DNA from: Nitrosopumilus sp.
GTDB lineage: Archaea; Thermoproteota; Nitrososphaeria; Nitrososphaerales; Nitrosopumilaceae
Reading direction: 5' to 3'
Assembly: GCA_965205425.1 (NCBI GenBank)
Contig: CBDBGZ010000009.1
Coordinates: 352,001 to 416,000, forward strand
Length of the DNA stretch: 64,000 nucleotides
The notes beneath the pieces are model-generated. The model saw only the letters and a list, made by a program, of their open reading frames with translations. It made no database searches and was not told the origin of the DNA. Of this stretch, positions 1 to 64,000 are shown piece by piece. A program made the translations under genes and the position numbers. How positions within the stretch are numbered: the first letter of the stretch is position 1; each line of letters starts with the position of its first letter.

Positions 1-1146
1 GTTGATTCAAGACATTCAGGTAGAGATTTGGTTCAAAATCATTTGTCATTCTTTGTGTTAAATCATGTTGCAATATTCGAGAAAAAATTATGGCCACAAG
101 AAATTGTAGTTAATGGTAGTGTCATGATGGACGGTGCTAAAATGTCAAAGAGTATGGGAAATATCATTCCATTACGTACTGCAATTAGAGATCATGGTGC
201 AGATCCAATTAGATTAGCTATCATATCATCAGCTGAACTGCTACAAGATGCCGATTTTAACATGGAATCAGTGTTTGGAATTCAAAACAAGCTTGCGACT
301 CTACTGGAGGAATGCTCTAGGCTCAAAAACAATACAATTTCAGAGTTGCAAGCAGAAGATAGATGGATTTTATCTAAATTACAAAACATGATTGGTACAG
401 TTACAGAATCCCTTGAAAAAATGAGACTAAGAGAAGGATTGCATGAGATTTTATTTTCATTTGAGACAGATTTAAGCTGGTACAACAAACGAGTGGAAGC
501 TAAAGAAAGAAATGATATTTCAGGAATAATGTACAAGATTAATTCTGCTCGAGTTGCAATGTTGTCTCCATTTGCACCACATATCGCTGAGGAAATGTGG
601 GAAAAATTAGGAAATACAGAACTTGTTTCAAAATCATCATGGCCTACATATTCTAAAGGGGAGATTGATGCCATTGCTATTCAATCAGAGGATTTACTAA
701 AATCAACTATAGATGATATTGTAAATATTCTAAAAGTTACAAAAATCACTCCTAAAAAAATTGTAATCTATGTCAATTCAGATGAATTAAAATCCAAAGT
801 GTATCGTAAAGTATTGAGTATCATGGTGGGCGGACAAAATAACATGGGAGTTGTAATGAAGGAACTCATTGCAGATCCTGAAACTACAGAAGCCAAAAAA
901 ATGCCAGACTATATTCAAAAAGTTATCAAGGATTTGCATTCAGAATCTGAAGAAATTAAAAATATGAAACTAGAATCTAATTCATTTAATGAAAAAGAAT
1001 TTCTCTCAAAAGAATTATCGTCCATGGGAAAGAAAGAGTTTGGAGTTGATATTACAGTTTATTCTGAAAGTGATTCAGACATTTACGATCCAAAAGGAAA
1101 GGCAAAGCATGCAAGACCGTTTAAACCAGCAATTTTGATCGAATAA
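1..1146 (+). CDS. leuS: Leucyl-tRNA synthetase, C-terminal part (5' end outside window)
   Basis: Frame open from base 1; KMSKS motif (AKMSKSMGN), GAD..R, PFAPHIAEEMW and archaeal LeuRS C-terminus (ARPFKPAILIE). Confidence 0.93.
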   Translation, partial: VDSRHSGRDLVQNHLSFFVLNHVAIFEKKLWPQEIVVNGSVMMDGAKMSKSMGNIIPLRTAIRDHGADPIRLAIISSAELLQDADFNMESVFGIQNKLATLLEECSRLKNNTISELQAEDRWILSKLQNMIGTVTESLEKMRLREGLHEILFSFETDLSWYNKRVEAKERNDISGIMYKINSARVAMLSPFAPHIAEEMWEKLGNTELVSKSSWPTYSKGEIDAIAIQSEDLLKSTIDDIVNILKVTKITPKKIVIYVNSDELKSKVYRKVLSIMVGGQNNMGVVMKELIADPETTEAKKMPDYIQKVIKDLHSESEEIKNMKLESNSFNEKEFLSKELSSMGKKEFGVDITVYSESDSDIYDPKGKAKHARPFKPAILIE

Positions 1147-1151
1147 GATTA

Positions 1152-1360
1152 TTATTCTTTCTTCAAAATATCTAGAATTTCAGAATTACTTTTAATCCAA
1201 GTTTTCAGATACGCATAGAACAGATTTTCCAAGTCATCAACTGTCCTTCTAGTCGAGGATCTGCGCGGATATCAGCGAGTTGTTCATCTAAATTGGCTAG
1301 AATTACTTCCAATCCTTCGTTAGATACCTCTAGCTTCTTTATTGCTTCATCCACACCCAT
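1152..1360 (-). pseudogene. Small helical hypothetical protein with a 1-bp frameshift (pseudogene or sequencing indel)
   Basis: ATG at 1360 reads MGVDEAIKKLEVSNEGLEVILANLDEQLADIRADPRLEG; after a shift near 1245 it continues VDDLENLFYAYLKTWIKSNSEILDILKKE* (TAA 1152-1154). The span is 209 bp, one short of a whole number of codons. Confidence 0.55.
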
Positions 1361-1405
1361 GAAAATATGATGTGATGAGGAACTATAAAGAATTATTCTT
1401 TTTTT

Positions 1406-1472
1406 GGAACTGGTAAGTTAGCGGGGCATAGCTACAAATCTTATTGCTGGTAAGTGTCGAGGCTTTTAGAAA
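1406..1472 (+). repeat. Left terminal inverted repeat (67 bp)
   Basis: GGAACTGGTAAGTTAGCGGGGCATAGCTACAAATCTTATTGCTGGTAAGTGTCGAGGCTTTTAGAAA is the exact reverse complement of 4397-4463; contains CTGGTAAGT twice. Confidence 0.97.
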
Positions 1473-1526
1473 CATTAGGCATTATCACCAAATTTACTTT
1501 ATTAGTGATAATTTCAATAAATATCT

Positions 1527-2078
1527 GTGGGTAAGAAAGAATTACAGGAAAGAGATACTTGGCAAGATAAAAGTGGCCCAAAAGGTGAAGTTGCAGAGGG
1601 TAAATTTGAGATTGTATTTTTACGTGAATTTACAGGTAAGGGTTATGAAATAAGAGCAAAGCCTAAAGAGTTAAGAAAAATATACTCTGAAAAACCACCT
1701 CATGGTGTAATTATTGATTATGCCATAACTAACACTAAAACTCATAAAACATTGTATGTTGAGATCAAAAGACAAGATGGTTATGTTCCTGGGGAAACAG
1801 AACCTAATGCAGGTCGAGGAAATGCACATGAAAGATCATGTAAGTTTTTCACACCAGGATTATTGAAAATCATGCGAAAGTTTGGGAAATTAGATGGTGA
1901 TGTATTGCCTTTTTGGGTTGTATATCAAGGTCGTATTGCACGTGATACAAAACGAACCAATGAGATTACATATTGGTTTGACAAACATAAATCACATTTT
2001 TTCTTATGGAAAAATCCATCAAACACACAATCATTGGTTAATCATTTTAATAAAAATTTGAAACAACTTTTAGATTAG
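1527..2078 (+). CDS. Type II restriction endonuclease, MunI-like (PD-(D/E)xK)
   Basis: D...EIK catalytic motif (IIDYAI...VEIKRQDG) and GRGNAHERSCKFFTPGLL / LPFWVV..G.I.RD.KR segments matching my recollection of R.MunI; convergent with a methyltransferase. Confidence 0.88.
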   Translation: MGKKELQERDTWQDKSGPKGEVAEGKFEIVFLREFTGKGYEIRAKPKELRKIYSEKPPHGVIIDYAITNTKTHKTLYVEIKRQDGYVPGETEPNAGRGNAHERSCKFFTPGLLKIMRKFGKLDGDVLPFWVVYQGRIARDTKRTNEITYWFDKHKSHFFLWKNPSNTQSLVNHFNKNLKQLLD

Positions 2079-2728
2079 GAATTATTCAATACAATATCTA
2101 ATCCCCATGAAGACCAACCTCTAACTTTTTTCCTTGCAAACAATTCGATACGTTTCTGATTTGGAAACATCTTTTCTATTCCGTCCATGACTTCAATTGG
2201 TTTTTCACTGTGTCCTTTTCTTGGAGATTTAATTAATTGTTTAACATTTCTTGCTCCTCTAGGTGTTGGTATTCTTCCATGTTTGAATAATAAACATAAT
2301 TCACAGTTTGAAAGAGTGTATTTGCCAGGATTATGATTCATTTTATCCCATACAAAAGCTACAGTTCTATACTCAAAACCCCATGCCCTGCCTAATTCAA
2401 TAGCTTGTGATAGGTGAGGGTTTGTAGTCCACATGAATAATAGACAATCGTCATTTGTTATCTTGTCTATTGGAATTTCCATCATTTCATTTGTCTTCAT
2501 AGTAGGATACTTGAAACTAGCTGTGCTAATATACAGTGATTTTGATGTATCATACTGTAATTTTTTATTGTAATCCCAGGGTGGGTCTGCATAAATAATA
2601 TCAAATTTCTTGTTGGGTAGTTTTGGATATAACATATCTTTCGGTAATGTGCTGTGTTTTGTTCTTCTCTTAACATCTTCATTGTAAATTGAATAACCGC
2701 TAGGCTTCATTACTTGTTTACTCATCAT
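2075..2728 (-). CDS. MT-A70 family DNA adenine methyltransferase (M.MunI-like)
   Basis: IIYADPPW catalytic motif, LLFMWTT, HSEKP and IELFAR...GW.SWG signature of the MT-A70 family; adjacent to the endonuclease. Confidence 0.9.
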   Translation of the reverse strand: MMSKQVMKPSGYSIYNEDVKRRTKHSTLPKDMLYPKLPNKKFDIIYADPPWDYNKKLQYDTSKSLYISTASFKYPTMKTNEMMEIPIDKITNDDCLLFMWTTNPHLSQAIELGRAWGFEYRTVAFVWDKMNHNPGKYTLSNCELCLLFKHGRIPTPRGARNVKQLIKSPRKGHSEKPIEVMDGIEKMFPNQKRIELFARKKVRGWSSWGLDIVLNNS

Positions 2729-2940
2729 TCATTACCTTTTTTTCTTGCATTTTTCTTAGAACTCATACTTTTTTGTTTCATCGGAGTAATTATAATTTTC
2801 ATTTCGTTATCGATCACTTCCAAGTTCCATTCCATTTGATCTTTCACTGATAAGCCAAACTGTCTAACGATACTGGCAGGAATTGTAACTCGTAATGAAT
2901 TTGATTTATTTGCCAAAACTAAATTTGTTGTCTCAACCAT
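2725..2940 (-). CDS. AbrB/MazE/SpoVT-family DNA-binding protein
   Basis: SLRVTIPASIVRQFGL..KDQMEW swapped-hairpin motif; stop overlaps methyltransferase start; divergent from transposase. Confidence 0.8.
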   Translation of the reverse strand: MVETTNLVLANKSNSLRVTIPASIVRQFGLSVKDQMEWNLEVIDNEMKIIITPMKQKSMSSKKNARKKGNE

Positions 2941-3013
2941 AACCTATTTCATAACCTGTCATAATAATAACCTATCTCTTGACCTAATGTATAAATAACC
3001 TAAATGATAACCT
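2939..3013. promoter_or_regulatory. Divergent promoter with phased ATAACCT repeats (putative operator)
   Basis: ATAACCT at 2939, 2951, 2967, 2995, 3007 and TTGACCT at 2979; spacings 12,16,12,16,12. Confidence 0.7.
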
Positions 3014-4143
3014 ATTCTATGAATCAAAGAGAAATTAGAGGAAAACAAATAGCAGAAAAACAAAATCAAATTATCAAAATAGATGAAACTCATTACAAAG
3101 TAAATTCTCAAAGTAGAAACAAACAACATGACGTTATCTCTTTAGAATCTGGTTGGAGTTGTAGTTGTGAGGATAGATTTTTCAGGAAAACTTGTTGTAA
3201 GCACATTCATGCAGTAGAAATTTCATTAAATATTCATCAAAAGGTAAAAGATGATGTTATAATTTCAGAAGTGGAAATTGATTGTTGTAAATACTGTAAA
3301 TCACAAAATATTGTAAAACGTGGCATACGAAAAAACAAGAGTGGCAATATCCAAGTGTTTAGTTGTAAGAACTGCACACGTAAGTTCTCAATTAACTTAG
3401 GCTTTGAGGGAATGAGAGCAACACCTGATCAAATCACAATGGCAATGAATCTATACTTTAACGGTGAATCATCAAGGAAGGTAAAACAATCCTTGGTTCT
3501 TACTGGTGTTAAAATATCTCATGTTACCATTCAAAACTGGATAAAGAAATACGTCTCACTAATGGAAAAATACCTTTACAAGATAACTCCACAAGTAGGT
3601 GAGCAATGGAGAACAGACGAATTATATCTAAAAATCAAGGGTGATAAAAAATACCTCTTTGCAATGCTAGATTCAGAGACTAGATTTTGGCTGTCTCAAA
3701 TGGTATCAGAACATAAGGGAAATGATGATGTATCTCCAATGTTTGCAGATGCCAAAAAGAAAGCAAAGAAAGTTCCAACTACACTAATTTCTGATGGAGC
3801 TGCAAACTTTCATCATGCTTGGAAAGAACAATACAAAGCCAAAAACTTTCTACATAAAAATACAGAACATCACAGGCACATACACCTATCAGGCGATATG
3901 AACAACAACCAGATGGAATCCTTTAACTCAAACACTCTAAGAGCAAGAGAGAAGGTCGTTAGAGGAATCAAAAAAGATGATTCCTCGATAATCAAGGGTA
4001 TGCAAATTCATCATAATTTCATAAGACCACATCAAGGGTTGAATGGAGATACACCAGCAGACAGATCAGGCATTATTATACAAGGAGATAATAAATGGAA
4101 AACCATAATTCAAAATGCTAGTAACGCCACGAGAGGGATTTGA
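3004..4143 (+). CDS. IS6-family DDE transposase with N-terminal SWIM and Zn-ribbon domains (likely start ATG 3019)
   Basis: SWIM CSC...CKH; CxxC...CxxC; HTH (ISHVTIQNWI); WRTDELY, ISDG, NNQMESFN catalytic triad; HNFIRPH C-terminus. Confidence 0.88.
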   Translation: MITYSMNQREIRGKQIAEKQNQIIKIDETHYKVNSQSRNKQHDVISLESGWSCSCEDRFFRKTCCKHIHAVEISLNIHQKVKDDVIISEVEIDCCKYCKSQNIVKRGIRKNKSGNIQVFSCKNCTRKFSINLGFEGMRATPDQITMAMNLYFNGESSRKVKQSLVLTGVKISHVTIQNWIKKYVSLMEKYLYKITPQVGEQWRTDELYLKIKGDKKYLFAMLDSETRFWLSQMVSEHKGNDDVSPMFADAKKKAKKVPTTLISDGAANFHHAWKEQYKAKNFLHKNTEHHRHIHLSGDMNNNQMESFNSNTLRAREKVVRGIKKDDSSIIKGMQIHHNFIRPHQGLNGDTPADRSGIIIQGDNKWKTIIQNASNATRGI

Positions 4144-4209
4144 ACCCACGTACCCGCAGGGCAGAAGTTTAGGAAACTCCCTGAATTGACCAGACTATCA
4201 GATCGTGAC
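4125..4209 (-). tRNA. Atypical type II (long variable arm) tRNA or tRNA-like gene, anticodon CCT
   Basis: Acceptor GTCACGA/TCGTGGC with G73; D-loop AGTCTGGTCAA; anticodon arm GGAGT-TTCCTAA-ACTTC; variable stem TGCCC-TGC-GGGTA; T arm GTGGG-TTCAAAT-CCCTC with one mismatch. Confidence 0.75.
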
Positions 4210-4396
4210 ATTAGTTAAAATTTTGAAAAGAATAAAAATCCACCTTATCGCCCTGCGGGAGTGATAAGGCTTCATCTTTAGTCTTAATTGTGATTGCAAA
4301 TCACAGGCAAAGACAGAAACCACAAGGCTTGTAATTATAATACTTTAAACATCTAAATAAATAATTTTGGATCTTAGCATCAGTAGGCATGATTAA

Positions 4397-4463
4397 TTTC
4401 TAAAAGCCTCGACACTTACCAGCAATAAGATTTGTAGCTATGCCCCGCTAACTTACCAGTTCC
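4397..4463 (-). repeat. Right terminal inverted repeat (67 bp)
   Basis: Exact reverse complement of 1406-1472, followed by CTTTTTTT. Confidence 0.97.
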
Positions 4464-4490
4464 CTTTTTTTAATGTTACAGTTTTTGAGG

Positions 4491-5093
4491 CTAGAAATGA
4501 TTCTCAAAGAATACTTCATCCAAAGATAACTGACCACCACGTTCAGCAGCATCTGCAGATCTCTTTCCAACTACAACCATCATTACAATCATGTGGTCTT
4601 TTGGCAGATTAATTATATCAGCTAGTTCATCATATTCAAAACCAACCATAGGACAAGAATCAAGACCCATCTGACTAGCTGTTAACATGATTGTTTGAGC
4701 TGCAAATCCACAAGAGCGCATTGCCTCATCTCGTCTATTCTCAGGGCTGTTTTCATATTTTCGGGCAAGAGAGTTTTTCACTAGTTCTTGTTTTTCAGGA
4801 GTATTATTTCTCCAGTATCGTAATGGTTCTTCTTTCCATGCATTAAGATTTCCACATAGTACTACAACTAGAGAGCCGTCTTTTGGTTGGGCTTGATCAC
4901 GGGCGGCTTTGGATATTTTATCTTTTACATCTTGATCAGTAACATAGACAAATCTCCAATTTTGTTGATTATAGCTAGTTGGAGATAGTATGGTTAACTC
5001 TTTTAGTAATTTAATATCTTCAGGTGGCATTTTGTATGATGAATCAAATTTCTTTATTGCACGTCTAGTTTTGATAGCATCAAAGGTATCCAT
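4491..5093 (-). CDS. Nitroreductase family protein
   Basis: RRAIKKF, SPTSYNQQNWRF, GLDSCPMVGF motifs. Confidence 0.9.
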   Translation of the reverse strand: MDTFDAIKTRRAIKKFDSSYKMPPEDIKLLKELTILSPTSYNQQNWRFVYVTDQDVKDKISKAARDQAQPKDGSLVVVLCGNLNAWKEEPLRYWRNNTPEKQELVKNSLARKYENSPENRRDEAMRSCGFAAQTIMLTASQMGLDSCPMVGFEYDELADIINLPKDHMIVMMVVVGKRSADAAERGGQLSLDEVFFENHF

Positions 5094-5127
5094 GAAATAA
5101 CAAAAAAATCCCCAAATTTAATTGAAT

Positions 5128-5271
5128 GAAAAGGTAACTGAGCTTAAGATCAGCACTAAGAGTGCTGATGACAGCTCACCACTTAAGATCAGTAACTGAA
5201 AAGTTATCTGATGACAGCAATTTATCTTAAGGTCTGAAACGATTGTACTCAGACGAAAGACTCACCTTTTC
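5128..5271. ncRNA. Candidate structured ncRNA with three repeated hairpins
   Basis: Closing stem GAAAAGGT/ACCTTTTC encloses three hairpins of form CT-TAAG-stem-loop-stem-GA(C/A)-AG; the third has compensatory base changes. Confidence 0.6.
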
Positions 5272-5397
5272 TGAATTAGTTATGTGATTTTCTTATTTAA
5301 CGGGTACTACTTTTTCCTACTAATGGAAATCAACACTAGCCACTAGTGTAGTTTCCAGATAGTGTATTTATTAGGCCAAAAGGGATCGCAGAATATC

Positions 5398-6411
5398 TTG
5401 AAGATTGCAGTAATGGGAATGGGAGTAGCAGGATCATATCTTATGGCCAGACTAAAAAACTCTGAGCACGAAGTTACTGGATATGAGAGAATGAAGGAAG
5501 AAAATCATGATTCTATTTGTGCATGGGGGACAATCAAACCAATTCTAACAGATTTTTGTAAAAAGACTGGAAGAGATTTTGATGATTTTCTAATTCACGA
5601 CGGTAAGGAAATGCATGTGAAAATGAATGACGATGTGAAATTTGATATCGGACTCAAAGGATTATGCACATATGACAAACTAGCACTAATCAAGGATTTC
5701 ATTAAAGATTCTAAAATTATTTACGGCAATCCACCATCAATAGAGGAATTAGAAAAAGAGTACGACATGATAGTTGATTGTACTGGATTTCACAGAGTTT
5801 ATCTCCCAAAATTAGAAGAAGATTTCTTTTTGCCAACATACGAGTACAAAGTAGAATATGAAGACAAGGTTCCATATGATGACTTTTACATTGAACCATT
5901 TCCTGGCATGTCAGGCTATTTCTGGTATTTCCCATTAGGTGAGAAATGGGCACATATCGGAGCGGGTGATTACAATAAACAACACATCAAGGCAACTGAT
6001 GATTTTCTAAAAAAACATGGAGGTAAAATCCTGAAAACTAAAGGTAGACCAATTAGATTAGCAACACCTGATAGATGCAAACCATACTATTCAGGAAAAG
6101 TAGTAGGTGTTGGAGAATCAATTGGAACAGTATACGCATTGTTAGGTGAAGGAATCATTCCATCAATGCAATGTGTAGAGATTTTCTTAGAAAACATGAA
6201 TGATTTCAAAGCATATGAGAAAGCAGTAGAGAAACACTACAAGGTTTATGCTAAAGTGTTTAATTTTGTTCGAGCAAAAATCCACAAAGATTTCAGCTTC
6301 TTCAAAGCATTGCCAGATTTCATTGCAATATTTCTTTACATGAAAAAACATGAAGACAGATTTGGAATGAATATCAAGATTGCAGATTTGATGAAAGTTG
6401 CAAAAGCTTAA
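5398..6411 (+). CDS. FAD-dependent oxidoreductase, geranylgeranyl reductase-like
   Basis: GMGVAG Rossmann motif, GYFWYFP, VGESIG...GEGI; TTG start inferred. Confidence 0.8.
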   Translation: MKIAVMGMGVAGSYLMARLKNSEHEVTGYERMKEENHDSICAWGTIKPILTDFCKKTGRDFDDFLIHDGKEMHVKMNDDVKFDIGLKGLCTYDKLALIKDFIKDSKIIYGNPPSIEELEKEYDMIVDCTGFHRVYLPKLEEDFFLPTYEYKVEYEDKVPYDDFYIEPFPGMSGYFWYFPLGEKWAHIGAGDYNKQHIKATDDFLKKHGGKILKTKGRPIRLATPDRCKPYYSGKVVGVGESIGTVYALLGEGIIPSMQCVEIFLENMNDFKAYEKAVEKHYKVYAKVFNFVRAKIHKDFSFFKALPDFIAIFLYMKKHEDRFGMNIKIADLMKVAKA

Positions 6412-7112
6412 CTAAAACTTACAGAACCAAAACCTTCACGATTAGTTCTATTTGATGCCATGTTATAATCATAAATGGTAGTAGAATATGCTTTGAGTTC
6501 ATCTTTCATTTGGTCCAAGTTATCTGCAAGGTAAAATCCAGGACAATCACCCGTAAACTGATAGGTTGCATGTACTCTAGCCTTGCCTTTTTCATTTTCA
6601 AGCCAACTTGCAAATGGATAGAGATAGCAGACACCAGGTCTGTCAGGATGCATACTACAGGCTCCCGTATCATCTAAAAATCTACAAGAGATATGGGTTC
6701 CATCATCTGCTTCAGTTTCATCAGTTTTTCTTTTTAGATTAATTGTAGTCATTGTAGTCATTTGTCCTGATGGTCCGGGTTCCTGATATGTAACAGTTAG
6801 AGTTTCATTTTTAATAAAATCTGAAGGTTTTTTGTATTTCAAACCCTTTCCTATTGTAATCAAATCATCAGATGTCAATGGCAATCTACCTTGTCTATCG
6901 CAACAGTTGTGACAGTCAGGCCAAAAGCATTTCCACAGAATATATTTTTTTTCAGAATTCAAATAAGGAACATGAAATACTACATCCTTTACTTTAATTG
7001 GATAATCAGAAACATCAGTAACTTTTCCTAGCATAAATTTTCTTAAAATTGGATCAACGTCCCAATCCTTTTCTAACAAATCAAGTGACTCTTCAATCTC
7101 TTTTTGAGACAA
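6408..7112 (-). CDS. YkgJ-family cysteine-cluster protein
   Basis: C...CHNCC and CRFL....CSMH..RP.VC.LYPF motifs. Confidence 0.8.
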   Translation of the reverse strand: MSQKEIEESLDLLEKDWDVDPILRKFMLGKVTDVSDYPIKVKDVVFHVPYLNSEKKYILWKCFWPDCHNCCDRQGRLPLTSDDLITIGKGLKYKKPSDFIKNETLTVTYQEPGPSGQMTTMTTINLKRKTDETEADDGTHISCRFLDDTGACSMHPDRPGVCYLYPFASWLENEKGKARVHATYQFTGDCPGFYLADNLDQMKDELKAYSTTIYDYNMASNRTNREGFGSVSFS

Positions 7113-7144
7113 TCAAGTTATAACATCATTTGCAGATGTTATTA

Positions 7145-7465
7145 ATGTTGAGTGAAAAAGGAAAGTATGCCTCAGCGACTGAAAATAGGAGATTGGTTTG
7201 GGCTGAAATTATTTGGCCTTTAATTTTAGAAATCAATGATGTTGCATTTTCATTAAAACAATTTCAAAACAAACGTGACATAATATGTAAAGAAAAAAAT
7301 CTTTCAATTAATGTTCCATCAAGAGGATTAGTGTCATTGATGCAAAAGGGAATCATTAGAAAAGAAGGAAACATTTACTCTATCCATTACAAATTAATTC
7401 CATACATGCGATTAAGAGCAACATGTGATTATGCAACTGTAATTCACGAAGTCAGACTAAAATAA
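7145..7465 (+). CDS. Hypothetical protein (possible winged helix)
   Basis: 107-codon ORF; SRGLVSLMQKGII...GNIYSI resembles a wHTH wing. Confidence 0.6.
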   Translation: MLSEKGKYASATENRRLVWAEIIWPLILEINDVAFSLKQFQNKRDIICKEKNLSINVPSRGLVSLMQKGIIRKEGNIYSIHYKLIPYMRLRATCDYATVIHEVRLK

Positions 7466-7703
7466 TTACAATCTATGTCTATATGAATACGCACAAAAAT
7501 AATGACATATTCCAAAACAGTGCCAATTTGCCATGTTGTTAGTGTAAAACATGGAAAGAATGTATGAATGTGTTATAGAAGTGAAATTTAATTATGGATC
7601 TAATTTAGATATCAAATCTCTAATAGCTTTTAAAATTTCTTCAAGTTCATCTATACCATTTACAGCTATAATCTTTTCCTTTAGTGGATTTGTATCTAAT
7701 AAT

Positions 7704-9023
7704 CAGTAGATAGGAAAGTGCTCAATTCGGATCAAAAAATAACGATCATTTTCTCAAATTATTCAGATAGAAAAAGCTTGATGGAAGTATGTCACTCCAT
7801 CAAATATGCATTGTACTTCATTTGATACCATGACACACCAAGGTGTAGTACTATCAAAAGCATTTGATATTGTCGCTAAAATAATGTACAATATCTTATT
7901 GTTTCCGTGTTCTGATAAAAATAACTCACGGTTCCACAATGCAGATGCACACAATTCTATCATGTCATTGTGTTTGGGAAATTCATATTCTGAATCTGGA
8001 TTAAAGAGACTGGCAATGGAATCAGATAATGCTTCTCCAACGGGTTTCATGGTTGAGAAAAATTATATCAAAAATATCACAAAAAACAATGCAAATTCAA
8101 TTACATCGTTCACTGGATAGTACCATATCAAAATTACAAGAATTGGGAGTATTGGAGCAACCAGTTACTGTGGCAATTGACAAACATCTAATCCCAAGAT
8201 ATGACAAATTGCCAAACCATTCTTTAATAAAATCAAAATCTAAAAACAGTACTACTCATTTTGAGAGTTACTGCACCATGCAGTGCGTTGAAAAAAGAAT
8301 CAGGGCTCAATTAGGTTGTTATCCTTTGTATGACAACATATCAAATGCCGATTTTGTGCGTAAATTACTCTCTGATGGCATCAATAATGGAATCAAGATT
8401 AAACTATTGCTAGTGGATAGGGAGTTTTTCACAGCTGGAACAATTTCAGAAATAAAACAAAGGAATTTAAAATTTCTAATGCCTGCAAAAAAGAATTCTC
8501 GAATCAAAGATGCCATTTTACAATACGTTAATGGAGATAGAAAGTCAATCTCGCCATACACAATAAAATCATCATCAGGACATGTAGAATCATTTAATCT
8601 AGTTATTCTACCAAACAAAAATGCAAGAAAAAAATCAGATATTATTGATCAGTATGTTGTGTTTGCAACAAACGTTTCACCAAAAGAAATATCTGAAAAT
8701 ATACAGGACATTCCAACTGATTACAAGAAACGTTGGGGGATTGAAACAGGCTATGCATGTGTGGGAAGGTTCAGACCAAAAACCACCAGTTCAAACCAAT
8801 CCATAAGATTGTTGTATTTTTACTATTCATTGATTTTGTACAATGCATGGATAATTGCTAATTTGATTATCTCAGAAGAAACTAATGTACAAAATCACAA
8901 ACCAATAATATCAATTGAAATTCTCAAATATTTCTTTGTAAAGATAATTATTCATTACTTTAGAAATAACAAAAATAATTATTTCCTAGAATGTGTAATT
9001 TGATGTACTTTCCCATCTACTGG
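7704..9023 (+). mobile_element. ISH3-family (IS4-like) insertion sequence
   Basis: IRs CAGTAGATAGGAAAGTGC (7704) and reverse complement CAGTAGATGGGAAAGTAC (ending 9022); flanking 5-bp repeat ATAAT at 7699-7703 and 9024-9028. Confidence 0.85.
7806..9003 (+). pseudogene. ISH3-family transposase, frameshifted near 8045
   Basis: Overlapping ORFs 7806-8120 and 8029-9003; VAID, LLVDREF and Y..RWGIETGY (YREK-like) motifs. Confidence 0.85.
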
Positions 9024-9133
9024 ATAATGAATCTAATTCATCTATAGTTGCATCTAAAGGCATCTCCATTAAATTAGATAAAAATACAAAGCGCATATCA
9101 GCATAATTTGTTTGTAATACATCTCGCCATATA

Positions 9134-10279
9134 TAGTTTAGGCATATAAATTTTGAATAAACTGTCAAGTATTTTAACTCAAAAGATCTAGATCGTAGAA
9201 TCAATTCATGAAACCATGTCAAAGAGTACAAGACAATCCAAGGTTTCCTCTGGAAATCAATTCATGAAAGGTACAAGCATTAATTTTTTAAGAAAAGTAT
9301 GCAAGAATGAAAAAAATGCAAAAGCAAAGATAAGATTAAAGGCTGCAATACTAAGAAAACAAAATATTCCGTATTCTGTGATATGTGCAAGTCTGGATGT
9401 CATACCATCAACTCTGTCCTACTGGCTAAATCGAATGGATGAAGAGGGAATATCTGCATCACACCGCAAGAAATATTCTGGTTCTAGATGTTTTCTAAAT
9501 GAAAAACAGCTAGTATCATTAAGAAATGATCTAATTTCAGGTCCAGAAAAGTTTGGATTTAACCAATTCATGTGGAGTACAAGAATGGTAATTACACATG
9601 TGAATAAAAAATACAACACCCTATACTCTGCAAGAGGAATGCGTGAATTGCTGCACAGAATTGGATTCTCATCAAAAAAACCACGTCCCACACATCACAA
9701 ATCAGCCTCAAAAGAGGAACAAACCCGTTTTAAAAAAACGCAAAAAGGAGTATCAAAAAATATTCCAAATTGGGACATATCACACTATGTCTGGATGAGT
9801 CAACAAACAAGATAGCACCTAACATAAAGCGCGGATGGTATCTTGCAGGCAATAACATTACCACACCAATTAATTACACTCGAGAAAAATTTCAATCATT
9901 TGGTGCATTGGGGGATGACGGCGTATTTTTTTGTAGGTTCTATGATAAATCAAACACAGACTCATTTCTTGATTTCTTAAAATCCTTGCAGAAACAATTT
10001 GGCAAGAAACTGTTATTATTTGCAGACAATGCATCATACCACAAAAGTGTTAGAGTAAAAGAATTTCTCAAGGTATCAAAAAGAAATGTAATCATAAGAT
10101 ATTTTCCTGCATACACCCCAGAACTCAATCCAATTGAGGTACAGTGGAGAGAAGAGAAAAATGGTAATGCCAATACATTCTTTGTAAATGGAACTGAGAT
10201 GAGAAAACACATGCAGAAGAGATTAGATAATGGAGACGTTCGAGTTGTGAAATTATTCAAATATTTAATGCCTTAACTA
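9134..10279 (+). mobile_element. IS630-family insertion sequence
   Basis: Imperfect ~27-bp IRs (TAGTTTAGGCATATAAATTTTGAATAA and reverse complement TAGTTAAGGCATTAAATATTTGAATAA); TA duplication at 9132-9133 and 10280-10281. Confidence 0.88.
9216..10276 (+). CDS. IS630 transposase in two ORFs, probably joined by -1 frameshift
   Basis: HTH ORF 9216-9815 and DDE ORF 9770-10276 (LDES, DNASYH, PAYTPELNPIE.W); slippery TTTTAAAAAAA at 9728-9738. Confidence 0.85.
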
Positions 10280-10657
10280 TAGCAACATTCAACCCTTCTT
10301 TTATAACACCCGGAGGGCTTTTCCTGCATCGATTGCATCCAAATTCTGTTGTTGTAAATCAAGCGCATTTTGTATTCGATTTAATCTAGAAAGAATGAAT
10401 TCCTTAACATGTTTTCGGTGTTACTGTATTGTCTCTTGTTGTTCTTTTTGTCGATTCAAACGATCCTTATTTGTAATACTGTAAAAAATTAAACCAATGC
10501 TTAACCCTACAGCAATAGATGCAATTATGGTTATTCCTATGGAATAGTTTGATGCATTTTGTAAAATCTCAGTCATGACATGTAAATCATTTACAGTTGC
10601 GATTGTTTGATTGTTAATCATTAGACTAGATGATTTTTTCGTTATTATTTAAAATTT

Positions 10658-11567
10658 GGTGATTGTAAACCTATTACCACCAACTATTTTTGAGTAATTA
10701 TTGGAAAAAACAATCAACATAATTGAGTTATCTAAAATAATTCACAACAAATCAACTGCATTGGAATTTCTCTGCAACCAATTCAAAAAGAAAAACACAA
10801 TTCATTGTTCATCATGTAACTCTGAGAATTACTATATTATTTCAAGAGGGAAACTAAGATGCAAAGATTGCAAGACAGATTATAGACCGTTTGCTGGAAC
10901 ATGGTTTGATATCATCAACATTAATTTTACAAAATGGTTGGCCCTAGTCAAATTATTTGATATTGGGATTAGTGCAAAACGTGCAGCTAGAGAAGCAGAT
11001 GTCAGTTATCCAACTTGCACTAAATGCTTTTGATTGCATCAGATATTCAATACTGTATCACCTGGCAGAATCAGACAAGAAACTAAAAGGGAAAATTGAG
11101 GCTGACGAGGCGACTATTTTGGAGGAAAAAGAAAGGGAAATCGTGGCAGAGGTGCCAAGAACAAGACCATCGTATTTGGCATACTGGAAAGAAAGGGAAA
11201 AGTTCACGTTGAGATTGTAAACAATGTCAAGGCAAAGACATTGCTTGCAGGAACAATCAAGAAAGTAAAGAAAGGAAGTATTGTATATACGGACAAGAGG
11301 AGAGGATATGATTCGCTAGTTTTCAACGGCTACAAACATCTCTCAATAGACCACAGCAAGATGTTTGGCAAAGGTGACGTGTACATCAATGGGATTGAAG
11401 GGTTTTGGAGTTTTGCAAAAGAGAACATGGCAAAGCATCATGGTGTAAGTCCAGATAAATTCTTGTTGTACATCAAAGAGATGGAATGGAGATATAATAA
11501 CAGAGATGGAAGATACTTTCTCATTATTGCTTGATTATATGTTGGGGGTAAATAATTGATAATCACC
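10658..11567 (+). mobile_element. IS1595-family insertion sequence, copy 1
   Basis: Ends GGTGATT...AATCACC; 8-bp target duplication TAAAATTT at 10650-10657 and 11568-11575. Confidence 0.9.
10701..11559 (+). pseudogene. IS1595-family transposase, frameshifted
   Basis: Zn ribbon CxxC...CxxC, EADE, YTD, INGIEGFWS, EMEWRYN spread over three frames. Confidence 0.85.
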
Positions 11568-11828
11568 TAAAATTTAATTCAACAATTATTGAACCACAAA
11601 ATACAGATAGTACTTCCATGTTTCTCATCTAAAACATGAATTGTTTTACTCCGGATCTATATGAGTTACAAATAGATTATCTTAGAAGTATGATTAATGA
11701 ATAAAATAATGACATATTCTAACTTTTAGTTCATATTTTTTGAAAAACACTTTTCATTATTTTTGTTGATATTCATACAAACGGTACAACAAATGAATAT
11801 ATTCTAAAACATCAAAAATTCTTCTAGT

Positions 11829-11916
11829 AGCCCGATAGTCTAGTGGTCAAGGATTCTGCCCTCTGGATCTCAAGAGTGGATAGGCGGGGACGGCAGTTCG
11901 AATCTGCCTCGGGCTA
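11829..11916 (+). tRNA. tRNA-Gln(CTG) with a 15-nt intron (~11867-11881)
   Basis: Acceptor AGCCCGA/TCGGGCT; anticodon loop CT-CTG-G interrupted by ATCTCAAGAGTGGAT; GTTCGAATC T-loop. Confidence 0.9.
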
Positions 11917-11942
11917 CCTAAAAAATTTCTAAAATAAAATTA

Positions 11943-12542
11943 CTATCTTGATGCTTGTGCAATACGCTCTAATTCGTGTCGTTTCTTTACAGATGGAGAA
12001 TTAGAGTCATTATTTGCTGCAAGAATTAGTTGTTCAGCCAAATGTTCTTCGATGGGTTTAGGATTAGAAAATGTTGCTTCTTTAACTGAATCAGCAATAA
12101 ATTTCAAAGCCATATCGACTCTTCTGATTGGAGCAACATCTACTGATACATGGTATGTAGTACCACCATAAACAATTCTAGTAGTATCTTCTGTTGGAGC
12201 AGAAAATTCAATTGCTTTAACTAAAACTTGAACAGGGTGTTGTCCTGTTTTTAATTCAATAATCTCAAAGGCAGTTTTTACAGTGTTGATTAATTTAGTT
12301 TTTTTACCAGTCATTCTACCAGTATTTTTTGCATATTTTTTTCCAAAGTGCATTGATTTGTTAATTAATCTCTCAACAATGTTGACTTCAGCTTTGTTGA
12401 ATCTCTTTAATGCAGAACGACCAAAAGTATAAGGTAAAATTTGTTTTCTCAAAGAAATAGCAGTCTTTAATCCAGGATCAACGACTTCAATGTTAGATAA
12501 ATCCCATTTTCTAAATAATAGCAAGTTTTTAGTTTGTGCCAT
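11943..12542 (-). CDS. rps7: 30S ribosomal protein S7
   Basis: NIVERLIN, TRIVYGG..YHVSVD, ELERIAQASR; follows S12. Confidence 0.96.
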   Translation of the reverse strand: MAQTKNLLLFRKWDLSNIEVVDPGLKTAISLRKQILPYTFGRSALKRFNKAEVNIVERLINKSMHFGKKYAKNTGRMTGKKTKLINTVKTAFEIIELKTGQHPVQVLVKAIEFSAPTEDTTRIVYGGTTYHVSVDVAPIRRVDMALKFIADSVKEATFSNPKPIEEHLAEQLILAANNDSNSPSVKKRHELERIAQASR

Positions 12543-12546
12543 TTCT

Positions 12547-12984
12547 CTATCTCCTTGGTTTCTCCTTCTTTCCAATTACTAGTTCGTGAAGTGATGTACC
12601 ATTTACTTTAGAAACTTTGAATCTAACTCCAGGAATATCTCCCATTGCACCACCTTGTGTTGCACCCATTCCTTCAATTGTAACTTCATCGTGTTCATCA
12701 ATGAAATTCATTGCACCGTCTCTTGGCAAAAAGGCTGTTACAGATTTACCATTTCTAATTAATTGAACTCTAACACATTTTCTAATTGCAGAGTTTGGTT
12801 GTTTTGCTGCAATACCAACTTTTTCTAAAACAATACCACGTCCTTGTGGTGCGCCTCCAAGAGGATCTGATTTTTTATCAATACCTAATTTTCTTCTTTT
12901 GTAAGTAGAAATTGCCCATCTTTGTTTCAGTTTTTTCTTTGTAAGAACTCTGCCAGCAAATAATCCAAGTGGTGATTTTCTCAT
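12547..12984 (-). CDS. rps12: 30S ribosomal protein S12
   Basis: [25 protein letters not shown]. Confidence 0.97.
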
Positions 12985-12987
12985 CTA

Positions 12988-13452
12988 TTACATCTCCATT
13001 GTTGCCCTTTCAGGACTGTTAATCAATACACTGCTAATATCAAAATATCGTTTTGCAAGTAGTCTTGCTTTCTCTGCATTTCTACCTTCTCTTCCAACTA
13101 CAATTCCTTTCTTTCTTGGGTCTACCATTACAATTGCCTGTTTTGACCCATCGGCTCGTTTATTTATTTTTACTTCAGAGATTAGTTTTGAATTAAGCAA
13201 ATTAGACAAGAATTTTGCTGGATCTTCATCAAATTCAACCAATTCAATATTTCTCTTTACAATATTTTGTAATGATTTGATATGTATTCCACCTTTACCA
13301 ATTGCAAGTCCCATTTTACCAGTATTAACTACAAAAATTACTCTATCTTGTTTTTCATCCTCGACACAATCACGTGCTGTTGCACCAGTAACATTTTGGA
13401 AAAGTGACATCATTCGCATTTGATCAGTTGTGAGTTTAATTGATTGTGCCAT
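12988..13452 (-). CDS. nusA: Archaeal NusA-like KH-domain transcription factor
   Basis: Two KH GxxG motifs (AIGKGG, VVGREGRN); between rpl30e and rps12. Confidence 0.92.
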   Translation of the reverse strand: MAQSIKLTTDQMRMMSLFQNVTGATARDCVEDEKQDRVIFVVNTGKMGLAIGKGGIHIKSLQNIVKRNIELVEFDEDPAKFLSNLLNSKLISEVKINKRADGSKQAIVMVDPRKKGIVVGREGRNAEKARLLAKRYFDISSVLINSPERATMEM

Positions 13453-13520
13453 TATAATTCCTATTTATCTCCGAACAAAAAATGTCTCATTTAAACTTAC
13501 ATTAAAGGAAATACAGTTAA

Positions 13521-13841
13521 TCATTTTTTTTCCTCAGCTTGTGTATCTTTTAAAATTGATTTGATGCTTGCTTCATCTATTGATGTGAATGAGATTGTTG
13601 AAATTCTAAATTGTAAGCCACATAGTTTACCTAATGCGACTGATGTTCCTTGAAAGTTGACTAAAGGTATTTTTTCTTTTTTTGCGTCGGATTCAATTTG
13701 CTCAATCATTTCTTTTTTAATTGATTGAGACAATACAATTAGCTTGGAATTTTTAATAGAGTTTAAAACTTGTTTAGCACCCATCGTTAACTTGTCTTCT
13801 TTACGGGCATCTCTTAATGATTTTTCAAGTATCTTACTCAT
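13521..13841 (-). CDS. rpl30e: 50S ribosomal protein L30e
   Basis: L7Ae/L30e fold (G.KQV, GTSVALGKLCG); conserved gene order. Confidence 0.85.
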   Translation of the reverse strand: MSKILEKSLRDARKEDKLTMGAKQVLNSIKNSKLIVLSQSIKKEMIEQIESDAKKEKIPLVNFQGTSVALGKLCGLQFRISTISFTSIDEASIKSILKDTQAEEKK

Positions 13842-13916
13842 GTGTTTTCCTTAAGACGATCGTCTTGACAGGGCCTTATAGGTTTATTGAAAAATTAAGC
13901 GTTAGATATAAAAAAA

Positions 13917-15542
13917 TTAGTTTAGGAAACCAAATAGTGAACCAAAAGTAGAAAATACAATTCCGACTTCATCAAAAAAGTTACTTGATTTTTGATTTTT
14001 AGAATTTTCAGGATTAGTTTTTTCAGTTAATGGGGGTTGAGTATAAGAAATATTTTCAGCATTTGTTTTTGAAGAGTTATCTTGTAAATCAAAATTTGAT
14101 GATAATATAATTTCCAGGTTTTTTCTAGCTGTTAAATAATTTGGATTCTGCTCCAATATTTCATCATACAAAAAAACTGCATCATTGAAATTTCCTAGAT
14201 TTGCAAGTGCATTTGCTTTATTGTTTTTGGCAGGAAAAAAGTCAGGATTAATGGCGATTGCATGATCATAGTATGCTATTGCCTCAGTGAAATAGCCTAA
14301 TTTTCCCAAAGTCGAACCCTTGTTTACAAGAATTTCCAAATCATTTGGATTGTTGGTCAATGATTCATTAAAAAAATTCAGTGAACTTTCAAAATTACAT
14401 AATCTGTATAATGCAGGTCCCATGCCATCATAATAAAAAATTGTATCAGTGTAAGTACTTGAATCACACTCTAATTTAATTTGATTTAGTATCATTCCTA
14501 ATTCTATATCTTCTACAGTTAGATTATTTTCTTTTTTATTTTTATTTTGAATTATGGGTTTTTCTTTTATGGAATCAGTTTTTTTATTTTCTAAAATATT
14601 TGTTTTTTTGGCAGAATCATCATCAACTATATTTTTTACAACCACATTTTTGTTTGATTCAGTTTTTTCGGTACTAATTATAGATGAATCATCAATTAGA
14701 TTAGTATCATTTTGTGAATTATCATTTTGTTGTTCAGATGAAGGTGTGATATCATTCTCAGAAGTTATATCAACATTTGGTTCATTTGTTTTTTCATCTT
14801 CAATTAAAGATTCATTTGTATTATCTTTAGGAAAATCTTCTTCATCAATTATTTGCAGAACTTTATGATATTCAAAAAAAGATGTCACTTCAGATTCTGC
14901 ATAATGTGCTTTAACAGAATAGGTTCCATCAACTCTAAAATTTACACCATCTTTTACAAGAAAGCTTGTACTAAATTCCAAGTTTGAATTAATTGAACCA
15001 AAATAAAATCCAGCAGGCATTCCAAAAGGATCATAAATTCCAATTAGAACAGTAGGGAAATCCATTGTTGAAACCAGACCAGTGATTTCAATCACATCTT
15101 TGTCAGTGTATTGTTTTTTTTCAGTATAGAGGAGGATTATCTCAGGTACTACAGTTTCATCAATAAAAATTTCAGATTCAATGATTTCACCTAAAATTAC
15201 AAAGTAATGATTTTCAGATTCTTGACCATAGTCAAGTTTTACCAAATATTCACCAGTTTTTTCATAAGAAGGAGAATCAAGAGATATGGTTTTGCTGAAA
15301 GTGTTTTCAGTCATGATTTCTAAATTATTTGCAGATAGAATTTTACCATCAGGATCATAGATACTCATAGCAATTATGGGCATAGTGCCATCTAGAATTT
15401 CACCCGAAACAATTAGAGCATCACCAAGATCATAGAATTGCTTGTTAAAATTTACATTAAATGAATCAGCATATGCATCTGTAAAAATCAGAGGTGATAG
15501 TGCGGTTAACACTAAGGTAAGTCCTAAAACATATCCTAACAC
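13917..15542 (-). CDS. Secreted protein with Ig-like N-terminus, low-complexity linker and TPR repeats
   Basis: Signal peptide; TPR motifs (NKGSTLGKLGYFTEAIAYYDHAI, NKANALANLG). Confidence 0.75.
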   Translation of the reverse strand: MLGYVLGLTLVLTALSPLIFTDAYADSFNVNFNKQFYDLGDALIVSGEILDGTMPIIAMSIYDPDGKILSANNLEIMTENTFSKTISLDSPSYEKTGEYLVKLDYGQESENHYFVILGEIIESEIFIDETVVPEIILLYTEKKQYTDKDVIEITGLVSTMDFPTVLIGIYDPFGMPAGFYFGSINSNLEFSTSFLVKDGVNFRVDGTYSVKAHYAESEVTSFFEYHKVLQIIDEEDFPKDNTNESLIEDEKTNEPNVDITSENDITPSSEQQNDNSQNDTNLIDDSSIISTEKTESNKNVVVKNIVDDDSAKKTNILENKKTDSIKEKPIIQNKNKKENNLTVEDIELGMILNQIKLECDSSTYTDTIFYYDGMGPALYRLCNFESSLNFFNESLTNNPNDLEILVNKGSTLGKLGYFTEAIAYYDHAIAINPDFFPAKNNKANALANLGNFNDAVFLYDEILEQNPNYLTARKNLEIILSSNFDLQDNSSKTNAENISYTQPPLTEKTNPENSKNQKSSNFFDEVGIVFSTFGSLFGFLN

Positions 15543-15593
15543 ACGTGTAACAACGTAATTTTCTATTTAATAATCACGTAGAAATTATTCTTT

Positions 15594-16772
15594 TCAATCT
15601 ACAGTAATCATAGTGGACATTATTGGAGATAGAACTGTGGGATCATTTAATGAATTCCAAACAAAAGTTTCAATTTGATATGTTCCAGATTCATTTGGAA
15701 TCCAAGATTGAGAAACATCTAGAATTTGTTTTGATGAAATTTCACTTTGAATCCATGATAAGGATTCAATAAAATTATCAGAATTTTTTACTTGGAAAAG
15801 GTAAACAAATTTTTGATTAAAATCATGTTCATTTTGAATGGTACCAACTAATTGAATTGGATTAAGGGGGAGAAAAGATTCTAATGAATTACCTAAACCA
15901 TCTGAAAATGAAATTGGGGAATTTGTAATTCGCTCAATTGTAGGAATAGAAGAATCAACTCTAGCAAAAGCATTGATTTCTAAATTATCAGATTTTGAAT
16001 ATGGTTTTGGTAAAGTATAATCATCATATTTTGCAAATATTTCATCTCCAGGTACAGAATAAAGCCTATTTCCACTTGAGGGGGAATTTTGAGATAATGA
16101 AATTGTTGCAATAAAAGAACCTGAACTTTCAGAGGTTTCTACTGCATTAACTTCAATCCCTGCAGCATCAGAATCTGAAAAAACCTGTAGTTTAAGATTG
16201 TCTAGGGCTTCAGGATTCAAATTCCTATCTAAATCAACTACGCGAATCATTGCAGGGTTTTCCAAATAGAAAAGATCTTCAGAAAAATTGATTGTTCCAG
16301 TATTCCAACTTATTGGAACGGATTCAACCAAAACAACTCCATCTGCAAATTCAAATGAAATAGTTATTGCAGAGTCTCTATCAACTTCCAAAAACCCACT
16401 AGTAGGACCACTACCAATAGTTCTAGGAGTTGTATCTACATCTCCATCTCCATCAACATCATGAGGAAAACCTGTAAGAATCACTTCGGCAGTAAAAATT
16501 CCTGAGTTTACATCTGTTTCAGTAAAGCGATATGGTTCAAGTGAATGTTCAGATGTTGCAATTTTGATTGGATGATCTGTAGTTTCTCCAATTGTATCAA
16601 TAAGATGATTACCAGAATTCCAACTAGGTGAAATAATAGTAATTTTTATTTTATCAGTCCATGTATAGATTGGTTTGTCAGTAAAAATTGGAGAGTAAGG
16701 ATTGTCATAATCAGGTATAGATTCTCCAAATGCAGGAAATAAAATCAAAGGTAGGAGCACAAAAAATAACAT
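15594..16772 (-). CDS. Secreted/surface protein (S-layer-like ET..NSG.F repeats)
   Basis: Signal peptide; ETDVNSGIF and ETSESSGSF repeats; acidic composition. Confidence 0.65.
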   Translation of the reverse strand: MLFFVLLPLILFPAFGESIPDYDNPYSPIFTDKPIYTWTDKIKITIISPSWNSGNHLIDTIGETTDHPIKIATSEHSLEPYRFTETDVNSGIFTAEVILTGFPHDVDGDGDVDTTPRTIGSGPTSGFLEVDRDSAITISFEFADGVVLVESVPISWNTGTINFSEDLFYLENPAMIRVVDLDRNLNPEALDNLKLQVFSDSDAAGIEVNAVETSESSGSFIATISLSQNSPSSGNRLYSVPGDEIFAKYDDYTLPKPYSKSDNLEINAFARVDSSIPTIERITNSPISFSDGLGNSLESFLPLNPIQLVGTIQNEHDFNQKFVYLFQVKNSDNFIESLSWIQSEISSKQILDVSQSWIPNESGTYQIETFVWNSLNDPTVLSPIMSTMITVD

Positions 16773-16818
16773 ATTAAAAATTACTGTATATTGAATTTAA
16801 TGTTTGATGAAAGAATAT

Positions 16819-17049
16819 CTAAGATTCTTCGTCAGGTAAAGAAACTGCAAGGATGTTATCGCCTCTAAGTAAGATTTTTCCAAGTTTCTCATGTTTTTCT
16901 TCAGATACATCTTCTGCATTATCTAGTGTCAAGTTCATATGAATATCAAAATCTTTGAGTACACCTTGAACAGTTTTGGTATTTCTTAATCGAAGTAAGA
17001 CAACTTTGTCTTTACTGTTACTCATTAATGTAGAAATTTCATCGGCCAT
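16819..17049 (-). CDS. Sm-like (Lsm) RNA-binding protein
   Basis: G.LKDFDIHMNLTLDNA (Sm1) and LLRGDNI (Sm2). Confidence 0.92.
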   Translation of the reverse strand: MADEISTLMSNSKDKVVLLRLRNTKTVQGVLKDFDIHMNLTLDNAEDVSEEKHEKLGKILLRGDNILAVSLPDEES

Positions 17050-17064
17050 AATTATCACTAAATT

Positions 17065-20000
17065 CTATTTTTTCTTGCTTACTTGCATGTATAAGTCAAC
17101 AGTACCACTTCCAATTGGAATGTTACTACCAACAATTACATTTTCTGTAATACCTTTGAGTTGTTCAATTTCACCACCAAGTGCTGCATGTGCAATTGTT
17201 GGGACCGTAATTTCGAATGCTGCTCTAGCAAGAACACTGTCTTTAGTACCAGCAATTCCATGTCTACCAATTTGTTGCATGTAACCTCTAGAACACATCA
17301 AATCAGATACTAACATGATGTATCTATTATCAACTTCCAATCCTTGATCACCCAAAGTATGATTAAGTTCATCAATTAATGAATTTCTTGCAGCCTCAAT
17401 ACCCAAAGTTCCTGCAATTTCAAATACATTGTTTGTTCGGACATTCTTTTTGTCAATGCCTTTAACTTCAAGGACCTTTGCAACATTAGAACCAGTTGTT
17501 TGTATAACCCATTCATCATCTTTTTGAACCAATGTAACTCGTTCAACATCTGGAACTCCTTTAACAGTAGTATTGAGAACTTTATTTCTAATTGCAATTG
17601 CAGTTGCTGTATCAGCTTCATCTACCAAATTCAAGGTAATCAATTCGCCTACAATTTCCATCTTGAATTTTTTATTTGATGAAAGTGCTGCTTCTACTTC
17701 TGCAATAGAGCATCCTCTTTCTTTTAGTCTGTTAGTACTCATGATTAGTTTGATATTTGTAGAATAGTCGGTTTCAGTATCTGCAATTAGTGCACTTACC
17801 TTAGTTTGCAATACATTTCGTGCAACTTCGATTGCTTTTTCTCGAGATTTCTTTGATTCTTCATCAAGGTAAATATCCATAGTTGGGGTTACAGGTTTCT
17901 TTCTAGCATCTACTAGTTCAATTAATCTTGGAAGACCCAAGGTAACGTTTCTTTCTTTAATTCCTGCAAAGTGGAATGTTCTCAAAGTCATCTGAGTTCC
18001 GGGTTCCCCGATTGATTGTGCAGTAACAATTCCTACTGCTTGACCAGGTTCTACTTGGGCTTTGTTATAAAGTGAAAGTCCTTTCTTACATACTGCTTCA
18101 ACACCAGATTTACTCAAGTTGGATTTTTGTAAAGCTTCAGTTACGAGTTCAGTTAATCTTGGATTGAATGTCTTTGTATATTTTTTAGCAAGTGTGTCAA
18201 TTTCATCTTTAGTTGCTTTCTTTCCAGAGTCAATGATGGTTTGGGATTCAGCCAATCTACTTGCGTTAAATGCTTCACCATGATCACTTTTTTGTACATC
18301 AATTCCATCTTCACCATAAAGGAATTGAACAATATGTCCGTGAGGATCTCTTACTGTTCCATCATATTCTAATCTAATGTGTTCTAAAGCGTTAATCAAT
18401 CTACGCTGCATGTAACCACTCTGTTGTGTTCTAACTGCAGTATCTACAAGTCCTTCACGACCTCCCATTGCGTGGAAAAAGAATTCTAAAGCTGTAAGAC
18501 CAGTTCTGTAATTTGATTTTACAAATCCATGTGCATCAGGATTACTGTCATGTTCTTGATAATGTGTTAATGCACGATTACTGTAACCATCATTCATTCT
18601 ATTTCCTCTTCTTGATTGTTGCCCTAATGCACCTGCCATCTGACCTACGTTAAGTGCTGAACCTCTAGCACCAGTAGTAGCCATAATTTTTCCAGCATTA
18701 CTATCATCTAGAGAGTCATTTGCAGTATCACCTGCTTTCACTCTGGCTTTACCTAATTCGTTAACAATATAGGCCTCCAAAGCTTCTTCAGCCTTCATAC
18801 CTCTAGTTAGTTTGAGAGTTCCCTTCTTGTATTGATCAGTTAAATCAGCAACAACATCATAAGTTTCTTGAATATCACCTAGAATTTTCTCTACGTTCTT
18901 CTCTGGAACTTCAAGATCACCATATCCATAACTGAAACCATAGTGAGTGATGAATTGTTTTACCATAATTAGAATAGAGTTTAAGAAAGTTTTACCAGCT
19001 GCATTTCCATAGTCTTTGGTAATTCTGTGTAAGATACTTTCAGGTTCTTCAGCACCAATTGATGTTTTGTCAATTACACCGCTGATTAGTTCACCGTTTT
19101 TAATTACAACATCTTTTTCTGGACCTTTTGTTCCCTTTGACCATTTTGATGTAAGTACGTAATTGAAATCATTTGGAAGGAATAATGAGAATAATTGTTT
19201 TCCAGTATATGCAGATCCATCTTTTGTTTTAGTTCCAGGTTTTGGGAGGGCATCAGTGTATCCTCCAAGCATTGCATAGTTTGAAAATTCTTGTACAGAT
19301 AGTGTAGTGTCATCTTTAGTTAGAAGATATGCACCAGTTACAAAGTCTCTTAATGCTCCAATAATTGGACCACCATATCTTGGAGAGATTAATTGATCTT
19401 GAACTCTCATCAAAAGAATTGCTTCTGCTCGGGCTTCCTCACTTTGAGGAACGTGAAGATTCATTTCATCACCATCAAAGTCTGCGTTGTATGGTGGACA
19501 TACAGATGGATGCAATCTGAAAGTTTTACCTGGAAGTACTCTCACATAGTGAGCCATGATAGACATTTGGTGGAGTGATGGTTGTCTGTTAAACATGACA
19601 ATATCACCATCTGCAAGATGTCTTTCAATCAAGTATCCAATTTCAAGAGTTTCAGCAATTGTAGAACGGTCTTCTACGAAATCTAATCTAATCTTTACAC
19701 CATCGGGTCTAACGATATAGTTTACGCCTGGGAATTGTTCAGGTCCATTAATTACAAGTTTTCTCATTCTCTCAATATTCCATTCTGTAACAATTTCAGG
19801 AATAGTTAGTTTCATAGCGACTTGTTCAGGAACGCCAACTTCGGATAAATCCAAGTTAGGATCTGGTGAGATTACAGTTCTACTTGAAAAGTCAACTCTC
19901 TTCCCAGATAATGATCCTCTAAATCTACCTTCTTTCCCTTTCAATCTTTGAGTTAAGGTTTTGAGAGGACGTCCAGAACGATGGTGAGCTTGTGGAATTC

Positions 20001-20856
20001 CAGAAACTTCATTATCAAAATATGTTGTAGAGTGATATTGTAACAAGTCAACTAAATCTTGAACAATAAGTGGTGGAGTACCTGCTTCCTTACTTTCTTT
20101 TAGTCTTTGATTAACTCTAATAATATCTACCATTTTGTGTGTCAAATCATCTTCAGATCTAATTCCAGTTTCAAGAATAATAGAAGGTCTTACAGTTACT
20201 GGTGGAACAGGTAATGCTTGTAGAATAAACCATTCTGGTCTTGCAGTTATCGGATCATATGATAATAATTCTAAATCTTCATCAAGTATTTGTGAAAATC
20301 TTTCTCTAATTGTAATTGGTAGTAATCTATGTTCACCAATTTCAGTTTTCTCTACAAAGATAGTTGGTTTGGTAAAGACTAATTCGTATTGTGTTTTTCC
20401 ACAGTGTGGACATTCTTTTGCTTTTTTGGCTTTTTCAATAATTTGTTCTGGAATACGTTTTTGTGAAACTACGGTGTAAGCAGCATGTTTATCTTTAATT
20501 TTTTGAAATGCATTTAGATCTTCTTGAGGTACTTTGAGTCTTGCACAAGAACGACATGTTGATTGTAATAATTTGTAAATGTTATCAATAAAGGCAATGT
20601 GTAAAATCGGTTCTGCAAGTTCAATGTGTCCAAAGTGGCCAGGACATCTAGCGGCAGTATTTCCACATGTAAGACATTTTTGTCCAGGCTCTAGTGTTCC
20701 CAATCTTCCATCCATAAGACCTCCTTGAACTGGCATTCCATCTTCATCATATGTTTCAGGGGCAGTGATTTCTGCTACAGAATATTTTCTAATTTCAGTC
20801 GGAGACCATACTGAGAAACGAATTCCATCAATTGCTTTAATTGCTTGAACAGACAT
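17065..20856 (-). CDS. rpoA: DNA-directed RNA polymerase largest subunit (unsplit A'+A'')
   Basis: NADFDGDEMN catalytic motif; A'' region (GEPGTQMTLRTFH) in the same 1263-aa ORF. Confidence 0.97.
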   Translation of the reverse strand: MSVQAIKAIDGIRFSVWSPTEIRKYSVAEITAPETYDEDGMPVQGGLMDGRLGTLEPGQKCLTCGNTAARCPGHFGHIELAEPILHIAFIDNIYKLLQSTCRSCARLKVPQEDLNAFQKIKDKHAAYTVVSQKRIPEQIIEKAKKAKECPHCGKTQYELVFTKPTIFVEKTEIGEHRLLPITIRERFSQILDEDLELLSYDPITARPEWFILQALPVPPVTVRPSIILETGIRSEDDLTHKMVDIIRVNQRLKESKEAGTPPLIVQDLVDLLQYHSTTYFDNEVSGIPQAHHRSGRPLKTLTQRLKGKEGRFRGSLSGKRVDFSSRTVISPDPNLDLSEVGVPEQVAMKLTIPEIVTEWNIERMRKLVINGPEQFPGVNYIVRPDGVKIRLDFVEDRSTIAETLEIGYLIERHLADGDIVMFNRQPSLHQMSIMAHYVRVLPGKTFRLHPSVCPPYNADFDGDEMNLHVPQSEEARAEAILLMRVQDQLISPRYGGPIIGALRDFVTGAYLLTKDDTTLSVQEFSNYAMLGGYTDALPKPGTKTKDGSAYTGKQLFSLFLPNDFNYVLTSKWSKGTKGPEKDVVIKNGELISGVIDKTSIGAEEPESILHRITKDYGNAAGKTFLNSILIMVKQFITHYGFSYGYGDLEVPEKNVEKILGDIQETYDVVADLTDQYKKGTLKLTRGMKAEEALEAYIVNELGKARVKAGDTANDSLDDSNAGKIMATTGARGSALNVGQMAGALGQQSRRGNRMNDGYSNRALTHYQEHDSNPDAHGFVKSNYRTGLTALEFFFHAMGGREGLVDTAVRTQQSGYMQRRLINALEHIRLEYDGTVRDPHGHIVQFLYGEDGIDVQKSDHGEAFNASRLAESQTIIDSGKKATKDEIDTLAKKYTKTFNPRLTELVTEALQKSNLSKSGVEAVCKKGLSLYNKAQVEPGQAVGIVTAQSIGEPGTQMTLRTFHFAGIKERNVTLGLPRLIELVDARKKPVTPTMDIYLDEESKKSREKAIEVARNVLQTKVSALIADTETDYSTNIKLIMSTNRLKERGCSIAEVEAALSSNKKFKMEIVGELITLNLVDEADTATAIAIRNKVLNTTVKGVPDVERVTLVQKDDEWVIQTTGSNVAKVLEVKGIDKKNVRTNNVFEIAGTLGIEAARNSLIDELNHTLGDQGLEVDNRYIMLVSDLMCSRGYMQQIGRHGIAGTKDSVLARAAFEITVPTIAHAALGGEIEQLKGITENVIVGSNIPIGSGTVDLYMQVSKKK

Positions 20857-20858
20857 CT

Positions 20859-23800
20859 CTAGATTTTCTCCTTGATTAACAATCTTGGTGCAACGTTAAG
20901 GCTCTGCATTTCTTGTAAGAGTAGTTTGAATGCATAAGCTACAGATACAGAAGATACTTTGGCTTTATCACCACAAACTCTGCAAACGTATTTTCTTTGT
21001 TTAACATCATGATATGCTACTAATCCACACCTCTCACATACAAAAATATCAGATTTGTCAGACTCGTCTAACAATCTATCTTTAAGAATCATAGAAGCAC
21101 CATATGCAATCAAACAATCTCTTTCCATCTCACCAAATCTTAATCCACCACCTCTTGCTCTTCCTTCAGTTGGTTGTTTAGTTAACATCTGAACTTGTCC
21201 ACGAGCCCTTGCATGGATTTTGTCTGCAACCATATGATGAAGTTTTTGATAATATACAACTCCAATGAAAACTTCCACTGGGAATGATTTACCAGTTCTT
21301 CCATCATACATTATTTCTTTACCAGAATATTCAAAACCATGTGCATCCATTACTTCTTTAACTTCAGGCATTTTTTCACCGACAAATGCTGAACCATCAA
21401 ATCTTTTTCCTCGTAATGCAGCTGCTTTACCACAAACAGATTCCATCATCATTCCAACTGTCATTCTTGAAGGGAATGCATGCGGATTAATCAAAACATC
21501 AGGAGACATTCCACTTGCAGTATATGGTAAATCTTCTGCTTTAGCTAAAATTCCAAGTACACCTTTTTGTCCGTGTCTGGATGCAAATTTATCTCCAATT
21601 TCAGGAATTCTCATATCTCTGGCTCTAATTTTATACATTTTTCCCCCTTCATTTGATTGAGTCATAACTACAGTATCAATAACTCCAGTTTCAGAAGGTC
21701 TTACACCAATTGATGTATCTCGTCTGTATGGACCAGAAGATTCGAACTCTCTATACTCTTCCATAAATCTTGGAGGACTAGTTTTTCCAATTAAAATATC
21801 TCCACCTTTAACTGGAGCTTCAGATGCAACTACTCCATCATCTTCAAGTAATCTGTATGCTCGTTCACCTTTGTAACCTCTAATATTATCTTCAGCGTTT
21901 GGAATTTCAAAGCTATCACGCATTCCACCAGGATATTGTTTTGCTTCAGCATCATAAATTCTAAAGAAGAAAGTTCTACCTAATCCTCTATCAACAGATG
22001 CTTTACTTAGAACTATTGCATCTTCAATATTGTAACCGTCAAATGGTAATACTGCAACAACACAATTCTGACCAGCAGGTCTATCTTCTAATCCTAAAAG
22101 CTTCATTGCTTTTGTATTAACAATTGGAACTTGTGGATATAGCATAAAGTGTTGTCTAACATATGTACTGGTATTCATCATAGGAGTAGAAAATCCTAAA
22201 CTTTGTTTTGCCATTGCAGATTCGTATGTATTTCTTGGAGATTGATTATGTTCAGGATATGGAATGATTGAAGCTCCTGCACCTAAAATTGATGGTGGGA
22301 AAACTTCCAAGTGAGTATGTTTCTTTGCATCTTTTTCATCCAAAGTAACATAACAGTTTTCTTCTTCATTGGCATCAATCATTTCTAAGATACCCATTCT
22401 CAAAAGATCAGTCCAAGAAAGTAATTTCTTTGAAATTTTATCTAGTAATTCTGTAGTTAACAATGGTTTGTTATCTTTGATAATAATTAATGGACGTAGT
22501 ACTCTACCGGCATTACAATTAACATACAATCTTCTAGTTGAACCTTCAATCTCAGATTTATGGAATGACACTCCAACATGAGGATGAATCTTTGAATTTC
22601 TTCTAAGTTCTCTAAGGGATAGTGCTAACTCTCCTCCAGCTTTGTAATATCCAATTAATCTTCCATCAACAAATATTCTAGTTCCATCTTTTTTCAAATC
22701 TTCTTTTGCATCAAAGAAATGAACTGTTCCAAGATCATAGAGTTTTTCTACAATTTCTTCAGATGGTACATTTACTGAAATAATTCCAGATAGAGCCAAG
22801 TTTTTGACTAAACCACAGTTAGAACCTTCTGGGGTTTCACTAGGACATATTCTTCCAAAGTGAGTGGCGTGCAAATCTCTTGCCTCAAAGTTTGGTTGAG
22901 TTCTACTTAATGGGGATTGAATTCTTCTAAGATGGCTGATTGTTGAGAGGTAATTTGTTCTATCAAGTAATTGAGTAACACCCACTCTACCTCGTCCCCA
23001 GTTTCCGGTTGCAATTGCATTGTTTAATTTATCAGTAATAATTCCAGGACGAATTGCTGCAGCAACTGCATTAATTCCACGTTTTTGGCCTGAACGTTCT
23101 AATTGATATTTCATATCTCTAACCAAATTTCTAAATGCAGTTCTGAACAAATCTGCCAACATTTGTCCTGCAAATTTGATTACTTTGTTTCCATAATGAT
23201 CTTTATCATCAGGAGTAATCCAACCAAGTTTTAGTTCTAATAATTTACAAGCTGCTTCACCTAAGAATTGTGCTTTTTCTTTTCTATTTTCTGGATGTTT
23301 TCCTAAATGAGGTAATAGGCCCCAATCAAGTAAAGTTTCAGCGCGTTTAATTTGGAATTCCTCTAACATTCCAGGTGCAATTCTTTTACTGATATAGACA
23401 ATAGCGTCTTTTGATGTTGGAACATCACCTGCTTTTTCAAAAGAGCCTTCTAATTCATCTTGGATATCATCAACTAATGAAACTACAGATGCGATTTCTC
23501 TATCAGATTCCAATCCGAGTGCTCTCATTAATGTAACAACAGGGATATCTACAGGAGAACCAGGAATTCTAGCTACAATCAAACCATCATTTTTCATAAC
23601 AAGTTCCAATTTTGCACGATAGCCAACAATTGAAGAATATACTTTAGCTTTGAAAACAATATTACCACCAACAGTTTCTCTATCAACAATTATTTTGTTG
23701 TAAGAAAGATCTTCTAATCCAACAATTACACGTTCTGAACCATTGATGATAAAGTAACCACCAGGATCTTGTGGATCTTCTCCATGTTCAACTAATTTTT

Positions 23801-24206
23801 GAGAAGAGAAATTATGTAAAATACATGCATTTGATTTTGCCATAACTGGTACATCTCCAATATGTACAAATCTAGATTCTAAAATTTTTCCATCTTCGAC
23901 AACACTGGCTTCCATCATTACTGGTGCAGAATAAGAAACATTTCTCAATCTTGCTTCAGCTGGTGTGATATGAGTGATAGAACCATCAAGTTCCATCATT
24001 CTTGGTTGTTGAAGTTTTACTTTACCTAGTTGAATCTTGTAAGGATATTCAGCATTTTCAATATCAATCTGTCCAACTTCATTAATGATACTTTGAAGTC
24101 CTCGTTCTAAAAATTCATCAAATGAGTTTAGATGTTGACGTGCAATACCTTCACGTTTTAGAATATCTTGAATTACTGGCCATCGTTTAGTTGAAGAATC
24201 TACCAT
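20859..24206 (-). CDS. rpoB: DNA-directed RNA polymerase subunit B (unsplit)
   Basis: GDKFASRHGQKG, GGLRFGEMERDC, C-terminal Zn ribbon. Confidence 0.97.
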   Translation of the reverse strand: MVDSSTKRWPVIQDILKREGIARQHLNSFDEFLERGLQSIINEVGQIDIENAEYPYKIQLGKVKLQQPRMMELDGSITHITPAEARLRNVSYSAPVMMEASVVEDGKILESRFVHIGDVPVMAKSNACILHNFSSQKLVEHGEDPQDPGGYFIINGSERVIVGLEDLSYNKIIVDRETVGGNIVFKAKVYSSIVGYRAKLELVMKNDGLIVARIPGSPVDIPVVTLMRALGLESDREIASVVSLVDDIQDELEGSFEKAGDVPTSKDAIVYISKRIAPGMLEEFQIKRAETLLDWGLLPHLGKHPENRKEKAQFLGEAACKLLELKLGWITPDDKDHYGNKVIKFAGQMLADLFRTAFRNLVRDMKYQLERSGQKRGINAVAAAIRPGIITDKLNNAIATGNWGRGRVGVTQLLDRTNYLSTISHLRRIQSPLSRTQPNFEARDLHATHFGRICPSETPEGSNCGLVKNLALSGIISVNVPSEEIVEKLYDLGTVHFFDAKEDLKKDGTRIFVDGRLIGYYKAGGELALSLRELRRNSKIHPHVGVSFHKSEIEGSTRRLYVNCNAGRVLRPLIIIKDNKPLLTTELLDKISKKLLSWTDLLRMGILEMIDANEEENCYVTLDEKDAKKHTHLEVFPPSILGAGASIIPYPEHNQSPRNTYESAMAKQSLGFSTPMMNTSTYVRQHFMLYPQVPIVNTKAMKLLGLEDRPAGQNCVVAVLPFDGYNIEDAIVLSKASVDRGLGRTFFFRIYDAEAKQYPGGMRDSFEIPNAEDNIRGYKGERAYRLLEDDGVVASEAPVKGGDILIGKTSPPRFMEEYREFESSGPYRRDTSIGVRPSETGVIDTVVMTQSNEGGKMYKIRARDMRIPEIGDKFASRHGQKGVLGILAKAEDLPYTASGMSPDVLINPHAFPSRMTVGMMMESVCGKAAALRGKRFDGSAFVGEKMPEVKEVMDAHGFEYSGKEIMYDGRTGKSFPVEVFIGVVYYQKLHHMVADKIHARARGQVQMLTKQPTEGRARGGGLRFGEMERDCLIAYGASMILKDRLLDESDKSDIFVCERCGLVAYHDVKQRKYVCRVCGDKAKVSSVSVAYAFKLLLQEMQSLNVAPRLLIKEKI

Positions 24207-24458
24207 TTAGATTTCCACCACATATCGATAATAGAGACTTTCGCCAGCAGTTGGACTTTTTCTTGTGATTTTAATCATATCACCAGGTTTTACACCAAGT
24301 CCCAAAATTGCAGGATCATTTACAAAGATTAATGGTAATTCAGTTGGTTTACAATTGTATTTTTTTAAAACTTCTTCAGCTTCTTGTTTAGGAATAATTT
24401 CATGCTTTGGAACATAAACGTGATCAGGTACTAGGACTTGATTTTTCTTAGTCGCCAT
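24207..24458 (-). CDS. rpoH: DNA-directed RNA polymerase subunit H
   Basis: HVYVPKHEII, LPLI...DPA, RKSPTAG...YYRYVV. Confidence 0.96.
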   Translation of the reverse strand: MATKKNQVLVPDHVYVPKHEIIPKQEAEEVLKKYNCKPTELPLIFVNDPAILGLGVKPGDMIKITRKSPTAGESLYYRYVVEI

Positions 24459-24637
24459 TTAGAATACCCCCATATCGAACATTAAATGTAACACTAATGA
24501 AAACACACAAACTGTCAAAAATTCACGCTCGGGTTAATATATATGTAATTTGAATGTCGATGAAAAACTGTCTTTTTTCTATTTTGTCAACATAATTTTT
24601 CACAACCTTAAATAGTATAAATTTAGGCGTAAAAATA

Positions 24638-25471
24638 ATGAAATCTCATCTAGCGGTGTTTGCCTTATCTGCAATATTATTTGCAAGTATTGGTATGGCA
24701 CCAGCATTTGGGCAAATACAAAGTTCGGTTGTTGTTACTACAGACAAATCATCATATTCAGAAGGTGATACAATCCTAGTAACAGGCGAAGTAAAAGATC
24801 TGTATGGTGTTCCAGTGAGTGTAATAGTTACATCTTCTAATGGAAGTATTGTAGCAATTGCACAAGTAGCAGTTGGTGCTGATAAAAAATTCAGTACTGA
24901 AATTACTGCCGGTGGAACAATGAAACAAGAAGGAACATACACCGTTACAGTTCAATATGTAAATGAAAATCGAACAGCAGAAACAACATTTGATTTTGGT
25001 GGATCTACTACAGTAACTCCACCAACCGAGAAACCTTCCGAGGTTACTGATACAACTGTATCAGTTCAAGGTTCAAGTGATTTGATTGGATATGAAATTA
25101 CAGGCGGAAAACTACTCAGTATTATGCCTGATGTGGATGCAAATTCACTCATTATTTCAATCGATGCTGCAAGCGATGGTTCATTGACCCTCACAATCCC
25201 TAGATCTGTGTTGGATGCAACAATTAATGGCGAAGATGATGACTTTTTCGTCTTAATTGATGGAGAAGAAGTAGACTTTGATGAATCAACAACATCAACA
25301 GATAGAATTCTCACCATAGCATTCCCAGTAGGGGCTGAAGAGATCGAAATAATTGGAACATTTGTAGTCCCAGAATTTGGTACAATAGCAGCTATGATTC
25401 TAGCAGTAGCAATTATCTCAATAATTGCAGTATCTGCAAAATCAAAACTTAGTATTATACCAAGATACTAA
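24638..25471 (+). CDS. PEFG-CTERM sorting-domain surface protein
   Basis: Signal peptide; C-terminal VPEFG plus TM helix and basic tail. Confidence 0.9.
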   Translation: MKSHLAVFALSAILFASIGMAPAFGQIQSSVVVTTDKSSYSEGDTILVTGEVKDLYGVPVSVIVTSSNGSIVAIAQVAVGADKKFSTEITAGGTMKQEGTYTVTVQYVNENRTAETTFDFGGSTTVTPPTEKPSEVTDTTVSVQGSSDLIGYEITGGKLLSIMPDVDANSLIISIDAASDGSLTLTIPRSVLDATINGEDDDFFVLIDGEEVDFDESTTSTDRILTIAFPVGAEEIEIIGTFVVPEFGTIAAMILAVAIISIIAVSAKSKLSIIPRY

Positions 25472-25532
25472 ATTTCATCTTTTTTCTCTTTTTAAATATA
25501 CATAAATAGCAATAATGCTGGGTGAAAATAGG

Positions 25533-26396
25533 ATGAATTCTAAACGTTCTACGATATCAATGGCAATAGCCCTTATGGCACTGTCATTAATTTCAACGGC
25601 TTTCATTCAACAAGATGCTTTTGCTCAAACTCTTGGAATGTCCATTACAGCAACAGCTGATAAAGGATCAGATACAATTACTGTCACAGGTAAAACAATT
25701 TCAGACATCACAGATGTTACATTTACTGTAACATCCCCAAGTGGAAATAACGTGGTAGATCTTGGTCAAGTATCACCAGATGAGAATGGAGAATTTGTAA
25801 AAGTGTTCAAAGTTGGACCAACATGGTCTGAGGATGGATTTTACGATATTCAAGCAATGCAAGGAATAGGTGCTAACTCATTATACACACTAAATGTTCT
25901 TGTTGAAGTAGCAAACGGTATGACTGAAAGAACGTCTGTAACTGAATCTAATTTAGAAACAGGAATTTTCACACCAAATGAAAACAATGTTGCAACAGAT
26001 GCAGGAATTATGCTTGATGCTATTGTCATCGAGAATGGTTCCACAATGTTTGAAGTAACTGGAAAAACAGATAGAGTCAGTCAAGATATTACATTAACTG
26101 TAACTGCACCAAATGGAAATGTAGTAACAATTGATCAAATATCACCAATGCTTGATGGAGAATTTGCTGCCGAAATTGCAGTAGGAGGATCATTATGGAA
26201 ACAAGATGGTTTTTACACTGTAACGATACGACAATTTGACGATCCAAAATATACTGCTTCAACTGAAGTAGATATCTTAGACGGAGTTGTAGTACCAGAA
26301 TTTGGTACAATAGCAGCCATGATTCTAGCAGTAGCAATTATCTCAATAATTGCAGTATCTGCAAAATCAAGACTAAGCATTATACCAAGATACTAA
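25533..26396 (+). CDS. PEFG-CTERM sorting-domain surface protein
   Basis: Signal peptide; VPEFG-TM tail. Confidence 0.9.
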   Translation: MNSKRSTISMAIALMALSLISTAFIQQDAFAQTLGMSITATADKGSDTITVTGKTISDITDVTFTVTSPSGNNVVDLGQVSPDENGEFVKVFKVGPTWSEDGFYDIQAMQGIGANSLYTLNVLVEVANGMTERTSVTESNLETGIFTPNENNVATDAGIMLDAIVIENGSTMFEVTGKTDRVSQDITLTVTAPNGNVVTIDQISPMLDGEFAAEIAVGGSLWKQDGFYTVTIRQFDDPKYTASTEVDILDGVVVPEFGTIAAMILAVAIISIIAVSAKSRLSIIPRY

Positions 26397-26461
26397 AAGT
26401 CACACAACTTTTTTCTCTTTTTAAATATACATAAATAGAGACAGGTGCAAATCGCAACAAG

Positions 26462-27382
26462 ATGAACAACCGTACGTCGTTCGCGCTACTAGTCTTATTG
26501 ACTGCAGTCGGTACTTTAACCGTGTCAACAGCATATGCTGAACATCACGAAAGTGGTGAACATGTGGAAGATCATTCAGATTTCCCAGCAGCATGTGTAG
26601 GATGCTCCATGGAGGATGCAAGAGCAGCAGCAGCACAAATGTTGCTTGAGGATACCCCAGTATCTGTTTGGACAGACAAAACAGATTATGGACACAGTGA
26701 CATGATTATGGTAGAAGGCCAAGTAGCAAATGTAGCTTCTGGATTTCCAGTTACAGTAACTGTTGTTAGTCCCTTAAACTCCATCGTTACAATTGATCAA
26801 TTAGTTGTAGCAGAAGATGGTAGTTTTGAGACAACACTAAACACAGCAGGTGCTATGTGGAAATACGACGGTACCTACACCATTAAAGTAAACTATGGTA
26901 GTACTGAAAAAAGTAACAGTGCAAAAGTTGAACTAACTGGTGGAGTTGAATATACACCAATCTACACAACACCAAACAACAACAAACAATGTGGTGCTAA
27001 TGAAATAACTGCAAGTGGTCAATGTATACCATTTACAATTTCAGGTGGAATGATTACTGGTGCAACTCTCAATACTAATGATAATTCAATTGTCATTAGC
27101 ATCAACGCTGAAGATGACGGAACACTAACAGTAACCCCATCAAAAACAGTCCAAGACGGTATCTTCATGGTACTAGTTGACGGAGAAGAATGGGATGATG
27201 TTGAAATTGCTACAAATAAAGTAACAGTAATGTTCCCAGCAGGCGCTGAAACAATTGAAATAATCGGTACCTTTGTGATTCCAGAGTTTGGTACAATAGC
27301 AGCCATGATTCTAGCAGTAGCAATTATCTCAATAATTGCAGTATCTGCAAAATCAAGACTAAGCATTATACCAAGATACTAA
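26462..27382 (+). CDS. PEFG-CTERM surface protein with His-rich/CxxC N-terminus
   Basis: Signal peptide; EHHESGEHVEDH and CVGC; IPEFG-TM tail. Confidence 0.9.
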   Translation: MNNRTSFALLVLLTAVGTLTVSTAYAEHHESGEHVEDHSDFPAACVGCSMEDARAAAAQMLLEDTPVSVWTDKTDYGHSDMIMVEGQVANVASGFPVTVTVVSPLNSIVTIDQLVVAEDGSFETTLNTAGAMWKYDGTYTIKVNYGSTEKSNSAKVELTGGVEYTPIYTTPNNNKQCGANEITASGQCIPFTISGGMITGATLNTNDNSIVISINAEDDGTLTVTPSKTVQDGIFMVLVDGEEWDDVEIATNKVTVMFPAGAETIEIIGTFVIPEFGTIAAMILAVAIISIIAVSAKSRLSIIPRY

Positions 27383-27455
27383 AAGTCACACAACTTTTTT
27401 CATTTTTTCATTTTTTAATAGTAAAGGAAATATACAAACGAGTATTGAAAAGTTT

Positions 27456-28265
27456 GTGGGTTTAAGAATATTTTATGGTTTTATTTTATTATTGATGATT
27501 TCCACTGGAACAGTTTTTGCTCAAGAATCTCCAATTTCTGTTCAAACAGATGATAATCATTATGATGAAGGAGATACAATTGTAATTTCAGGAAAAGTGA
27601 ATGTGCCCATAGAAGGAGTAAATGTCGTATTACAATTATTTACAGAAGGAAACATGGTAGAAATTGCACAAATTACGGTTGCGCAAGATGGAAGTTATTC
27701 ATACACAGTACTTGCAGAAGGTCCTCTATGGAAAAAATCAGGTACGTATTTGGTAAAGGCTTCATATGAAGTTGGGGGAGGAACTTCGGTAGAATCCGAA
27801 TTCAATTATTCTCCAAAATCAGAAATAATTGCAACAACAACGAATTTTGAAGTGGATGCAGGAAACCATGGAACATTTGATGTAGAGTATACCATTCAAG
27901 GAGGTACACTAAAAAACATAGTAGTAGATTCTGATATTTTTGCATTAATAGCTCAAATTGATGCTACAGATGAAGGAAAAATCACATTAGACTTACCAAG
28001 AGAATTCATAGGTGCTGAAAAACAAGATGGGAAAGATGACACATTCATTGTACTAATAGATGGAATTGAAGTTGCGTATGAAGAATCAGTAGTACTATCA
28101 GATACCAGAGTGATAACAATTAATTTTGAACAAGGAGATTCAGATATAGAAATAATTGGAACGTATGTGGTTCCAGAATTTGGAACTGTTGTTATGGCAG
28201 TATTGATCATTGGAATAATGAGCACCATATTAATTTCACGAAACAAAATAGGAATTAGAATTTAA
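27456..28265 (+). CDS. PEFG-CTERM sorting-domain surface protein
   Basis: Signal peptide; VPEFG-TM tail, more divergent than the other three. Confidence 0.88.
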   Translation: MGLRIFYGFILLLMISTGTVFAQESPISVQTDDNHYDEGDTIVISGKVNVPIEGVNVVLQLFTEGNMVEIAQITVAQDGSYSYTVLAEGPLWKKSGTYLVKASYEVGGGTSVESEFNYSPKSEIIATTTNFEVDAGNHGTFDVEYTIQGGTLKNIVVDSDIFALIAQIDATDEGKITLDLPREFIGAEKQDGKDDTFIVLIDGIEVAYEESVVLSDTRVITINFEQGDSDIEIIGTYVVPEFGTVVMAVLIIGIMSTILISRNKIGIRI

Positions 28266-29431
28266 TTTTTAGATGTAAAAGAATATTTTTCTTTAAATGG
28301 TGAAACTGATCTAAGTTCTTTAACAATTTTTTTTAGTGAATCTACTGTCTGTTCAATTTCTTTTTTATTATTAAAAATCCCCAGAGTTAGTCTCAAAGAT
28401 CCAGTGATTTGTTCATGGGAAAATCCCATTGCTTGTAAAACATGTGAAGCCCTCTGAGTATTTACAGAACATGCAGAACCTGTAGAAGCAGCAATTCCAT
28501 ATTCATCAAGTTTGATTATTAGATCCTCACCGTTTACACCAAGAAATGTGAAATGAGCATTGTTAGGCAATCTAGATTTAGGATCACCATTCAAAGTAAC
28601 TTCAGGTATTTCATGCAAGACTTTTTCAATTAAAAGATCTCGAAGTTTTGTAACATATGCCATATTTTCAGATAAATTGTTTTTAGCAATTTCACATGCT
28701 TTACCAAAGCCTACAATATTTGCAACGTTTTCAGTTCCAGAGCGCAAGCCATGCTCTTGACCGCCACCTAAAATTACAGGATCAATTTTGATACCATTTT
28801 TGATGTATAATGCACCAATACCCTTCGGACCATGAAGTTTATGAGAAGAAATAGATAGTAAATCTATGCCTAATTCTTTAACATCAATAGGCATCTTGCC
28901 AATTGCTTGGACAGCATCAGTATGAAAAGGGATTTTTTTCTCCTGGCAAATTTGAGATATTTCAAAAATTTTTTGAACAGTCCCGACCTCATTGTTTCCG
29001 AACATTATTGAAACAAGGCAAGTATTTTCAGATACACGACTTTGCAGCTCAGATAAATTTATTATTCCAAATTTATCAACTGGCAAATATTCAATTTCCA
29101 ATCCATTTTGAGATAATTTTTTACAAGGTTCTAAAATAGCATCGTGTTCAATTGAGGAAGTAATAATTTTGTTAGATGTATCGTTAACAACGATTCCTCT
29201 CAAAACAGTATTGTTTGATTCGGTACCTCCAGAAGTAATCAAAATTTCAGAAGGTTCTGCATTGATTAAAAATGCAATTTGTTTTCTAGCTTTCTCAATG
29301 GCCTTGTGAGCCATTCTACCATATCTATGAATTGATGAGGCATTACCATACTGTTCTTTAAGATAAGGTAACATTACATCTAAAACATCTTCATGAATTT
29401 GAGTAGATGCAGCATTATCCAGATAAATCAA
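28262..29431 (-). CDS. iscS: Cysteine desulfurase (IscS/NifS type)
   Basis: YLDNAAST, SSHKLHGPKG (PLP lysine), STGSACS catalytic cysteine. Confidence 0.92.
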   Translation of the reverse strand: MIYLDNAASTQIHEDVLDVMLPYLKEQYGNASSIHRYGRMAHKAIEKARKQIAFLINAEPSEILITSGGTESNNTVLRGIVVNDTSNKIITSSIEHDAILEPCKKLSQNGLEIEYLPVDKFGIINLSELQSRVSENTCLVSIMFGNNEVGTVQKIFEISQICQEKKIPFHTDAVQAIGKMPIDVKELGIDLLSISSHKLHGPKGIGALYIKNGIKIDPVILGGGQEHGLRSGTENVANIVGFGKACEIAKNNLSENMAYVTKLRDLLIEKVLHEIPEVTLNGDPKSRLPNNAHFTFLGVNGEDLIIKLDEYGIAASTGSACSVNTQRASHVLQAMGFSHEQITGSLRLTLGIFNNKKEIEQTVDSLKKIVKELRSVSPFKEKYSFTSKN

Positions 29432-30225
29432 TCTGCAATCACATTAATTTTTCCCGGTTTATATCCTTCTGAATCAACTTCAACAGAAGAAAATCCAAGC
29501 ATCATTAATTTTTCAGTAATTTGCTGTAAGATGATTTCATTAAATCTAGGAATCATTTGTTTTTCTACTTCAATTTTTGCAGAACCGTCAATATCACGTA
29601 CTCGTACTTGTTTTACATTTGTCAGTTGTTTAACAATAGTTTCACTAAATTCTATTCGAATTAATTTTTCTGCAGTTACTCTCTGACCCCAAGGAATTCT
29701 AGATGCCAAACATGAATTTGAAGGCCTATCAAATACAGATAATCCAATCATTTTGGCAGTGTCTCTAATTTTTAATTTTGAGAAATTCGTTTCTACAAGA
29801 GGGCTTCTAATTCCATTTTGTTTTAATGCCTCAATTCCAGGCCTATAATCACCTAAATCATCAATATTAGTACCATCAACAATAATCTCCACATCATGTT
29901 CGTTTGCCAATTTGATCAGATGATCTCCTAATTCCATTCTACAATGAAAACAACGAGTAGAATCATTTTTTGTAAAATCTTCATTATCAAGTTCACTATA
30001 ATCCAAAAAAAGTTGTTGAATACCAATCTCAGAGCAAATTTTTTTGGAGGATTCTAGTTCATCCTTAGATAGTGTTTTGTAATCAGCAGTTACAGCAATA
30101 GCAGAATCACCTAATTTTTGATATGCAGCATATGCAACAAGTGCACTATCAACACCACCAGAAAGTGCAACCATGATTTTATTTTTACCCTCAAACCAAT
30201 TTAGAAGATTATCAAGAGTGGTCAT
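29428..30225 (-). CDS. larE: ATP-dependent sulfur transferase LarE
   Basis: SGGVDS PP-loop, RCFHC, DYRPG, SNSCLASRIP. Confidence 0.9.
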   Translation of the reverse strand: MTTLDNLLNWFEGKNKIMVALSGGVDSALVAYAAYQKLGDSAIAVTADYKTLSKDELESSKKICSEIGIQQLFLDYSELDNEDFTKNDSTRCFHCRMELGDHLIKLANEHDVEIIVDGTNIDDLGDYRPGIEALKQNGIRSPLVETNFSKLKIRDTAKMIGLSVFDRPSNSCLASRIPWGQRVTAEKLIRIEFSETIVKQLTNVKQVRVRDIDGSAKIEVEKQMIPRFNEIILQQITEKLMMLGFSSVEVDSEGYKPGKINVIAD

Positions 30226-31447
30226 TAGAAACCTCCAATTTTTCAATTTCTTTTCTCAAAAATGCTTCTGTTTCCTTGATTGATTTATCAACAGCGTTTG
30301 AAATAGTCTTCAAGTCATCAAATTCTATTTTAAAATCTGTCTTTCCTTTGAAAGATGATTTTTTATAATTCACCTGAAAAGATTTGCCACTCAAAGTTAT
30401 AGAAACATTATGATTGGATCTAGGAACAATAAATCTATTAGAATCAGATATTCTAATCCCCAAGGTTCCTGTTTCCAATACTAGTGTATCAACTATTTCA
30501 TCAAGAATTTCAGTAGTACAAATTACAGAAACAAGATTTGTAGGCCTTCCTTTCTTTGTTATTCCATGATAAATAGAGACATCTCTAGCACCTTTTGCCA
30601 TAATTTTCTCAATCAGATTTCCCAATATTTCTCCTGAAACATCATCTACATTCGTTTCAAGAATCTTAACGGAGTCAATTTTAAAACCATTTTCGGACCC
30701 ACTGACAATTTTCAAAACATTAGAAAAATTTTCAAAATCTTTTTGACCTGCTCCATATCCTATGGACTCCACTTTCATTGAAGGATAATATTGAGCAGAT
30801 TCATGAGCTAAATTTACTAAAATACAGGCTCCAGTAGGAGTTGTAAGTTCTTCATTAGCATCATTTCCTTTAATTGTTAATTTTGAATTTTTAAAAATCT
30901 CAAGAATTGCACTTGCAGGATTGGACATTGTGCCATGTGAAAAGGTTATAGAGCCACCTCCAACTGCAACAGGTAAACAAATAATTTTTTCATCAAATAG
31001 TCCCAAATCATCTAAAGCAATAGTAATTCCAAGAACATCTACTAAAGTATCAATACTTGATGCTTCATGGAAATGAACAGATTCTGCAGGAATTCCATGA
31101 ATTTTAGATTCTGATGAAATCAAAGAATTAATGCAAGATACAGCAAATGAAGATGCTTGTTCAGAGAGTTTGATTTCCTTGGCAGCATTGATGATTGCAT
31201 TTTTAATTTCTAAGCCTTTTCTTTCATGAACATCTTCATCAATTTCTAGAACTAATTGTAAAGCTTGAATTCCATGTTTTTGTATTTTTTCAAAATCAAT
31301 TTTTTTAATTGTTGAATTTGGAAGGAATTTTTCAGATTTTTTAATTCCATCAATTATTTTATTTTTGTCAGATCCCAAATCCACCAATGAACTAAGAAGC
31401 ATATCCCCAGATATGCCAGCAATTTGTGGATCAATTACAATAACCAT
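30212..31447 (-). CDS. larC: Nickel insertase LarC
   Basis: AGISGDM, HG....VHFHE, ELTTPTGA, ETNVDD, KKGRP, ETGTLGIR. Confidence 0.92.
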   Translation of the reverse strand: MVIVIDPQIAGISGDMLLSSLVDLGSDKNKIIDGIKKSEKFLPNSTIKKIDFEKIQKHGIQALQLVLEIDEDVHERKGLEIKNAIINAAKEIKLSEQASSFAVSCINSLISSESKIHGIPAESVHFHEASSIDTLVDVLGITIALDDLGLFDEKIICLPVAVGGGSITFSHGTMSNPASAILEIFKNSKLTIKGNDANEELTTPTGACILVNLAHESAQYYPSMKVESIGYGAGQKDFENFSNVLKIVSGSENGFKIDSVKILETNVDDVSGEILGNLIEKIMAKGARDVSIYHGITKKGRPTNLVSVICTTEILDEIVDTLVLETGTLGIRISDSNRFIVPRSNHNVSITLSGKSFQVNYKKSSFKGKTDFKIEFDDLKTISNAVDKSIKETEAFLRKEIEKLEVSNDHS

Positions 31448-31536
31448 GATTAAAAATTATCAAAAATGCTTATAAATTCGACTAATATTTTGAGAATTTC
31501 ATTAGATTTAATTATTCAAAATTAACACCGATTTTC

Positions 31537-32451
31537 ATGATTACTATTATTGGATCAGGTAAAGTGGGCGGAGACGCTGCATTATTTTCAGCATTAAAAC
31601 GATTAGATGATCAAATATTATTGTTAGATGTAGCCGAAGGACTTCCACAAGGAGAGGCTATGGATATCAACCACATGTTATCAGAACAAGGAATTGATGT
31701 AGAAGTAAAAGGTTCCAACGATTTTGCAGATATGAAGGGCTCAAACGTGGTAGTGGTGGTAGCAGGTTCTGGAAGGAAACCAGGTATGACAAGAATGGAT
31801 CTTTTGAAAATTAACGCATCAATTGTCAAAAGCGTTGTAGAAAATGTGAAAAAATATGCAGATGATTCTATGATAATTCCAGTTACAAATCCTCTTGATC
31901 CAATGGCTTACATTACTTACAAGGTATCAGGATTTGATAGAAGTAGAGTATTCGGCATGGGAGGAATGCTAGATTTATCAAGATTTAGACAATTTATTCA
32001 TGAAGCAACAGGACATTCTCGTGATTCTATCAGGGCTTTAGTAATTGGTGAACATGGAGAAAATATGTTACCGTTGCCAAGATTTTCATCAGTATCAGGA
32101 ATTCCATTATCATCATTTCTTCCAAAAGAAAAATTAGATGAATTAGTGATCAATACAAAACAAGTTGCAGCTAAAGTAATTGAATTAAAAGGTGCTACGG
32201 TTCATGCTCCAGGAAATGCAATTTCTGCAATTGTAGAATCAGTTGTTAGAGATAGAAAGCAAGTCATTCCAGTTGCAACATATCTTGATGGAGAATATGG
32301 ACATTCAGATGTAACAATTGGAGTTCCAGTAATAATTGGTAAAAAAGGAGTAGAAAAAATTATTGAGTTGGACCTAAATGATGAAGAAAAACAAGTGTTT
32401 GATAAAGCAGTTCAAAGTGTAAAAGGCGCTATTTCAGGTATTGAGATCTAA
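31537..32451 (+). CDS. mdh: Malate dehydrogenase (LDH-like)
   Basis: [28 protein letters not shown]. Confidence 0.93.
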
Positions 32452-32484
32452 GCATTTTTTTATACTAACGTAGAAAATCCATCA

Positions 32485-33267
32485 TTGGAAATACATGAAA
32501 TTTTAGAGTCATTAAAAGCAGGAAAAATTTCAGTTAATAATGCAAAAAAACTTTTGTCATTATATTCAATTGAAGAGATAGAAGGAATTGCTAAAATTGA
32601 TATCAACCGAAGAAAACGAAGGGGGATTCCAGAAGTAGTTTTTGCAGAATCAAAGGAACTAGATGAGATTAAAAAAATTGCAAAAAAAACACTAGAGAAA
32701 ACAAATTCAATGATCATATCAAGGATTAAGAAAAAGGATTATCCAAAAATTATGACTTTTGTAAAAGGGTTAAAAGTGAAAATTAAAACAGGTAAAAATT
32801 CATCATCACTGCTATTATTTAAAAAACCAATTAAATTTCATGGTGGAAAAGTTGGAATAATAACTGCAGGTACGTCAGATATAGGAGTTGCAGAAGAATC
32901 AAGATTGATGTGTGAGGCAATGAATTGTAAATGCATTACAAGTTATGATGTAGGGATTGCAGGCATACAAAGAGTATTCCCAATATTAAAAGAAATGGTA
33001 AAGGAAGATGTAGATTGCATCATAGTTGCTGCAGGAATGGAAGGTGCCTTAGCTACGCTAGTTTCTACGTTGGTAGATATTCCAATTATTGGAATTCCTA
33101 CTTCAGTAGGGTATGGATATGGAGAAAAAGGGATTGCAGCTCTTGCATCCATGCTTCAAAGTTGTTCTTTAGGATTATCAGTAGTGAATATCGATAATGG
33201 AATTGCAGCTGGTGGAATTGCTGCAAATATTGCAAACAGAGCAATTAGAAAAAAGGATTCAGATTAG
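32485..33267 (+). CDS. larB: NaAD carboxylase/hydrolase LarB
   Basis: RRGIPEVVF, AGTSD, DVGIAG, AGMEGAL, PTSVGYG, VVNIDNG. Confidence 0.92.
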   Translation: MEIHEILESLKAGKISVNNAKKLLSLYSIEEIEGIAKIDINRRKRRGIPEVVFAESKELDEIKKIAKKTLEKTNSMIISRIKKKDYPKIMTFVKGLKVKIKTGKNSSSLLLFKKPIKFHGGKVGIITAGTSDIGVAEESRLMCEAMNCKCITSYDVGIAGIQRVFPILKEMVKEDVDCIIVAAGMEGALATLVSTLVDIPIIGIPTSVGYGYGEKGIAALASMLQSCSLGLSVVNIDNGIAAGGIAANIANRAIRKKDSD

Positions 33268-33325
33268 ATTAAGGGCTAACCAACCTCGTAAATGATATAT
33301 AACATACCAAAAAGAAGTTGGGTAA

Positions 33326-34906
33326 TTGTCTGGCAAACGTGTTGTACTTACTGCTGATCGTAGTTTAATGACAAATTATAGAGGGAATTTTCTTTACGGA
33401 TTTATTGCATGTGGACCATATGAGGTTCTACCGGAATGGGTTTTTGATAAAGTATTCTGTCCTTCAGTAGAAACAGACCCAATAACAGGTCAAGTAAAAG
33501 TTGCCCAAGTTGGATTAAGAAGAATTGAAAGTTCATTGATTCAAGGAGGATATAAAAGAGAGGATGTGTTCATGGCACATCCTGAAATGCTTAACAAATC
33601 AATTGGACCAGATACCAAAGTTGTTGGAATTAATGTTATGGATCCTCTAGGAATGGCCCCAGTTACAACAACAATGTCACCAGAGAAATTATCCTATGTA
33701 GCAATGAAATTCAAAAAAATGTGTGCAAGTATAATTCAGCTAAAAAAGAAATATGATTTCAAAGTAGTAGTTGGGGGTAATGGGGCATGGGAATTAGCAA
33801 AATCAGATAGAATGAAAATCCATGGTATTGACACAGTTGTTGTTGGAGAAGCAGATGAATTAGCAGTAGATTTATTTCAAGATTTAGAAAAAAATGATGC
33901 TCCAGAATTAATGCATTGTTTTGTAAGAAACCTGGAAAATATCCCAGTAATAGAAGGTCCAACAATTAATTCATTGATTGAAGCAATGCGTGGATGTGGA
34001 AGAGGATGTGACTTTTGTGATGTAAACAAAAGATCAAAGAAAGATCTTCCACTAGAAAGACTACAACATGAAGCTAAAACAAACTTAGATTACGGATTTG
34101 ATTCTATATGGTTACATTCTGATGAGATGTTGCTATATGGATGTGATAACAGGGATTTTGTTCCAAATAGAGATGCAATTGTGGATTTGTGGAAAGGACT
34201 CAAAGGCTTAGGTGCAAATTTCATTGGTACTACTCACATGACATTTTCTGCAGTTGCAGCAGATCCTACATTAATGCAACAAATTTCTCAGATTAATGAA
34301 CAAGATAAAACTGGAAGATGGCTTGCAACTAATCTTGGAATTGAAACAGTTGCACCAGATATGGTAAAGAAACATCTAGGAGTTAAAACAAAACCATTTG
34401 CACCAGAAGAATGGGGAAGTGTTGTAAGAGAAGGTGCAAAAATTCTGAATGAAAACCATTGGTTCCCAGCTGCAACAATCATTATTGGTTGGCCTGATGA
34501 AACTCCGGATGATATTCAATACACCATAGACATGATGAGTGACTTTAGAGAAATGAACTTTAGAGGATTAGTAGCACCATTGCTCTACCAAGACTTTAGT
34601 GAAAAGAATTCAATGCACTTTGGTAACTTGAACGAAGCACAATTTACATTATTTTGGAAATGTTGGGAGAATAACTTACGCGTCATTAATGATATTATTC
34701 CAATTATTCTCAGAAACAAAAGTTTTGGTCCACCTATGAAAGTATTCATGTATGGAATTCTTAAAGCAGGAACTTGGGCAATTATGAGATATCTGCGAGG
34801 ATTATGTAAAGACTTGTTTAATGGTAGAACCCCAGATGAAATAATCGACAAATATGCCAGAAGCAGATCAGTAACTGCACCTAAAATTCAAACCAAAAAA
34901 TTATAG
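33326..34906 (+). CDS. B12-binding-domain radical SAM protein
   Basis: RGCGRGCDFC CxxxCxxC motif; upstream VVVGG and VVVGEA segments. Confidence 0.85.
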   Translation: MSGKRVVLTADRSLMTNYRGNFLYGFIACGPYEVLPEWVFDKVFCPSVETDPITGQVKVAQVGLRRIESSLIQGGYKREDVFMAHPEMLNKSIGPDTKVVGINVMDPLGMAPVTTTMSPEKLSYVAMKFKKMCASIIQLKKKYDFKVVVGGNGAWELAKSDRMKIHGIDTVVVGEADELAVDLFQDLEKNDAPELMHCFVRNLENIPVIEGPTINSLIEAMRGCGRGCDFCDVNKRSKKDLPLERLQHEAKTNLDYGFDSIWLHSDEMLLYGCDNRDFVPNRDAIVDLWKGLKGLGANFIGTTHMTFSAVAADPTLMQQISQINEQDKTGRWLATNLGIETVAPDMVKKHLGVKTKPFAPEEWGSVVREGAKILNENHWFPAATIIIGWPDETPDDIQYTIDMMSDFREMNFRGLVAPLLYQDFSEKNSMHFGNLNEAQFTLFWKCWENNLRVINDIIPIILRNKSFGPPMKVFMYGILKAGTWAIMRYLRGLCKDLFNGRTPDEIIDKYARSRSVTAPKIQTKKL

Positions 34907-35224
34907 ATTTTCAATAGCAACATCGGCTATGGTGTTTCGTTTTGGAGTTAATGAAATAAAGTATACTTTATCTGCTCTTTCAATACTCTCAACTTTTTTG
35001 AATGATTTTGATGAAACATCAAATTCATAAATTCCAGATTCAAGTGTACCTTTTGAATATAGCATAAGATATGTTTCTCCAGTTGAAGGACTAAGTGGAA
35101 TAAATGACATTACATGATCTTTGTATGAACTAATTGGCATTGTATTTTTCATTGGTGGAGCAGCTGATGCCATATACATTAAAAGATCTTCAATTGATTC
35201 AAATTCTTCATATTCAATATGCAT
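34901..35224 (-). CDS. Hypothetical protein
   Basis: 107-aa ORF with ATG start and a TATA-like sequence upstream. Confidence 0.6.
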   Translation of the reverse strand: MHIEYEEFESIEDLLMYMASAAPPMKNTMPISSYKDHVMSFIPLSPSTGETYLMLYSKGTLESGIYEFDVSSKSFKKVESIERADKVYFISLTPKRNTIADVAIENL

Positions 35225-35274
35225 GAAAAACGATAAGGTGTTTCAGTATAATAACCTACTAGCGAAAAAATTGA

Positions 35275-36258
35275 TTATTTTCTAGATTTGATGTGTTGAC
35301 TAACTTTGAATCCAATTACTGCAGGAGCTGCAATATACATTCCCAAATTAAGAGCAATTACAGAAATGCCCAATCCTAAAACTTCTGCTTCTGAACCTTC
35401 ATTTGCTAATGACATTATAGATAATGTTGAAAGCATTGGAGTGATGAGTGTCTTTACTGTTTCTTTAAACATTGGGCTTTCTCGTTCCCAATCTGCAACT
35501 GTTGGTGCAAATGAATAGTACAATGTGTTAAAGCCAGCCATAAATGAAGTTCCAGAAGCAGTACTGAATAATGTATTATCTCTAATTTCTCTAAGTAATT
35601 GTACTTGAGGAGCTAATTCAGTTCCATAAGCTGCTGTTGCAATTAAACATCCACTGTCATCATCTATTGGTTCAGGTGCAACCACTTGACAAATTCCATT
35701 TACTAACTGAGTTCCTGCACCACATGTTGGTTCTGGTTCTGGTGTAGTTGGTTCAGGTGTAGTTGGTTCTACAGGTGGTGGTTCAGGTGTATCTGGTTCT
35801 ACAGGTGGTGGTTCAGGTGTATCTGGTTCTACAGGTGGTTCAGGTTGACCAGAAACCACTTGTTCTCCACCAACATAATTTACTGTAACTTCAGATTTAT
35901 CAGCACCATATTGTAATTTAACAGTGTAATCACCAGCTAGATTCCAAAGAGGACCACCAGCAACAAATCTCTTTTCAAATGAACCATCAGAGCTTGGAGT
36001 TAATTGCCCAATTTGGACAATGGCATTATCAGGAGATACGATGAGAAAAGTGAGTCCTTTACCAGATGAAGAATCATAGTCTGGAAGAGTTCCAGATATT
36101 TTTACTGATGCTCCATTTGAAGCAAGATCTATATCAGTGGATACAGGTAATGCAGGATTTGGATCACTAGTAGCAAAAGCGGGACCACCAATACCATAAG
36201 ATAAAATTGAAAATGTTAATAATGCAAATGCTAAGAATCCAGTTAATCTCATTTTCAT
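35275..36258 (-). CDS. CFI-box-CTERM surface protein with Pro/Glu/Thr linker
   Basis: Signal peptide, PEPPPVEPDT repeats, GCLIATAAYG box, C-terminal TM helix. Confidence 0.85.
   Translation of the reverse strand: MKMRLTGFLAFALLTFSILSYGIGGPAFATSDPNPALPVSTDIDLASNGASVKISGTLPDYDSSSGKGLTFLIVSPDNAIVQIGQLTPSSDGSFEKRFVAGGPLWNLAGDYTVKLQYGADKSEVTVNYVGGEQVVSGQPEPPVEPDTPEPPPVEPDTPEPPPVEPTTPEPTTPEPEPTCGAGTQLVNGICQVVAPEPIDDDSGCLIATAAYGTELAPQVQLLREIRDNTLFSTASGTSFMAGFNTLYYSFAPTVADWERESPMFKETVKTLITPMLSTLSIMSLANEGSEAEVLGLGISVIALNLGMYIAAPAVIGFKVSQHIKSRK
35729..35845 (-). repeat. Coding tandem repeat, 30-bp unit encoding DTPEPPPVEP
   Basis: TGGTTCTACAGGTGGTGGTTCAGGTGTATC at 35764 and 35794, partial at 35824, plus shorter variants. 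Confidence 0.85.
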
Positions 36259-36313
36259 TTTTGATTCGTGAGTTGAGGTATTTATATTTTCAATGAAAGA
36301 AAAATTGACCATA

Positions 36314-39300
36314 TCATATTCGAATTATACCTTTTTCGACTAAGTATTGAATTGATTTAATAAAATCCCCATCAGAAATTTGATCATTTGCCCACCATTT
36401 TGCATTATTTTTAATCCAATCAGGAATGTTTTGTTCAGAAATTGAAATTGTAGTACCTGAATTAACAGTTATGAGGCCCTCATCTATAAGATATTCAAGT
36501 CCATCAATAAATTCAGAGTCAGAAACGGTGTCAGATGACCACCATTTTGCATTATTTTTAAACCAATCAGGAATAATTGGATTTGAAACTACAAAAGAAA
36601 GAGTCTTTACAAATGAATTATTATGAAATAAATCAATTTTGTAAATACCAGCTAAAGAATTTTCATTAACTGAGATTAAAGATTTGAAACTTCCTGCACT
36701 AGATAAAATTGCACCAAAATTTTGAGTTTGTTCATCTGGTGTTGTAATTATAACATCTAATGGGATTCCTCGTCTAGGGTTATCTACAGTACCAGAAAGA
36801 ATAATTTCTTCAATTTGTCCTGAAATAGGTTTTACCACTTCATATTCACTAAGTTGTGCAGATGTATGAAATGATGTGGGCGTAGATCTCAACAAACTGA
36901 AAGTATTTGCATTACCGAAATCATCTCTAGAATCATAATATTTTGCATCAAGACTTCCTCCTGCTGAAGAGATTATCTCAGTTCCAGACTTGTTGCATAT
37001 TTTTGAAGGCATTTTAAACACCCCTTCAAAAATTCCTGTACTTGGTCCCGTCTCTACTAAAGTGAAACCAGTATCACCTAGACCACCATATGCTATACCA
37101 TCTACAGTACAACGTTTGTATCTAATGTCTTTGATCAAAACTTCCAATAAAGCAATTCCATCTTTTCCAACAGTGTCAACATTAGAGGAGTTTGGATCAT
37201 TGATTACAAAATAGATATCAAATAAATCATTTTCCAAATTTAGATCAGGATCATTTAATGTTAAAGTTACAGGTTGACCGAATCGGTAAGATTTTGAATC
37301 AGAAGAAATTATTCCAGCACTTGTGTTAATATCAGATTGTGACGAAGTGATTGTAAAAATTCCAGTAGCATCAAGATCAGAATAAGAAATTAAAATTCCT
37401 TCATCATCAACTAACCTGTCAGTAACAATGAATTTTATTTGATCATCTATTGGTTGAATGGTTTTGATAAACAATGGATCCAAAATATTCAATTGATTTG
37501 CAACAGAATATTCCATAGTCCCATCAAAGGTTGCAGAATTATCAGATGTTTCTTCTAATTCAAAACGATAAATAGAATTGTTCACATCATTTGAATTTTT
37601 AATTCCAAATGAAAAGAAATCAAATACTATTGGTTGTTTGTTGACTTCATTAGAAATTGTTACCACATCACCAGTTCCTGTAGAATCAAAATCAATTACA
37701 AGAAACACAGTTCCACTTTCATTGGAAATATTTGTGATATCTGCATCATCAATTTGGATAAATCCATGAGATGAAGAAATATCTCCAGCATCAACAATAG
37801 TAATTGGGAAAGTTCCTAAAATTCCAAAAGAAAGTGTGAATGAAGTATCGCTGAAATCAGAAATACCATAATCATTTTCAAATGATCTTAAATCATAATT
37901 TATCCAATTGGTTCCATCAGTATTGGATTCAGAAATATCAAGTAACGATGACGATAAAGTAGATGCTGAAATTCCCAGATTGATTGAAATCATTTCATAT
38001 GAACTAGATACATTTGATGAATCTATTACAAGTCGGTCAGAATTAGAATCAGGCACAGATGAATCAAAATCATCTCCGCCTACAAGAATAGGAGATAATG
38101 AGTGAAATTGAACATCTTGAGCATTCTCAAAAGTTATAGGTTTCCCAATTGTCAATGAAGGAATAATTGCGGTTTCTCTAAAAACATCCAGATCATCACG
38201 TGCACCTGAATTGATATTCTGATCAGGATCTACAAGAGTTACAGGAAATTCAGTGCCAGGTTTCAAGGATTGAAAACCATTTCCAATATTCAAAGTTGGA
38301 TTTTCTAAAGAAACAGTAGCTGATGAAGAACCAGTAAGAATTGAAATTGAATTTTTGTTATATGTTATGGAGCCTGTTTGTCCTCTTGGAGCATCATCTA
38401 AAATTCCCATAGTTGATTGATCATTATTATCTCCAGTATCAAAAATTCCAGAATTAGGACCATCTTCTACTAATGTAACAATTTCAGAATATGTTGTAGT
38501 TCCATCAGTTACACTAGTACTAGATTGTTCATCATTTGATTGTAATTCAATTACAGAGTTTAGATTTACAGATAGTTTTCCATTATCTTCAAAACCTATG
38601 TTAGAAAGATTAGAAGTTAGATCTACTAGTCCAATTCCTCCATTTGCAGAACTTTGCCCATTTTCATCAAATGCTTGATAGAAAGTAGACGAAGTATCTA
38701 CATCAAAAGTCCAAGAATCTTCATCGGTAGGATCTTGATTTAGTTGAAAATCATTAATTGTTAAAAAAACTTCAGCATTGTTTGGATAAATAGATCTATC
38801 AATTTCCATAGAGATGTTTTGGCTTTCATCATATTCTAATGAAACAATTTGAGGTGGACCACTAGGATTGTATTGGATTGTAACTTCACTAAATGAATAA
38901 AGTTGGATTAATGGCCAAGCATTTTCATCTAATCCTATTTGTCCAGTAGAAACATTAGGATTAGTATTAATTGATTTTGCATTTCTAACTACATTATTCA
39001 AGTTTGTTCCAGATGGAGATACAGTGCATTCAGAGAATGATGTATTTCCATTAGTTGAACCAGTTGAAAAGCGTGGAATAGCAAAACCATCAGTATCAGA
39101 AAGAGAGATTCCAATTATTGGAGAAGAAGTATCTCTACTACAAAAGACTCCAAAATCCAATCCTTCCCCAGATAATCCTACAGTAGAATCTGCTTGTTTA
39201 GCCTTGTCTACATTTGCAAAATATGCATACCAACTACCATCAGTTGCTTGAGTCATTCGTAATGATTTTCCATTAATAGTTACATCAGGTTCACCCTTAC

Positions 39301-39496
39301 CCTCATCAGTATCAGATAGATTTGGATCAATTACTACTACTTCAATAACCATTGAACCAGAAAAAGAATTGTTGAATTGTGAACTTTCTGCAGAAACAAA
39401 CAGATTTGGATTACTTGATGCTTCAACATCAAATATAGGAATAGACAATAATATTGAAAAAGTAGCCACTAAGATGAAATATTTCAGATCCAACAC
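36314..39496 (-). CDS. Large secreted acidic surface protein (S-layer-like) with C-terminal IPDWxKNNAKWW repeats
   Basis: Signal peptide; ET..N/STG.F repeats; two IPDWxKNNAKWW motifs typical of thaumarchaeal surface proteins. Confidence 0.75.
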   Translation of the reverse strand: MLDLKYFILVATFSILLSIPIFDVEASSNPNLFVSAESSQFNNSFSGSMVIEVVVIDPNLSDTDEGKGEPDVTINGKSLRMTQATDGSWYAYFANVDKAKQADSTVGLSGEGLDFGVFCSRDTSSPIIGISLSDTDGFAIPRFSTGSTNGNTSFSECTVSPSGTNLNNVVRNAKSINTNPNVSTGQIGLDENAWPLIQLYSFSEVTIQYNPSGPPQIVSLEYDESQNISMEIDRSIYPNNAEVFLTINDFQLNQDPTDEDSWTFDVDTSSTFYQAFDENGQSSANGGIGLVDLTSNLSNIGFEDNGKLSVNLNSVIELQSNDEQSSTSVTDGTTTYSEIVTLVEDGPNSGIFDTGDNNDQSTMGILDDAPRGQTGSITYNKNSISILTGSSSATVSLENPTLNIGNGFQSLKPGTEFPVTLVDPDQNINSGARDDLDVFRETAIIPSLTIGKPITFENAQDVQFHSLSPILVGGDDFDSSVPDSNSDRLVIDSSNVSSSYEMISINLGISASTLSSSLLDISESNTDGTNWINYDLRSFENDYGISDFSDTSFTLSFGILGTFPITIVDAGDISSSHGFIQIDDADITNISNESGTVFLVIDFDSTGTGDVVTISNEVNKQPIVFDFFSFGIKNSNDVNNSIYRFELEETSDNSATFDGTMEYSVANQLNILDPLFIKTIQPIDDQIKFIVTDRLVDDEGILISYSDLDATGIFTITSSQSDINTSAGIISSDSKSYRFGQPVTLTLNDPDLNLENDLFDIYFVINDPNSSNVDTVGKDGIALLEVLIKDIRYKRCTVDGIAYGGLGDTGFTLVETGPSTGIFEGVFKMPSKICNKSGTEIISSAGGSLDAKYYDSRDDFGNANTFSLLRSTPTSFHTSAQLSEYEVVKPISGQIEEIILSGTVDNPRRGIPLDVIITTPDEQTQNFGAILSSAGSFKSLISVNENSLAGIYKIDLFHNNSFVKTLSFVVSNPIIPDWFKNNAKWWSSDTVSDSEFIDGLEYLIDEGLITVNSGTTISISEQNIPDWIKNNAKWWANDQISDGDFIKSIQYLVEKGIIRI

Positions 39497-39591
39497 GATC
39501 CTAAAAGCCTATTTTATCACAAATAACGTTGTCGTAGGATTACTTCGTAGAAAACGGTAATACGTGATTCAAATCATCAAAAATAAGGGAA

Positions 39592-40944
39592 ATGTTTGTT
39601 CAAAGAACCAGAGTTTTACAGATTTCACTTTTAGCTATTTTTTCAGCATTTTTAGTAGAATTAATTTTTGGGTTAATTTCAAACAGTCTAGCACTCATTA
39701 CAGATAGTATTCATGCATTACTAGACAGTGTAGTTACATTGATTTTACTTTTAGTAGCAAGATGGGCAATCAAACCTCCAGATGCGGAACATACGTATGG
39801 ACATGGAAAAATTGAATCATTAGGAGGGCTAATTGGAGGAATAGCAATTTTCATAATTGCTTGCTTTTTCATTTATGAATCCATCAACAGATTACAAAGT
39901 CCACCTCCAAGTGTTTTGCCAGGATTATTTGCAATAATTGGTGGCCTATACACAATCGGAGTTGATTTTTTCAGGATTATTATTCTGAGAAGATCTATTA
40001 AGAAAATTGGTGGGGCTACACTAAAAGCGGATTTTTATCATGCATTCATGGATCTTGGTTCTACATTAGTTGCAATCGTAGGAATTGTTCTAGTTTCATA
40101 TGGCATGTATTTTGGGGATTTTGTTGCTGCATTAATTTTAGGAGTATTGTTAGCAGCATTAAGTGTAAAACTAGTATACAAAACTGCATTAGATTTAACG
40201 GATGTAATTTCCCCAGAACTTGTAAAAAATGTTAGAGAAATTTCAATTTCTACAGAAGGGGTAATAGATGCAGGGCCAATCCTCATGAGAAGATCAGGAG
40301 ATACAATTTTTGCAGATATTACCATTTCATTAAGAGGAGATACTAGTTTTGATAAAGCACATGAAATTAGTGACAGTGTAGAGGTAAACATAAAAAATAA
40401 AATTCCAAATGCTTCTACCACCATACATTTTGAACCAAATTGGAAAAATGTTCCATTAGATGCAAAAATTTTAGAGATTGCAAAAAATGTAGATGGAGTC
40501 AAAGGAGTTCATAATGTCAGTACACATAAAACAAAAGGAAAAACATACTCTAATCTTCATGTAATGGTAGATAGAGAAATCAATCTATTATCAGCTCATA
40601 AAATTTCAGAAATTATCGAACATGAAATCCAAGAACAAGTACCAGAAATTATACATGCAACTATTCATTTAGAACCATTTGTCACAGTTCCAGAGAATTT
40701 CAATATTGAAGATATTGAAACTGAAGAAAAAATCAAGGGGATTTTAGAGAAATATCCAGATATTAAAAAAATTGGCAGGATATTATCTTTAAAATTTGAA
40801 AACATACTCAAAATAGATATTGATTGTTCATTTGACAAGGATTTATCAATTGAAAAAGTTCATGATTTGACATCAGAGATTGAACACATCATTAGAATAG
40901 AAATAAAAAATTCAGTGATTACTATTCATCCAGAACCAAATTAA
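39592..40944 (+). CDS. Cation diffusion facilitator (CDF) transporter with repeated C-terminal domains
   Basis: SLALITDSIHALLD, HTYGHGKIE, HAFMD; three AH/VH...IHxEP cytoplasmic domains. Confidence 0.9.
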   Translation: MFVQRTRVLQISLLAIFSAFLVELIFGLISNSLALITDSIHALLDSVVTLILLLVARWAIKPPDAEHTYGHGKIESLGGLIGGIAIFIIACFFIYESINRLQSPPPSVLPGLFAIIGGLYTIGVDFFRIIILRRSIKKIGGATLKADFYHAFMDLGSTLVAIVGIVLVSYGMYFGDFVAALILGVLLAALSVKLVYKTALDLTDVISPELVKNVREISISTEGVIDAGPILMRRSGDTIFADITISLRGDTSFDKAHEISDSVEVNIKNKIPNASTTIHFEPNWKNVPLDAKILEIAKNVDGVKGVHNVSTHKTKGKTYSNLHVMVDREINLLSAHKISEIIEHEIQEQVPEIIHATIHLEPFVTVPENFNIEDIETEEKIKGILEKYPDIKKIGRILSLKFENILKIDIDCSFDKDLSIEKVHDLTSEIEHIIRIEIKNSVITIHPEPN

Positions 40945-42119
40945 ACTAAGATACTAGTAAGATACATCACCAACATTCCAACTGCAAATCCAGATGCCAC
41001 TGAAGCACTTGAGAGATTATTATCACCTTCATCTCTAATCCATTTCATAATTACAACAATGACCTGAAATATTGCTCCAGCACCAATTGAGAGGAAAATT
41101 ACAGATGTAAATGGAGAATATGAAAAACCACCAATCCAGGCACCAAAAATAGCTGGAGCTCCTGCTATCATGCCCATAGTAGCCAATTTTCCAATCATTA
41201 GTTTTCCTCGTGACATTGGTGTGGCAATTGCTATTCCTTCAGTTGTGTTATGCAAGGCAAACCCTACAATCAGAAATGTACTAAATGCAACAGATCCTAA
41301 TCCAACTGCAGCACCAATTGCAAGACCTTCTCCAAAATTATGTAAACCTATACCAATTGAAATCATTAATGCAATGGCAACTGGTTTTGCAAGTTTTGAT
41401 GAACTAGCTCGTTCAACAAGTTTGTTTCCGGAATAATATAATCCAAGAAAAGACAATATTGTTACAGTAGCTACCAACAAAGAACCATTGAAACTTCCTG
41501 CTAGATTTTCGTCAGAAACTTCTATTGCCTCTTCAATAGAATCAATTGCTAAGAAAAGCAATAATCCGACAGTTAATGCTAAAAAGAAATGGAATTTTTG
41601 TTTACTTATCTTCTTGATAAAAGGAAGCCACAATAATCCAATCATTACTGGAATTATTCCAACATATGTTCCAATTATTGCAAAAAATATTGCAAGATCT
41701 AAAGAAGGTTCTAATGCAGGTGCTGCAGCTTCAACTTCTTTTTCAAATCTTGTTCCATCTTCAATAGTAATTCCAATAATGTAAGGTTCTGCCTCATTCC
41801 ATTCAAAAGGAATTCTAACAAGAGTAGTTTCAAATCTTTCCAAAAATCTGTCAGGCTCTACTGCTGCTGGTTGAATTCTGTCATTGATATCAGCCATTAC
41901 AACTTCAACGGGAATTGGACCAGTATTTCTGACGGTTGCTTGAACTTCAGAATTAACAAAATCTACTTTTTCAATTGTAATTTCAGGTAAAGGAGTTCCA
42001 AAATCTAACAAATCAGCACCAGGGCCAAAAATATAGACCATCATCAGAATAACAAAAGCAAATGGGATAATTCCACTAGCAATTACTTTTCCTTTTGAAA
42101 AATTATTATCAAGTTCCAT
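40941..42119 (-). CDS. ZIP-family metal transporter with N-terminal soluble domain
   Basis: HNFGEGLAIG and HNTTEG motifs; multiple TM helices. Confidence 0.88.
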   Translation of the reverse strand: MELDNNFSKGKVIASGIIPFAFVILMMVYIFGPGADLLDFGTPLPEITIEKVDFVNSEVQATVRNTGPIPVEVVMADINDRIQPAAVEPDRFLERFETTLVRIPFEWNEAEPYIIGITIEDGTRFEKEVEAAAPALEPSLDLAIFFAIIGTYVGIIPVMIGLLWLPFIKKISKQKFHFFLALTVGLLLFLAIDSIEEAIEVSDENLAGSFNGSLLVATVTILSFLGLYYSGNKLVERASSSKLAKPVAIALMISIGIGLHNFGEGLAIGAAVGLGSVAFSTFLIVGFALHNTTEGIAIATPMSRGKLMIGKLATMGMIAGAPAIFGAWIGGFSYSPFTSVIFLSIGAGAIFQVIVVIMKWIRDEGDNNLSSASVASGFAVGMLVMYLTSILV

Positions 42120-43164
42120 AATCAGAATCCTGAATATTATCATCGTGGTTGTCATTTACTAGGAAAATTCCAACCCAACCTTTCTCTGAAAATTCTACCT
42201 TATGAGCATGAAATAGATATTTTCCTGGGAAATCATATACAAATTCCATGATTCCACGCTCGGTTTGAGATAATGTAACCATGTCAGTGTAAAATGAAGG
42301 TACAAGATCAGTACCGGTCGGATAGTATTTGTACAAATTTCCATGAAGATGAAGATTGTTTATTGGATCGAATTCTACCATATTTACTACATAAACTCGA
42401 ATTAATTCATTCGTGTTGATTTGAATTGGATGGTGTTGATAGTAAAAAGGAATGGTATTTGCAGCATAAAAATTATTTTCAGTATCAAAATCGGTATCCA
42501 ATCCATTTAACACCATAACCATTTCATCAGCTGGTGGACGTTCTTCTTTAGGATCAACAATGAACACACCATAAAGGCCATGAACAATATGTTCTTCCAA
42601 AGGCATAACATGGCAATGGTAAGGATGTACCCCTACAGGTCCTGCTGTGAATTCATAAACAAATTGTCCTCCATTACCACCAACGGGTTCAAAAACTCCA
42701 TCCATTCCAGCAGGATGAATTCCATGGAAATGCATTGTGTGTTCTTTTGAACCATTATTGATGAATTTGATTTTCAGTAAATCTCCTTCTGTTGCTCTAA
42801 TTGTTGGTCCTGGAACCGTTCCATTAAAAGTCCACACATTATAAAATACACCAGGAGAAACTTCCATTATTTTATCATCTTCAGCAATAATTGTAAATTC
42901 TCTTAGAACGGTACCGTCAGCTAATTGTGAAACATTACCATAATTGAATTCTCTCAAATATTCCATCGGATCAAATTCTACAGTAGAAACAGTATAGAGA
43001 GGATCAATTATTTCGCCAGATGTTTGAACTATCGCACCGGAGTGAGTTACAAATGTTTTGGGTTCAGACTGTGCATCAGAAAAGGTTGGAAAGAATACAA
43101 TGATCGAGAATCCAATCACTACAGAAAGGAAAGAAATCATAATAGTTGATCTGCCAATTCGCAA
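42109..43164 (-). CDS. Two-domain multicopper oxidase
   Basis: HTMHFH, YHCH....HIVHGL (type-1 Cu in first domain), LHLH, FHAH; N-terminal anchor. Confidence 0.88.
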   Translation of the reverse strand: MRIGRSTIMISFLSVVIGFSIIVFFPTFSDAQSEPKTFVTHSGAIVQTSGEIIDPLYTVSTVEFDPMEYLREFNYGNVSQLADGTVLREFTIIAEDDKIMEVSPGVFYNVWTFNGTVPGPTIRATEGDLLKIKFINNGSKEHTMHFHGIHPAGMDGVFEPVGGNGGQFVYEFTAGPVGVHPYHCHVMPLEEHIVHGLYGVFIVDPKEERPPADEMVMVLNGLDTDFDTENNFYAANTIPFYYQHHPIQINTNELIRVYVVNMVEFDPINNLHLHGNLYKYYPTGTDLVPSFYTDMVTLSQTERGIMEFVYDFPGKYLFHAHKVEFSEKGWVGIFLVNDNHDDNIQDSDYGT

Positions 43165-43194
43165 GATGTATCAAAACTCAAAAATTCTTTATTT

Positions 43195-43251
43195 AAAGTT
43201 ACCCTAAGCTAACTTTTTTAGCCTTGGCTAACTTTTTTGTATTAGGCTAAC
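43195..43251. promoter_or_regulatory. Three tandem 19-bp operator-like repeats next to the MCO/ZIP promoter
   Basis: AAAGTTACCCTAAGCTAAC, TTTTTTAGCCTTGGCTAAC, TTTTTTGTATTAGGCTAAC; abut minus-strand TTTAAATAAA at 43188-43197. Confidence 0.7.
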
Positions 43252-43300
43252 AAATTTTGAAGAAAACTAGGTTTAAACTAAAGAAAATTAGTCTGAATCT

Positions 43301-43807
43301 GTGCAAAAGTCAGGATTAATTATAGTAATTTGTGGATTATTAATCGTCGGAGGATTAGCAATTTCGGTAGTTGAAAATCAAATCACATTAGAAGGAATCA
43401 ATCAAGGTAATGGGAAAGTTACGTCATCTGAAACAGTTACTGTTTCAGTAGATATTGACAGAGAAAAAACACAAACTGGAATTTTTGCAGTTCAAGTAAT
43501 GGAATTTAAAGAAAATATAATATCTGTAAAAATATTAGATCCAACAAATATAGAAATTATATCTCAAAAAGTAAATGAAGATATACTTGAAGAAGAATTT
43601 GATGTGATTGAATCTGGAACTTATCAACTAATAATTCAAAGTTCTGACGATGATGAAATTTATGTGTCAGGTGCAATTGGGCCACTTCCAGATACGGATA
43701 AAAAATTAATTCTTTCTTACATATCTCTAACAATTCTGATTATTGGAATGGGAGGTTTAGTAATTACAGGAATATTAGGAATTAAAAATAGGGGAAAATC
43801 AGTTTAG
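43301..43807 (+). CDS. Hypothetical membrane protein
   Basis: N- and C-terminal hydrophobic helices around a beta-rich domain. Confidence 0.7.
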   Translation: MQKSGLIIVICGLLIVGGLAISVVENQITLEGINQGNGKVTSSETVTVSVDIDREKTQTGIFAVQVMEFKENIISVKILDPTNIEIISQKVNEDILEEEFDVIESGTYQLIIQSSDDDEIYVSGAIGPLPDTDKKLILSYISLTILIIGMGGLVITGILGIKNRGKSV

Positions 43808-44110
43808 ATAACTATCCATTTTTTCCAATCCACTAATAGTTGCATCAAAATTATCACCATCTTCAATAATGCTAGTTAATTTTTCAGAATTTGCAGATAG
43901 CATACATTTTCCTTCATCAGAATTTTTTGAAATAAATCCATGTTCAATCAAATATGAAAGTCGTTCAAGAACTTCAAATTTAGAAATAGATGATTGTTCA
44001 GCCAAGAATGAACAATCTTTTTCACCATCTTCAAGCTCAGCTAAAATTGAAGCAGTTATTGGATCAAACATACATTCAACAATTTTTTCTCGATCAAATG
44101 TCTCACTCAT
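43799..44110 (-). CDS. Winged-helix (ArsR-like) protein
   Basis: DPITASILAEL, LAEQSSIS...V.ERLSYLIEHGFI; start re-assigned to ATG at 44110. Confidence 0.7.
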   Translation of the reverse strand: MSETFDREKIVECMFDPITASILAELEDGEKDCSFLAEQSSISKFEVLERLSYLIEHGFISKNSDEGKCMLSANSEKLTSIIEDGDNFDATISGLEKMDSYLN

Positions 44111-44194
44111 GATTAAATGAAAAATTTTGAAAGTTATAACTTTTTGAGCAGATTCTTCCAATAAGATAATTAAGAAAAGATCTCCAACAAAATC

Positions 44195-44347
44195 ATGCAA
44201 AAACTCTGTAGTAAGGATCCTTCTGGGAAGGGAATACATTGTTTTTGTGTGGAAATTGATGCTCAAAGAGGCGTCAAAAAATGCTGTAAATGTAATCAAT
44301 GGAATGTTCAAGGTAACGACTGGACAAGTGATGAGGACTTTAGATAA
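44195..44347 (+). CDS. Cys-rich microprotein (50 aa), not in ORF track
   Basis: MQKLCSKDPSGKGIHCFCVEIDAQRGVKKCCKCNQWNVQGNDWTSDEDFR*. Confidence 0.55.
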   Translation: MQKLCSKDPSGKGIHCFCVEIDAQRGVKKCCKCNQWNVQGNDWTSDEDFR

Positions 44348-44473
44348 TAAAGTTCAAAAAAAATTATCAAAATTAGGCATAATCTTAAAATGAAAATTAA
44401 TCAACATTCTAAAAATTATCTAATTTGATGCCTAGCATGGTTTTTATCGGGGATTCTTTGAATTTTTGAATAC

Positions 44474-45046
44474 TTGAGCGCACAAGAATATAGACATATT
44501 GTCAGAATTGTAGGAAACGATATTCGTGGAGAGAAGAAAATGATTATCGGATTGACTCAGATAAAGGGTCTTGGCTATAATTTTGCAACTGCCATTCTTG
44601 ATACTCTAAAAATTAATCCAAATTCCAATATCGGCAATCTTACAGAAGAAAATGTTCAAGCAATTGAGAAATTAATCACAGATCCAATTGCCAGTAACTT
44701 TCCAACATGGTTCCTTAACAGAAGAAAAGATATTGAAACTGGGAAGGATATGCATTTGTTAACTTCAGATATTCCATTTACATTAAGAAATGATATTGAA
44801 AGAGAAAGAGTCTCTGCAAGTTGGAGAGGTTATCGTCACCTAAGTGGTCTTAAAGTCAGAGGGCAAAGAACCAGATGTACCGGTAGAAAAGGCGGCGCAG
44901 TTGGTGTAGCCAAAGGTGGATTAGCAGCTCCAGTTAAGAAAGGAGGAGCAGGTGCTCCAGCAGCAGAAGGTGCAGCAGCTCCAGCAGAAGGTGCAGAAGG
45001 TGCAGCAGCAGAAACCCCAGCTCCAGCAGCGGAGAAAAAAGAATAG
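44474..45046 (+). CDS. rps13: 30S ribosomal protein S13
   Basis: [28 protein letters not shown]; Ala/Glu-rich tail. Confidence 0.96.
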
Positions 45047-45055
45047 GTGTTTTGA

Positions 45056-45652
45056 ATGGGAGATCCTAAATATCCACGTAAAGTTTGGAGAAAACCAAAA
45101 CGACCTCTTAACTATGAATTAAAAATGGAAGAATTAGAAACTCTTGGAACGTTTGGATTAAGAACTAAAAGAGAATTATGGAAAGCACATACAGAATTAT
45201 CACGTGTAAGACATCAAGCCAGATCATTGCTTGCATTAAGACAAGAGGTTAGAGCAGAAAAAGAACCAATTTTGATGAAATCACTGGCAAGAATAGGATT
45301 AGTAAGTGGTGATGCAACATTAGACGATGTACTTAACCTAAATGCAAAGGATTTACTTGCAAGAAGATTACAAACTATTGTTTCAAAGAAACTTGGATTC
45401 AAAACACCATACCAAGCAAGACAAGCAGTAATTCACGGCCACATTATGATTGGTGAAAGAAAAGTAGACATTCCATCTTACACCGTTACAGTTGAAGAGG
45501 AAAGTAGTGTTCGTTTTTCACCAGAATCAAAGATTCCAGAAATGTTAGAGAAAACAAAGAAAGATGAACCAGTAGAAGCTCCTGCAACTGAAGAGGAAAC
45601 TGAGGCTCCTGCAACTGAAACCTCAAAAAGTGAAAGTTCTTCAACTGAATAA
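45056..45652 (+). CDS. rps4: 30S ribosomal protein S4
   Basis: MGDPK, GLRTKRELW, RRLQT, QARQAVIHGHI. Confidence 0.96.
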   Translation: MGDPKYPRKVWRKPKRPLNYELKMEELETLGTFGLRTKRELWKAHTELSRVRHQARSLLALRQEVRAEKEPILMKSLARIGLVSGDATLDDVLNLNAKDLLARRLQTIVSKKLGFKTPYQARQAVIHGHIMIGERKVDIPSYTVTVEEESSVRFSPESKIPEMLEKTKKDEPVEAPATEEETEAPATETSKSESSSTE

Positions 45653-45660
45653 TTAAAAAA

Positions 45661-46569
45661 GGTGATTGTAAACCTATTACCACCAACTATTTTTGAGTAA
45701 TTATTGGAAAAAACAATCAACATAATTGAGTTATCTAAAATAATTCACAACAAATCAACTGCATTGGAATTTCTCTGCAACCAATTCAAAAAGAAAAACA
45801 CAATTCATTGTTCATCATGTAACTCTGAGAATTACTATATTATTTCAAGAGGGAAACTAAGATGCAAAGATTGCAAGACAGATTATAGACCGTTTGCTGG
45901 AACATGGTTTGATATCATCAACATTAATTTTACAAAATGGTTGGCCCTAGTCAAACTATTTGATATTGGGATTAGTGCAAGACATGCAGCTAGAGAAGCA
46001 GATGTCAGTTATCCAACTTGCACTAAATGCTTTTGATTGCATCAGATATTCAATACTGTATCACTTGGCAGAATCAGACAAGAAATTAAAAGGGGAAATT
46101 GAGGCTGACGAGGTACTATTTTGGAGGAAAAAGAAAGGGAAATCGTGGCAGAGGTGCCAAGAACAAGACCATCGTATTTGGCATACTGGAAAGAAAGGGA
46201 AAAGTTCACGTTGAGATTGTAAACAATGTCAAGGCAAAGACATTGCTTGCAGGAACAATCAAGAAAATAAAGAAAGGAAGCATTGTGTATACGGACAAGA
46301 GGAGAGGATATGATTCGCTAGTTTTCAACGGCTACAAACATCTCTCAATAGACCACCGCAAGATGTTTGGCAAAGGTGATGTGTACATAAATGGAATCGA
46401 AGGGTTTTGGAGTTTTGCAAAAGAGAACATGGCAAAGCATCATGGTGTAAGTCCAGGAAAGTTTTTGTTGTACATCAAAGAAATGGAATGGAGATACAAC
46501 AACAGAGATGGAAGATACTTTCTCATTATTGTTAGATTATGTGTTGGTGGTGAATAATTGATAATCACC
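45661..46569 (+). mobile_element. IS1595-family insertion sequence, copy 2 (frameshifted transposase)
   Basis: Near-identical to 10658-11567; 8-bp target duplication TTAAAAAA at 45653-45660 and 46570-46577. Confidence 0.92.
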
Positions 46570-46621
46570 TTAAAAAAATAGGCTTATCAGTAAATAACCC
46601 CAATTATCAAAGAGAATCATA

Positions 46622-48382
46622 ATGTGTTCAATTATCGGTTATTATGGCAAAGAATTTGCGGCCCCAATCATAGTCAAGGGGTTAAAAAGAATGGAATATC
46701 GCGGATACGACAGTGTTGGAGTTGCAACAGAATCTGACCATCAAATTGAATTAAAAAAAGGGATTGGAAAAGTAAATGAAGTAAATTCAAAAATTCAACT
46801 TGATTCACTTCCAGGAAAAATTGGAATTGGGCATACAAGATGGGCAACTCATGGAAAAGTTACAGATTTTAATGCCCATCCACATTCAAGTAACTCAGGT
46901 AAAATTGCCATAGTACATAATGGAATAATTGAGAATTTTGAAGAATTAAAAAAACAATTAGAAGATGAAGGATATGATTTCAAAAGTGAAACAGATAGTG
47001 AAATCATTGCAAACCTTCTTCAAAAATATTATGAAGAAACAAATGATGTCAAAGAAACAATTTTGAAAACAGTTTCAGTAATCAAAGGACATTATGCCTT
47101 TGTAGCAATGTTTGAAAATGGTCAATTAGCTGCTGCAAGATTTCATGAACCACTAATTGTAGGAATAGGTCAGAATGATTTCTTTTTATCTAGTGATGTT
47201 TTGGGTTTTATTGAATTTACAGATGATGCAATTTATTTAGAAAATGGAAATTTTGTTATTTTAGAGGAAAACAAATTTCAAATTTTAGATTTTCAAGGCG
47301 AACATGCAAAATATGGAATTACAAAAGTATCTAAAGAATTTGGAGATGCTTACAAAGGTGATTATGCACATTACACGTTAAAAGAAATCTATGAACAACA
47401 CGAAACAATATTGAAGGCAGGGGGAAAAACTCAAGAAGCAATTGACAAGACAGCAGATTATATCAAACATGCCAAAAATATCTATGTAACAGGAAGTGGA
47501 ACCAGTTACAACTCTGCTTTAATTGCAAAACAGATTTTTTCAAAATATGTAAAAATTAAGGCTGAACCTATCATGTCAAGTGAACTTCAATTTGCACCTG
47601 ACAGTATTGAAGAGAATTCAATTATAATTGCAATATCTCAAAGTGGAGAAAGTGCTGATGTTTTAGAAGCAGTAAAAATTGGAAAACAAGCAAATTGTAA
47701 AATCATAGCAATTGTTAATTTGATGACATCATCACTTGCACGTGAAGCAGACGTAGTAATAGGAATGAATTGTGGTCCGGAAATAGGAGTTGCTGCAACA
47801 AAAAGTTTCACATCGCAACTTGTTATTTTGTACAAAATTGTACAAAAATTAAGTGATAATGGTATCACAATTAATTTTGAAAAATTCTCAGAGTCAATTA
47901 TAAAAATATTAGAAAATCCTAAAAATATTCAACATATTGCTACAAAACTAAAAGATGTTTCAGATGTCTATATCTTAGGTAGAGGAATTAATTATCCAAT
48001 TGCAATAGAAGCAGCATTAAAACTTAAAGAATTAACATACATGCATGCAGAAGGGATTCCAGGAGGAGAATTAAAACATGGACCTCTTGCATTAATGGAT
48101 TCAAATGTATTTGTAATAATTTTTAATCCAAATGATTCTACATATGCAGATACACTAACAAGTGCAAGAGAAATCAAAGCCCGTGGTGCAAAAATTATTG
48201 GAATTTCAGATATCAAAAGTGATGTTTATGATTTTTGGATTGAAATGCCAAAAATAGATGAAGTGTTATATCCAATTTCAGAAATAATTCCAATACAATT
48301 TTTGGCATATTATGCAGCATTAGAAAAAGATGCAGACCCAGACTATCCTAGAAATCTTGCAAAATCAGTTACTGTGAAATAA
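46622..48382 (+). CDS. glmS: Glutamine--fructose-6-phosphate aminotransferase
   Basis: N-terminal Cys, EYRGYDS, HTRWATHG, PRNLAKSVTV. Confidence 0.96.
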   Translation: MCSIIGYYGKEFAAPIIVKGLKRMEYRGYDSVGVATESDHQIELKKGIGKVNEVNSKIQLDSLPGKIGIGHTRWATHGKVTDFNAHPHSSNSGKIAIVHNGIIENFEELKKQLEDEGYDFKSETDSEIIANLLQKYYEETNDVKETILKTVSVIKGHYAFVAMFENGQLAAARFHEPLIVGIGQNDFFLSSDVLGFIEFTDDAIYLENGNFVILEENKFQILDFQGEHAKYGITKVSKEFGDAYKGDYAHYTLKEIYEQHETILKAGGKTQEAIDKTADYIKHAKNIYVTGSGTSYNSALIAKQIFSKYVKIKAEPIMSSELQFAPDSIEENSIIIAISQSGESADVLEAVKIGKQANCKIIAIVNLMTSSLAREADVVIGMNCGPEIGVAATKSFTSQLVILYKIVQKLSDNGITINFEKFSESIIKILENPKNIQHIATKLKDVSDVYILGRGINYPIAIEAALKLKELTYMHAEGIPGGELKHGPLALMDSNVFVIIFNPNDSTYADTLTSAREIKARGAKIIGISDIKSDVYDFWIEMPKIDEVLYPISEIIPIQFLAYYAALEKDADPDYPRNLAKSVTVK

Positions 48383-49429
48383 CCTATCATATTCTTTTTC
48401 AGTTATCTCTAAAAATTTTGTAGAATCGTTTCCAGTTTTTATCATTGAAGAAATAATACTCCCACCAGCTCCAACTCCTTCTTTTGCAAATCCTTCAGAA
48501 AATGCTTTTAATCCAGCATATTGTGAATTTTTCAAGCCTGGATTTACTGAAATTGCAGGAATATCAGCAATTTCTTTTACAAGACTAGTGAAATTTGCAG
48601 TATTGTCATCAGTAATGTAAGAAGTTGTTCCAATTGCAGTATTTTCTTCATTAAATCCAATTTTTGAGGCAAACGCCAAAACAGCTGCCATTTGTGTTCC
48701 ACCAGCTAACATTACATTTGATACACCAGATGCTGAACTTAACATTCCTGCAACAAAAGGAATCATAGGATCGCCAACCTTTGCCAAAATACTGTAAGGA
48801 TGTTCAGAATCTATTCGTTCTAGTGCAGAATTTACAATTTGATTTTTCAACTCTGTCGGGTTATTTGGAATACTGGAGCTAACTTTTGCATCAAATCCTA
48901 ATGCTTTCAATACTGCCAATGCAGTAGTAGTTCCACCAGGAATACTTTCTCCAATTACTAAACAATCAGTTAATGATGCCATACTTCTACCAACAATTCT
49001 TCCATAATCAACAGCATGAGAAACTTGAGAATCAGTCATTGCATCTTCATTTGAAATATTTTTTCCAAATGTCATACCAGTATCCATGAATGGAAGTTGG
49101 GGTGAAATTTTACTTCCAGCATTAATTGTCAAATGAGGGATACTTGCAGATTCTAATGCAGTCTTTGTAAGTAATCCTGGAGTAGGCTTTCCATCAGGAG
49201 TCATCGGGATTTTATCTATAGATTTACAATATCCATAATGAAGATATTCAGCATCTGCAGGAGGTGTATATTGTATAGAATTCTTGTCAGCACCTGCAAA
49301 AGTTATTCCTGGAATTTCACATGTTTCAGTATATGAAATAACGAATGAAAAAAGAAATTTCTTAGATTTCATTGATTCGAGAAAACTTTGTCCTTGTTCT
49401 ATGTTTCCAAAGAGTTCAAAATTTTCCAT
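48365..49429 (-). CDS. cobT: Nicotinate-nucleotide phosphoribosyltransferase, archaeal CobT type
   Basis: TPPADAE, GESIPGGTTTA, LAGGTQM, KEGVGAGG. Confidence 0.88.
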   Translation of the reverse strand: MENFELFGNIEQGQSFLESMKSKKFLFSFVISYTETCEIPGITFAGADKNSIQYTPPADAEYLHYGYCKSIDKIPMTPDGKPTPGLLTKTALESASIPHLTINAGSKISPQLPFMDTGMTFGKNISNEDAMTDSQVSHAVDYGRIVGRSMASLTDCLVIGESIPGGTTTALAVLKALGFDAKVSSSIPNNPTELKNQIVNSALERIDSEHPYSILAKVGDPMIPFVAGMLSSASGVSNVMLAGGTQMAAVLAFASKIGFNEENTAIGTTSYITDDNTANFTSLVKEIADIPAISVNPGLKNSQYAGLKAFSEGFAKEGVGAGGSIISSMIKTGNDSTKFLEITEKEYDRLFHSN

Positions 49430-49438
49430 GATAATTCC

Positions 49439-50047
49439 TTAGCCCATCATATCAAGAAATTGTTGCTCAGTTCGTTTTTGCATCACATGGTTGGTGAGTT
49501 TTTCTTGTCCCAAAGTAGAAATTTCAGCTGAACCGTAATTATGGCCAGAATACATGACTAGATTTTCATCTAAATTGTGTAAAACATCAAAAAGACTGTG
49601 ATAGAGTTCTTTGGCTGATCCTCCAGGCAAATCAATTCTTCCACAATTTCCAACAAATAGTGTATCTCCAGAGAAGATTTTTCCATCACCTATAAGACAA
49701 ATACTATCTTGTGAATGACCCGGCGTATGAAGTACTTTTAATTTTGAATTACCAAATTCGATAAAATCCCCATCCTTTACTGTAATGTCATGTTTTAATT
49801 CTGATTTTTCATGTTGAATGATTGGGGCTTTGGTAGATTCAACCATTGCCTCATTACCTAAAGTATGATCAAAATGGTGATGAGTGTTTACAATGTATTT
49901 GATTTTGAGATTGTTTTCTTTAATGATCATTTCCAATTCTATCAAATCCCAAGATGGATCAATTATGATGGATTCACTAGTATCTTCATCCTCAACAATA
50001 TATGAGAAATTCTGCATATTTCCTACTTGGATTTGGTGAACTTTCAT
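49439..50047 (-). CDS. Metallo-beta-lactamase-fold hydrolase (glyoxalase II-like)
   Basis: THHHFDH, HTPGHS, GDTLF...GR. Confidence 0.88.
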   Translation of the reverse strand: MKVHQIQVGNMQNFSYIVEDEDTSESIIIDPSWDLIELEMIIKENNLKIKYIVNTHHHFDHTLGNEAMVESTKAPIIQHEKSELKHDITVKDGDFIEFGNSKLKVLHTPGHSQDSICLIGDGKIFSGDTLFVGNCGRIDLPGGSAKELYHSLFDVLHNLDENLVMYSGHNYGSAEISTLGQEKLTNHVMQKRTEQQFLDMMG

Positions 50048-50700
50048 AGTATACCCTCTTCAGCTTCAGGAGGAATTCCAATTTTTTCAGCATGTAATTC
50101 ACCAGTCAAATCTTTTCGTTTAGGAATTCCTTGTTTCATTTTGTGAAATGTTACCGTCATGTTACATTTTGTGTAAATATTTGCAGTTTCACCAGTTTGT
50201 GGATTTAATCCAGATGGAATGTCTACTGCAAACTTGTAACAATCAGTTTCATTGATGTAATTTATTGCAGATGCATAGGGTTCTCTAATCTCTCCAGTGA
50301 TTCCAGTACCCAAAATTCCATCAATTATAACATCAGGTTTAAAATCAAATTCTAAGGAACTACCGGACAATAATTTTACAGAAGGCATTTTTTCTAAAAT
50401 TGACCAATTCCAATTACTTTCCTCAGTCTTTATTTTATCAGAACTGCCAAGAAGCATTACTGTTACCTTAGCAGCATATCCTGCTAGATGTCTTGCCATT
50501 ACCAAACCATCACCACCATTATTGCCTAATCCTACAAAAATCAGAATATTTTTTGATTCTACATTATCAATTTTTTCAAGTAATCTCCTAACTGCTGCAG
50601 CCCCTGCATTTTCCATCATGAATTTTTTCAAAAATCCCATATCATGGCCTTTGTTTTCAATATTGTACATTTGATCTACAGTAATTTCCATATCTTTCAT
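50044..50700 (-). CDS. nnrE: NAD(P)H-hydrate epimerase
   Basis: MMENAG, GNNGGDG, IDGILGTG, AVDIPSG. Confidence 0.9.
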   Translation of the reverse strand: MKDMEITVDQMYNIENKGHDMGFLKKFMMENAGAAAVRRLLEKIDNVESKNILIFVGLGNNGGDGLVMARHLAGYAAKVTVMLLGSSDKIKTEESNWNWSILEKMPSVKLLSGSSLEFDFKPDVIIDGILGTGITGEIREPYASAINYINETDCYKFAVDIPSGLNPQTGETANIYTKCNMTVTFHKMKQGIPKRKDLTGELHAEKIGIPPEAEEGIL

Positions 50701-50769
50701 GAAATAATATCCAAAATAAGAGCTTTGAATTCTTTATGAGTCTAAAAGAAAAGAATTATGTGATTATAT

Positions 50770-50856
50770 TCAACCAAAATAATGATTCATTCCAACAATC
50801 ACAATAGCCATCCCCAATGCAGCATATCCTAGATTTACAATATTTTGAGGTTCCAT
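50770..50856 (-). CDS. Single-TM microprotein (28 aa)
   Basis: MEPQNIVNLGYAALGMAIVIVGMNHYFG* in otherwise empty intergenic space. Confidence 0.45.
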   Translation of the reverse strand: MEPQNIVNLGYAALGMAIVIVGMNHYFG

Positions 50857-50955
50857 CACAGCACAGTAGTTAATCAAGTACTTTAGCTAGATATTTTGAG
50901 TTATTCCTAAGAGTTTAGCAAACGGCTTTATCCTAGCTTCAAAACATGTCTAACC

Positions 50956-51570
50956 ATGACATTAAAGAATGTAAAACCATCATTAAATAAAATTGCAAAA
51001 GATTTAGGGGAAACTCAAGATTCCAGAGAATTTCTTTTAAAGAATACCAGAGAAATAATTATTCTCTGTAGTAAATCAATTATCGCAGTTCATAGAGGAG
51101 ATTTAACAACTGGTAAAAATAATCTGAAACAAGCAGAGACATTATTAAAAAAATACAAGAAAAAAGCAACAGGAGGATTGAGAAGATATCTCATTACACC
51201 AGAACAGGAATTTGTAGAAGCTGCATGTTTGATTGCAATTGTTGAGCAAAAAGAAATACCTTCAGATAAAAAATTAGCAGTGATGCCAGAATCATATGTC
51301 TTAGGATTACTTGATTGTATTGGTGAATTGAAAAGACAAGTATTTGACAAAATTAGGATGGATAAAATTGATGAGGCAACAAGAATGTTTGAAATTATGG
51401 AAAACTTGTATCTCCAACTCTACACTTTTTCAATGTATGATAAAGTAGTCAAAGAAGCGAGAAGAAAAATTGATGTCAATAGGATCCTAGTAGATGATGT
51501 CAGATCGGTAATTACAGAAGAAAAAAGGCGAACTGAATTAATCAAAATTTTACGAAAATTAGAGAAATAG
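50956..51570 (+). CDS. Translin-family RNA-binding protein
   Basis: RE...K.TRE, QEFVEA, YVLGLLD.IGELKR. Confidence 0.85.
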   Translation: MTLKNVKPSLNKIAKDLGETQDSREFLLKNTREIIILCSKSIIAVHRGDLTTGKNNLKQAETLLKKYKKKATGGLRRYLITPEQEFVEAACLIAIVEQKEIPSDKKLAVMPESYVLGLLDCIGELKRQVFDKIRMDKIDEATRMFEIMENLYLQLYTFSMYDKVVKEARRKIDVNRILVDDVRSVITEEKRRTELIKILRKLEK

Positions 51571-51581
51571 AATAGAATTAG

Positions 51582-51669
51582 TGGTGCGGACGATGGGATT
51601 TGAACCCACGAACTCCTGAAAGACTAGCCCCTCAAGCTAGCGCCTTTGGCCAGGCTGGGCGACGTCCGC
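51582..51669 (-). tRNA. tRNA-Leu(GAG), CCA encoded
   Basis: GCGGACG acceptor, CTAGC-TTGAGGG-GCTAG anticodon arm, long variable arm, A73-CCA. Confidence 0.95.
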
Positions 51670-51719
51670 AAAGGAATTTTCTTGCATGGTTTTTATAATC
51701 CTTGGTTACTTTTTCGTTC

Positions 51720-51956
51720 GTGTTAATTCCTGTTAGATGTTTAACTTGTGGAAAATTAATTGCAGATAAATTTGATGATTATCAAAATAAAATTAAAGCA
51801 GGAGAAGATCCTACAAAAACTCTTGATTCGTTAGGAGTTGAGAGATATTGTTGCAGAAGAATGCTTTTGACTACTGTTGAAACAATACAACAAGTAATCC
51901 CATTTTACGAAGCAATTCAGAGAAGAAAACAAGAAGTTCAATCTGAGTTAGAATAA
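51720..51956 (+). CDS. rpoN: DNA-directed RNA polymerase subunit N
   Basis: IPVRCLTCG...RYCCRRM. Confidence 0.95.
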   Translation: MLIPVRCLTCGKLIADKFDDYQNKIKAGEDPTKTLDSLGVERYCCRRMLLTTVETIQQVIPFYEAIQRRKQEVQSELE

Positions 51957-51957
51957 C

Positions 51958-53196
51958 TTGGCTAAGATTTCCTCAATTGAAGGACGTATTATATACAATA
52001 GTAGAGGAAGTAAAACTATCGAAGTAGATGTTCAATCTGAGAATAAATTTTTAGGAAGAGTTTGTGCGCCATCAGGTGCAAGTGTAGGAAAATACGAAGC
52101 AGTAAGTTTTCCAAATGAAAAACCTGAAGAAAGTCTTAGAATTTTAAAAGAAAATTCTCAAAAATTTATCGGTTTAGAGTCATCAGATTTGGAAGGTATT
52201 CATGGAGTTCTAAAAGAATTGGATGGCACTACAAATTATTCAGTAATTGGTGGAGCATTAGCTTTTGCAGTTACAATTGCATCTATGGAATCATCATCAA
52301 AAGCAGATGATGAACCATTGTTTAAAACACTCTCATCCGAAAACTCTTTCAAAGTTCCATTTCCATTAGGTAATATTTTAGGAGGAGGAGCACATGCAGG
52401 GCCTGGAACTCCAGACATTCAAGAAATATTGATTTGCGCTATAGGCTCAAAAACTATTGAAGATGCAATTGCAACTAATTTATCAGTCCATAAGGAATTA
52501 CGTCGTGTTTTAGAAAAAGAAGATCCAAATTTTACAAACGGTAGAGGAGATGAAGGTGGATGGGCACCTAAACTAGAAAATCAAAAAGCATTAGAGATAT
52601 CTGCAAAGGCATGTGAGAATCTTGGATTTACTTTAGGAAAAGAAGTATCTTTGGGAGTAGATTTTGCATCTTCAACACAATGGAATGAAGAAAAAGAAAA
52701 ATATGTTTATGATAGAGCAGGATTTGAAAATTCAACTGGTGAGCAAATTGATTTTGCTACAGATATTATTGAGAAATTTAAATTGATTTATGCAGAAGAT
52801 GCTGTTCATGAAGAAGCATTTGAAGATATGTCAAAATTGACAAAAAAATTCCCTAATACTTTGGTTACAGGGGATGATTTGACTGTGACTAACAAAAATA
52901 TCTTGAAAAAAGCAATTGATGTAAAATCATGTAATGCTGCAATTTTAAAAGTCAATCAAGCAGGTAGTCTTTTTGATGCTTTAGAATTTGCAGATGAAGC
53001 ATCTCAAAATAATATCAAATTAATCACATCACATAGATCTGGAGAATCTACAGATTCACAAATATCTCACATTGGTCTTGCAACAAAGTCAAAAATGCTC
53101 AAAGTTGGCATAGTTGGAGGAGAAAGAGTGGCAAAACTGAATGAATTATTACGACTAGCAGAGCATGATTTAATACGCGGTATGGCAGAGATTTAA
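51958..53196 (+). CDS. eno: Enolase
   Basis: NSRG, PSGAS, GDEGG, GDDL, LKVNQAG, SHRSGE. Confidence 0.93.
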   Translation: MAKISSIEGRIIYNSRGSKTIEVDVQSENKFLGRVCAPSGASVGKYEAVSFPNEKPEESLRILKENSQKFIGLESSDLEGIHGVLKELDGTTNYSVIGGALAFAVTIASMESSSKADDEPLFKTLSSENSFKVPFPLGNILGGGAHAGPGTPDIQEILICAIGSKTIEDAIATNLSVHKELRRVLEKEDPNFTNGRGDEGGWAPKLENQKALEISAKACENLGFTLGKEVSLGVDFASSTQWNEEKEKYVYDRAGFENSTGEQIDFATDIIEKFKLIYAEDAVHEEAFEDMSKLTKKFPNTLVTGDDLTVTNKNILKKAIDVKSCNAAILKVNQAGSLFDALEFADEASQNNIKLITSHRSGESTDSQISHIGLATKSKMLKVGIVGGERVAKLNELLRLAEHDLIRGMAEI

Positions 53197-53203
53197 AATC
53201 GTC

Positions 53204-53827
53204 ATGAGTCAACAAACTGAAGCAACTGACATCAAAAAGAAGGTTCTAGCTACTGGAATCAGGGTAGGAACACAAGTCAAGACAAAATTCATGAAACCAT
53301 TCATCACTAAAGCTAGTCCTGAAGGACTTTACATGCTTGATTTAGATATTACATTGGAGAAAATTCAAACAGCAGCCAAATTCATCAACAGATTAGGTAC
53401 TGAGAATTTGATTGTATGCTCAGGTAGACAATATGCAGAAACACCAATAGAAAAATTCTGTGAAGGTTTAGGCTCAAAGAAATTACTTGGTAGATTTATG
53501 CCAGGAACTTTAACAAATCCTTCATTACCATATTACATTGAACCAAAATTAGTTTTAATTTCAGACCCTCAAGTAGATGAACAAGCAATTATTGAAGCAA
53601 CAAATGCAGGTATTCCAATTATTGGAATTGCAAACACAGACAACATCACATCTAATTTGGATGTAATTATTCCAGCAAACAATAGAGGAAGAAAAGCCTT
53701 AGCAACAGTTTACTGGTTATTGGTACGTCAAATCTTAATTGAGAGAGGAGAATTAAAAGAAGATGAACCAATGAAAGAAGAAATCGATGATTTTGAAACA
53801 AAGATTACCGAAGAAGAAATTGAATAA
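53204..53827 (+). CDS. rps2: 30S ribosomal protein S2
   Basis: GRFMPGTLTN, D.QAI.EA, IPANNRG. Confidence 0.95.
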   Translation: MSQQTEATDIKKKVLATGIRVGTQVKTKFMKPFITKASPEGLYMLDLDITLEKIQTAAKFINRLGTENLIVCSGRQYAETPIEKFCEGLGSKKLLGRFMPGTLTNPSLPYYIEPKLVLISDPQVDEQAIIEATNAGIPIIGIANTDNITSNLDVIIPANNRGRKALATVYWLLVRQILIERGELKEDEPMKEEIDDFETKITEEEIE

Positions 53828-53850
53828 ATTTTCAAAATTTTAGTATTCTA

Positions 53851-54792
53851 TTGAAATCCAAAGCTTCAGCACCAGGAAAAGTAATTCTTTTTGGAGAACA
53901 TTTTGTAGTATATGGTGTCAAAGCAATTCTGTGTGCAATTAACAAAAGGGTTACAGTAACTGCAGAAAAAATTGATGGGAATAAAATTTCTATTAAATCA
54001 AACATTGGAGATTTGGTATTAGAACCTAACAAAGCAATTTCAGAAATTAATTCCCCCCTAAAACCATTTTATTTTTTAGCAAATAAAATGATAAAAAATC
54101 AAAATACAGGAATTGGAATTGTTGTAGAATCAGACATTCCATTAGGGGTGGGTTTAGGATCATCATCAGCATGTTGTGTAGCAGGTGCTGCAGCAATCTC
54201 AGGATTATTTGAAAAAACATCTAAAGAAAAAATTCTTGAATTTGCAATTGAAGCTGAAAAAACAATATTTGAAAATACATCCGGAGCTGATTGCACGGTC
54301 TGCACATATGGAGGAATAATGGAATATGACAAAGAAAATGGATTTAATAAAATAGAATCTGAGCCTAATTTTCATCTAGTTATTGCCAATTCAAATGTTG
54401 AACATTCTACAGAATCTGTAGTTGCAGGAGTTAAACAGTTTAAAGAAAAGGATGTGAATAAGTTTTCCACCTTATGCAATAAAGAATCAAAATTAGTAGA
54501 AGATGTTTTGGAATTATTAAAAGAAAACAATGTGAAAGAATTAGGAAACAAAGTGACTGAAAATCAGGAATATTTAGAAGTAATAGGAATATCAAATGAA
54601 AAATTAAGAGATATGATCAAAATAGGTCAAAACAAATCATTTGGTGCAAAAATTACCGGTGCAGGTGGAGGCGGATGCATCTTTGCACTTACAGATGAAT
54701 CAAATCTTGATCAGACCATAAATCAATTCAAAAATGAAGATTATGATTGTTTTTCAGTTAAAATTGATTTTCAAGGACTGGATACTTTTTAA
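53851..54792 (+). CDS. mvk: Mevalonate kinase
   Basis: PGKVILFGEH, GLGSSSA, SGAD, KITGAGGGG. Confidence 0.93.
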   Translation: MKSKASAPGKVILFGEHFVVYGVKAILCAINKRVTVTAEKIDGNKISIKSNIGDLVLEPNKAISEINSPLKPFYFLANKMIKNQNTGIGIVVESDIPLGVGLGSSSACCVAGAAAISGLFEKTSKEKILEFAIEAEKTIFENTSGADCTVCTYGGIMEYDKENGFNKIESEPNFHLVIANSNVEHSTESVVAGVKQFKEKDVNKFSTLCNKESKLVEDVLELLKENNVKELGNKVTENQEYLEVIGISNEKLRDMIKIGQNKSFGAKITGAGGGGCIFALTDESNLDQTINQFKNEDYDCFSVKIDFQGLDTF

Positions 54793-54815
54793 TTGATCAG
54801 ATAAATCTGAGAAAT

Positions 54816-55559
54816 ATGATTCTGATAAAACTAGGCGGTTCAATAATCACAAATAAGGAAAAACCATTATCAGCTAGGAAAAAAACAATAGAGAATATTT
54901 CTAAAAGTTTGAAAAAAATTAAAGAGCCAATCATAATTGTTCATGGGGGAGGTTCTTATGGACATTATTGGTCCGTAAAATATGACATGCATACTAAAGA
55001 AAAAAAATATAATCCCAGAGGAGTTGCAATTGTTAAAAATTCAATGATTGAATTGAATAAAAAAATATTAGATTCGTTATTAAAAAATAAATTAAATCCA
55101 TATTGTCTTCCACCAACTGATTTTATGTCAGGGAATAAACCAATTATAAAAAAAGTGAAAGAAATTGAGAAAATTGCAAAATCAGGCTTAATTCCAGTCA
55201 CATATGGAGATGCATTATGGTATGGTCAAAATAAAACATACATTTTATCTGGAGATAAAATAATGACTCATCTAGCAAAAATTCTAAAACCTAGACTTGT
55301 TATTTTTGCATTAAATGAAGATGGTTTGTATTCCGATTTAAAAACAAAAAAATTGATTAGTGAACTACATGGAGAACGTCCATCAATTTCTGAAAACAAA
55401 ATGGATGTCACTGGTGGAATGACAAGAAAAGTTGAAGAGGCATCAAAAATTGCCAAGATGGGAATGAATGTGTTCTTTGCAAATGGCAATAAACCAGAAA
55501 GGATTGTGAAAGCGGTTAAAAATAGGACATTTGAAGGAACATTGTTTAGAGGTAAATGA
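54816..55559 (+). CDS. ipk: Isopentenyl phosphate kinase
   Basis: KLGGSIIT, HGGGSYGH, SGD, DVTGGM; in the mevalonate operon. Confidence 0.88.
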   Translation: MILIKLGGSIITNKEKPLSARKKTIENISKSLKKIKEPIIIVHGGGSYGHYWSVKYDMHTKEKKYNPRGVAIVKNSMIELNKKILDSLLKNKLNPYCLPPTDFMSGNKPIIKKVKEIEKIAKSGLIPVTYGDALWYGQNKTYILSGDKIMTHLAKILKPRLVIFALNEDGLYSDLKTKKLISELHGERPSISENKMDVTGGMTRKVEEASKIAKMGMNVFFANGNKPERIVKAVKNRTFEGTLFRGK

Positions 55560-55560
55560 A

Positions 55561-56211
55561 ATGTCTGAAGAATTTGTTATACTAGTTGATGAAAATGACA
55601 ATCCAATTGGCACTGAAGAAAAAGTAAAATGCCATTTACCAAACGGAAAATTACACAGAGCATTTACAGCATTATTATTTGATAATGAAGGAAGATTAGT
55701 TCTTACAAGAAGATCTAAAGAAAAAATGTTATGGCCAAATGATTGGGATGGAACATTTGCTAGTCATCCAAGAGAATCAGAATCGTATGTTTCATCAGGA
55801 GAAAGGAGAATGCCAGAAGAATTGGGAATAGATGGCACACTAGATTATCTACATAAATTTGAATATCATGTTCCATACAAAGATGTGGGTTCTGAAAATG
55901 AAATTTGTGGAACATTGATTGGTGTTATTGATAAATCTACAGAACTAAAAGAAATTGAGGGTGAAATTGATGAGATCAAATACATTTCATCAAAAGAATT
56001 AGTTTTAGAATTAAAGACTAATCCAAAAATTTATTGTCCATGGATGCTTATTGCTCTTAAATTATTAGATAAATCTGAGAAATCTATGCTTGAAAAACAT
56101 GAAAATGTCTTATCTACATGGATGAATAGTGAAATTCAGGATGAATTACAAAAAGCAATTAAAATTCATCTATCAAATGATAAATGGAGACTAGTAAATG
56201 AAAAAAACTAA
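55561..56211 (+). CDS. idi: Isopentenyl-diphosphate delta-isomerase, type 1 (Nudix)
   Basis: LHRAF, SHP, EELG, ENEIC, PW. Confidence 0.88.
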   Translation: MSEEFVILVDENDNPIGTEEKVKCHLPNGKLHRAFTALLFDNEGRLVLTRRSKEKMLWPNDWDGTFASHPRESESYVSSGERRMPEELGIDGTLDYLHKFEYHVPYKDVGSENEICGTLIGVIDKSTELKEIEGEIDEIKYISSKELVLELKTNPKIYCPWMLIALKLLDKSEKSMLEKHENVLSTWMNSEIQDELQKAIKIHLSNDKWRLVNEKN

Positions 56212-57178
56212 ACAAATTGAACAGAATGCAAAAATAGTAAACAAATATCTTAATTCAAAATTAAAAGGAAATCCAAAAAAACTCTATGATGCAGCAGGGC
56301 ATCTTATTGTAAATGGTGGAAAAAGACTTAGACCGTACATGGTAATTAGAAGTTGTCAAATTTTAAAAGGAAAAGTTTCCAATGCAATGCCGGCTGCAAG
56401 TGCAGTAGAGATGGTACATAATTTCTCATTAGTTCATGATGATATTATGGATAATGATGAAATGCGTCACGGCGTTCCCACAGTTCATAAAAAATTTGGT
56501 ATGCCAATTGCAATTCTTGCAGGGGATGTATTATTTTCAAAAGCATTTCAAGTGATTACAGATTCAAAATTATCAGCTAGTGCAACTACACAACTTGTTT
56601 CCAGACTTTCAAAAGCTTGTATTGATATCTGTGAAGGACAGTTATTGGATGTCAAAATGGCTGAAGAGAGAAAAATTCCTTCACAAGCAGAGTACATTAC
56701 AATGATTGGTAAAAAAACTGCGGCATTATTTGATGTATCTTGTGCAATGGGAGCAATTTGTGCAACAAATAAACCAAAAGATATTTCAAATCTCTCATCA
56801 TTTGGAAGGAATTTAGGAATTGCATTTCAAATTACAGATGATCTTATTGGGGTTATGGGGGATCCTAAAATTACAAAGAAACCAGTGGGGAATGATCTAA
56901 GAGAAGGTAAAAAATCACTCCCTATTCTAATGGCAATAAAATTAGCAAAAGGAAATGATAAAAAAATAATTTTAAAAGCATTTGGAAATTCCAAAGTATC
57001 AAGGAATGATCTCAATAAAGCTGTGAGTACAATTCGTACTCTAGGAATTGAAGAAAATGTCAGAAAACAGGCTCTAAAATATGCTGAAAAAGCTGAAAAA
57101 TCACTATCAAAATACTCAGGTCCAGCAAAAACAGAATTAATTTCATTGTTGGATTTTGTGGTTAAACGAAGTGTATAG
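56198..57178 (+). CDS. Polyprenyl (geranylgeranyl) diphosphate synthase
   Basis: GGKRLRP, HDDIMD, KTAALF, FQITDDLI. Confidence 0.92.
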   Translation: MKKTKQIEQNAKIVNKYLNSKLKGNPKKLYDAAGHLIVNGGKRLRPYMVIRSCQILKGKVSNAMPAASAVEMVHNFSLVHDDIMDNDEMRHGVPTVHKKFGMPIAILAGDVLFSKAFQVITDSKLSASATTQLVSRLSKACIDICEGQLLDVKMAEERKIPSQAEYITMIGKKTAALFDVSCAMGAICATNKPKDISNLSSFGRNLGIAFQITDDLIGVMGDPKITKKPVGNDLREGKKSLPILMAIKLAKGNDKKIILKAFGNSKVSRNDLNKAVSTIRTLGIEENVRKQALKYAEKAEKSLSKYSGPAKTELISLLDFVVKRSV

Positions 57179-57198
57179 TTGCAAGAGGACGAATTAGT

Positions 57199-58908
57199 AT
57201 GGATGACGAATTAAGAAAAGAATTAAGAAAAATGACTCTTCAAAATGCTTTTGAGCATGGTGGAGAAACTAGAGATAAAATAATTTTAGGAAAAGTTCTT
57301 GGAACAAAACCCGAATTTCGTAGTAAAGTAAAAGAAATATCTGAAGATATTTCTGAAATTGTTGCAACAGTTAATCAGTTATCAATAGAAGAACAAGAAA
57401 AAGAAATTAAAGAAAATTTTCCAGAAATTTTAGCTCCTAAAGAAAAAATTGTAGAAAGAGAAGGTCTTCCAGAATTAAGAGATGCAGAACAAGGTAAAGT
57501 CATAACTAGATTTCCTCCAGAACCAAATGGATATCCACACATTGGTCACGCAAAAGCTGCAATCATTAATTCTGAATATGCAAAAATGTATGGGGGGAAA
57601 TTTATTTTACGAATGGATGATACAAATCCAGAAGCAGAAAGAATGGAATATCATGCAGCCATTAAAGTCGGATTAGAATGGTTAGGAATTGAATTTGATA
57701 CTGTAAAGAGTACATCAGATGATATGGAATTGTTTTATGAGAAAGGAAACGAATTGATTGATTCAGGTAAGGCTTACGTTTGTACTTGCAAGAGAGAAGA
57801 CATTAGTAAAAACCGAAGAGAAAGAAAAGATTGTAAGTGTAGTAAAAGGGACATTGAGAAAAATAATAAGAATTGGGAAAAGATGAATGAGAAATTTAAA
57901 CCGGGAGATGCCATTGTTAGATTTCGTGGAGATATGAAAGCAGATAATGCAGTAATGCGAGACCCAGTATTATTCAGAATTATTGAAGGAAAACACTACA
58001 CATTAGGCGAAAAATATAGAATTTGGCCTAGTTATGACATGGCCGTAGCTATAGAAGATAGTATTGATGGAGTCACTCATGCATTTCGTTCTAAAGAATT
58101 TGAACTTAGAAAAGAGCTAATTGATGCAATTTTAAACGCATTAAACATGAGAAAACCTAGCCAAGGGTTTTTCTCCAGATTAGAATTCAAAGGCATGCCT
58201 ATTTCAAAGAGAATTATCAAACCGTTAATCGAAGAAGGCAAGGTTTCATGGTATGATGATCCAAGACTCCCAACTTTAGAGGCATTAAGACGAAGAGGGA
58301 TCAAACCTGAAGCCATTAGAAAATTTATCATGTCTCTAGGGTTAACAAAAGCAAATACTTTAGCACCATTTGATGCACTTGAAGCATTTAACAGGAAATT
58401 TGTAGATGCAGATAGTATTAGGTTATTCATGGTAAGTAATGCAAAAAAACTGACTGTACGAAACTTGTCAATATCATCAGTTGAAATTCCAAATCATCCA
58501 ATAAATGATATGGGAAAAAGAAAGATTGAGATTAATGAGAATTTCTACATTTCAGGAGACGATGCACAAAATATCAAAGAAGGTACACAGATTCGTCTTT
58601 TAGGATTAGGGAATGTATCTATTACTAAATCAGGAATAGAATTAGAAGGAGAATTTATTGAAAATGGTGAAACAGCAAACATAACAAAAATTCAGTGGGT
58701 TCCTCAAAAGACAGCACATGAAATCAAGATGGTCATTCCAAAAACATTGTTCAATGGAGATGAATTTAATGAGGATAGTTTAGAAGAATTAGATGTGTAT
58801 ACAGAACCACATTACCTACAGTTAAAAGAAGGAGAAGAAATTCAATTTGTTAGATTTGGATATTGTAGAAAAGATTCACAAAATCAAGCAATTTTTACAC
58901 ACAAGTGA
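57199..58908 (+). CDS. gltX: Glutamyl-tRNA synthetase
   Basis: RFPPEPNGYPHIGH, DDTNP, DDPRLPT, QFVRFGY. Confidence 0.95.
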   Translation: MDDELRKELRKMTLQNAFEHGGETRDKIILGKVLGTKPEFRSKVKEISEDISEIVATVNQLSIEEQEKEIKENFPEILAPKEKIVEREGLPELRDAEQGKVITRFPPEPNGYPHIGHAKAAIINSEYAKMYGGKFILRMDDTNPEAERMEYHAAIKVGLEWLGIEFDTVKSTSDDMELFYEKGNELIDSGKAYVCTCKREDISKNRRERKDCKCSKRDIEKNNKNWEKMNEKFKPGDAIVRFRGDMKADNAVMRDPVLFRIIEGKHYTLGEKYRIWPSYDMAVAIEDSIDGVTHAFRSKEFELRKELIDAILNALNMRKPSQGFFSRLEFKGMPISKRIIKPLIEEGKVSWYDDPRLPTLEALRRRGIKPEAIRKFIMSLGLTKANTLAPFDALEAFNRKFVDADSIRLFMVSNAKKLTVRNLSISSVEIPNHPINDMGKRKIEINENFYISGDDAQNIKEGTQIRLLGLGNVSITKSGIELEGEFIENGETANITKIQWVPQKTAHEIKMVIPKTLFNGDEFNEDSLEELDVYTEPHYLQLKEGEEIQFVRFGYCRKDSQNQAIFTHK

Positions 58909-58914
58909 TCAATT

Positions 58915-59784
58915 ATGAAAATTGCACGATTGTCATATGATAATAATGAAACATATGGTTTTGTTAAAGGAGATAAAGTATCTACGAAAGATGAAATTAC
59001 TTACTTGACTGGAGTTCCAATTCCTCAAAATGTAAAAGATTTTCTTTTTGATGGATGGTACGATGAAATAAAAAATAAAATTAATGATTTGCCTTATGAA
59101 GAAAATATTTCAAAATTCAAATTATTGCCACCAATTCCAAATCCAAACAAAATCATTTGTTTAGCATTTAACTATGTAGACCATGCTAAAGAGCAAGGAT
59201 TACATGCACCAGAAGATCCGGCCATAGTAATAAAACCACGAACTGCATTAAACAGTACAAATTCAGATATCGTATGTCCAGATTTTGTTACTCAATTAGA
59301 TTATGAAATAGAATTAGCCTTGATTATTGGAAAAAATTGTAAAAATATCAGCGTTAATGACGTTTATGATGCAATATTTGGCTACATGATTTTCAATGAT
59401 GTCTCTGCAAGAGATATTCAATTCAAGGATAAACAATTTACAAGAGGGAAAAGTTTCGATTCTTTTGCACCATGTGGACCATGGATAACAACAAAGGATG
59501 AAATCAATGATCCTCAAAATCTAAAAATGACAACCAAAATCAATGGTGAGTTAAGACAAAATTCTTCATCAAACAATATGTTTATTAAAATTCCAGAAAT
59601 TGTTTCAAAAATTTCTCAAGTAATGACATTAGAAAAAGGAGATATTATTTCTACAGGAACACCTGCAGGTGTAATGTTGAATAAACCGAATGCAGTATTT
59701 CTAAAAAATGGAGACAAAGTAGAAATGGAAATTGAAAATTTGGGAATTTTAAACAATACGATAAAAATTGTCAAAACAAATTAG
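58915..59784 (+). CDS. Fumarylacetoacetate hydrolase family protein
   Basis: NYVDH, DYEIEL, NDVSARD, GKSFD, TGTPAGV. Confidence 0.92.
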   Translation: MKIARLSYDNNETYGFVKGDKVSTKDEITYLTGVPIPQNVKDFLFDGWYDEIKNKINDLPYEENISKFKLLPPIPNPNKIICLAFNYVDHAKEQGLHAPEDPAIVIKPRTALNSTNSDIVCPDFVTQLDYEIELALIIGKNCKNISVNDVYDAIFGYMIFNDVSARDIQFKDKQFTRGKSFDSFAPCGPWITTKDEINDPQNLKMTTKINGELRQNSSSNNMFIKIPEIVSKISQVMTLEKGDIISTGTPAGVMLNKPNAVFLKNGDKVEMEIENLGILNNTIKIVKTN

Positions 59785-60566
59785 ATTAAAGATTTCATCA
59801 TTAAATGAAACGAAATTTTCCATTCCAATGAATCAAAATTAGGTAATTTTTCTCTAGTTAAAATTTGAATTCTTTCATAATTTTTTTCTATACCTAAATT
59901 TTGTAAAAATGATAGAATTTCTAAGACGGAATCATCTGAATTTGAAAATAGTGTTACAATTAGAGTTCTCTTAAAATGTTCTGAGTCTGTAAGAATTGCA
60001 GTAGAAGTTTTATCACCAATACAAGATGAGACAATGCTATTTGTCATATTAAATAATGCTAGAGTTTCATCATCAATAGGAAGCCATCTCCAAGATTTGA
60101 CATAATGAGAACATAATTGACTGTCAAGGGATTTTTCAAAAACAACATTATGTTTTAGATTAATTTTTGGAACAATAGAATAGAAATTCCAAGTTTGAAA
60201 AATTGTGTAATTTAGAGAATTAGCCATTGAAAGGGATACCGAATTTTCAGTATCAATTAACATATAAGAGGAAGATAGATTTTTTTCTTTTCCAATTATT
60301 TCAGCATGTTTGATCAGTTCTGTAGCAATATTTTGACGGCGATGATTGGGATCAATTCTGATTCCCTCAATCCATATTTGATCTTTTGAGTATAATGCAT
60401 GGCAAATTCCAATTGGATATTGTTTTTGACCTAAAAACAAATGACCTTCAGAGATCCAATAATCCCATACATGATCTACATAATCACCCCAAGAAAAAGT
60501 ATTTTTACAAAATTTTAAAATTGTAGATTTATCAGAGTCATTTGCATCTCTAATTTTCAATTCCAT
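59781..60566 (-). CDS. GNAT-family acetyltransferase
   Basis: WIEGIRIDPNHRRQNIA acetyl-CoA-binding motif. Confidence 0.8.
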   Translation of the reverse strand: MELKIRDANDSDKSTILKFCKNTFSWGDYVDHVWDYWISEGHLFLGQKQYPIGICHALYSKDQIWIEGIRIDPNHRRQNIATELIKHAEIIGKEKNLSSSYMLIDTENSVSLSMANSLNYTIFQTWNFYSIVPKINLKHNVVFEKSLDSQLCSHYVKSWRWLPIDDETLALFNMTNSIVSSCIGDKTSTAILTDSEHFKRTLIVTLFSNSDDSVLEILSFLQNLGIEKNYERIQILTREKLPNFDSLEWKISFHLMMKSLI

Positions 60567-60610
60567 GATATACAAAAAATTATTAAGAATAATTAGATAA
60601 AAAAACTTCA

Positions 60611-60919
60611 ATGGGAAAAATTATAGCTGGTAAAACATCAGATATCCCACCTGGAAAAATGATTAAAGTGTCAATTGATGGCAGAGACGTTTTAGTTGCA
60701 AATATAGACGGAGAATATTGTGCCACCGATGATTCATGTACACATTCTGGGTCTAGCCTATCTGAAGGAAAGTTAGATGGGTGTACAATTACTTGTGGAT
60801 GGCATGCTGCAGAATTTGATTGTAAAACTGGAAAACTATTAAAATTCCCCGCAAAAATTAGAGATTTAACATCATACAGTGTTGTTGTAGAATCAGATAA
60901 TGTTTTTGTAGAGATGTAA
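60611..60919 (+). CDS. Rieske [2Fe-2S] ferredoxin
   Basis: CTH...CGWH. Confidence 0.9.
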   Translation: MGKIIAGKTSDIPPGKMIKVSIDGRDVLVANIDGEYCATDDSCTHSGSSLSEGKLDGCTITCGWHAAEFDCKTGKLLKFPAKIRDLTSYSVVVESDNVFVEM

Positions 60920-60955
60920 CTATATACTTCTAATTTTTAAGAAAAGGTGTAAAAT

Positions 60956-61225
60956 ATGGCTGATGATACTCAAAATAAAGAATCGATGAAAGAAGCAATT
61001 CAAACATTAGAACAAATTACTGCTAGTAGTTCCACTCCAAAAACAATTAAAAAATCAATTACAGACTTAATTTCGGATCTTAACAATCCAGAATATTCAT
61101 TATCAGTTAGAGCAGCTAATACAATCAGCTTACTAGATGATGTTACACAAGATCCTAACATGCCTTCATACGTTAGAACACAATTATGGCAAGCCGTTTC
61201 AAAATTAGAAAGCATAAGAGAATAA
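60956..61225 (+). CDS. UPF0147 family protein
   Basis: RAANTISLLDDVTQDPNMP..VRT.LW..VS.LE. Confidence 0.85.
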   Translation: MADDTQNKESMKEAIQTLEQITASSSTPKTIKKSITDLISDLNNPEYSLSVRAANTISLLDDVTQDPNMPSYVRTQLWQAVSKLESIRE

Positions 61226-61250
61226 ATTCTCGTTTATTGAAAAAATTATA

Positions 61251-62012
61251 ATGAAAATTGAAGAATATTTAGAAACTCTACCAAATAATTTACTTAGTGG
61301 TGAAGATGTTCAGTTACCTGAAAAATCACTTAGGGGGATTTTTAAATTTGTGGAGTTAGGTAAAAAAGATATTTTTTATCATTTAGGATGTGGAGATGAA
61401 AAAGGACTAGAAATAGCTGTAAAGGAATTTGGAGTAAAAAAAGCAATAGGAATTGACAATAATTCGGAAAAAATAAAGAATGCAAATAAAATTCTTGAAG
61501 AAAAAAATATCAAGGTAGAATTAATTTGCCAAGATATTCAAGAAGCAGATTTTTCAGATGCTTCAGTAATATTATTCTGGTTTACTGATGAAACAATAAT
61601 TAACAATATGATTACAAAATTTGAAAATCTAAAACCTGAAACAAAAATAGTTACCATATGGGGACCTCTCCCAGATTGTCTTCCAGATAAAGTAGATTTT
61701 CCATACATAACTAACAAAATTCCTTTCAAAAAAGCACAAAACATGCAAGAACAGTTGTTGGCAATTTTCGGTGTAAAATGTGTAGATTTTGTAACAGCGT
61801 GGGAATTTGCTGAGAGATATACAAAAGCCATTGGAACACCAGAAATCAAAAATGATCGATTTTTGACAATTATTCAAACTTTGACTATTTGGATTAATGC
61901 AAAAAAATTAGGGGTTGTGTGTGAAGATAAAATTCCAGAATCAATTAAAACATACATTAACATCATGAAAATGCATTTTGATATAGATTTTGAATATCTA
62001 TTAAAAGAATAA
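61251..62012 (+). CDS. SAM-dependent methyltransferase-like protein
   Basis: FYHLGCGD, AIGID, QDI motifs. Confidence 0.75.
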   Translation: MKIEEYLETLPNNLLSGEDVQLPEKSLRGIFKFVELGKKDIFYHLGCGDEKGLEIAVKEFGVKKAIGIDNNSEKIKNANKILEEKNIKVELICQDIQEADFSDASVILFWFTDETIINNMITKFENLKPETKIVTIWGPLPDCLPDKVDFPYITNKIPFKKAQNMQEQLLAIFGVKCVDFVTAWEFAERYTKAIGTPEIKNDRFLTIIQTLTIWINAKKLGVVCEDKIPESIKTYINIMKMHFDIDFEYLLKE

Positions 62013-62052
62013 TCTGTGTAATCCTTTTATTTTGTTTTTACGTGAATTAATT

Positions 62053-62400
62053 ATGGAAAGTAGAATTAACATCAATGTCTCTTCGGTAGATTATGATAAA
62101 ACTAGTAAAGCATTAACTCACCAATTGACGCTTTTAGAAGAAATGGTTCACAGTGGAGAGGATTTTGTTATGACTGATTCAGAATTTGCTTTTGGATGGC
62201 ATTTTTTTGTCTTAAGCGTGAATAGATCATTGGTTGAAAAATTACAAGAAATGATGGGAGCAGATTTTGATAAAATAAAGGGAAAAGGAGTTGAAAAGAA
62301 ATTTTTGACATGGTTATCTAAAAACATAGAGAGTAAATCCCCTAGATTCAAACTCGCAATCAAAGAAGAGATGGAGTCTAGTAAATTTGGAATTTTTTAA
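62053..62400 (+). CDS. Hypothetical protein
   Basis: 115-aa ORF, co-oriented with neighbours. Confidence 0.65.
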   Translation: MESRININVSSVDYDKTSKALTHQLTLLEEMVHSGEDFVMTDSEFAFGWHFFVLSVNRSLVEKLQEMMGADFDKIKGKGVEKKFLTWLSKNIESKSPRFKLAIKEEMESSKFGIF

Positions 62401-62410
62401 AATTATAGAG

Positions 62411-62483
62411 GGCCCTCGAGGGGAATCGAACTCCTGTCCGAGGATCCACAATCCTCTATACTAACCACTGTACTACGAGGGCC
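62411..62483 (-). tRNA. tRNA-His(GTG) with encoded G-1
   Basis: G-GCCCTCG/CGAGGGC-C acceptor; GAGGA-TTGTGGA-TCCTC anticodon arm; GTTCGATTC. Confidence 0.95.
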
Positions 62484-62577
62484 ACAAAAAAAGAAATTTG
62501 TTCATCCTGTAATAATCTTTAAGATTTTGTTGGAAATTGGGCTGTAGATTTATTATTGACTAAATAAAATAACTAGT

Positions 62578-62658
62578 ATGCGTCTTTGGTGGGCTGCAAT
62601 GGGAGCAACAATAGCAGTGGTATGGGTTGGAGTTAACTATCTTCTACCATGGGTATGA
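62578..62658 (+). CDS. Trp-rich single-TM microprotein (26 aa)
   Basis: MRLWWAAMGATIAVVWVGVNYLLPWV*; AT-rich promoter-like sequence upstream. Confidence 0.5.
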   Translation: MRLWWAAMGATIAVVWVGVNYLLPWV

Positions 62659-62762
62659 TGAATAATTTATTCAAAATAAACTAGCCTCAATATAACAATA
62701 AAATTAATTTAGATTTATCATAGCGATCGCTTTAAATTTGTTAGATTAGTGTATGTTTCGAC

Positions 62763-63785
62763 ATGAGAAAGGGATTCATCACAAATAGATTACGTTCGAA
62801 TAGAAAGTCAGTAGAAATCCCTATTGAAAATAAGATAGAAACTATACAAGGAGAGAAATTTGTATGGATTGATTTGCAAAATCCAGACAGAAATGATGTT
62901 GAGAAATTAGCTGAAAAATACAATTTCAACGCATTAAACATTGAAGATTGTATGACTAAATTTGAGCTTCCTAAATTAGATAGTTATAATGATCATTTCT
63001 TTGTAATTCTCCATTTTCCACCACTGGCACAAAAAATAGGAATTTCAAAAAATAGTCAATTATCAATATTTGTAGGAAAAGATTTCCTAGTTACCGTGCA
63101 TCAAGGAGATCTAAAACCCCTTGTAGAATTAGTAGAAATATGTAAAACTAATTCTGATCAACAAAGAAAAGATAGATTATTAGGAAAATCTTCAGGATTG
63201 TTACTTCACGAAATCTTAGACGTGTTAGTAGATGATCTTTTACATACATCAAGAAAAATCATTGCAAACCTTGATGAGATTGAAGATAGAGTTTTTGATG
63301 AAACAAAGCCAGTAGCAAGAAGCATTGCATTACTTAGAAGGGAAATTAACAGATTAAGAAGAATTGCAAATCCATTAAAGAAATTTGTCTTGGAAATAGC
63401 AAAAAATGTGAAGCAATTTTCAGGTAGTGAAGATAATGAACTTACATTATACTATGATGATGTAATTGACCATATTGACAAAGTAATTGAAACATTAGAA
63501 GAATCAAGAGAGACTATGGAAATTTACAAAGATACAGATTTTGTGTTAAGTACTGAAAAAACAAACAAAGTTCTTGCAGTGTTGACAATTATATTCACAT
63601 TAGCAATTCCATCAACAGTAATTGGCACATTTTATGGAATGAATGTTGATTTACCAGGAGGAATTGGAAGTAATTCAATGATTTTAGGACCATTTACTAC
63701 ATTCATTATTGTGATAATTGCATCAGCAATTCCAGCAATCATGATGTTTACATATTTCAAGAAATTGGGCTGGATCAATAGTTAA
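62763..63785 (+). CDS. corA: CorA-family Mg2+/Co2+ transporter
   Basis: YGMN signature and two C-terminal TM helices. Confidence 0.93.
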   Translation: MRKGFITNRLRSNRKSVEIPIENKIETIQGEKFVWIDLQNPDRNDVEKLAEKYNFNALNIEDCMTKFELPKLDSYNDHFFVILHFPPLAQKIGISKNSQLSIFVGKDFLVTVHQGDLKPLVELVEICKTNSDQQRKDRLLGKSSGLLLHEILDVLVDDLLHTSRKIIANLDEIEDRVFDETKPVARSIALLRREINRLRRIANPLKKFVLEIAKNVKQFSGSEDNELTLYYDDVIDHIDKVIETLEESRETMEIYKDTDFVLSTEKTNKVLAVLTIIFTLAIPSTVIGTFYGMNVDLPGGIGSNSMILGPFTTFIIVIIASAIPAIMMFTYFKKLGWINS

Positions 63786-63853
63786 AATAAAAGATTCAGA
63801 TCTACGCACGAAAAATGAGCTTAGATAAATACAAGACAATTTAATTATAATTT

Positions 63854-64000
63854 ATGGGGAAAATTAGAATTAGAACAGGTAGAGGTACAGGAACCATCGA
63901 AGTTGATGACGATCCTACAAAATGGTCTGGGGATGAATTTAAGAAAGTCCAAGAAGCAAGAAAAAAAGCATCTTCTAACAGAACGGTCTCATCAGGTAGA
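63854..64000 (+). CDS. Hypothetical protein, runs off window end
   Basis: ATG 63854 open to the end (MGKIRIRTGRGTGTIEVDDDPTKW...). Confidence 0.5.
   Translation, partial: MGKIRIRTGRGTGTIEVDDDPTKWSGDEFKKVQEARKKASSNRTVSSGR

Follow-up and report, generated by a model that had tools for sequence, protein, structure and literature searches.

A probable IS6-related unit transposon of Nitrosopumilus with a MunI-like restriction-modification cassette and a tRNA-like gene between long inverted repeats

The IS6 family is known for compact insertion sequences whose transport of resistance genes depends on composites of two copies. Their transposases contain a DDE triad followed by a lysine or arginine, with the first aspartate embedded in a DE.Y motif. 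In those parts of the family review that deal with structure and movement (PMC7986276), the elements are given GG tips, an internal cTGTt motif, ends of 15-20 bp, and 8-bp target duplications, and their cargo is described as moving normally in pseudo-compound transposons. The same parts cover clades h and i, in which the N-terminus is extended by a zinc finger, and ISDsp3, described as the single IS6 member with a passenger, one hypothetical gene. Transposon-like restriction-modification (R-M) units flanked by long inverted repeats were surveyed by Furuta, Abe and Kobayashi (2010); according to the relevant portion of that survey, no archaeal case passed its filters (PMC2853133). An association with transposon-related genes is reported, in the section concerned, for the allo-tRNAs (Mukai et al. 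2017, PMC5389517).

The locus described here occupies positions 1406-4463 of the window, the 64,000-nucleotide stretch of a Nitrosopumilus chromosome that was analysed. It is an intact element of 3,058 bp with one transposase gene, three further genes, and a tRNA-like gene. On the strength of its sequence it is very probably an IS6-related unit transposon, predicted to move whole by IS6-type transposition. Its features are as follows.

1398-1405, unstranded: left copy of the target duplication, CTTTTTTT, read from the sequence
1406-1472, plus strand: IRL, the left terminal inverted repeat, tip GGAACTGGTAAG, 67 nt, 100% complementary to IRR
1527-2078, plus strand: R.MunI-like gene for a type II restriction endonuclease of 183 aa, GTG start (Pfam PF11407, 3.3e-49)
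2075-2728, minus strand: MT-A70-family DNA methyltransferase gene, 217 aa (Pfam PF05063, 3.6e-25; DPPW motif in the translation)
2725-2940, minus strand: gene for a small regulator of the AbrB/SpoVT-MazE fold, 71 aa (Pfam PF04014, 1.9e-8)
2929-3018, unstranded: divergent promoter region of the abrB and transposase genes with 4-5 ATAACCT copies, predicted operators (repeat search)
3004-4143, plus strand: transposase gene encoding a SWIM-type CxCxnCxH motif, a CxxC...CxxC zinc ribbon, an HTH, and a DDE domain (Pfam PF13610, 4.9e-15)
4122-4316, minus strand: tRNA-like module of ~195 bp, absent from the closest sibling elements
4124-4210, minus strand: tRNA-like gene, anticodon CCT at 4171-4173 (ARAGORN: tRNA-Arg(CCT))
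4243-4269, minus strand: leader hairpin, its loop (4250-4259) complementary to the variable arm (4154-4163)
4289-4305: palindrome of the tRNA-like module, which also has a TATA-like T-run
4317-4396, unstranded: subterminal right-end sequence, from 4325 on common to a solitary right end elsewhere in the genome
4397-4463, minus strand: IRR, the right terminal inverted repeat, 67 nt, 100% complementary to IRL
4464-4471, unstranded: right copy of the target duplication, CTTTTTTT, read from the sequence

The perfect 67-bp inverted repeats and the 8-bp target duplication had been put forward in an earlier, sequence-only reading of the window, and both were borne out by inspection of the sequence and a repeat search. 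A 27-nt tip pattern occurs at only two sites in the window, namely the two ends of the element, against zero matches expected from 100 shuffles. The tips begin with GG (GGAACTGG...), and the internal motif reads CTGG, not CTGT. Note that the CTTTTTTT duplication is weak evidence on its own because it is of low complexity, a run of T within an AT-rich spacer. Each of the four ORFs is open, and the family matches agree with the endonuclease, MT-A70, AbrB-like, and SWIM/Zn-ribbon DDE transposase assignments made in the earlier reading. Its description of the element as recently active fits the perfect ends and a GC content (0.336) that matches that of the genome (0.332). No sign of current activity was seen in the element's own genome, which holds one full copy and one 139-bp solitary end.

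On one side of the insertion point is a small conserved ORF and on the other a nitroreductase gene; the two adjoin in relatives. The element had been claimed to be a unit insertion for which an empty site should exist in related strains. Indeed, the flanks adjoin without it in six of 11 related Nitrosopumilus loci, where they are separated by a spacer of 35-65 bp carrying one T-rich copy of the duplicated target, and none of the 11 loci contains a match to 1406-4463. A second full copy is absent from the element's own genome, which contains only the 139-bp solitary right end (G000:C7:96090-96228, 96% identical to window positions 4325-4463) and degenerate ends. Neither an empty-site nor a circle joint was found in the contigs of four public runs, a result of little weight because contigs drop rare variants. 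Two further cargo-carrying relatives reside in the same genome, one of 5,664 bp with two methyltransferases and the other of 5,882 bp with a ResIII helicase and a methyltransferase. Solitary and degenerate ends of the family are common there.

The endonuclease aligns end to end with R.MunI (PDB 1D02; E 1.8e-50, residues 1-183 versus 1-202) and retains the catalytic and recognition stretches of that enzyme, D...EIK and GNAHER. Its gene is convergent with that of the methyltransferase, with a 4-bp overlap. The element thus has the constituents of a MunI-type system, that is, an R.MunI-homologous endonuclease with its catalytic motif and an adjacent methyltransferase of the adenine type (DPPW). 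Judging from these similarities, the pair likely cuts and methylates CAATTG. It would provide the host with antiviral restriction and the element with post-segregational stability, and from this we infer roles in defence and addiction. The genome does not avoid CAATTG: its O/E is 1.11, which places it 63rd of 64 palindromes counted from the most avoided, a result that is uninformative on R-M activity. No NCBIfam family was matched by the endonuclease, methyltransferase, or AbrB-type proteins.

The stop codon of the abrB gene overlaps the start of the methyltransferase gene (ATGA). Within the divergent promoter region, which spans 64 bp, the 4-5 copies of ATAACCT would be bound by the AbrB-type protein, which would thereby adjust expression of the transposase as well as of the abrB-methyltransferase operon. 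At the equivalent place, sibling elements have their own three to five repeats around ACCTA. A profile built from six AbrB-type genes finds two further ones in sibling elements; the type is recognized in only eight of the 38 small or transposase-adjacent ORFs tested, six of the eight being the profile's own seeds. Membership of the AbrB-type gene in the R-M cassette was considered and rejected, as a related element designated G091 has both R-M genes (81% nucleotide identity) with a different small regulator. It resembles a backbone regulator, one that faces the promoter of the transposase gene, more than it does a component of the R-M cassette.

The element was originally said to contain a tRNA-like gene. 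A cloverleaf is indeed predicted by ARAGORN, and the gene is class-II-shaped, with a variable region of about 13 nt and G73, but it is not a canonical tRNA: the Rfam tRNA model RF00005 has no match at 4124-4210 at the gathering score or at E<=10, and the gene is absent from the 60 matches in the genome. The acceptor stem has 7 bp and the T-stem 5 bp (ARAGORN, RNAalifold), the latter with a T:T mismatch. The ARAGORN cloverleaf is kept among three copies, with five of 54 predicted pairs doubly changed, although only three to seven sequences are at hand. Across copies the anticodon loop is canonical (U33, A37) and the anticodon varies (CCT, TCT, TCG, TAT, CTT). The leader loop is complementary to the variable arm in six of seven copies, through a different sequence each time (7-11 nt, shuffle p<=0.008). 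Such complementarity is absent in the genome's Phe(GAA) serine-type, Val(CAC), Gly(ACC), and Leu genes (p 0.21-1.0) and marginal in two of its four Ser tRNA genes (p 0.04); it is therefore specific to the tRNA-like module. For a search of the genus with model R1, only matches of about 77 bits and above were used, since ordinary Ser/Leu tRNAs reach 60-75 bits in every one of the 151 genomes. Only five of these genomes contain the module, and two copies lie beside transposase fragments.

The tRNA-like gene may be a decayed pseudo-tRNA or a hitch-hiking piece of an integration site with no function of its own, a reading to which we give somewhat less than even chances. The failure of the Rfam model, the T-stem mismatch, the absence of the module from the closest siblings, and its rarity and proximity to transposase fragments all point that way, and the host already has a canonical CCT tRNA (G000:C9:675463-675555, 50 bits, anticodon read by eye). 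Decay does not readily account for three copies, 76-77% identical, whose acceptor, D, and anticodon stems have changed in a compensatory manner that preserves the cloverleaf, for an anticodon loop that stays canonical while the anticodon changes, or for the copy-specific pairing of leader loop and variable arm. Two distant members, moreover, are good Rfam tRNAs (59.6 and 42.9 bits). In the favoured reading, the module would be an additional and less common passenger that entered between IRR and the stop codon of the transposase gene. A bolder and rather improbable proposal is that positions 4122-4316 specify a transposon-borne, serine-type, hairpin-gated miscoding tRNA with an arginine anticodon, a selfish or defensive payload of archaeal IS6-like transposons. 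Such a tRNA would place serine at AGG/AGA codons, and its variable arm would be the element read by seryl-tRNA synthetase. The upstream hairpin would gate production or charging by pairing of its loop with that arm, making a self-restrained module carried alongside exchangeable R-M cassettes.

Translation of the transposase probably begins with the ATG at 3019, which gives the N-terminus MNQR... seen in relatives. The match to the SWIM domain is weak (0.019, below the Pfam cut-off). Residues 201-340 match PF13610 (DDE_Tnp_IS240) with 56.3 bits against a cut-off of 27. The NCBIfam IS6 model NF033587 is matched over all of its 202 positions (E 1.5e-32), with a score of 113 bits that lies below the curated cut-off of 125. 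IS6 is the best match in every library, the next NCBIfam family, IS1, being 21 orders of magnitude weaker. In a tblastn search of 72,556 plasmids, all of the matches listed that have an annotated feature belong to the IS6 family (IS1216, ISS1, IS6100, IS257, IS26), and the best among those listed is an IS6 element of Clostridium perfringens, 33% identical over residues 115-364. Asp 205 (in W..DELYLK), Asp 264, Glu 305, and Arg 313/Lys 317 are invariant in seven aligned family members, as is the W..DE.Y.K motif around the first of them. As we read the alignment, the first three are the putative DDE triad, and Arg 313/Lys 317 the basic residues that follow it. The 8-bp duplication is that of IS6, and the GG of the tips is likewise present; this element's tip, GGAACTGG, has CTGG where IS6 has CTGT, and most relatives have GGTTCTGT. 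The perfect 67-bp ends are not the short, 15-20 bp ends of IS6, and an element of 3,058 bp with three more genes and a tRNA-like gene is not a compact, transposase-only insertion sequence of about 0.7-1.8 kb. Because the short-end and no-passenger definitions fail, the element is termed IS6-related rather than IS6. Of the original description as a single-transposase IS6 element, the one transposase stands, with family-level best matches that are all to IS6; strict membership, on account of end length and passengers, does not.

A tabulation of the DNA between pairs of inverted repeats, proposed with the initial observation, yielded 33 bounded loci with varied cargo. Relatives are encoded by 552 of 580 candidate stretches, their hosts being Nitrososphaeria, Bathyarchaeia, and Thermoplasmata MAGs, and inverted repeats of at least 40 bp enclose the transposase gene at 33 of the 79 loci kept. 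The ends begin GGnnCTG. Exact 8-bp duplications flank 20 of the 33, compared to 0 of 33 in a displaced control; the 13 elements that lack them include both pairs of identical duplicates. These pairs, each within one genome, are 100% identical over 4,027 bp (L072/L073) and 3,602 bp (L087/L088), and the identity ends at the tips of the repeats. For L072/L073, a simple inversion model gives no match between the flank octamers, which were compared by eye. The empty sites and the identical duplicates elsewhere indicate that passengers and transposase inside one end pair are moved together, as in a tIS or unit transposon. Family elements measure 2.7-10 kb because every surveyed member bounded by inverted repeats holds extra genes, and no cargo-free minimal insertion sequence occurs among the 33. 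The sole short element, L112 (1,169 bp), was rejected as such a form, being a deletion derivative with half a transposase. A DNA methyltransferase domain is present in 16 of 30 distinct elements. No description of this archaeal IS6-related family was found in the papers searched.

These data also bear on a second alternative, which we consider possible but doubtful, namely that the element belongs to a separate, unnamed transposon family having only the DDE fold and the 8-bp duplication in common with IS6. The IS6 name would then be wrong, and the chemistry (cut-and-paste versus cointegrate) could differ. In accord with this idea are the missed NCBIfam equivalog cut-off, an identity to annotated IS6 transposases of 26-33% that extends across no more than half to two thirds of the sequence, the additional SWIM-type N-terminal domain, ends of 47-78 bp or longer, the presence of extra DNA in every bounded element, and the clean duplications at single insertions (20 of 33), as from simple insertion. 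The first rank of IS6 in every library, in NCBIfam by a wide margin over IS1, argues for the IS6-related assignment, as do tips of the form GGnnCTG(T/G) and 8-bp duplications that agree with the corresponding portion of the IS6 review, where zinc-finger-extended clades h and i are already taken in (PMC7986276). The pseudo-compound movement normal for IS6 cargo and the many solitary or degenerate ends in the genome, which make capture by a distant end mechanically plausible for some cargo, might suggest a composite relic, in which an R-M locus resident in the chromosome formerly lay between two IS copies, or between an IS and a solitary end, and the left copy decayed to its terminal repeat, leaving cargo that is no regular part of an element, but this is highly improbable given that the locus is free of R-M genes and of IS remains in relatives, that cargo begins 55 bp past IRL with no transposase remnant beside it, that the two ends are 100% identical, that the equivalent architecture recurs at 33 loci, and that two genomes hold 100% identical IRL-cargo-transposase-IRR copies ending exactly at the tips.

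The IS6-related unit transposon had further been suspected of having an interchangeable cargo slot, and the siblings agree. Close siblings have transposases that are 85-92% identical and the same ends but other R-M systems, of the HinP1I, BsaWI, and EcoRI-methylase types. The G014 sibling (transposase 92%, ends 87-89%) encodes an R.HinP1I-like endonuclease, a D12 methyltransferase, and an AbrB-type protein; G009a an R.BsaWI-like endonuclease and an N6_N4 methyltransferase; and G009b an EcoRI-type methyltransferase with GmrSD/HNH. Homology to the siblings stops about 63-65 bp inside IRL and resumes 20-35 bp before the transposase gene. Conversely, in G091 the MunI-type R-M ORFs, 81% identical in nucleotide sequence, lie within different, perfect 54-bp ends and accompany a transposase roughly 45-55% identical to that of the element. 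The same backbone with different R-M genes, and the same R-M genes with a different backbone, show at the level of sequence comparison that cargo modules are exchanged between family members. New cargo would arise by recombination at the module borders: immediately inside IRL, at the methyltransferase/abrB junction, and a short way upstream of the transposase gene.

By analogy with IS26, the transposase would bind the long ends and transpose the entire segment from IRL to IRR, probably replicatively via cointegrates. This proposed route would explain why identical duplicates lack target duplications and single insertions have them. The family likely spreads defence genes among archaea. In contrast to the usual picture of IS6, a single transposase would here mobilize complete defence cassettes enclosed by long ends, and sequence comparison shows that backbones exchange these cassettes. 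Should the family prove as broad as the survey implies (552 of 580 candidate stretches, spanning Nitrosopumilus, Bathyarchaeia, and Thermoplasmata MAGs), it could be a main vehicle for the spread of R-M systems among ammonia-oxidising and other archaea. The pairing of a transposon with addictive R-M genes would be a natural case of selfish co-operation, and a compact tool for DNA delivery in archaea could be built from one protein and the 67-bp ends. Were the tRNA-like passenger to be made and charged, archaea would join the hosts of mobile miscoding tRNAs.

Like the allo-tRNAs, as characterized in the pertinent part of their description (PMC5389517), the tRNA-like gene has a long variable arm, G73, and a non-Ser/Leu anticodon from an overlapping set (AGA/AGG Arg, AUA Ile). 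Its acceptor/T-stem arrangement is 7/5 rather than 8/4 or 9/3, its hosts are archaeal, and its leader hairpin complementary to the variable arm has no counterpart in that part of the account. The R-M pair resembles the MunI system in its end-to-end endonuclease alignment and its adenine-type (DPPW) methyltransferase. The endonuclease is, however, ~19 residues shorter in one loop and of predicted specificity, its host is an archaeon, and any control of the pair would come from an AbrB-fold protein. With the clostridial IS6 clades h and i, as outlined in the review (PMC7986276), the family shares a DDE domain, an HTH, an N-terminal CxxC zinc finger, GG tips, an 8-bp duplication, and a single transposase ORF; it differs in its ends of 47-78 bp or more, its extra SWIM-type domain, and its archaeal hosts. 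ISDsp3 of Dehalococcoides and the ISfinder 'tIS' concept, in the same outline (PMC7986276), likewise involve an element with passenger DNA within its own ends and one transposase, whereas passengers in the archaeal family are the rule, are multi-gene, often constitute R-M systems, and are exchanged between backbones. The R-M units of Xanthomonas oryzae, in the portion of the survey devoted to them (PMC2853133), similarly consist of a type II R-M pair bounded by inverted repeats of ~65 bp, show a target duplication of 8 bp, and have a related genome in which the site is empty; unlike the archaeal element, they are bacterial and have no transposase of their own. Finally, the pseudo-compound transposons and translocatable units of IS26 also move adjacent genes by an IS6-type transposase, and there, too, intramolecular or recombination steps are expected to leave copies that lack target duplications. 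Those units depend on a pair of IS copies in direct repeat, or on a circle of one IS with adjacent DNA, whereas here a single transposase gene and its cargo lie between one inverted pair of ends.

The element, which spans positions 1406 to 4463 of the window (3,058 bp), is a real and intact unit transposon related to IS6, precisely inserted and bearing a MunI-type restriction-modification (R-M) cassette; its transposition mechanism and activity we infer. Its features are as follows.

1398-1405 and 4464-4471: 8-bp target duplication CTTTTTTT, directly outside both ends, read from the sequence
1406-1472 and 4397-4463: left and right terminal inverted repeats (IRL and IRR), 67 nt, 100% complementary, from a repeat finder
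1527-2078, plus strand: R, R.MunI-family endonuclease gene (Pfam, 3.3e-49)
2075-2728, minus strand: M, MT-A70 methyltransferase gene (3.6e-25; DPPW motif)
2725-2940, minus strand: abrB, gene for an AbrB/MazE-fold protein (1.9e-8)
3004-4143, plus strand: tnp, DDE transposase gene (Pfam DDE_Tnp_IS240, above threshold)
4124-4210, minus strand: tRNA-Arg(CCT) called by ARAGORN (87 nt; long variable region; T-stem with a T:T mismatch)

The bounded unit described in the sequence-only reading was recovered in full by the repeat finder and by reading of the sequence. Indeed, a 27-nt tip pattern occurs at only two sites in the 64-kb window, namely the two ends of the element, with none expected on the basis of 100 shuffles. 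The octamer CTTTTTTT is of low complexity and counts as evidence only together with the comparative data. The four ORFs previously regarded as intact are all open and match the expected endonuclease, MT-A70, AbrB-like, and DDE transposase families. The R product can be aligned over its full length with the R.MunI chain of known structure, 1D02 (E 1.8e-50), and retains the D...EIK and GNAHER stretches. R and M are convergent with a 4-bp overlap. Overlap of the abrB stop with the M start makes abrB and M look like a single operon, divergent from tnp.

The left flank of the insertion, consisting of the 3' end of leuS and a small conserved ORF, is present in 23 of 41 genomes, the window's own included. 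Eleven related loci were fetched and each was compared with window positions 1-7000. None matched 1406-4463, and in six of them (L016, L019, L021, L022, L023, and L025) the left flank adjoins a nitroreductase gene across a spacer of 35-65 bp; the other five either end early or have a different downstream neighbor. The spacer of L019, ...GATTCTTAATTTTTTATTATTACAGG, is close to that of the window, which reads ...GAATTATTCTTTTTTT and then, beyond the element, AATGTTACAG. The empty site sought at the suggestion of the sequence-only reading was accordingly located, but it is related rather than isogenic because the compared genomes belong to other species (70-86% nucleotide identity). The occupied junction is present in contigs of four public sequencing runs (three studies), and no empty-site joint was seen in them. 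Note that the insertion point is 8-15 bp upstream of a TATA-like sequence, CTATAAA (TTTATAG on the minus strand; window 1380-1405), which precedes by ∼25 nt the start of the small conserved ORF at 1205-1360 (minus strand). The insertion may have displaced an upstream promoter element of this ORF.

The assignment to IS6 made from the sequence alone holds in most respects. In addition to the Pfam domain, the NCBIfam IS6 model is the strongest family match of the transposase by a wide margin, with all 202 positions aligned to residues 134-341 (E 1.5e-32), but the score of 113 bits falls below the curated cut-off of 125. In a tblastn search of 72,556 plasmids, all of the matches listed with an annotated feature were to IS6-family elements (IS1216, ISS1, IS6100, IS257, and IS26), and the best of those listed, a Clostridium perfringens copy, shows 33% identity over residues 115-364, zinc ribbon included. 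Invariant in an alignment of seven family members are a SWIM-type CxCxnCxH, a CxxC...CxxC ribbon, and a W..DE.Y.K motif containing Asp 205, together with Asp 264 and Glu 305, the latter followed by Arg or Lys. The true start of tnp is probably the ATG at 3019, given that relatives begin with MNQR....

The element belongs to a large family of archaeal transposons whose cargo is exchangeable and often defensive. A wider scan, with one genome per species, revealed at least 552 relatives among at least 580 candidate stretches. The matches listed include Nitrosopumilus, Nitrosotalea, Nitrososphaera, Nitrosocosmicus, Bathyarchaeia, and Thermoplasmata MAGs, and the closest of those listed (80-86%) are from Nitrosopumilus. 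The content between inverted repeats was tabulated, as had been proposed earlier. Of the 79 loci kept, 33 have a repeat pair (≥40 bp, ≥85% identity) enclosing tnp; the remaining 46 include short contigs and cases overlooked by the simple repeat search. Exact 8-bp duplications flank 20 of the 33 repeat-bounded loci and none of the 33 in a control with the right flank shifted by 50 bp, and the family tips are mostly GGnnCTG(T/G). There was no bare IS among the 33, the single short case being a deletion derivative. With this derivative and two exact duplicates left out, 30 distinct elements remained, for which 119 ORFs were scanned. A DNA methyltransferase domain is found in 16 of the 30, and such cargo includes methyltransferase-HNH fusions, a NotI-like enzyme, type IIG, and type I-like M+S systems. 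The other 14 contain unrecognized ORFs, a SocA/Panacea protein, DUF3800, proteasome-like proteins, a cyclase domain, or an inserted IS. An element from a different family within the order carries an AbiV-type gene. A proteasome-subunit-like gene (Pfam PF00227, E 5e-18 to 2.5e-5) recurs in four elements from different MAGs (L125 3734-4543, L133 8001-8738, L143 3357-4109, and L104 10263-10982).

In each of two genomes, a pair of copies is 100% identical, over 4,027 bp for L072/L073 and 3,602 bp for L087/L088. The identity stops at the repeat tips, the flanks are unrelated, and no target duplications are present in either pair. Such pairs are the most direct sign that IRL-cargo-tnp-IRR moves as one piece.

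The window's own genome contains two further cargo-carrying relatives. The first, at 294316-299979 of contig C9 (5,664 bp, perfect 74-bp ends), encodes two methyltransferases and a 514-residue protein of no recognized family. The second, at 16221-22102 of contig C8 (5,882 bp, 67-bp ends 94% alike), carries a ResIII helicase and a methyltransferase, with the 8-bp duplication CAAATCTT on either side. It sits, with that duplication, inside a degenerate copy of the element's terminal-repeat type at repeat positions 30-37, and transposon ends thus seem to be targets for sibling elements. The span of this nested insertion, C8:16184-22135, is the reverse complement of C9:535-6494. More broadly, C9:1-7177 and C8:15501-22677 are 100% identical in reverse complement up to the contig end, which is probably assembly redundancy and is consistent with the contamination figure of 5.2%.

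The interchangeable cargo slot envisaged in the sequence-only reading is borne out from two directions. The transposases closest to that of the element come from two other genomes, G014 (92% amino acid identity, intact) and G009 (85%, containing stops). The ends of the corresponding elements are 87-93% identical to those of the element, and the cargo differs.

The element (window): MunI-like R, MT-A70 M, and AbrB
G014 element (L045 5386-8856): 82-residue ORF, R.HinP1I-like endonuclease, D12 methyltransferase, and AbrB-type gene
G009a element (L046 5573-8741): R.BsaWI-like endonuclease and N6_N4 methyltransferase
G009b element (L047 5446-10350): small ORF, EcoRI-type methyltransferase, and GmrSD_N/HNH nuclease; transposase broken up by another IS

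Homology between these siblings and the element ends ∼63-65 bp inside IRL and returns only 20-35 bp upstream of tnp. Conversely, when the endonuclease was searched against 151 genus genomes, a single close homologue was found, in G091 (81% amino acid identity). The R and M frames there show 81% nucleotide identity to positions 123-1320 of the element, an interval bounded precisely by the R start and the M start. The G091 element hosting them (2,747 bp) has different, perfect 54-bp ends with the tip GGTTCTGTGAAG, a transposase only ∼45-55% identical to that of the element, and a small regulator unlike that of the element and resembling that of G009b. The R+M pair therefore moves independently of abrB, and cargo plus abrB moves independently of tnp. 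The G091 transposase (L178 8290-9424) is split into two overlapping frames of 203 and 194 residues, which could reflect a frameshift mutation or programmed frameshifting.

A profile built from six AbrB-type genes matched 8 of 38 small or adjacent ORFs, six of these being its own seeds and two additional. In all eight elements the abrB-tnp gap is 64-110 bp and contains three to five direct repeats around ACCTA, which differ between elements and the last of which abuts the tnp start. In the window the repeat is ATAACCT, in four to five copies. These repeats would serve as operators for the AbrB-type protein, which would thereby control both tnp and the abrB-M operon.

The least understood part of the element is the tRNA-like module (∼195 bp, 4122-4316, minus strand), between the tnp stop and IRR. 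The tRNA gene perceived in the sequence-only reading was called by ARAGORN, but the Rfam tRNA model gave no match at E≤10 for 4124-4210, and the gene is absent from the 60 Rfam tRNA matches of the genome. The host's own tRNA with anticodon CCT (by eye; C9:675463-675555) scores 50 bits with Rfam. It has a ∼22-nt insertion in the D-loop region and is missed by default ARAGORN; a relaxed setting wrongly reports a Ser(GGA) tRNA containing a 3-nt intron. In the closest sibling elements the tnp stop runs directly into IRR, and hence the 272 bp at 4125-4396 are an addition. The module recurs, 76-77% identical, in genomes G124 and G119, just after transposase C-terminal fragments and in the opposite orientation. 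The cloverleaf is preserved in all three copies, and its acceptor, D, and anticodon stems show double changes. Contigs of three public runs (X1, X3, and X4) join 4075 to 4352 such that 239 other letters replace the 276 holding the module, which indicates that these samples contain a sibling copy whose stretch from the end of tnp to IRR is different. In these runs the repeat bins are covered several-fold more deeply than the cargo.

A covariance model of the module gave specific matches in only five of the 151 genus genomes, seven copies in total; ordinary Ser/Leu tRNAs score 60-75 bits with it in every genome. The anticodons are CCT, TCT, CCT, TCT, TCG, TAT, and CTT (partly by eye). Two copies are good Rfam tRNAs with long variable arms, namely L171 3867-4022 (G119, 42.9 bits, TAT) and L173 4220-4378 (G091, 59.6 bits, CTT). 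In six of the seven, a conserved hairpin ∼50-60 nt upstream has a loop with 7-11 nt of complementarity to the variable-arm region, the sequence being different in each copy (shuffle p≤0.008 each); in the seventh the complementarity is 5 nt (p 0.11). For L171 and L173 it amounts to 9 and 8 nt, respectively. L173 lies ∼1.4 kb from an IS6-like transposase fragment, and the L171 locus yielded no transposase match. Among the other long tRNAs of the genome, such complementarity is absent from the Phe(GAA), Val(CAC), Gly(ACC), and Leu genes (p 0.21-1.0) and only marginal in two of the four Ser genes (p 0.04). Three Phe(GAA) tRNAs of 89-92 nt (C9:901280-901368, C9:254931-255020, and C8:120792-120883), all of them lacking it, are good Rfam tRNAs with a long variable arm and G73. 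The discriminator of the module is G, as in the serine tRNAs of the genome. Seryl-tRNA synthetases read the long arm rather than the anticodon, and thus the module tRNAs could be chargeable with serine. Both a decayed hitch-hiker and a regulated miscoding tRNA are possible.

The nearest described counterparts of the module are the bacterial allo-tRNAs, for which an association with transposon-related genes is reported and whose anticodons (AGA/AGG, AUA) overlap those of the module, although its stem arrangement is the ordinary 7/5 (PMC5389517). For IS6 elements generally, the sections of a review drawn upon here give ends of 15-20 bp, GG tips, and 8-bp duplications, with ISDsp3 as the single member with a passenger gene and zinc-finger extensions in clostridial clades only (PMC7986276). 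A survey of thaumarchaeal mobile elements lists 13 families and gives IS-like transposons one to two genes, and the available part of its main text contains no cargo-carrying IS6 type (PMC6563490). In the accessible portion of a 2026 archaeal IS survey the word "passenger" is absent and IS6 cargo is not discussed (PMC13343696). Searches of the published literature retrieved no description of a cargo-carrying archaeal IS6-related family. Furuta et al., in whose analysis no archaeal case passed the filters, described bacterial R-M pairs that lie between inverted repeats of ∼65 bp with 8-bp duplications and without a transposase (PMC2853133).

Follow-up and report, generated by a model that had tools for sequence, protein, structure and literature searches.

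Natural tRNAs in which the body and the anticodon disagree include tRNA-ProA of Streptomyces, the nematode nev-tRNAs and tRNA-Ser(CAG) of Candida; these are chromosomal or code-altering, and we know of none with a dedicated antisense partner. The allo-tRNAs of bacteria have Ser or Ala identity and non-cognate anticodons, among which UAU, Arg, Asp and Leu are prominent (PMC5389517; reviewed in PMC7609411; all cited papers are represented here by part of their text, to which statements about them apply). Allo-tRNAs insert Ser or Ala according to that identity. In E. coli, induction of Ser-identity allo-tRNAs that carry Leu anticodons led to Ser insertion and cell death (PMC5389517), and allo-tRNAs occur near toxin–antitoxin genes, with one overlapping a transposon ORF (PMC5389517, PMC7609411). 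The archaeal tRNAs described here are alike in their non-cognate anticodons, in a Ser or Ala identity judged from sequence features, and in a link to toxin–antitoxin genes or transposons. However, their acceptor branch is of the 7/5 type, whereas the bacterial allo-tRNAs have 8/4 or 9/3 branches, and toxicity, which was seen for allo-tRNAs, is for the archaeal family a proposal. The word ‘antisense’ has no occurrence in the main texts of PMC5389517 and PMC7609411 as represented.

Type VIII toxin–antitoxin systems combine an RNA toxin with an RNA antitoxin and have CreTA and SdsR-RyeA as validated types; CreTA works as an addiction module, with tRNA supply the target of some CreT toxins (PMC10767807). 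In these systems toxin and antitoxin are adjacent or on opposite strands, and likewise at the present locus an adjacent RNA segment is complementary to the candidate RNA toxin. CreT sequesters a host tRNA, whereas here the toxin itself would be a tRNA, which the toxin of neither CreTA nor SdsR-RyeA is. CreA is a CRISPR-type guide that acts with Cascade through repression of transcription, whereas the antitoxin proposed here would pair directly with the tRNA; no cas gene is present among the ORFs of the transposon.

A review of mistranslation contains neither ‘toxin’ nor ‘antisense’ in the text represented (PMC11415595). Likewise, no pair of a mistranslating tRNA and an antisense RNA was found described in the open-access literature, a scope that leaves subscription journals mostly outside. 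Formally, such a pair would be of type VIII if confirmed.

The transposon and its cargo

The window is the whole 64,000-nucleotide stretch of Nitrosopumilus sp. DNA that was analysed (contig CBDBGZ010000009.1, positions 352,001–416,000). Within it, inverted repeats bound an IS6-like element of 3,058 bp (Table 1). Its N-terminally extended transposase scores above the cut-off for PF13610; this IS240-type DDE domain, the 8-bp target repeats and the GG ends are shared with the IS6 family and tIS, and some IS6 clades have zinc-finger N-terminal extensions to which that of the window transposase can be likened (PMC7986276). By length the element departs from the family: its terminal repeats, total length and transposase (67 bp, 3058 bp and 379 aa) compare with about 14 bp, about 800 bp and 220–250 aa, and it carries restriction–modification and tRNA cargo. 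The available text of the same review describes one member with a passenger gene and has no occurrence of ‘tRNA’ (PMC7986276). In a survey of thaumarchaeal mobile elements, tRNA genes are treated as integration targets, and passenger-carrying transposons are said to be so far undetected in archaea (PMC6563490, part of text). The element is IS6-like and not a typical IS6 member.

The MT-A70 methylase is likely the cognate methylase of the MunI-like endonuclease, and the ATAACCT repeats upstream of the transposase gene may serve as an operator. We take the Cys/His-rich extension of the transposase to be of the SWIM/zinc-ribbon kind. The tRNA was not accepted as an att (integration-target) site, because the terminal repeats enclose it and the element shows a target duplication of its own.

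Table 1. Features of the element and of the tRNA module within the window
Feature	Position	Strand	Basis or remark
Left 8-bp target-site duplication, CTTTTTTT	1398-1405		Identical to 4464-4471
Left terminal inverted repeat, 67 bp, begins GG	1406-1472	+	100% complementary to 4397-4463
MunI-like type II restriction endonuclease, cargo	1527-2078	+	Pfam PF11407, E 3e-49
MT-A70-family adenine methyltransferase, cargo	2075-2728	-	Pfam PF05063, E 4e-25
AbrB/MazE-fold small regulator, divergent from transposase	2725-2940	-	Pfam PF04014, E 2e-8
Three repeats at 28-nt spacing, begin ATAACCT, in abrB–transposase gap; putative operator	2939-3024		Repeat family D1
IS6-like DDE transposase, 379 aa, Cys/His-rich N-terminal extension	3004-4143	+	Pfam DDE_Tnp_IS240 (PF13610), E 5e-15; rve, E 2e-9
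Identity-swapped tRNA, Ser-type body with Arg anticodon CCU; candidate toxin	4125-4209	-	Cloverleaf parse
T-run/TATA-like box, TTTTTATT	4231-4238	-	Sequence; 22-29 nt upstream of tRNA
Anti-tRNA hairpin; candidate antitoxin	4243-4269	-	Fold and complementarity
5′ hairpin of putative small RNA	4281-4314	-	Fold; similar hairpin upstream in L124/L055, L202
AT-rich promoter-like stretch	4333-4349	-	Sequence; TTATAA-type stretch at similar distance in L124, L204, L183, L232
Right terminal inverted repeat, 67 bp	4397-4463	-	Complement of left repeat
Right 8-bp target-site duplication	4464-4471		Identical to 1398-1405

Homologues of the transposase were found within elements bounded by terminal inverted repeats. 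The named relatives belong mostly to Nitrosopumilus and other ammonia-oxidising archaea, with some from Bathyarchaeia; in many of them, similar repeats enclose other ORFs. By eye, several of these ORFs look like methylase or endonuclease cargo.

The closest relatives (71–94% identity) have no tRNA at the corresponding place, and in three of the four sequencing runs a sister element has 239 other letters in place of 4076–4351. Thus, the tRNA region is an exchangeable cargo cassette. Most relatives of the transposase are without such a tRNA, which counts against the toxin–antitoxin reading developed below. An earlier note on this DNA had reported that the tRNA is antisense to, and overlaps, the last 19 nt of the transposase ORF, and this is so. 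However, locus L004 has the same layout with no overlap between tRNA and transposase; the overlap is therefore incidental.

Structure of the tRNA gene

ARAGORN calls a tRNA-Arg(cct) at 4124–4210 on the minus strand. Together with a parse of 4125–4209, this call bears out the anatomy first noted: a full cloverleaf with a long paired variable arm, G73, G15:C48, U20 and anticodon CCT (4171–4173), with a box about 25 nt upstream (Table 1). The parse gives a 7/5 structure with a 7-bp acceptor stem and G1-C72, a D-stem of three pairs plus U13·U22, a 5-bp anticodon stem with G30-C40, U33 and A37, and a T-stem with U50·U64; all stems are intact. The variable region (14 nt, 4150–4163) has the pairing geometry of the host tRNA-Ser(UGA), unlike that of three intron-less host Leu tRNAs.

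The generic tRNA model of Rfam (RF00005) did not report this tRNA at either threshold, and Rfam returned no family for the tRNA or for the hairpin upstream of it. The minimum-free-energy fold differs from the cloverleaf (z −1.9; 7 of 200 shuffles fold equally well), and in the centroid fold the acceptor, anticodon, variable and T arms are visible.

The anticodon had been described as one substitution away from Ser GCT, with reads of GCT as a possible outcome. Contigs from all four sequencing runs (three studies), of which the best-matching one (X1) may be the source sample, span the whole tRNA with no differing letter; the CCT is thus not an assembly error. Nor is the gene a recent one-letter mutant of the host tRNA-Ser(GCU), to which it is identical at only 53 of 87 aligned positions. 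The U50·U64 mismatch, earlier taken as a sign of decay, is no such sign, since the host tRNA-Ser(GCU) has it too.

The upstream box may both terminate a small RNA and promote the tRNA, to judge from its sequence; the promoter boxes of host tRNAs peak at −33 to −28.

Charging in the host

The host genome also encodes a normal tRNA-Arg(CCU) of type I with A20, which ARAGORN missed (G000:C9:675499), and the corresponding pattern occurs in 66 of the 67 genus genomes searched. The window gene is therefore an extra one. AGG codons occur at 3.55 per 1000 codons and in 815 of 1315 long ORFs.

Serine determinants include G73, G1-C72 and G30-C40, and arginine determinants C35, U36 and G73 (PMC9976931, part of text). 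All of these are present in the window tRNA, as is the long paired variable arm of Ser type. It departs from a canonical tRNA-Ser in its anticodon, which is CCT in the assembly and in the four runs, and from a canonical tRNA-Arg in having U20 and a 14-nt variable region where A20 and a short variable loop would be expected. The host SerRS has the arm-binding N-terminal domain (Seryl_tRNA_N). The host ArgRS retains a G-Y-x-N segment aligned with Tyr77/Asn79 of the Thermus thermophilus enzyme, residues that presumably read A20; a literature search on that role returned nothing.

Having C35, U36 and G73, the window tRNA could possibly be charged with Arg as well. It might then be a harmless additional reader of AGG that aids translation of the element's own genes. 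The yeast ArgRS depends little on position 20 (PMC9976931, part of text), and AGG is not avoided in the element, with three such codons in the transposase gene and two in the methylase gene (none among the 183 codons of the endonuclease gene and none in abrB). Nevertheless, a solely Arg-charged copy is very unlikely: the host already has a tRNA-Arg(CCU), all four host tRNA-Arg are of type I with A20 and the ArgRS keeps its G-Y-x-N segment, sister modules have G73 bodies with anticodons for Leu, Ile, Lys, Asp or Gly, and the antidote proposed below would serve no purpose. The original suggestion that the tRNA could insert Ser at AGG gains strength, and is supported in part, by the host's type I tRNA-Arg(CCU) with A20, the retained ArgRS segment and the existence of an anticodon-swapped family.

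A family of identity-swapped tRNAs

In the host genome, 12 of 59 ARAGORN tRNAs fall outside the standard set and its near-identical duplicates, and all 12 have a non-cognate anticodon on a body of Ala, Ser or Leu type. Seven are of Ala type (G3·U70, A73) with Asp, Leu and Phe anticodons; four are of Ser type (long arm, G73), three with Phe and one with Arg anticodons; and one is of Leu type (long arm, A73) with a Gly anticodon. SerRS, AlaRS and LeuRS are the anticodon-blind synthetases.

Eighty such genes were parsed from fetched loci: 56 with a Ser body, 23 of Ala class and one with a Leu body. The Ala-class count omits two Asp genes of the host genome, and the intron-bearing L068 and a Val(CAC) gene were counted as normal; one of the 23 has A3-U70 instead of G3·U70. 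Anticodons concentrate on Phe, Ile, Leu, Asp and Arg (Ser bodies: Phe 29, Ile 14, Leu 9, Arg 2, Lys 1, Asp 1; Ala class: Leu 10, Phe 8, Asp 5), counts that describe the set and do not test it, as features were forced by the search patterns and the genes are related by descent (the 56 Ser-body genes have 29 distinct acceptor strands). The patterns required U33, a purine at 37 and non-cognate anticodons, so that integrity of the anticodon loop outside the host genome is true by construction. Varied Watson–Crick pairs are found throughout the stems. Many Ala-class genes have a 31:39 mismatch, which may weaken decoding.

Distribution is patchy and mobile. Among 106 genomes of the genus, the Ala-type pattern occurs in 17 and the Ser-type pattern in 33, the latter with some false matches. 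In a sample of 301 genomes from the phylum, the Ala pattern was found in 5, all of the host's family, and the Ser pattern in 33; matches of the latter in other families were read by eye as intron-bearing Lys, Arg and Ser tRNAs, and within this sample the Ser type was not found outside the host's family. Only 13 of the 56 Ser-body and 5 of the 23 Ala-class genes lie within 1.5 kb of a member of the transposase family. In one genome, nine Ser-body genes lie within about 50 kb amid large repetitive ORFs.

The antisense hairpin upstream of the window tRNA

On the tRNA strand, 41–50 nt upstream of the tRNA, positions 4250–4259 are exactly complementary to 10 nt within the variable arm (4153–4162), and this complementary 10-mer occurs at only these two places in the 2.2-Mb genome. 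The complement lies in a hairpin with a T-run after it and a second hairpin before it; the putative small RNA would extend from about 4325 to 4234, and the AT-rich stretch before it is, by sequence, a putative promoter. The earlier note mentions neither this hairpin nor the terminal repeats, the target duplication and the tRNA family.

The variable region forms a duplex of −24.9 kcal/mol with the leader, compared with −3.9 to −8.5 kcal/mol for the variable regions of host Ser and Leu tRNAs. Two results count against the toxin–antitoxin reading: in 21 of 2000 trials, a random flank pair matched the arm region over 10 nt, and the gain of cofolding over separate folds is only about 5 kcal/mol. 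The small gain may be attributable to both partners being hairpins, which would meet loop to loop.

A DNA search of 301 genomes of the family with the module returned mostly T-arm matches to host Ser tRNAs; G195 and G287 were the useful matches. In three homologous leaders the stem is kept while the loop varies, with one compensatory change in L138, where the loop matches the variable arm of that locus's own tRNA. In G195 the small-RNA gene is interrupted by an insertion sequence and the tRNA (Arg UCG) is broken as well; the leader loop matches the remaining part of the broken variable arm. In G411 the stems of the tRNA (Arg UCU) are broken and the leader loop has no match. These two cases fit loss of a toxin after failure of its antidote.

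The two broken homologues, the overlap with the transposase stop and the failure of Rfam to report the tRNA would also fit a decaying pseudogene or an antisense regulator of the transposase mRNA, as the earlier note had considered, with the hairpin match a by-product. Of all the readings weighed here this has the slimmest chance. The window stems are all intact and the U-U pair is shared with the host tRNA-Ser(GCU), which leaves decay unsupported; a regulatory role finds no support either, as the overlap with the transposase is absent in relatives and most family members have no such transposase nearby. Additionally, the loop of the partner follows each tRNA's own sequence.

Antisense partners across the family

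A gene was scored as having a partner if some stretch within 160 nt of it matched its variable arm or anticodon arm exactly over 10 nt or more. By this rule, a partner accompanies 18 of the 23 genes of the Ala class and 9 of the 56 with a Ser body, as against none of 51 normal tRNAs; non-cognate pairings gave a match of that length at rates of 0.8% (n = 490) and 2.0% (n = 2956). The targets are the anticodon arm in the Ala class and the variable arm in Ser bodies, which are the parts that differ from host tRNAs. Separate partners are arranged in tandem upstream (as in the window), in tandem downstream or divergently, and in the modules read, a hairpin and T-run lie at the end of the complement-bearing strand. 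Ten window-type modules were compared, all of them picked because a partner was present; in every one, the strongest pairing of the variable arm is with the leader of the same module (mean −18.9 versus −7.3 kcal/mol).

A separate partner is lacking in 42 Ser-body genes; in 29 of these, the opposite strand has a TATA-like box 15–40 nt beyond the 3′ end, compared with 0 of 42 in a control window and 6 of 51 normal tRNAs. These reverse boxes, counted by a TATA-only motif and so putative promoters rather than mapped starts, peak 33–36 nt past the 3′ end and point into the tRNA gene. Partner and reverse box largely exclude each other (Fisher p 2.5e-5, the genes being kin and not independent). A partner at a 9-nt threshold or a reverse box is present in 43 of 56 Ser-body genes, 19 of 23 Ala-class genes and 7 of 51 normal tRNAs; under the same rule 13 of the 56, 4 of the 23 and the sole Leu-body gene have neither.

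In held-out genera, all seven Ala-body genes have an 11–16-nt partner at −48 to −52, window-type hairpins are found in L226 and L232, and a reverse box in L225 and L229. The held-out L137, of the same genus as the host, has neither partner nor reverse box. Antisense hairpins also occur at the Ser-body Arg(CCU) genes L285 and L290 of other genera and at two Gly(ACC) genes (L291, L292); the third Arg(CCU) gene, L205, is accompanied by no more than a 9-nt copy, at −119. By sequence complementarity, the antisense partner is a trait of the family. The window tRNA gene is real and belongs to a diverse family in which tRNAs of swapped identity have antisense partners that match them.

Proposed function

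The anatomy of these tRNAs, their complementarity to partner segments and the covariation of the two are observed across the family. We propose, with a probability of roughly 60%, that the window module is an RNA-only toxin–antitoxin pair, in which a mistranslating tRNA would be restrained by an antisense RNA, carried as transposon cargo beside a restriction–modification pair. The tRNA would be transcribed from its own box, and host enzymes would trim it and add CCA. The host SerRS would charge it by way of the variable arm and G73, ignoring the anticodon, and Ser would go in at AGG codons in competition with the host tRNA, damaging the proteome. A separate RNA of about 90 nt would pair loop to loop with the variable arm, the handle for SerRS and the region that differs from host tRNA-Ser; by covering the handle, it would block charging or maturation, or trigger decay. 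If the element were lost or transcription shut off (e.g. by a virus), the less stable antisense RNA would disappear first, and the unopposed tRNA would poison the cell, giving addiction and/or abortive defence. One or other of these is probably the purpose, in view of the mobile location, the restriction–modification neighbours and the proposed pairing of a stable, toxic tRNA with an antidote dedicated to it.

The same tRNA and antisense RNA could instead tune protein variety or stress tolerance, for host or element, as regulated beneficial mistranslation. Anatomy and covariation fit this too, and the nine clustered Ser-body genes among repetitive ORFs and the 31:39 mismatch of many Ala-class genes are in keeping with it. 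It is nonetheless unlikely, since the modules are mobile and patchily distributed (the Ala pattern is in 17 of 106 genomes), the swaps are of a damaging kind (Ser for Phe, Ile or Leu; Ala for Asp) and restriction–modification cargo adjoins the module. A role outside decoding, with the tRNA as an anticodon-nuclease decoy or a titrator of SerRS or EF1A and the antisense RNA setting its level, would account for a conserved body with widely varying anticodons; some allo-tRNA(UAU) are unused in translation, yet two killed cells (PMC5389517, part of text). However, a decoy needs neither an anticodon-blind body with a non-cognate anticodon nor an antidote of its own, and the Ala-class partners aim at the anticodon arm itself, which makes such a role decidedly unlikely.

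Beyond the window, the toxin–antitoxin reading may extend to a widespread and undescribed class, a broader claim that we hold slightly better than even: RNA-only modules whose toxin would be a code-corrupting tRNA, in which bodies served by anticodon-blind synthetases have repeatedly been given damaging anticodons, each with its own antisense RNA, guarding transposons of ammonia-oxidising archaea as well as bacterial prophages and phages. The antisense RNA of this class would occur in four or more arrangements relative to the tRNA (in tandem, either upstream or downstream; divergent; convergent cis-antisense).

Prophages and phages are included on account of five loci from a virus collection. 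Among IMG/VR tRNAs with G3·U70 and non-Ala anticodons, a partner of at least 10 nt was found for 1 of 37 matches examined (42 loci) and, in a second set, for 4 of 41, where a fifth match fell on a neighbouring tRNA. At the provirus locus L307, sigma-70-type promoters precede both the tRNA and the antisense segment, and a terminator follows the latter. Of 15 viral matches to the Ser pattern examined, all except L341 were Ser(UGA) out of register, and none had a true partner.

Significance

If the proposed reading is true, annotation by anticodon mislabels such genes as Arg, Phe, Ile, Leu or Asp tRNAs. The family would also provide dozens of natural missense suppressors with a matched off-switch for each, and the occurrence of allo-tRNAs near toxin–antitoxin genes and transposons would be explained. 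A mistranslating tRNA would be a new kind of toxin, and a natural anti-tRNA RNA a new kind of antitoxin; selfish DNA would, in that case, be using the genetic code as a weapon.

Mismatched tRNA genes elsewhere in the genome

Besides the copy in the window, the genome that holds it (G000) contains 11 further mismatched tRNAs, in which a Ser-, Ala- or Leu-type body carries a non-cognate anticodon. An antisense partner, complementary to an arm of the tRNA, is followed by a hairpin and a T-run in 7/7 of those with an Ala-type body. A TATA-like box on the opposite strand, pointing into the tRNA, is apparent at all three Ser-body Phe genes. Both features, the antisense partner and the reverse TATA-like box, are absent at the Leu-body Gly(ACC) gene.

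Coordinates of features in the window, in G000 (contigs C2–C9) and in the related genome G388
Feature	Genome or window	Contig	Position
Mismatched tRNA	G000	C2	54916
Mismatched tRNA	G000	C4	165846
Mismatched tRNA	G000	C4	166055
Mismatched tRNA	G000	C8	120792
Mismatched tRNA	G000	C8	191679
Mismatched tRNA	G000	C9	254430
Mismatched tRNA	G000	C9	254931
Mismatched tRNA	G000	C9	454069
Mismatched tRNA	G000	C9	711260
Mismatched tRNA	G000	C9	901280
Mismatched tRNA	G000	C9	1042184
IS6-like element, 74-bp inverted repeats	G000	C9	294316-299979
IS6-like element, 67-bp inverted repeats	G000	C9	576-6457
Solitary right end	G000	C7	96090-96228
Cluster of different IS transposases	Window		8029-11534
ORF, DDE_Tnp_1 match	Window		8029-9003
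Ser-body tRNA cluster (L179-L181)	G388	C2	177899-224186

G000 is very rich in IS. Its two additional IS6-like elements contain ORFs resembling methylase or endonuclease genes, and no tRNA was called within either. The right end of the window's tRNA-bearing transposon also occurs as a solitary 139-bp copy, 96 % identical.

Related genomes and viruses

Nine Ser-body tRNAs with Phe, Ile and Leu anticodons, together with decayed copies, lie within ~50 kb of G388; flanks are conserved at each tRNA, with large repeat-rich ORFs on both sides. L010 and L286-L288 are tRNA-Ser genes whose anticodon, ACU (A34), is uncommon in archaea; in genome G124 one such gene adjoins the GCU copy.

Virus or provirus records in IMG/VR include tRNAs with the Ala-type G3.U70 pair and Asp or Ile anticodons (L254, L296, L307, L314 and L330), with partners of 10–15 nt; at L307 two sigma-70-like promoters are also present, along with a terminator. 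The G3.U70 pattern is matched as well by phage tRNA genes whose anticodon is CUA (amber), namely L293, L297, L301, L312 and L333, and these are without a partner.

tRNAs adjoining transposases and element ends

Two tRNAs adjoin a transposase end. The one at L017 (genome G136) has a long variable insert as well as A73, and its anticodon is UGU; its downstream flank is antisense to both an arm and the insert. The one at L033 has an 8-nt CCG-type loop, to which an upstream hairpin is complementary in part. Identical elements at L044/L045 each lie ~35–90 nt from a tRNA gene; in one case this gene has an Ala-type body with a Phe anticodon and stands outside the repeats, and in the other it is the host tRNA-Ala(GGC).

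A further subclass (L136, L186, L190, L191, L173 and L177) is located 40–60 nt upstream of the transposase start. Palindromic operator-like sequences lie upstream of these tRNAs, and a box at these loci may promote transcription that enters the tRNA in the antisense direction.

Follow-up and report, generated by a model that had tools for sequence, protein, structure and literature searches.

A most likely small-RNA gene of ammonia-oxidising archaea, conserved and built from three copies of a 42-nt hairpin module

The ammonia-oxidising archaea rank among the most numerous microbes of the sea and, to our knowledge, almost no regulatory or structural small RNAs have been reported from them. In bacteria, the CsrB/RsmZ sRNAs are stand-alone RNAs that repeat one structured motif, with GGA in hairpin loops, in variable copy number and under a distinct conserved promoter. 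A sponge of this kind normally implies target mRNAs with the same site. Archaeal box C/D sRNAs are characterized by an RUGAUGA C box, a CUGA D box, guides of about 12 nt and the G-A pairs of a K-turn, while in H/ACA sRNAs a pseudouridylation pocket is found together with a K-turn or K-loop, and each hairpin is followed 3' by an ACA box. Among viral RNAs, HIV TAR displays a pyrimidine-rich asymmetric loop about six pairs below a conserved apical loop. Finally, internal loops of the UAA/GAN type set 5'-UAA-3' against 5'-GAN-3' in a 3+3 loop with standard closing pairs. This motif was reportedly introduced by Lee, Gutell and Russell in 2006. Its signature is given as ccUAAg/uGAagg in PMC2615604 and PMC12550061.

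The element presented here lies in a window of 64,000 nt, the whole stretch of DNA that was analysed. Its host is an ammonia-oxidising archaeon because the genome encodes archaeal AmoA (386 bits). Positions 5128-5271 are most likely a conserved small-RNA gene of ammonia-oxidising archaea that belongs to no described RNA family, and the RNA itself is most likely minus-sense. That the element is a structured sRNA gene of the minus strand is, from sequence comparison, very probable. Two covariance models are used throughout: R1, built from the 11 sequences found by BLAST (own included), and R2, built from the single module. The features of the locus, in the order of the minus-sense RNA and followed by the neighbouring genes, are as follows.

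5301..5326, minus strand: upstream promoter element, minus-sense CCATTAGTAGGAAAAAGTAGTACCCG, conserved and common to the class-1 single-module loci
5293-5300, minus strand: TATA box, minus-sense TTAAATAA (plus TTATTTAA), likely promoter of the RNA
5128..5271, minus strand: structured core, a four-way junction formed by the closing stem with the three hairpin modules (fold, alifold, covariance model, covariation)
5264..5271, minus strand: 5' strand of the closing stem, minus-sense GAAAAGGU (covariation of helix 1)
5222..5263, minus strand: module A, first on the RNA and hairpin 3 of the preliminary description (R2 44.8 bits)
5178..5221, minus strand: module B, formerly hairpin 2, loop GUC/CUUA (R2 44.1 bits)
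5139..5178, minus strand: module C, formerly hairpin 1, loop GUC/CUUA (R2 41.4 bits)
5128..5135, minus strand: 3' strand of the closing stem, minus-sense ACCUUUUC, where the T-rich end begins (sequence, alifold, covariation)
5102..5127, minus strand: T-rich tract with a T7 run at 5102-5108, likely terminator
4491-5093, minus strand: nitroreductase gene (PF00881), ATG at 5093, 35 nt downstream of the RNA
5362/5399-6411, plus strand: divergent GGR-like flavoprotein gene, TTG at 5399

The preliminary description had placed three hairpins and a closing stem in this interval, and all the strings that it quoted are present where it had put them. On the plus strand, the closing stem pairs GAAAAGGT (5128-5135) with ACCTTTTC (5264-5271). 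For the 161-nt stretch, minimum free energies of -49.0 kcal/mol (plus strand, z -4.5) and -53.6 kcal/mol (minus strand, z -5.5) were obtained, and none of 200 shuffles folded as well on either strand. One motif had been said to be displayed three times, and the loop letters are indeed common to the three hairpins. Module A differs in detail, with a 5' loop UUC in the window and the apical sequence UACAAUCGUUU, which is common to single-module loci. Other parts of the description held in the window only. The GAAA loop of hairpin 2 is replaced by GCATT, GCGTT, AGATT and others in relatives. Likewise, TGAAT flanks the element at 5123-5127 and 5272-5276 but is not conserved in relatives, so that no target duplication is marked by it.

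The whole element is present in one copy in the 2.2-Mb genome, the three other matches being of 14-19 nt only, as expected by chance. A DNA search (BLAST) of 151 genomes of the family, own included, gave long matches in 10 relatives (94-164 nt, 74-82% identity). With R1, full-length matches were found in 21 of the 151 genomes, again with the own one (55-159 bits), and the match in the window reached 149.8 bits at 5124-5275. Among weaker R1 matches, some RNAs had two of these hairpins and others a single one, and the number of modules per RNA is thus 1, 2 or 3. Among the 21 full-length homologues, double changes were observed in 31 of 43 pairs, all seven helices showed covariation, and 95.5% of cells were paired in an alignment that, being fitted to the model, leans towards structure; the same leaning applies to the paired percentages of alignments A5, A8 and A9, which were fitted to minus-strand models. 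The closing stem (helix 1) contributed 6 counted pairs, of which 3 showed double changes, with 90.5% of cells paired. None of 500 shuffles reached the observed values, and when partners were slid by 1-3 columns only 30-45% of cells paired. A model-free alignment of the 11 sequences already held 13 pairs with double changes. The compensatory change from ATCAG/CTGAT to GTCTG/CAGAC, which had been read in the window between two hairpins, is real and is extended by the homologues, and the proposed selection on a single-stranded structure is supported. Modules at the same position across genomes share 70-73% identity and those at different positions within one RNA 61-63%, which indicates that the triplication is older than these genera.

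The strand was assigned from three kinds of evidence. In the stems of the 11 BLAST-found homologues, a strand-neutral sample, 44 G-U and 7 A-C cells were counted on the minus strand (some G-U in 21 pairs, some A-C in 6 pairs), and the plus reading swaps the two. The same trend was observed in two sets that come from minus-strand models, namely the 21 full-length RNAs (72 G-U against 13 A-C) and 84 distinct modules (57 against 5). In parallel, RNAalifold gave -34.3 kcal/mol with 43 pairs for the minus strand and -17.3 with 32 pairs for the plus strand. A usable plus-strand promoter was not found at the proper distance upstream of the element. Only 5 nt separate the conserved AAATTTAATT at 5114-5123 from the stem, and the nitroreductase ATG follows about 25 nt after it, so that this sequence fits as the TATA box of that gene. 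Since the G-U/A-C counts, the alifold energies and the conserved promoter agree, the minus strand is favoured. This reverses the earlier view that structure favours the plus strand, and it confirms another remark of the same source, in which a TATA-like box near 5294-5301 was taken to favour minus: the box at 5293-5300 is invariant in homologues. The UAAG/GAM internal loop that had been described is present in letters on the plus strand but is the complement of the loop on the likely RNA strand, where 5'-NUC-3' faces 5'-CUUA-3'.

On the minus strand, the TATA box precedes the closing stem by about 25 nt. Both TATTTAAC and GATATTTAAC at this box are invariant in the 11 homologues, the window version of the latter being TTATTTAA. 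The box and its upstream element were observed on the minus 5' side in 21 of 21 full-length loci, even where the neighbours had changed. A similar arrangement was found at a first class of single-module loci (class 1), in which ACGTAGAAATnATCAGTAnGATCTAAATACT stands upstream, a TATA box lies 20-30 nt before the hairpin and a T run mostly comes soon after it, so that the unit is short. The element upstream of the three-module RNA, cACTAGTAGaAAtnaTnAGTAnnnGGTTAAATATC, matches the class-1 element in letters and in distance to the TATA box, and the class-1 loci carry it in the same orientation before the hairpin. The pattern GTAGNAA-N4-6-AGT-N5-8-TAAAT has two matches only in the genome, the window promoter at 5295-5320 (minus) and the class-1 locus, while the reversed control pattern has 2+2; as the pattern was derived from these two loci, all that follows is its absence from the rest of the genome. 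Because the promoter element is common to both, the three-module RNA and the class-1 loci are inferred to be commonly regulated. In some class-1 promoters (e.g. L058, L069, L110, L123) the upstream element is doubled or carries an inverted repeat ATGAATCGTTCAT...AGAAATCATCAGT, which looks like an operator for a dimeric regulator.

At the other end, the T-rich tract 5102..5127 overlaps the nitroreductase TATA box 5114-5123, and relatives show CCTTTTTATT at the end of the closing stem. For single-module loci, a run of at least five T occurs within 60 nt downstream in 17 of 26 cases, and a run of at least five A upstream in 6 of 26.

The 42-nt module is composed of an outer stem (5-6 pairs, the last one U-A), the internal loop NUC/CUUA and an inner stem that opens with R-Y. 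In 84 distinct modules gathered without a pairing filter, U8, C9, U39, U40 and A41 are fixed in all 84 and C38 in 83; U6 and A42 are fixed in 83, the pair 6-42 is Watson-Crick in all 84, and position 7 is G in 76. The near-invariant letters around the loop thus read 5'-U[NUC]R...Y[CUUA]A-3'. In the 21 full-length RNAs, GUC or NUC was found at 62 of 63 module positions (1 gapped) and CUUA at 60 of 63. The apical sequence UACnAnCGUU is conserved in single-module loci and in module A. For the module alone, a set of 52 units (A6) showed double changes in 11 of 12 pairs; 96.2% of cells pair, a percentage biased by the filter that defined the set (4/4 inner and at least 4/5 outer pairs, G-U allowed), and slid controls gave 24-41.5%. 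The CUUAAG palindrome was also considered as a dimerisation site and rejected, since covariation with the 5' strand was observed for its last G (CG 42, UA 8, AU 1, UG 1, n=52).

The preliminary description had noticed the repetition within the window, where three modules stand, but had missed that the module is dispersed over other loci. R2 detected five modules in the own genome, three in the window and the following two elsewhere.

G000:C9:219450-219492, minus strand: second module locus, L088 (R2 match)
G000:C9:651775-651817, minus strand: class-1 module locus, L089 (R2 match)

In the family sample, R2 matched 68 of 151 genomes, each of them 1-12 times. These genomes belong to 14 of 27 genera, and within most genera either nearly every genome matched or none did. 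When a sample of the class was searched, matches were obtained in 54 of 80 family genomes and in none of the 70 genomes searched from 11 sister families. The sampled genomes include the unpublished G077, G092 and G093, on which no claim rests. Viral contigs were searched as well: of 11 pattern loci, 10 scored 21-24 bits with R2 and one gave no score, against 37-57 bits for genomic modules, and these loci were attributed to chance.

Besides class 1, another class of single-module loci is syntenic in several genera and convergent with an ORF of about 127 aa, and in other genera a single module is accompanied by a different second hairpin. In genus g22 (L055, L059, L066, L067, L072, L077, L119), the GC-rich hairpin CGGTTCAGRCCCCGAGGGGAAACTCAAGTCTGAACC and then a T run follow the module; an internal AAACTCAAG there resembles the 3' strand of the module outer stem, which hints at an alternative pairing. 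At L088 (G000:C9:217950-220992), the hairpin (1501-1543, minus) overlaps the 3' end of a convergent 136-aa ORF (1115-1525, plus), for which its opposite strand encodes ...ELKSKND and takes the stop codon from the conserved apical loop. Homologues of this ORF adjoin the module in genera g3, g4 and g23, the module being 7-10 nt from the ORF end in g4 and g3. The L088-type ORF of about 127 aa, the one neighbour that recurs at a module locus, shows a weak RNase H-like Pfam match (RVT_3, E 0.024), in a search whose alignment also contained three unrelated ORFs from one genus. It was rejected as an exclusive partner, being present in 21 of 27 genera and thus more widespread than the module (14 of 27). 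At L089 (G000:C9:650275-653317), the hairpin (1501-1543, minus) lies 49 nt upstream of a 127-aa ORF without a Pfam family, which is followed by a 354-aa ORF of ABC1/UbiB kinase type by eye; this is the only case seen in which the module might occupy an mRNA-leader position. In genus g4 (G030, G073; L073, L108-L118), some class-1 copies have longer homology upstream and downstream and reach into the 3' end of a convergent 63-aa ORF, which is AbrB-like by eye, with no Pfam match. G030 and G073 carry 10-12 modules, so that the unit may be spreading there within a larger repeat.

The element can also be lost. The syntenic site was inspected in four congeners with few or no modules (L124-L127). G218 holds a decayed three-module copy with broken hairpins and a mutated TATA box, G232 a short remnant, and G110 and G236 an unrelated GC-richer sequence, with no module anywhere in their genomes. 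Genomic copies and empty sites had been proposed as a check on mobility, and the outcome is a single whole copy and two genomes lacking the element at the syntenic site. Because congeners show a decayed, remnant or absent element, the module system is dispensable.

The element was found to match no described RNA family. A covariance search of Rfam 15 with both strands of 4000-6500 and E values up to 10 returned 13 matches, all below threshold; the best one overlapping the element was snR61, at 18.8 bits for a gathering score of 45. The preliminary description had recognised no family, and nothing near threshold contradicts it. The RNA is not described in the portions of the literature that were covered, which included PMC5069720, PMC13475601 and 2026 bioRxiv preprints. 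Archaeal box C/D and H/ACA sRNAs are likewise small, with a conserved protein-binding element, and H/ACA RNAs likewise have one, two or three hairpins. However, the minus-sense RNA is devoid of K-turn G-A pairs, of a 12-nt guide spacing, of a pseudouridylation pocket and of an ACA box. Box C/D membership was rejected, as CUGAUGA and CUGA are found on the plus strand only, with spacers of 19-24 nt, and the strand evidence is for minus; H/ACA membership was rejected, as the loop is only 3+4 nt, without G-A tandem pairs and with no ACA after the hairpins (A3, A6). Readings of the minus loop as a BHB splicing motif, T-loop, UA_handle or K-turn were discarded by eye against the usual definitions, the letters not fitting. 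HIV TAR offers an analogy of shape only, since it likewise has a pyrimidine-rich asymmetric loop about six pairs below a conserved apical loop, but there is no sequence relation to the module.

The likeness to CsrB/RsmZ is of another kind. The RNA is likewise stand-alone, with one structured motif repeated in variable copy number and a distinct conserved promoter; three modules with the same loop letters stand on one RNA, and extra modules are mostly in short RNA-like units, not in mRNA leaders. In contrast to the bacterial GGA hairpin loops, the archaeal RNA presents an asymmetric pyrimidine internal loop, and membership is not claimed. Neither a cognate protein nor a clear set of motif-bearing mRNA targets, as in CsrB/RsmZ, was found here.

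The best guess is that the three-module RNA acts as a multivalent protein-binding scaffold or sponge. Transcription would proceed from the TATA box (5293-5300) and reach the T-rich tract that follows 5128. A protein-binding site would be made up of the asymmetric pyrimidine loop, its invariant closing pair and the apical loop, each 42-nt module would bind one copy of a protein, and the three-module RNA would hold or titrate up to three copies, single-module RNAs carrying one. The protein-handle reading is suggested because the loop letters are fixed while the stems are free and the closing pair is invariant, because a conserved apical loop stands about six pairs above, and because modules occur in 1-3 copies and in several unrelated flanking frames of RNA. 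It further draws on the promoter element common to two classes, on the lineage-specific presence and on the clean losses. Some observations weigh against it. The partner protein was not found by a neighbourhood search of module loci, we know of no protein-binding motif that the module loop matches, and only one of the two extra modules of the own genome is just upstream of an ORF (49 nt), although a sponge would lead one to expect targets with the same site. The plus-strand letters UAA(G)/GAN, which come near the known UAA/GAN loop, were also counted against this explanation. That the module is a handle for a lineage-specific protein is thus plausible but tentative, and the gene together with its mechanism, a minus-strand sRNA gene of three protein-binding handle modules, is put forward with the same reserve.

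A first alternative, unlikely but the strongest of those considered, is that the module works as RNA only, as an ion or metabolite aptamer or as a small self-cleaving or catalytic motif, with the three-module RNA being a tandem array. Around ten fixed loop nucleotides with freely covarying stems, together with 1-12 copies per genome and tandem occurrence, would suit this, as fixed loops and variable copy number or tandem occurrence are typical of small ribozymes and some tandem aptamers. On the contrary, no Rfam ribozyme or riboswitch model matches, a single 42-nt hairpin whose loop is 3+4 falls below the size of any self-cleaving class known to us, and in the absence of a consistent downstream gene a riboswitch would have nothing to control.

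Base pairing is the less probable second alternative, in which the loop letters or the variable tails would pair with targets and some copies would work in cis, as antisense RNAs to convergent genes. The overlap of the L088 module with the 3' end of its convergent ORF, the distance of 7-10 nt in g4 and g3 and some g4 class-1 copies overlapping the convergent 63-aa ORF all speak for it. However, the three-module RNA overlaps no gene, the fixed letters are confined to short loops of 3 and 4 nt, and class-1 RNA tails are not conserved.

A role in cis was raised by the preliminary description, which offered regulation of the flanking flavoenzyme genes as an option. The element would then be a 5' leader or riboswitch acting on the nitroreductase gene, located 35 nt downstream on the strand of the RNA, or on the flavoprotein gene in divergent orientation. 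All 11 BLAST-found sequences do lie between these two genes, with the nitroreductase gene downstream on the same strand. Yet TATA-like boxes at 5114-5123 and 5365-5373 precede the nitroreductase and flavoprotein start codons by about 25-30 nt and are conserved, the flavoprotein box CAGATAGTGTATTTATTAGG being almost invariant in 11 genomes; because of this spacing both mRNAs would be leaderless, and the nitroreductase gene has a TATA box of its own. In one congener the RNA and the flavoprotein gene (89% identity) are kept and another gene replaces the nitroreductase gene alongside the RNA. Moreover, full-length RNAs stand amid unrelated genes in four other genera (AhpC, methyltransferase and Usp included), Usp/DUF6659 or PAC2/VWA adjoin the RNA in other genera, and neighbours of the full-length or two-module RNA differ in 5 of 7 genus-level contexts examined. 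Single-module relatives adjoin transporter, aEF-2/TFB, citrate synthase and other genes, and Pfam scans revealed no recurring function among the neighbours of 20-odd module loci. Because its own promoter is kept while neighbours change between genera, the RNA is regarded as a stand-alone gene and no leader; the leader reading is largely refuted already by the varying context and is very improbable. As a further observation on the neighbourhood, an IS-type transposase is encoded 1 kb away from the RNA gene, at 3004-4143 (plus), by an ORF of 379 aa that carries DDE_Tnp_IS240 and rve domains and is outside the neighbourhood conserved in relatives.

Just as improbable is a plus-sense RNA with three UAA/GAN-type loops or with box C/D-like CUGAUGA...CUGA elements. 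Taken as its complement, the module loop becomes UAA(G)/GAN, and N coincides with the variable letter: every module gives cuUAAG.../...uGAnag on the plus strand, near the ccUAAg/uGAagg reported in PMC2615604, and the letters are present in 84 of 84 modules. CUGAUGA, for its part, occurs twice on this strand. Against this, the likeness falls on the strand that is opposed by the counts (44 A-C mismatches for 7 G-U in the plus stems of the 11 unbiased homologues), by a halved alifold energy and by the promoter, none being found for plus at a usable upstream distance. In addition, an extra purine makes the loop 4+3 instead of 3+3, and box C/D models of Rfam reached 12.7-19.8 bits for gathering scores of 37-103. 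The UAA/GAN assignment was therefore rejected, and the likeness on the plus strand, though striking, may be a coincidence. It illustrates that a wrong-strand reading of a motif can yield a convincing look-alike of a known RNA motif.

Least probable of all is an element acting as DNA, either the MITE/REP-like repeat once proposed or hairpins that are recognised in single-stranded DNA. In its favour, copies of the 42-nt unit are scattered (5 here, up to 12 in relatives), some g4 copies lie inside longer repeated segments and a DDE transposase gene is 1 kb away. However, the whole element is single-copy with no conserved direct repeat, TGAAT being missing from the flanks of relatives, and the locus is syntenic and orthologous across genera (same-position modules at 70-73% against 61-63% within an RNA). 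Copies also have a TATA box upstream and, at most single-module loci, a T run downstream, all in one orientation, and the conserved neighbourhood does not include the transposase gene.

Several RNAs share a hairpin module, and the covariation-backed structure at 5128-5271 is one of them. The module has fixed loop letters, a promoter element common to two locus classes and a sharp phylogenetic boundary. The module could be used as bait for its partner, and the natural losses in close relatives offer comparison strains. More tentatively still than the handle itself, part of one family of ammonia-oxidising archaea may possess its own small RNP system, in which a 42-nt handle with a new type of pyrimidine internal loop would be carried by sRNAs, a dedicated operator-bearing promoter would switch these sRNAs on, a three-handle RNA would gather or titrate three copies of the protein, and the whole could be lost.
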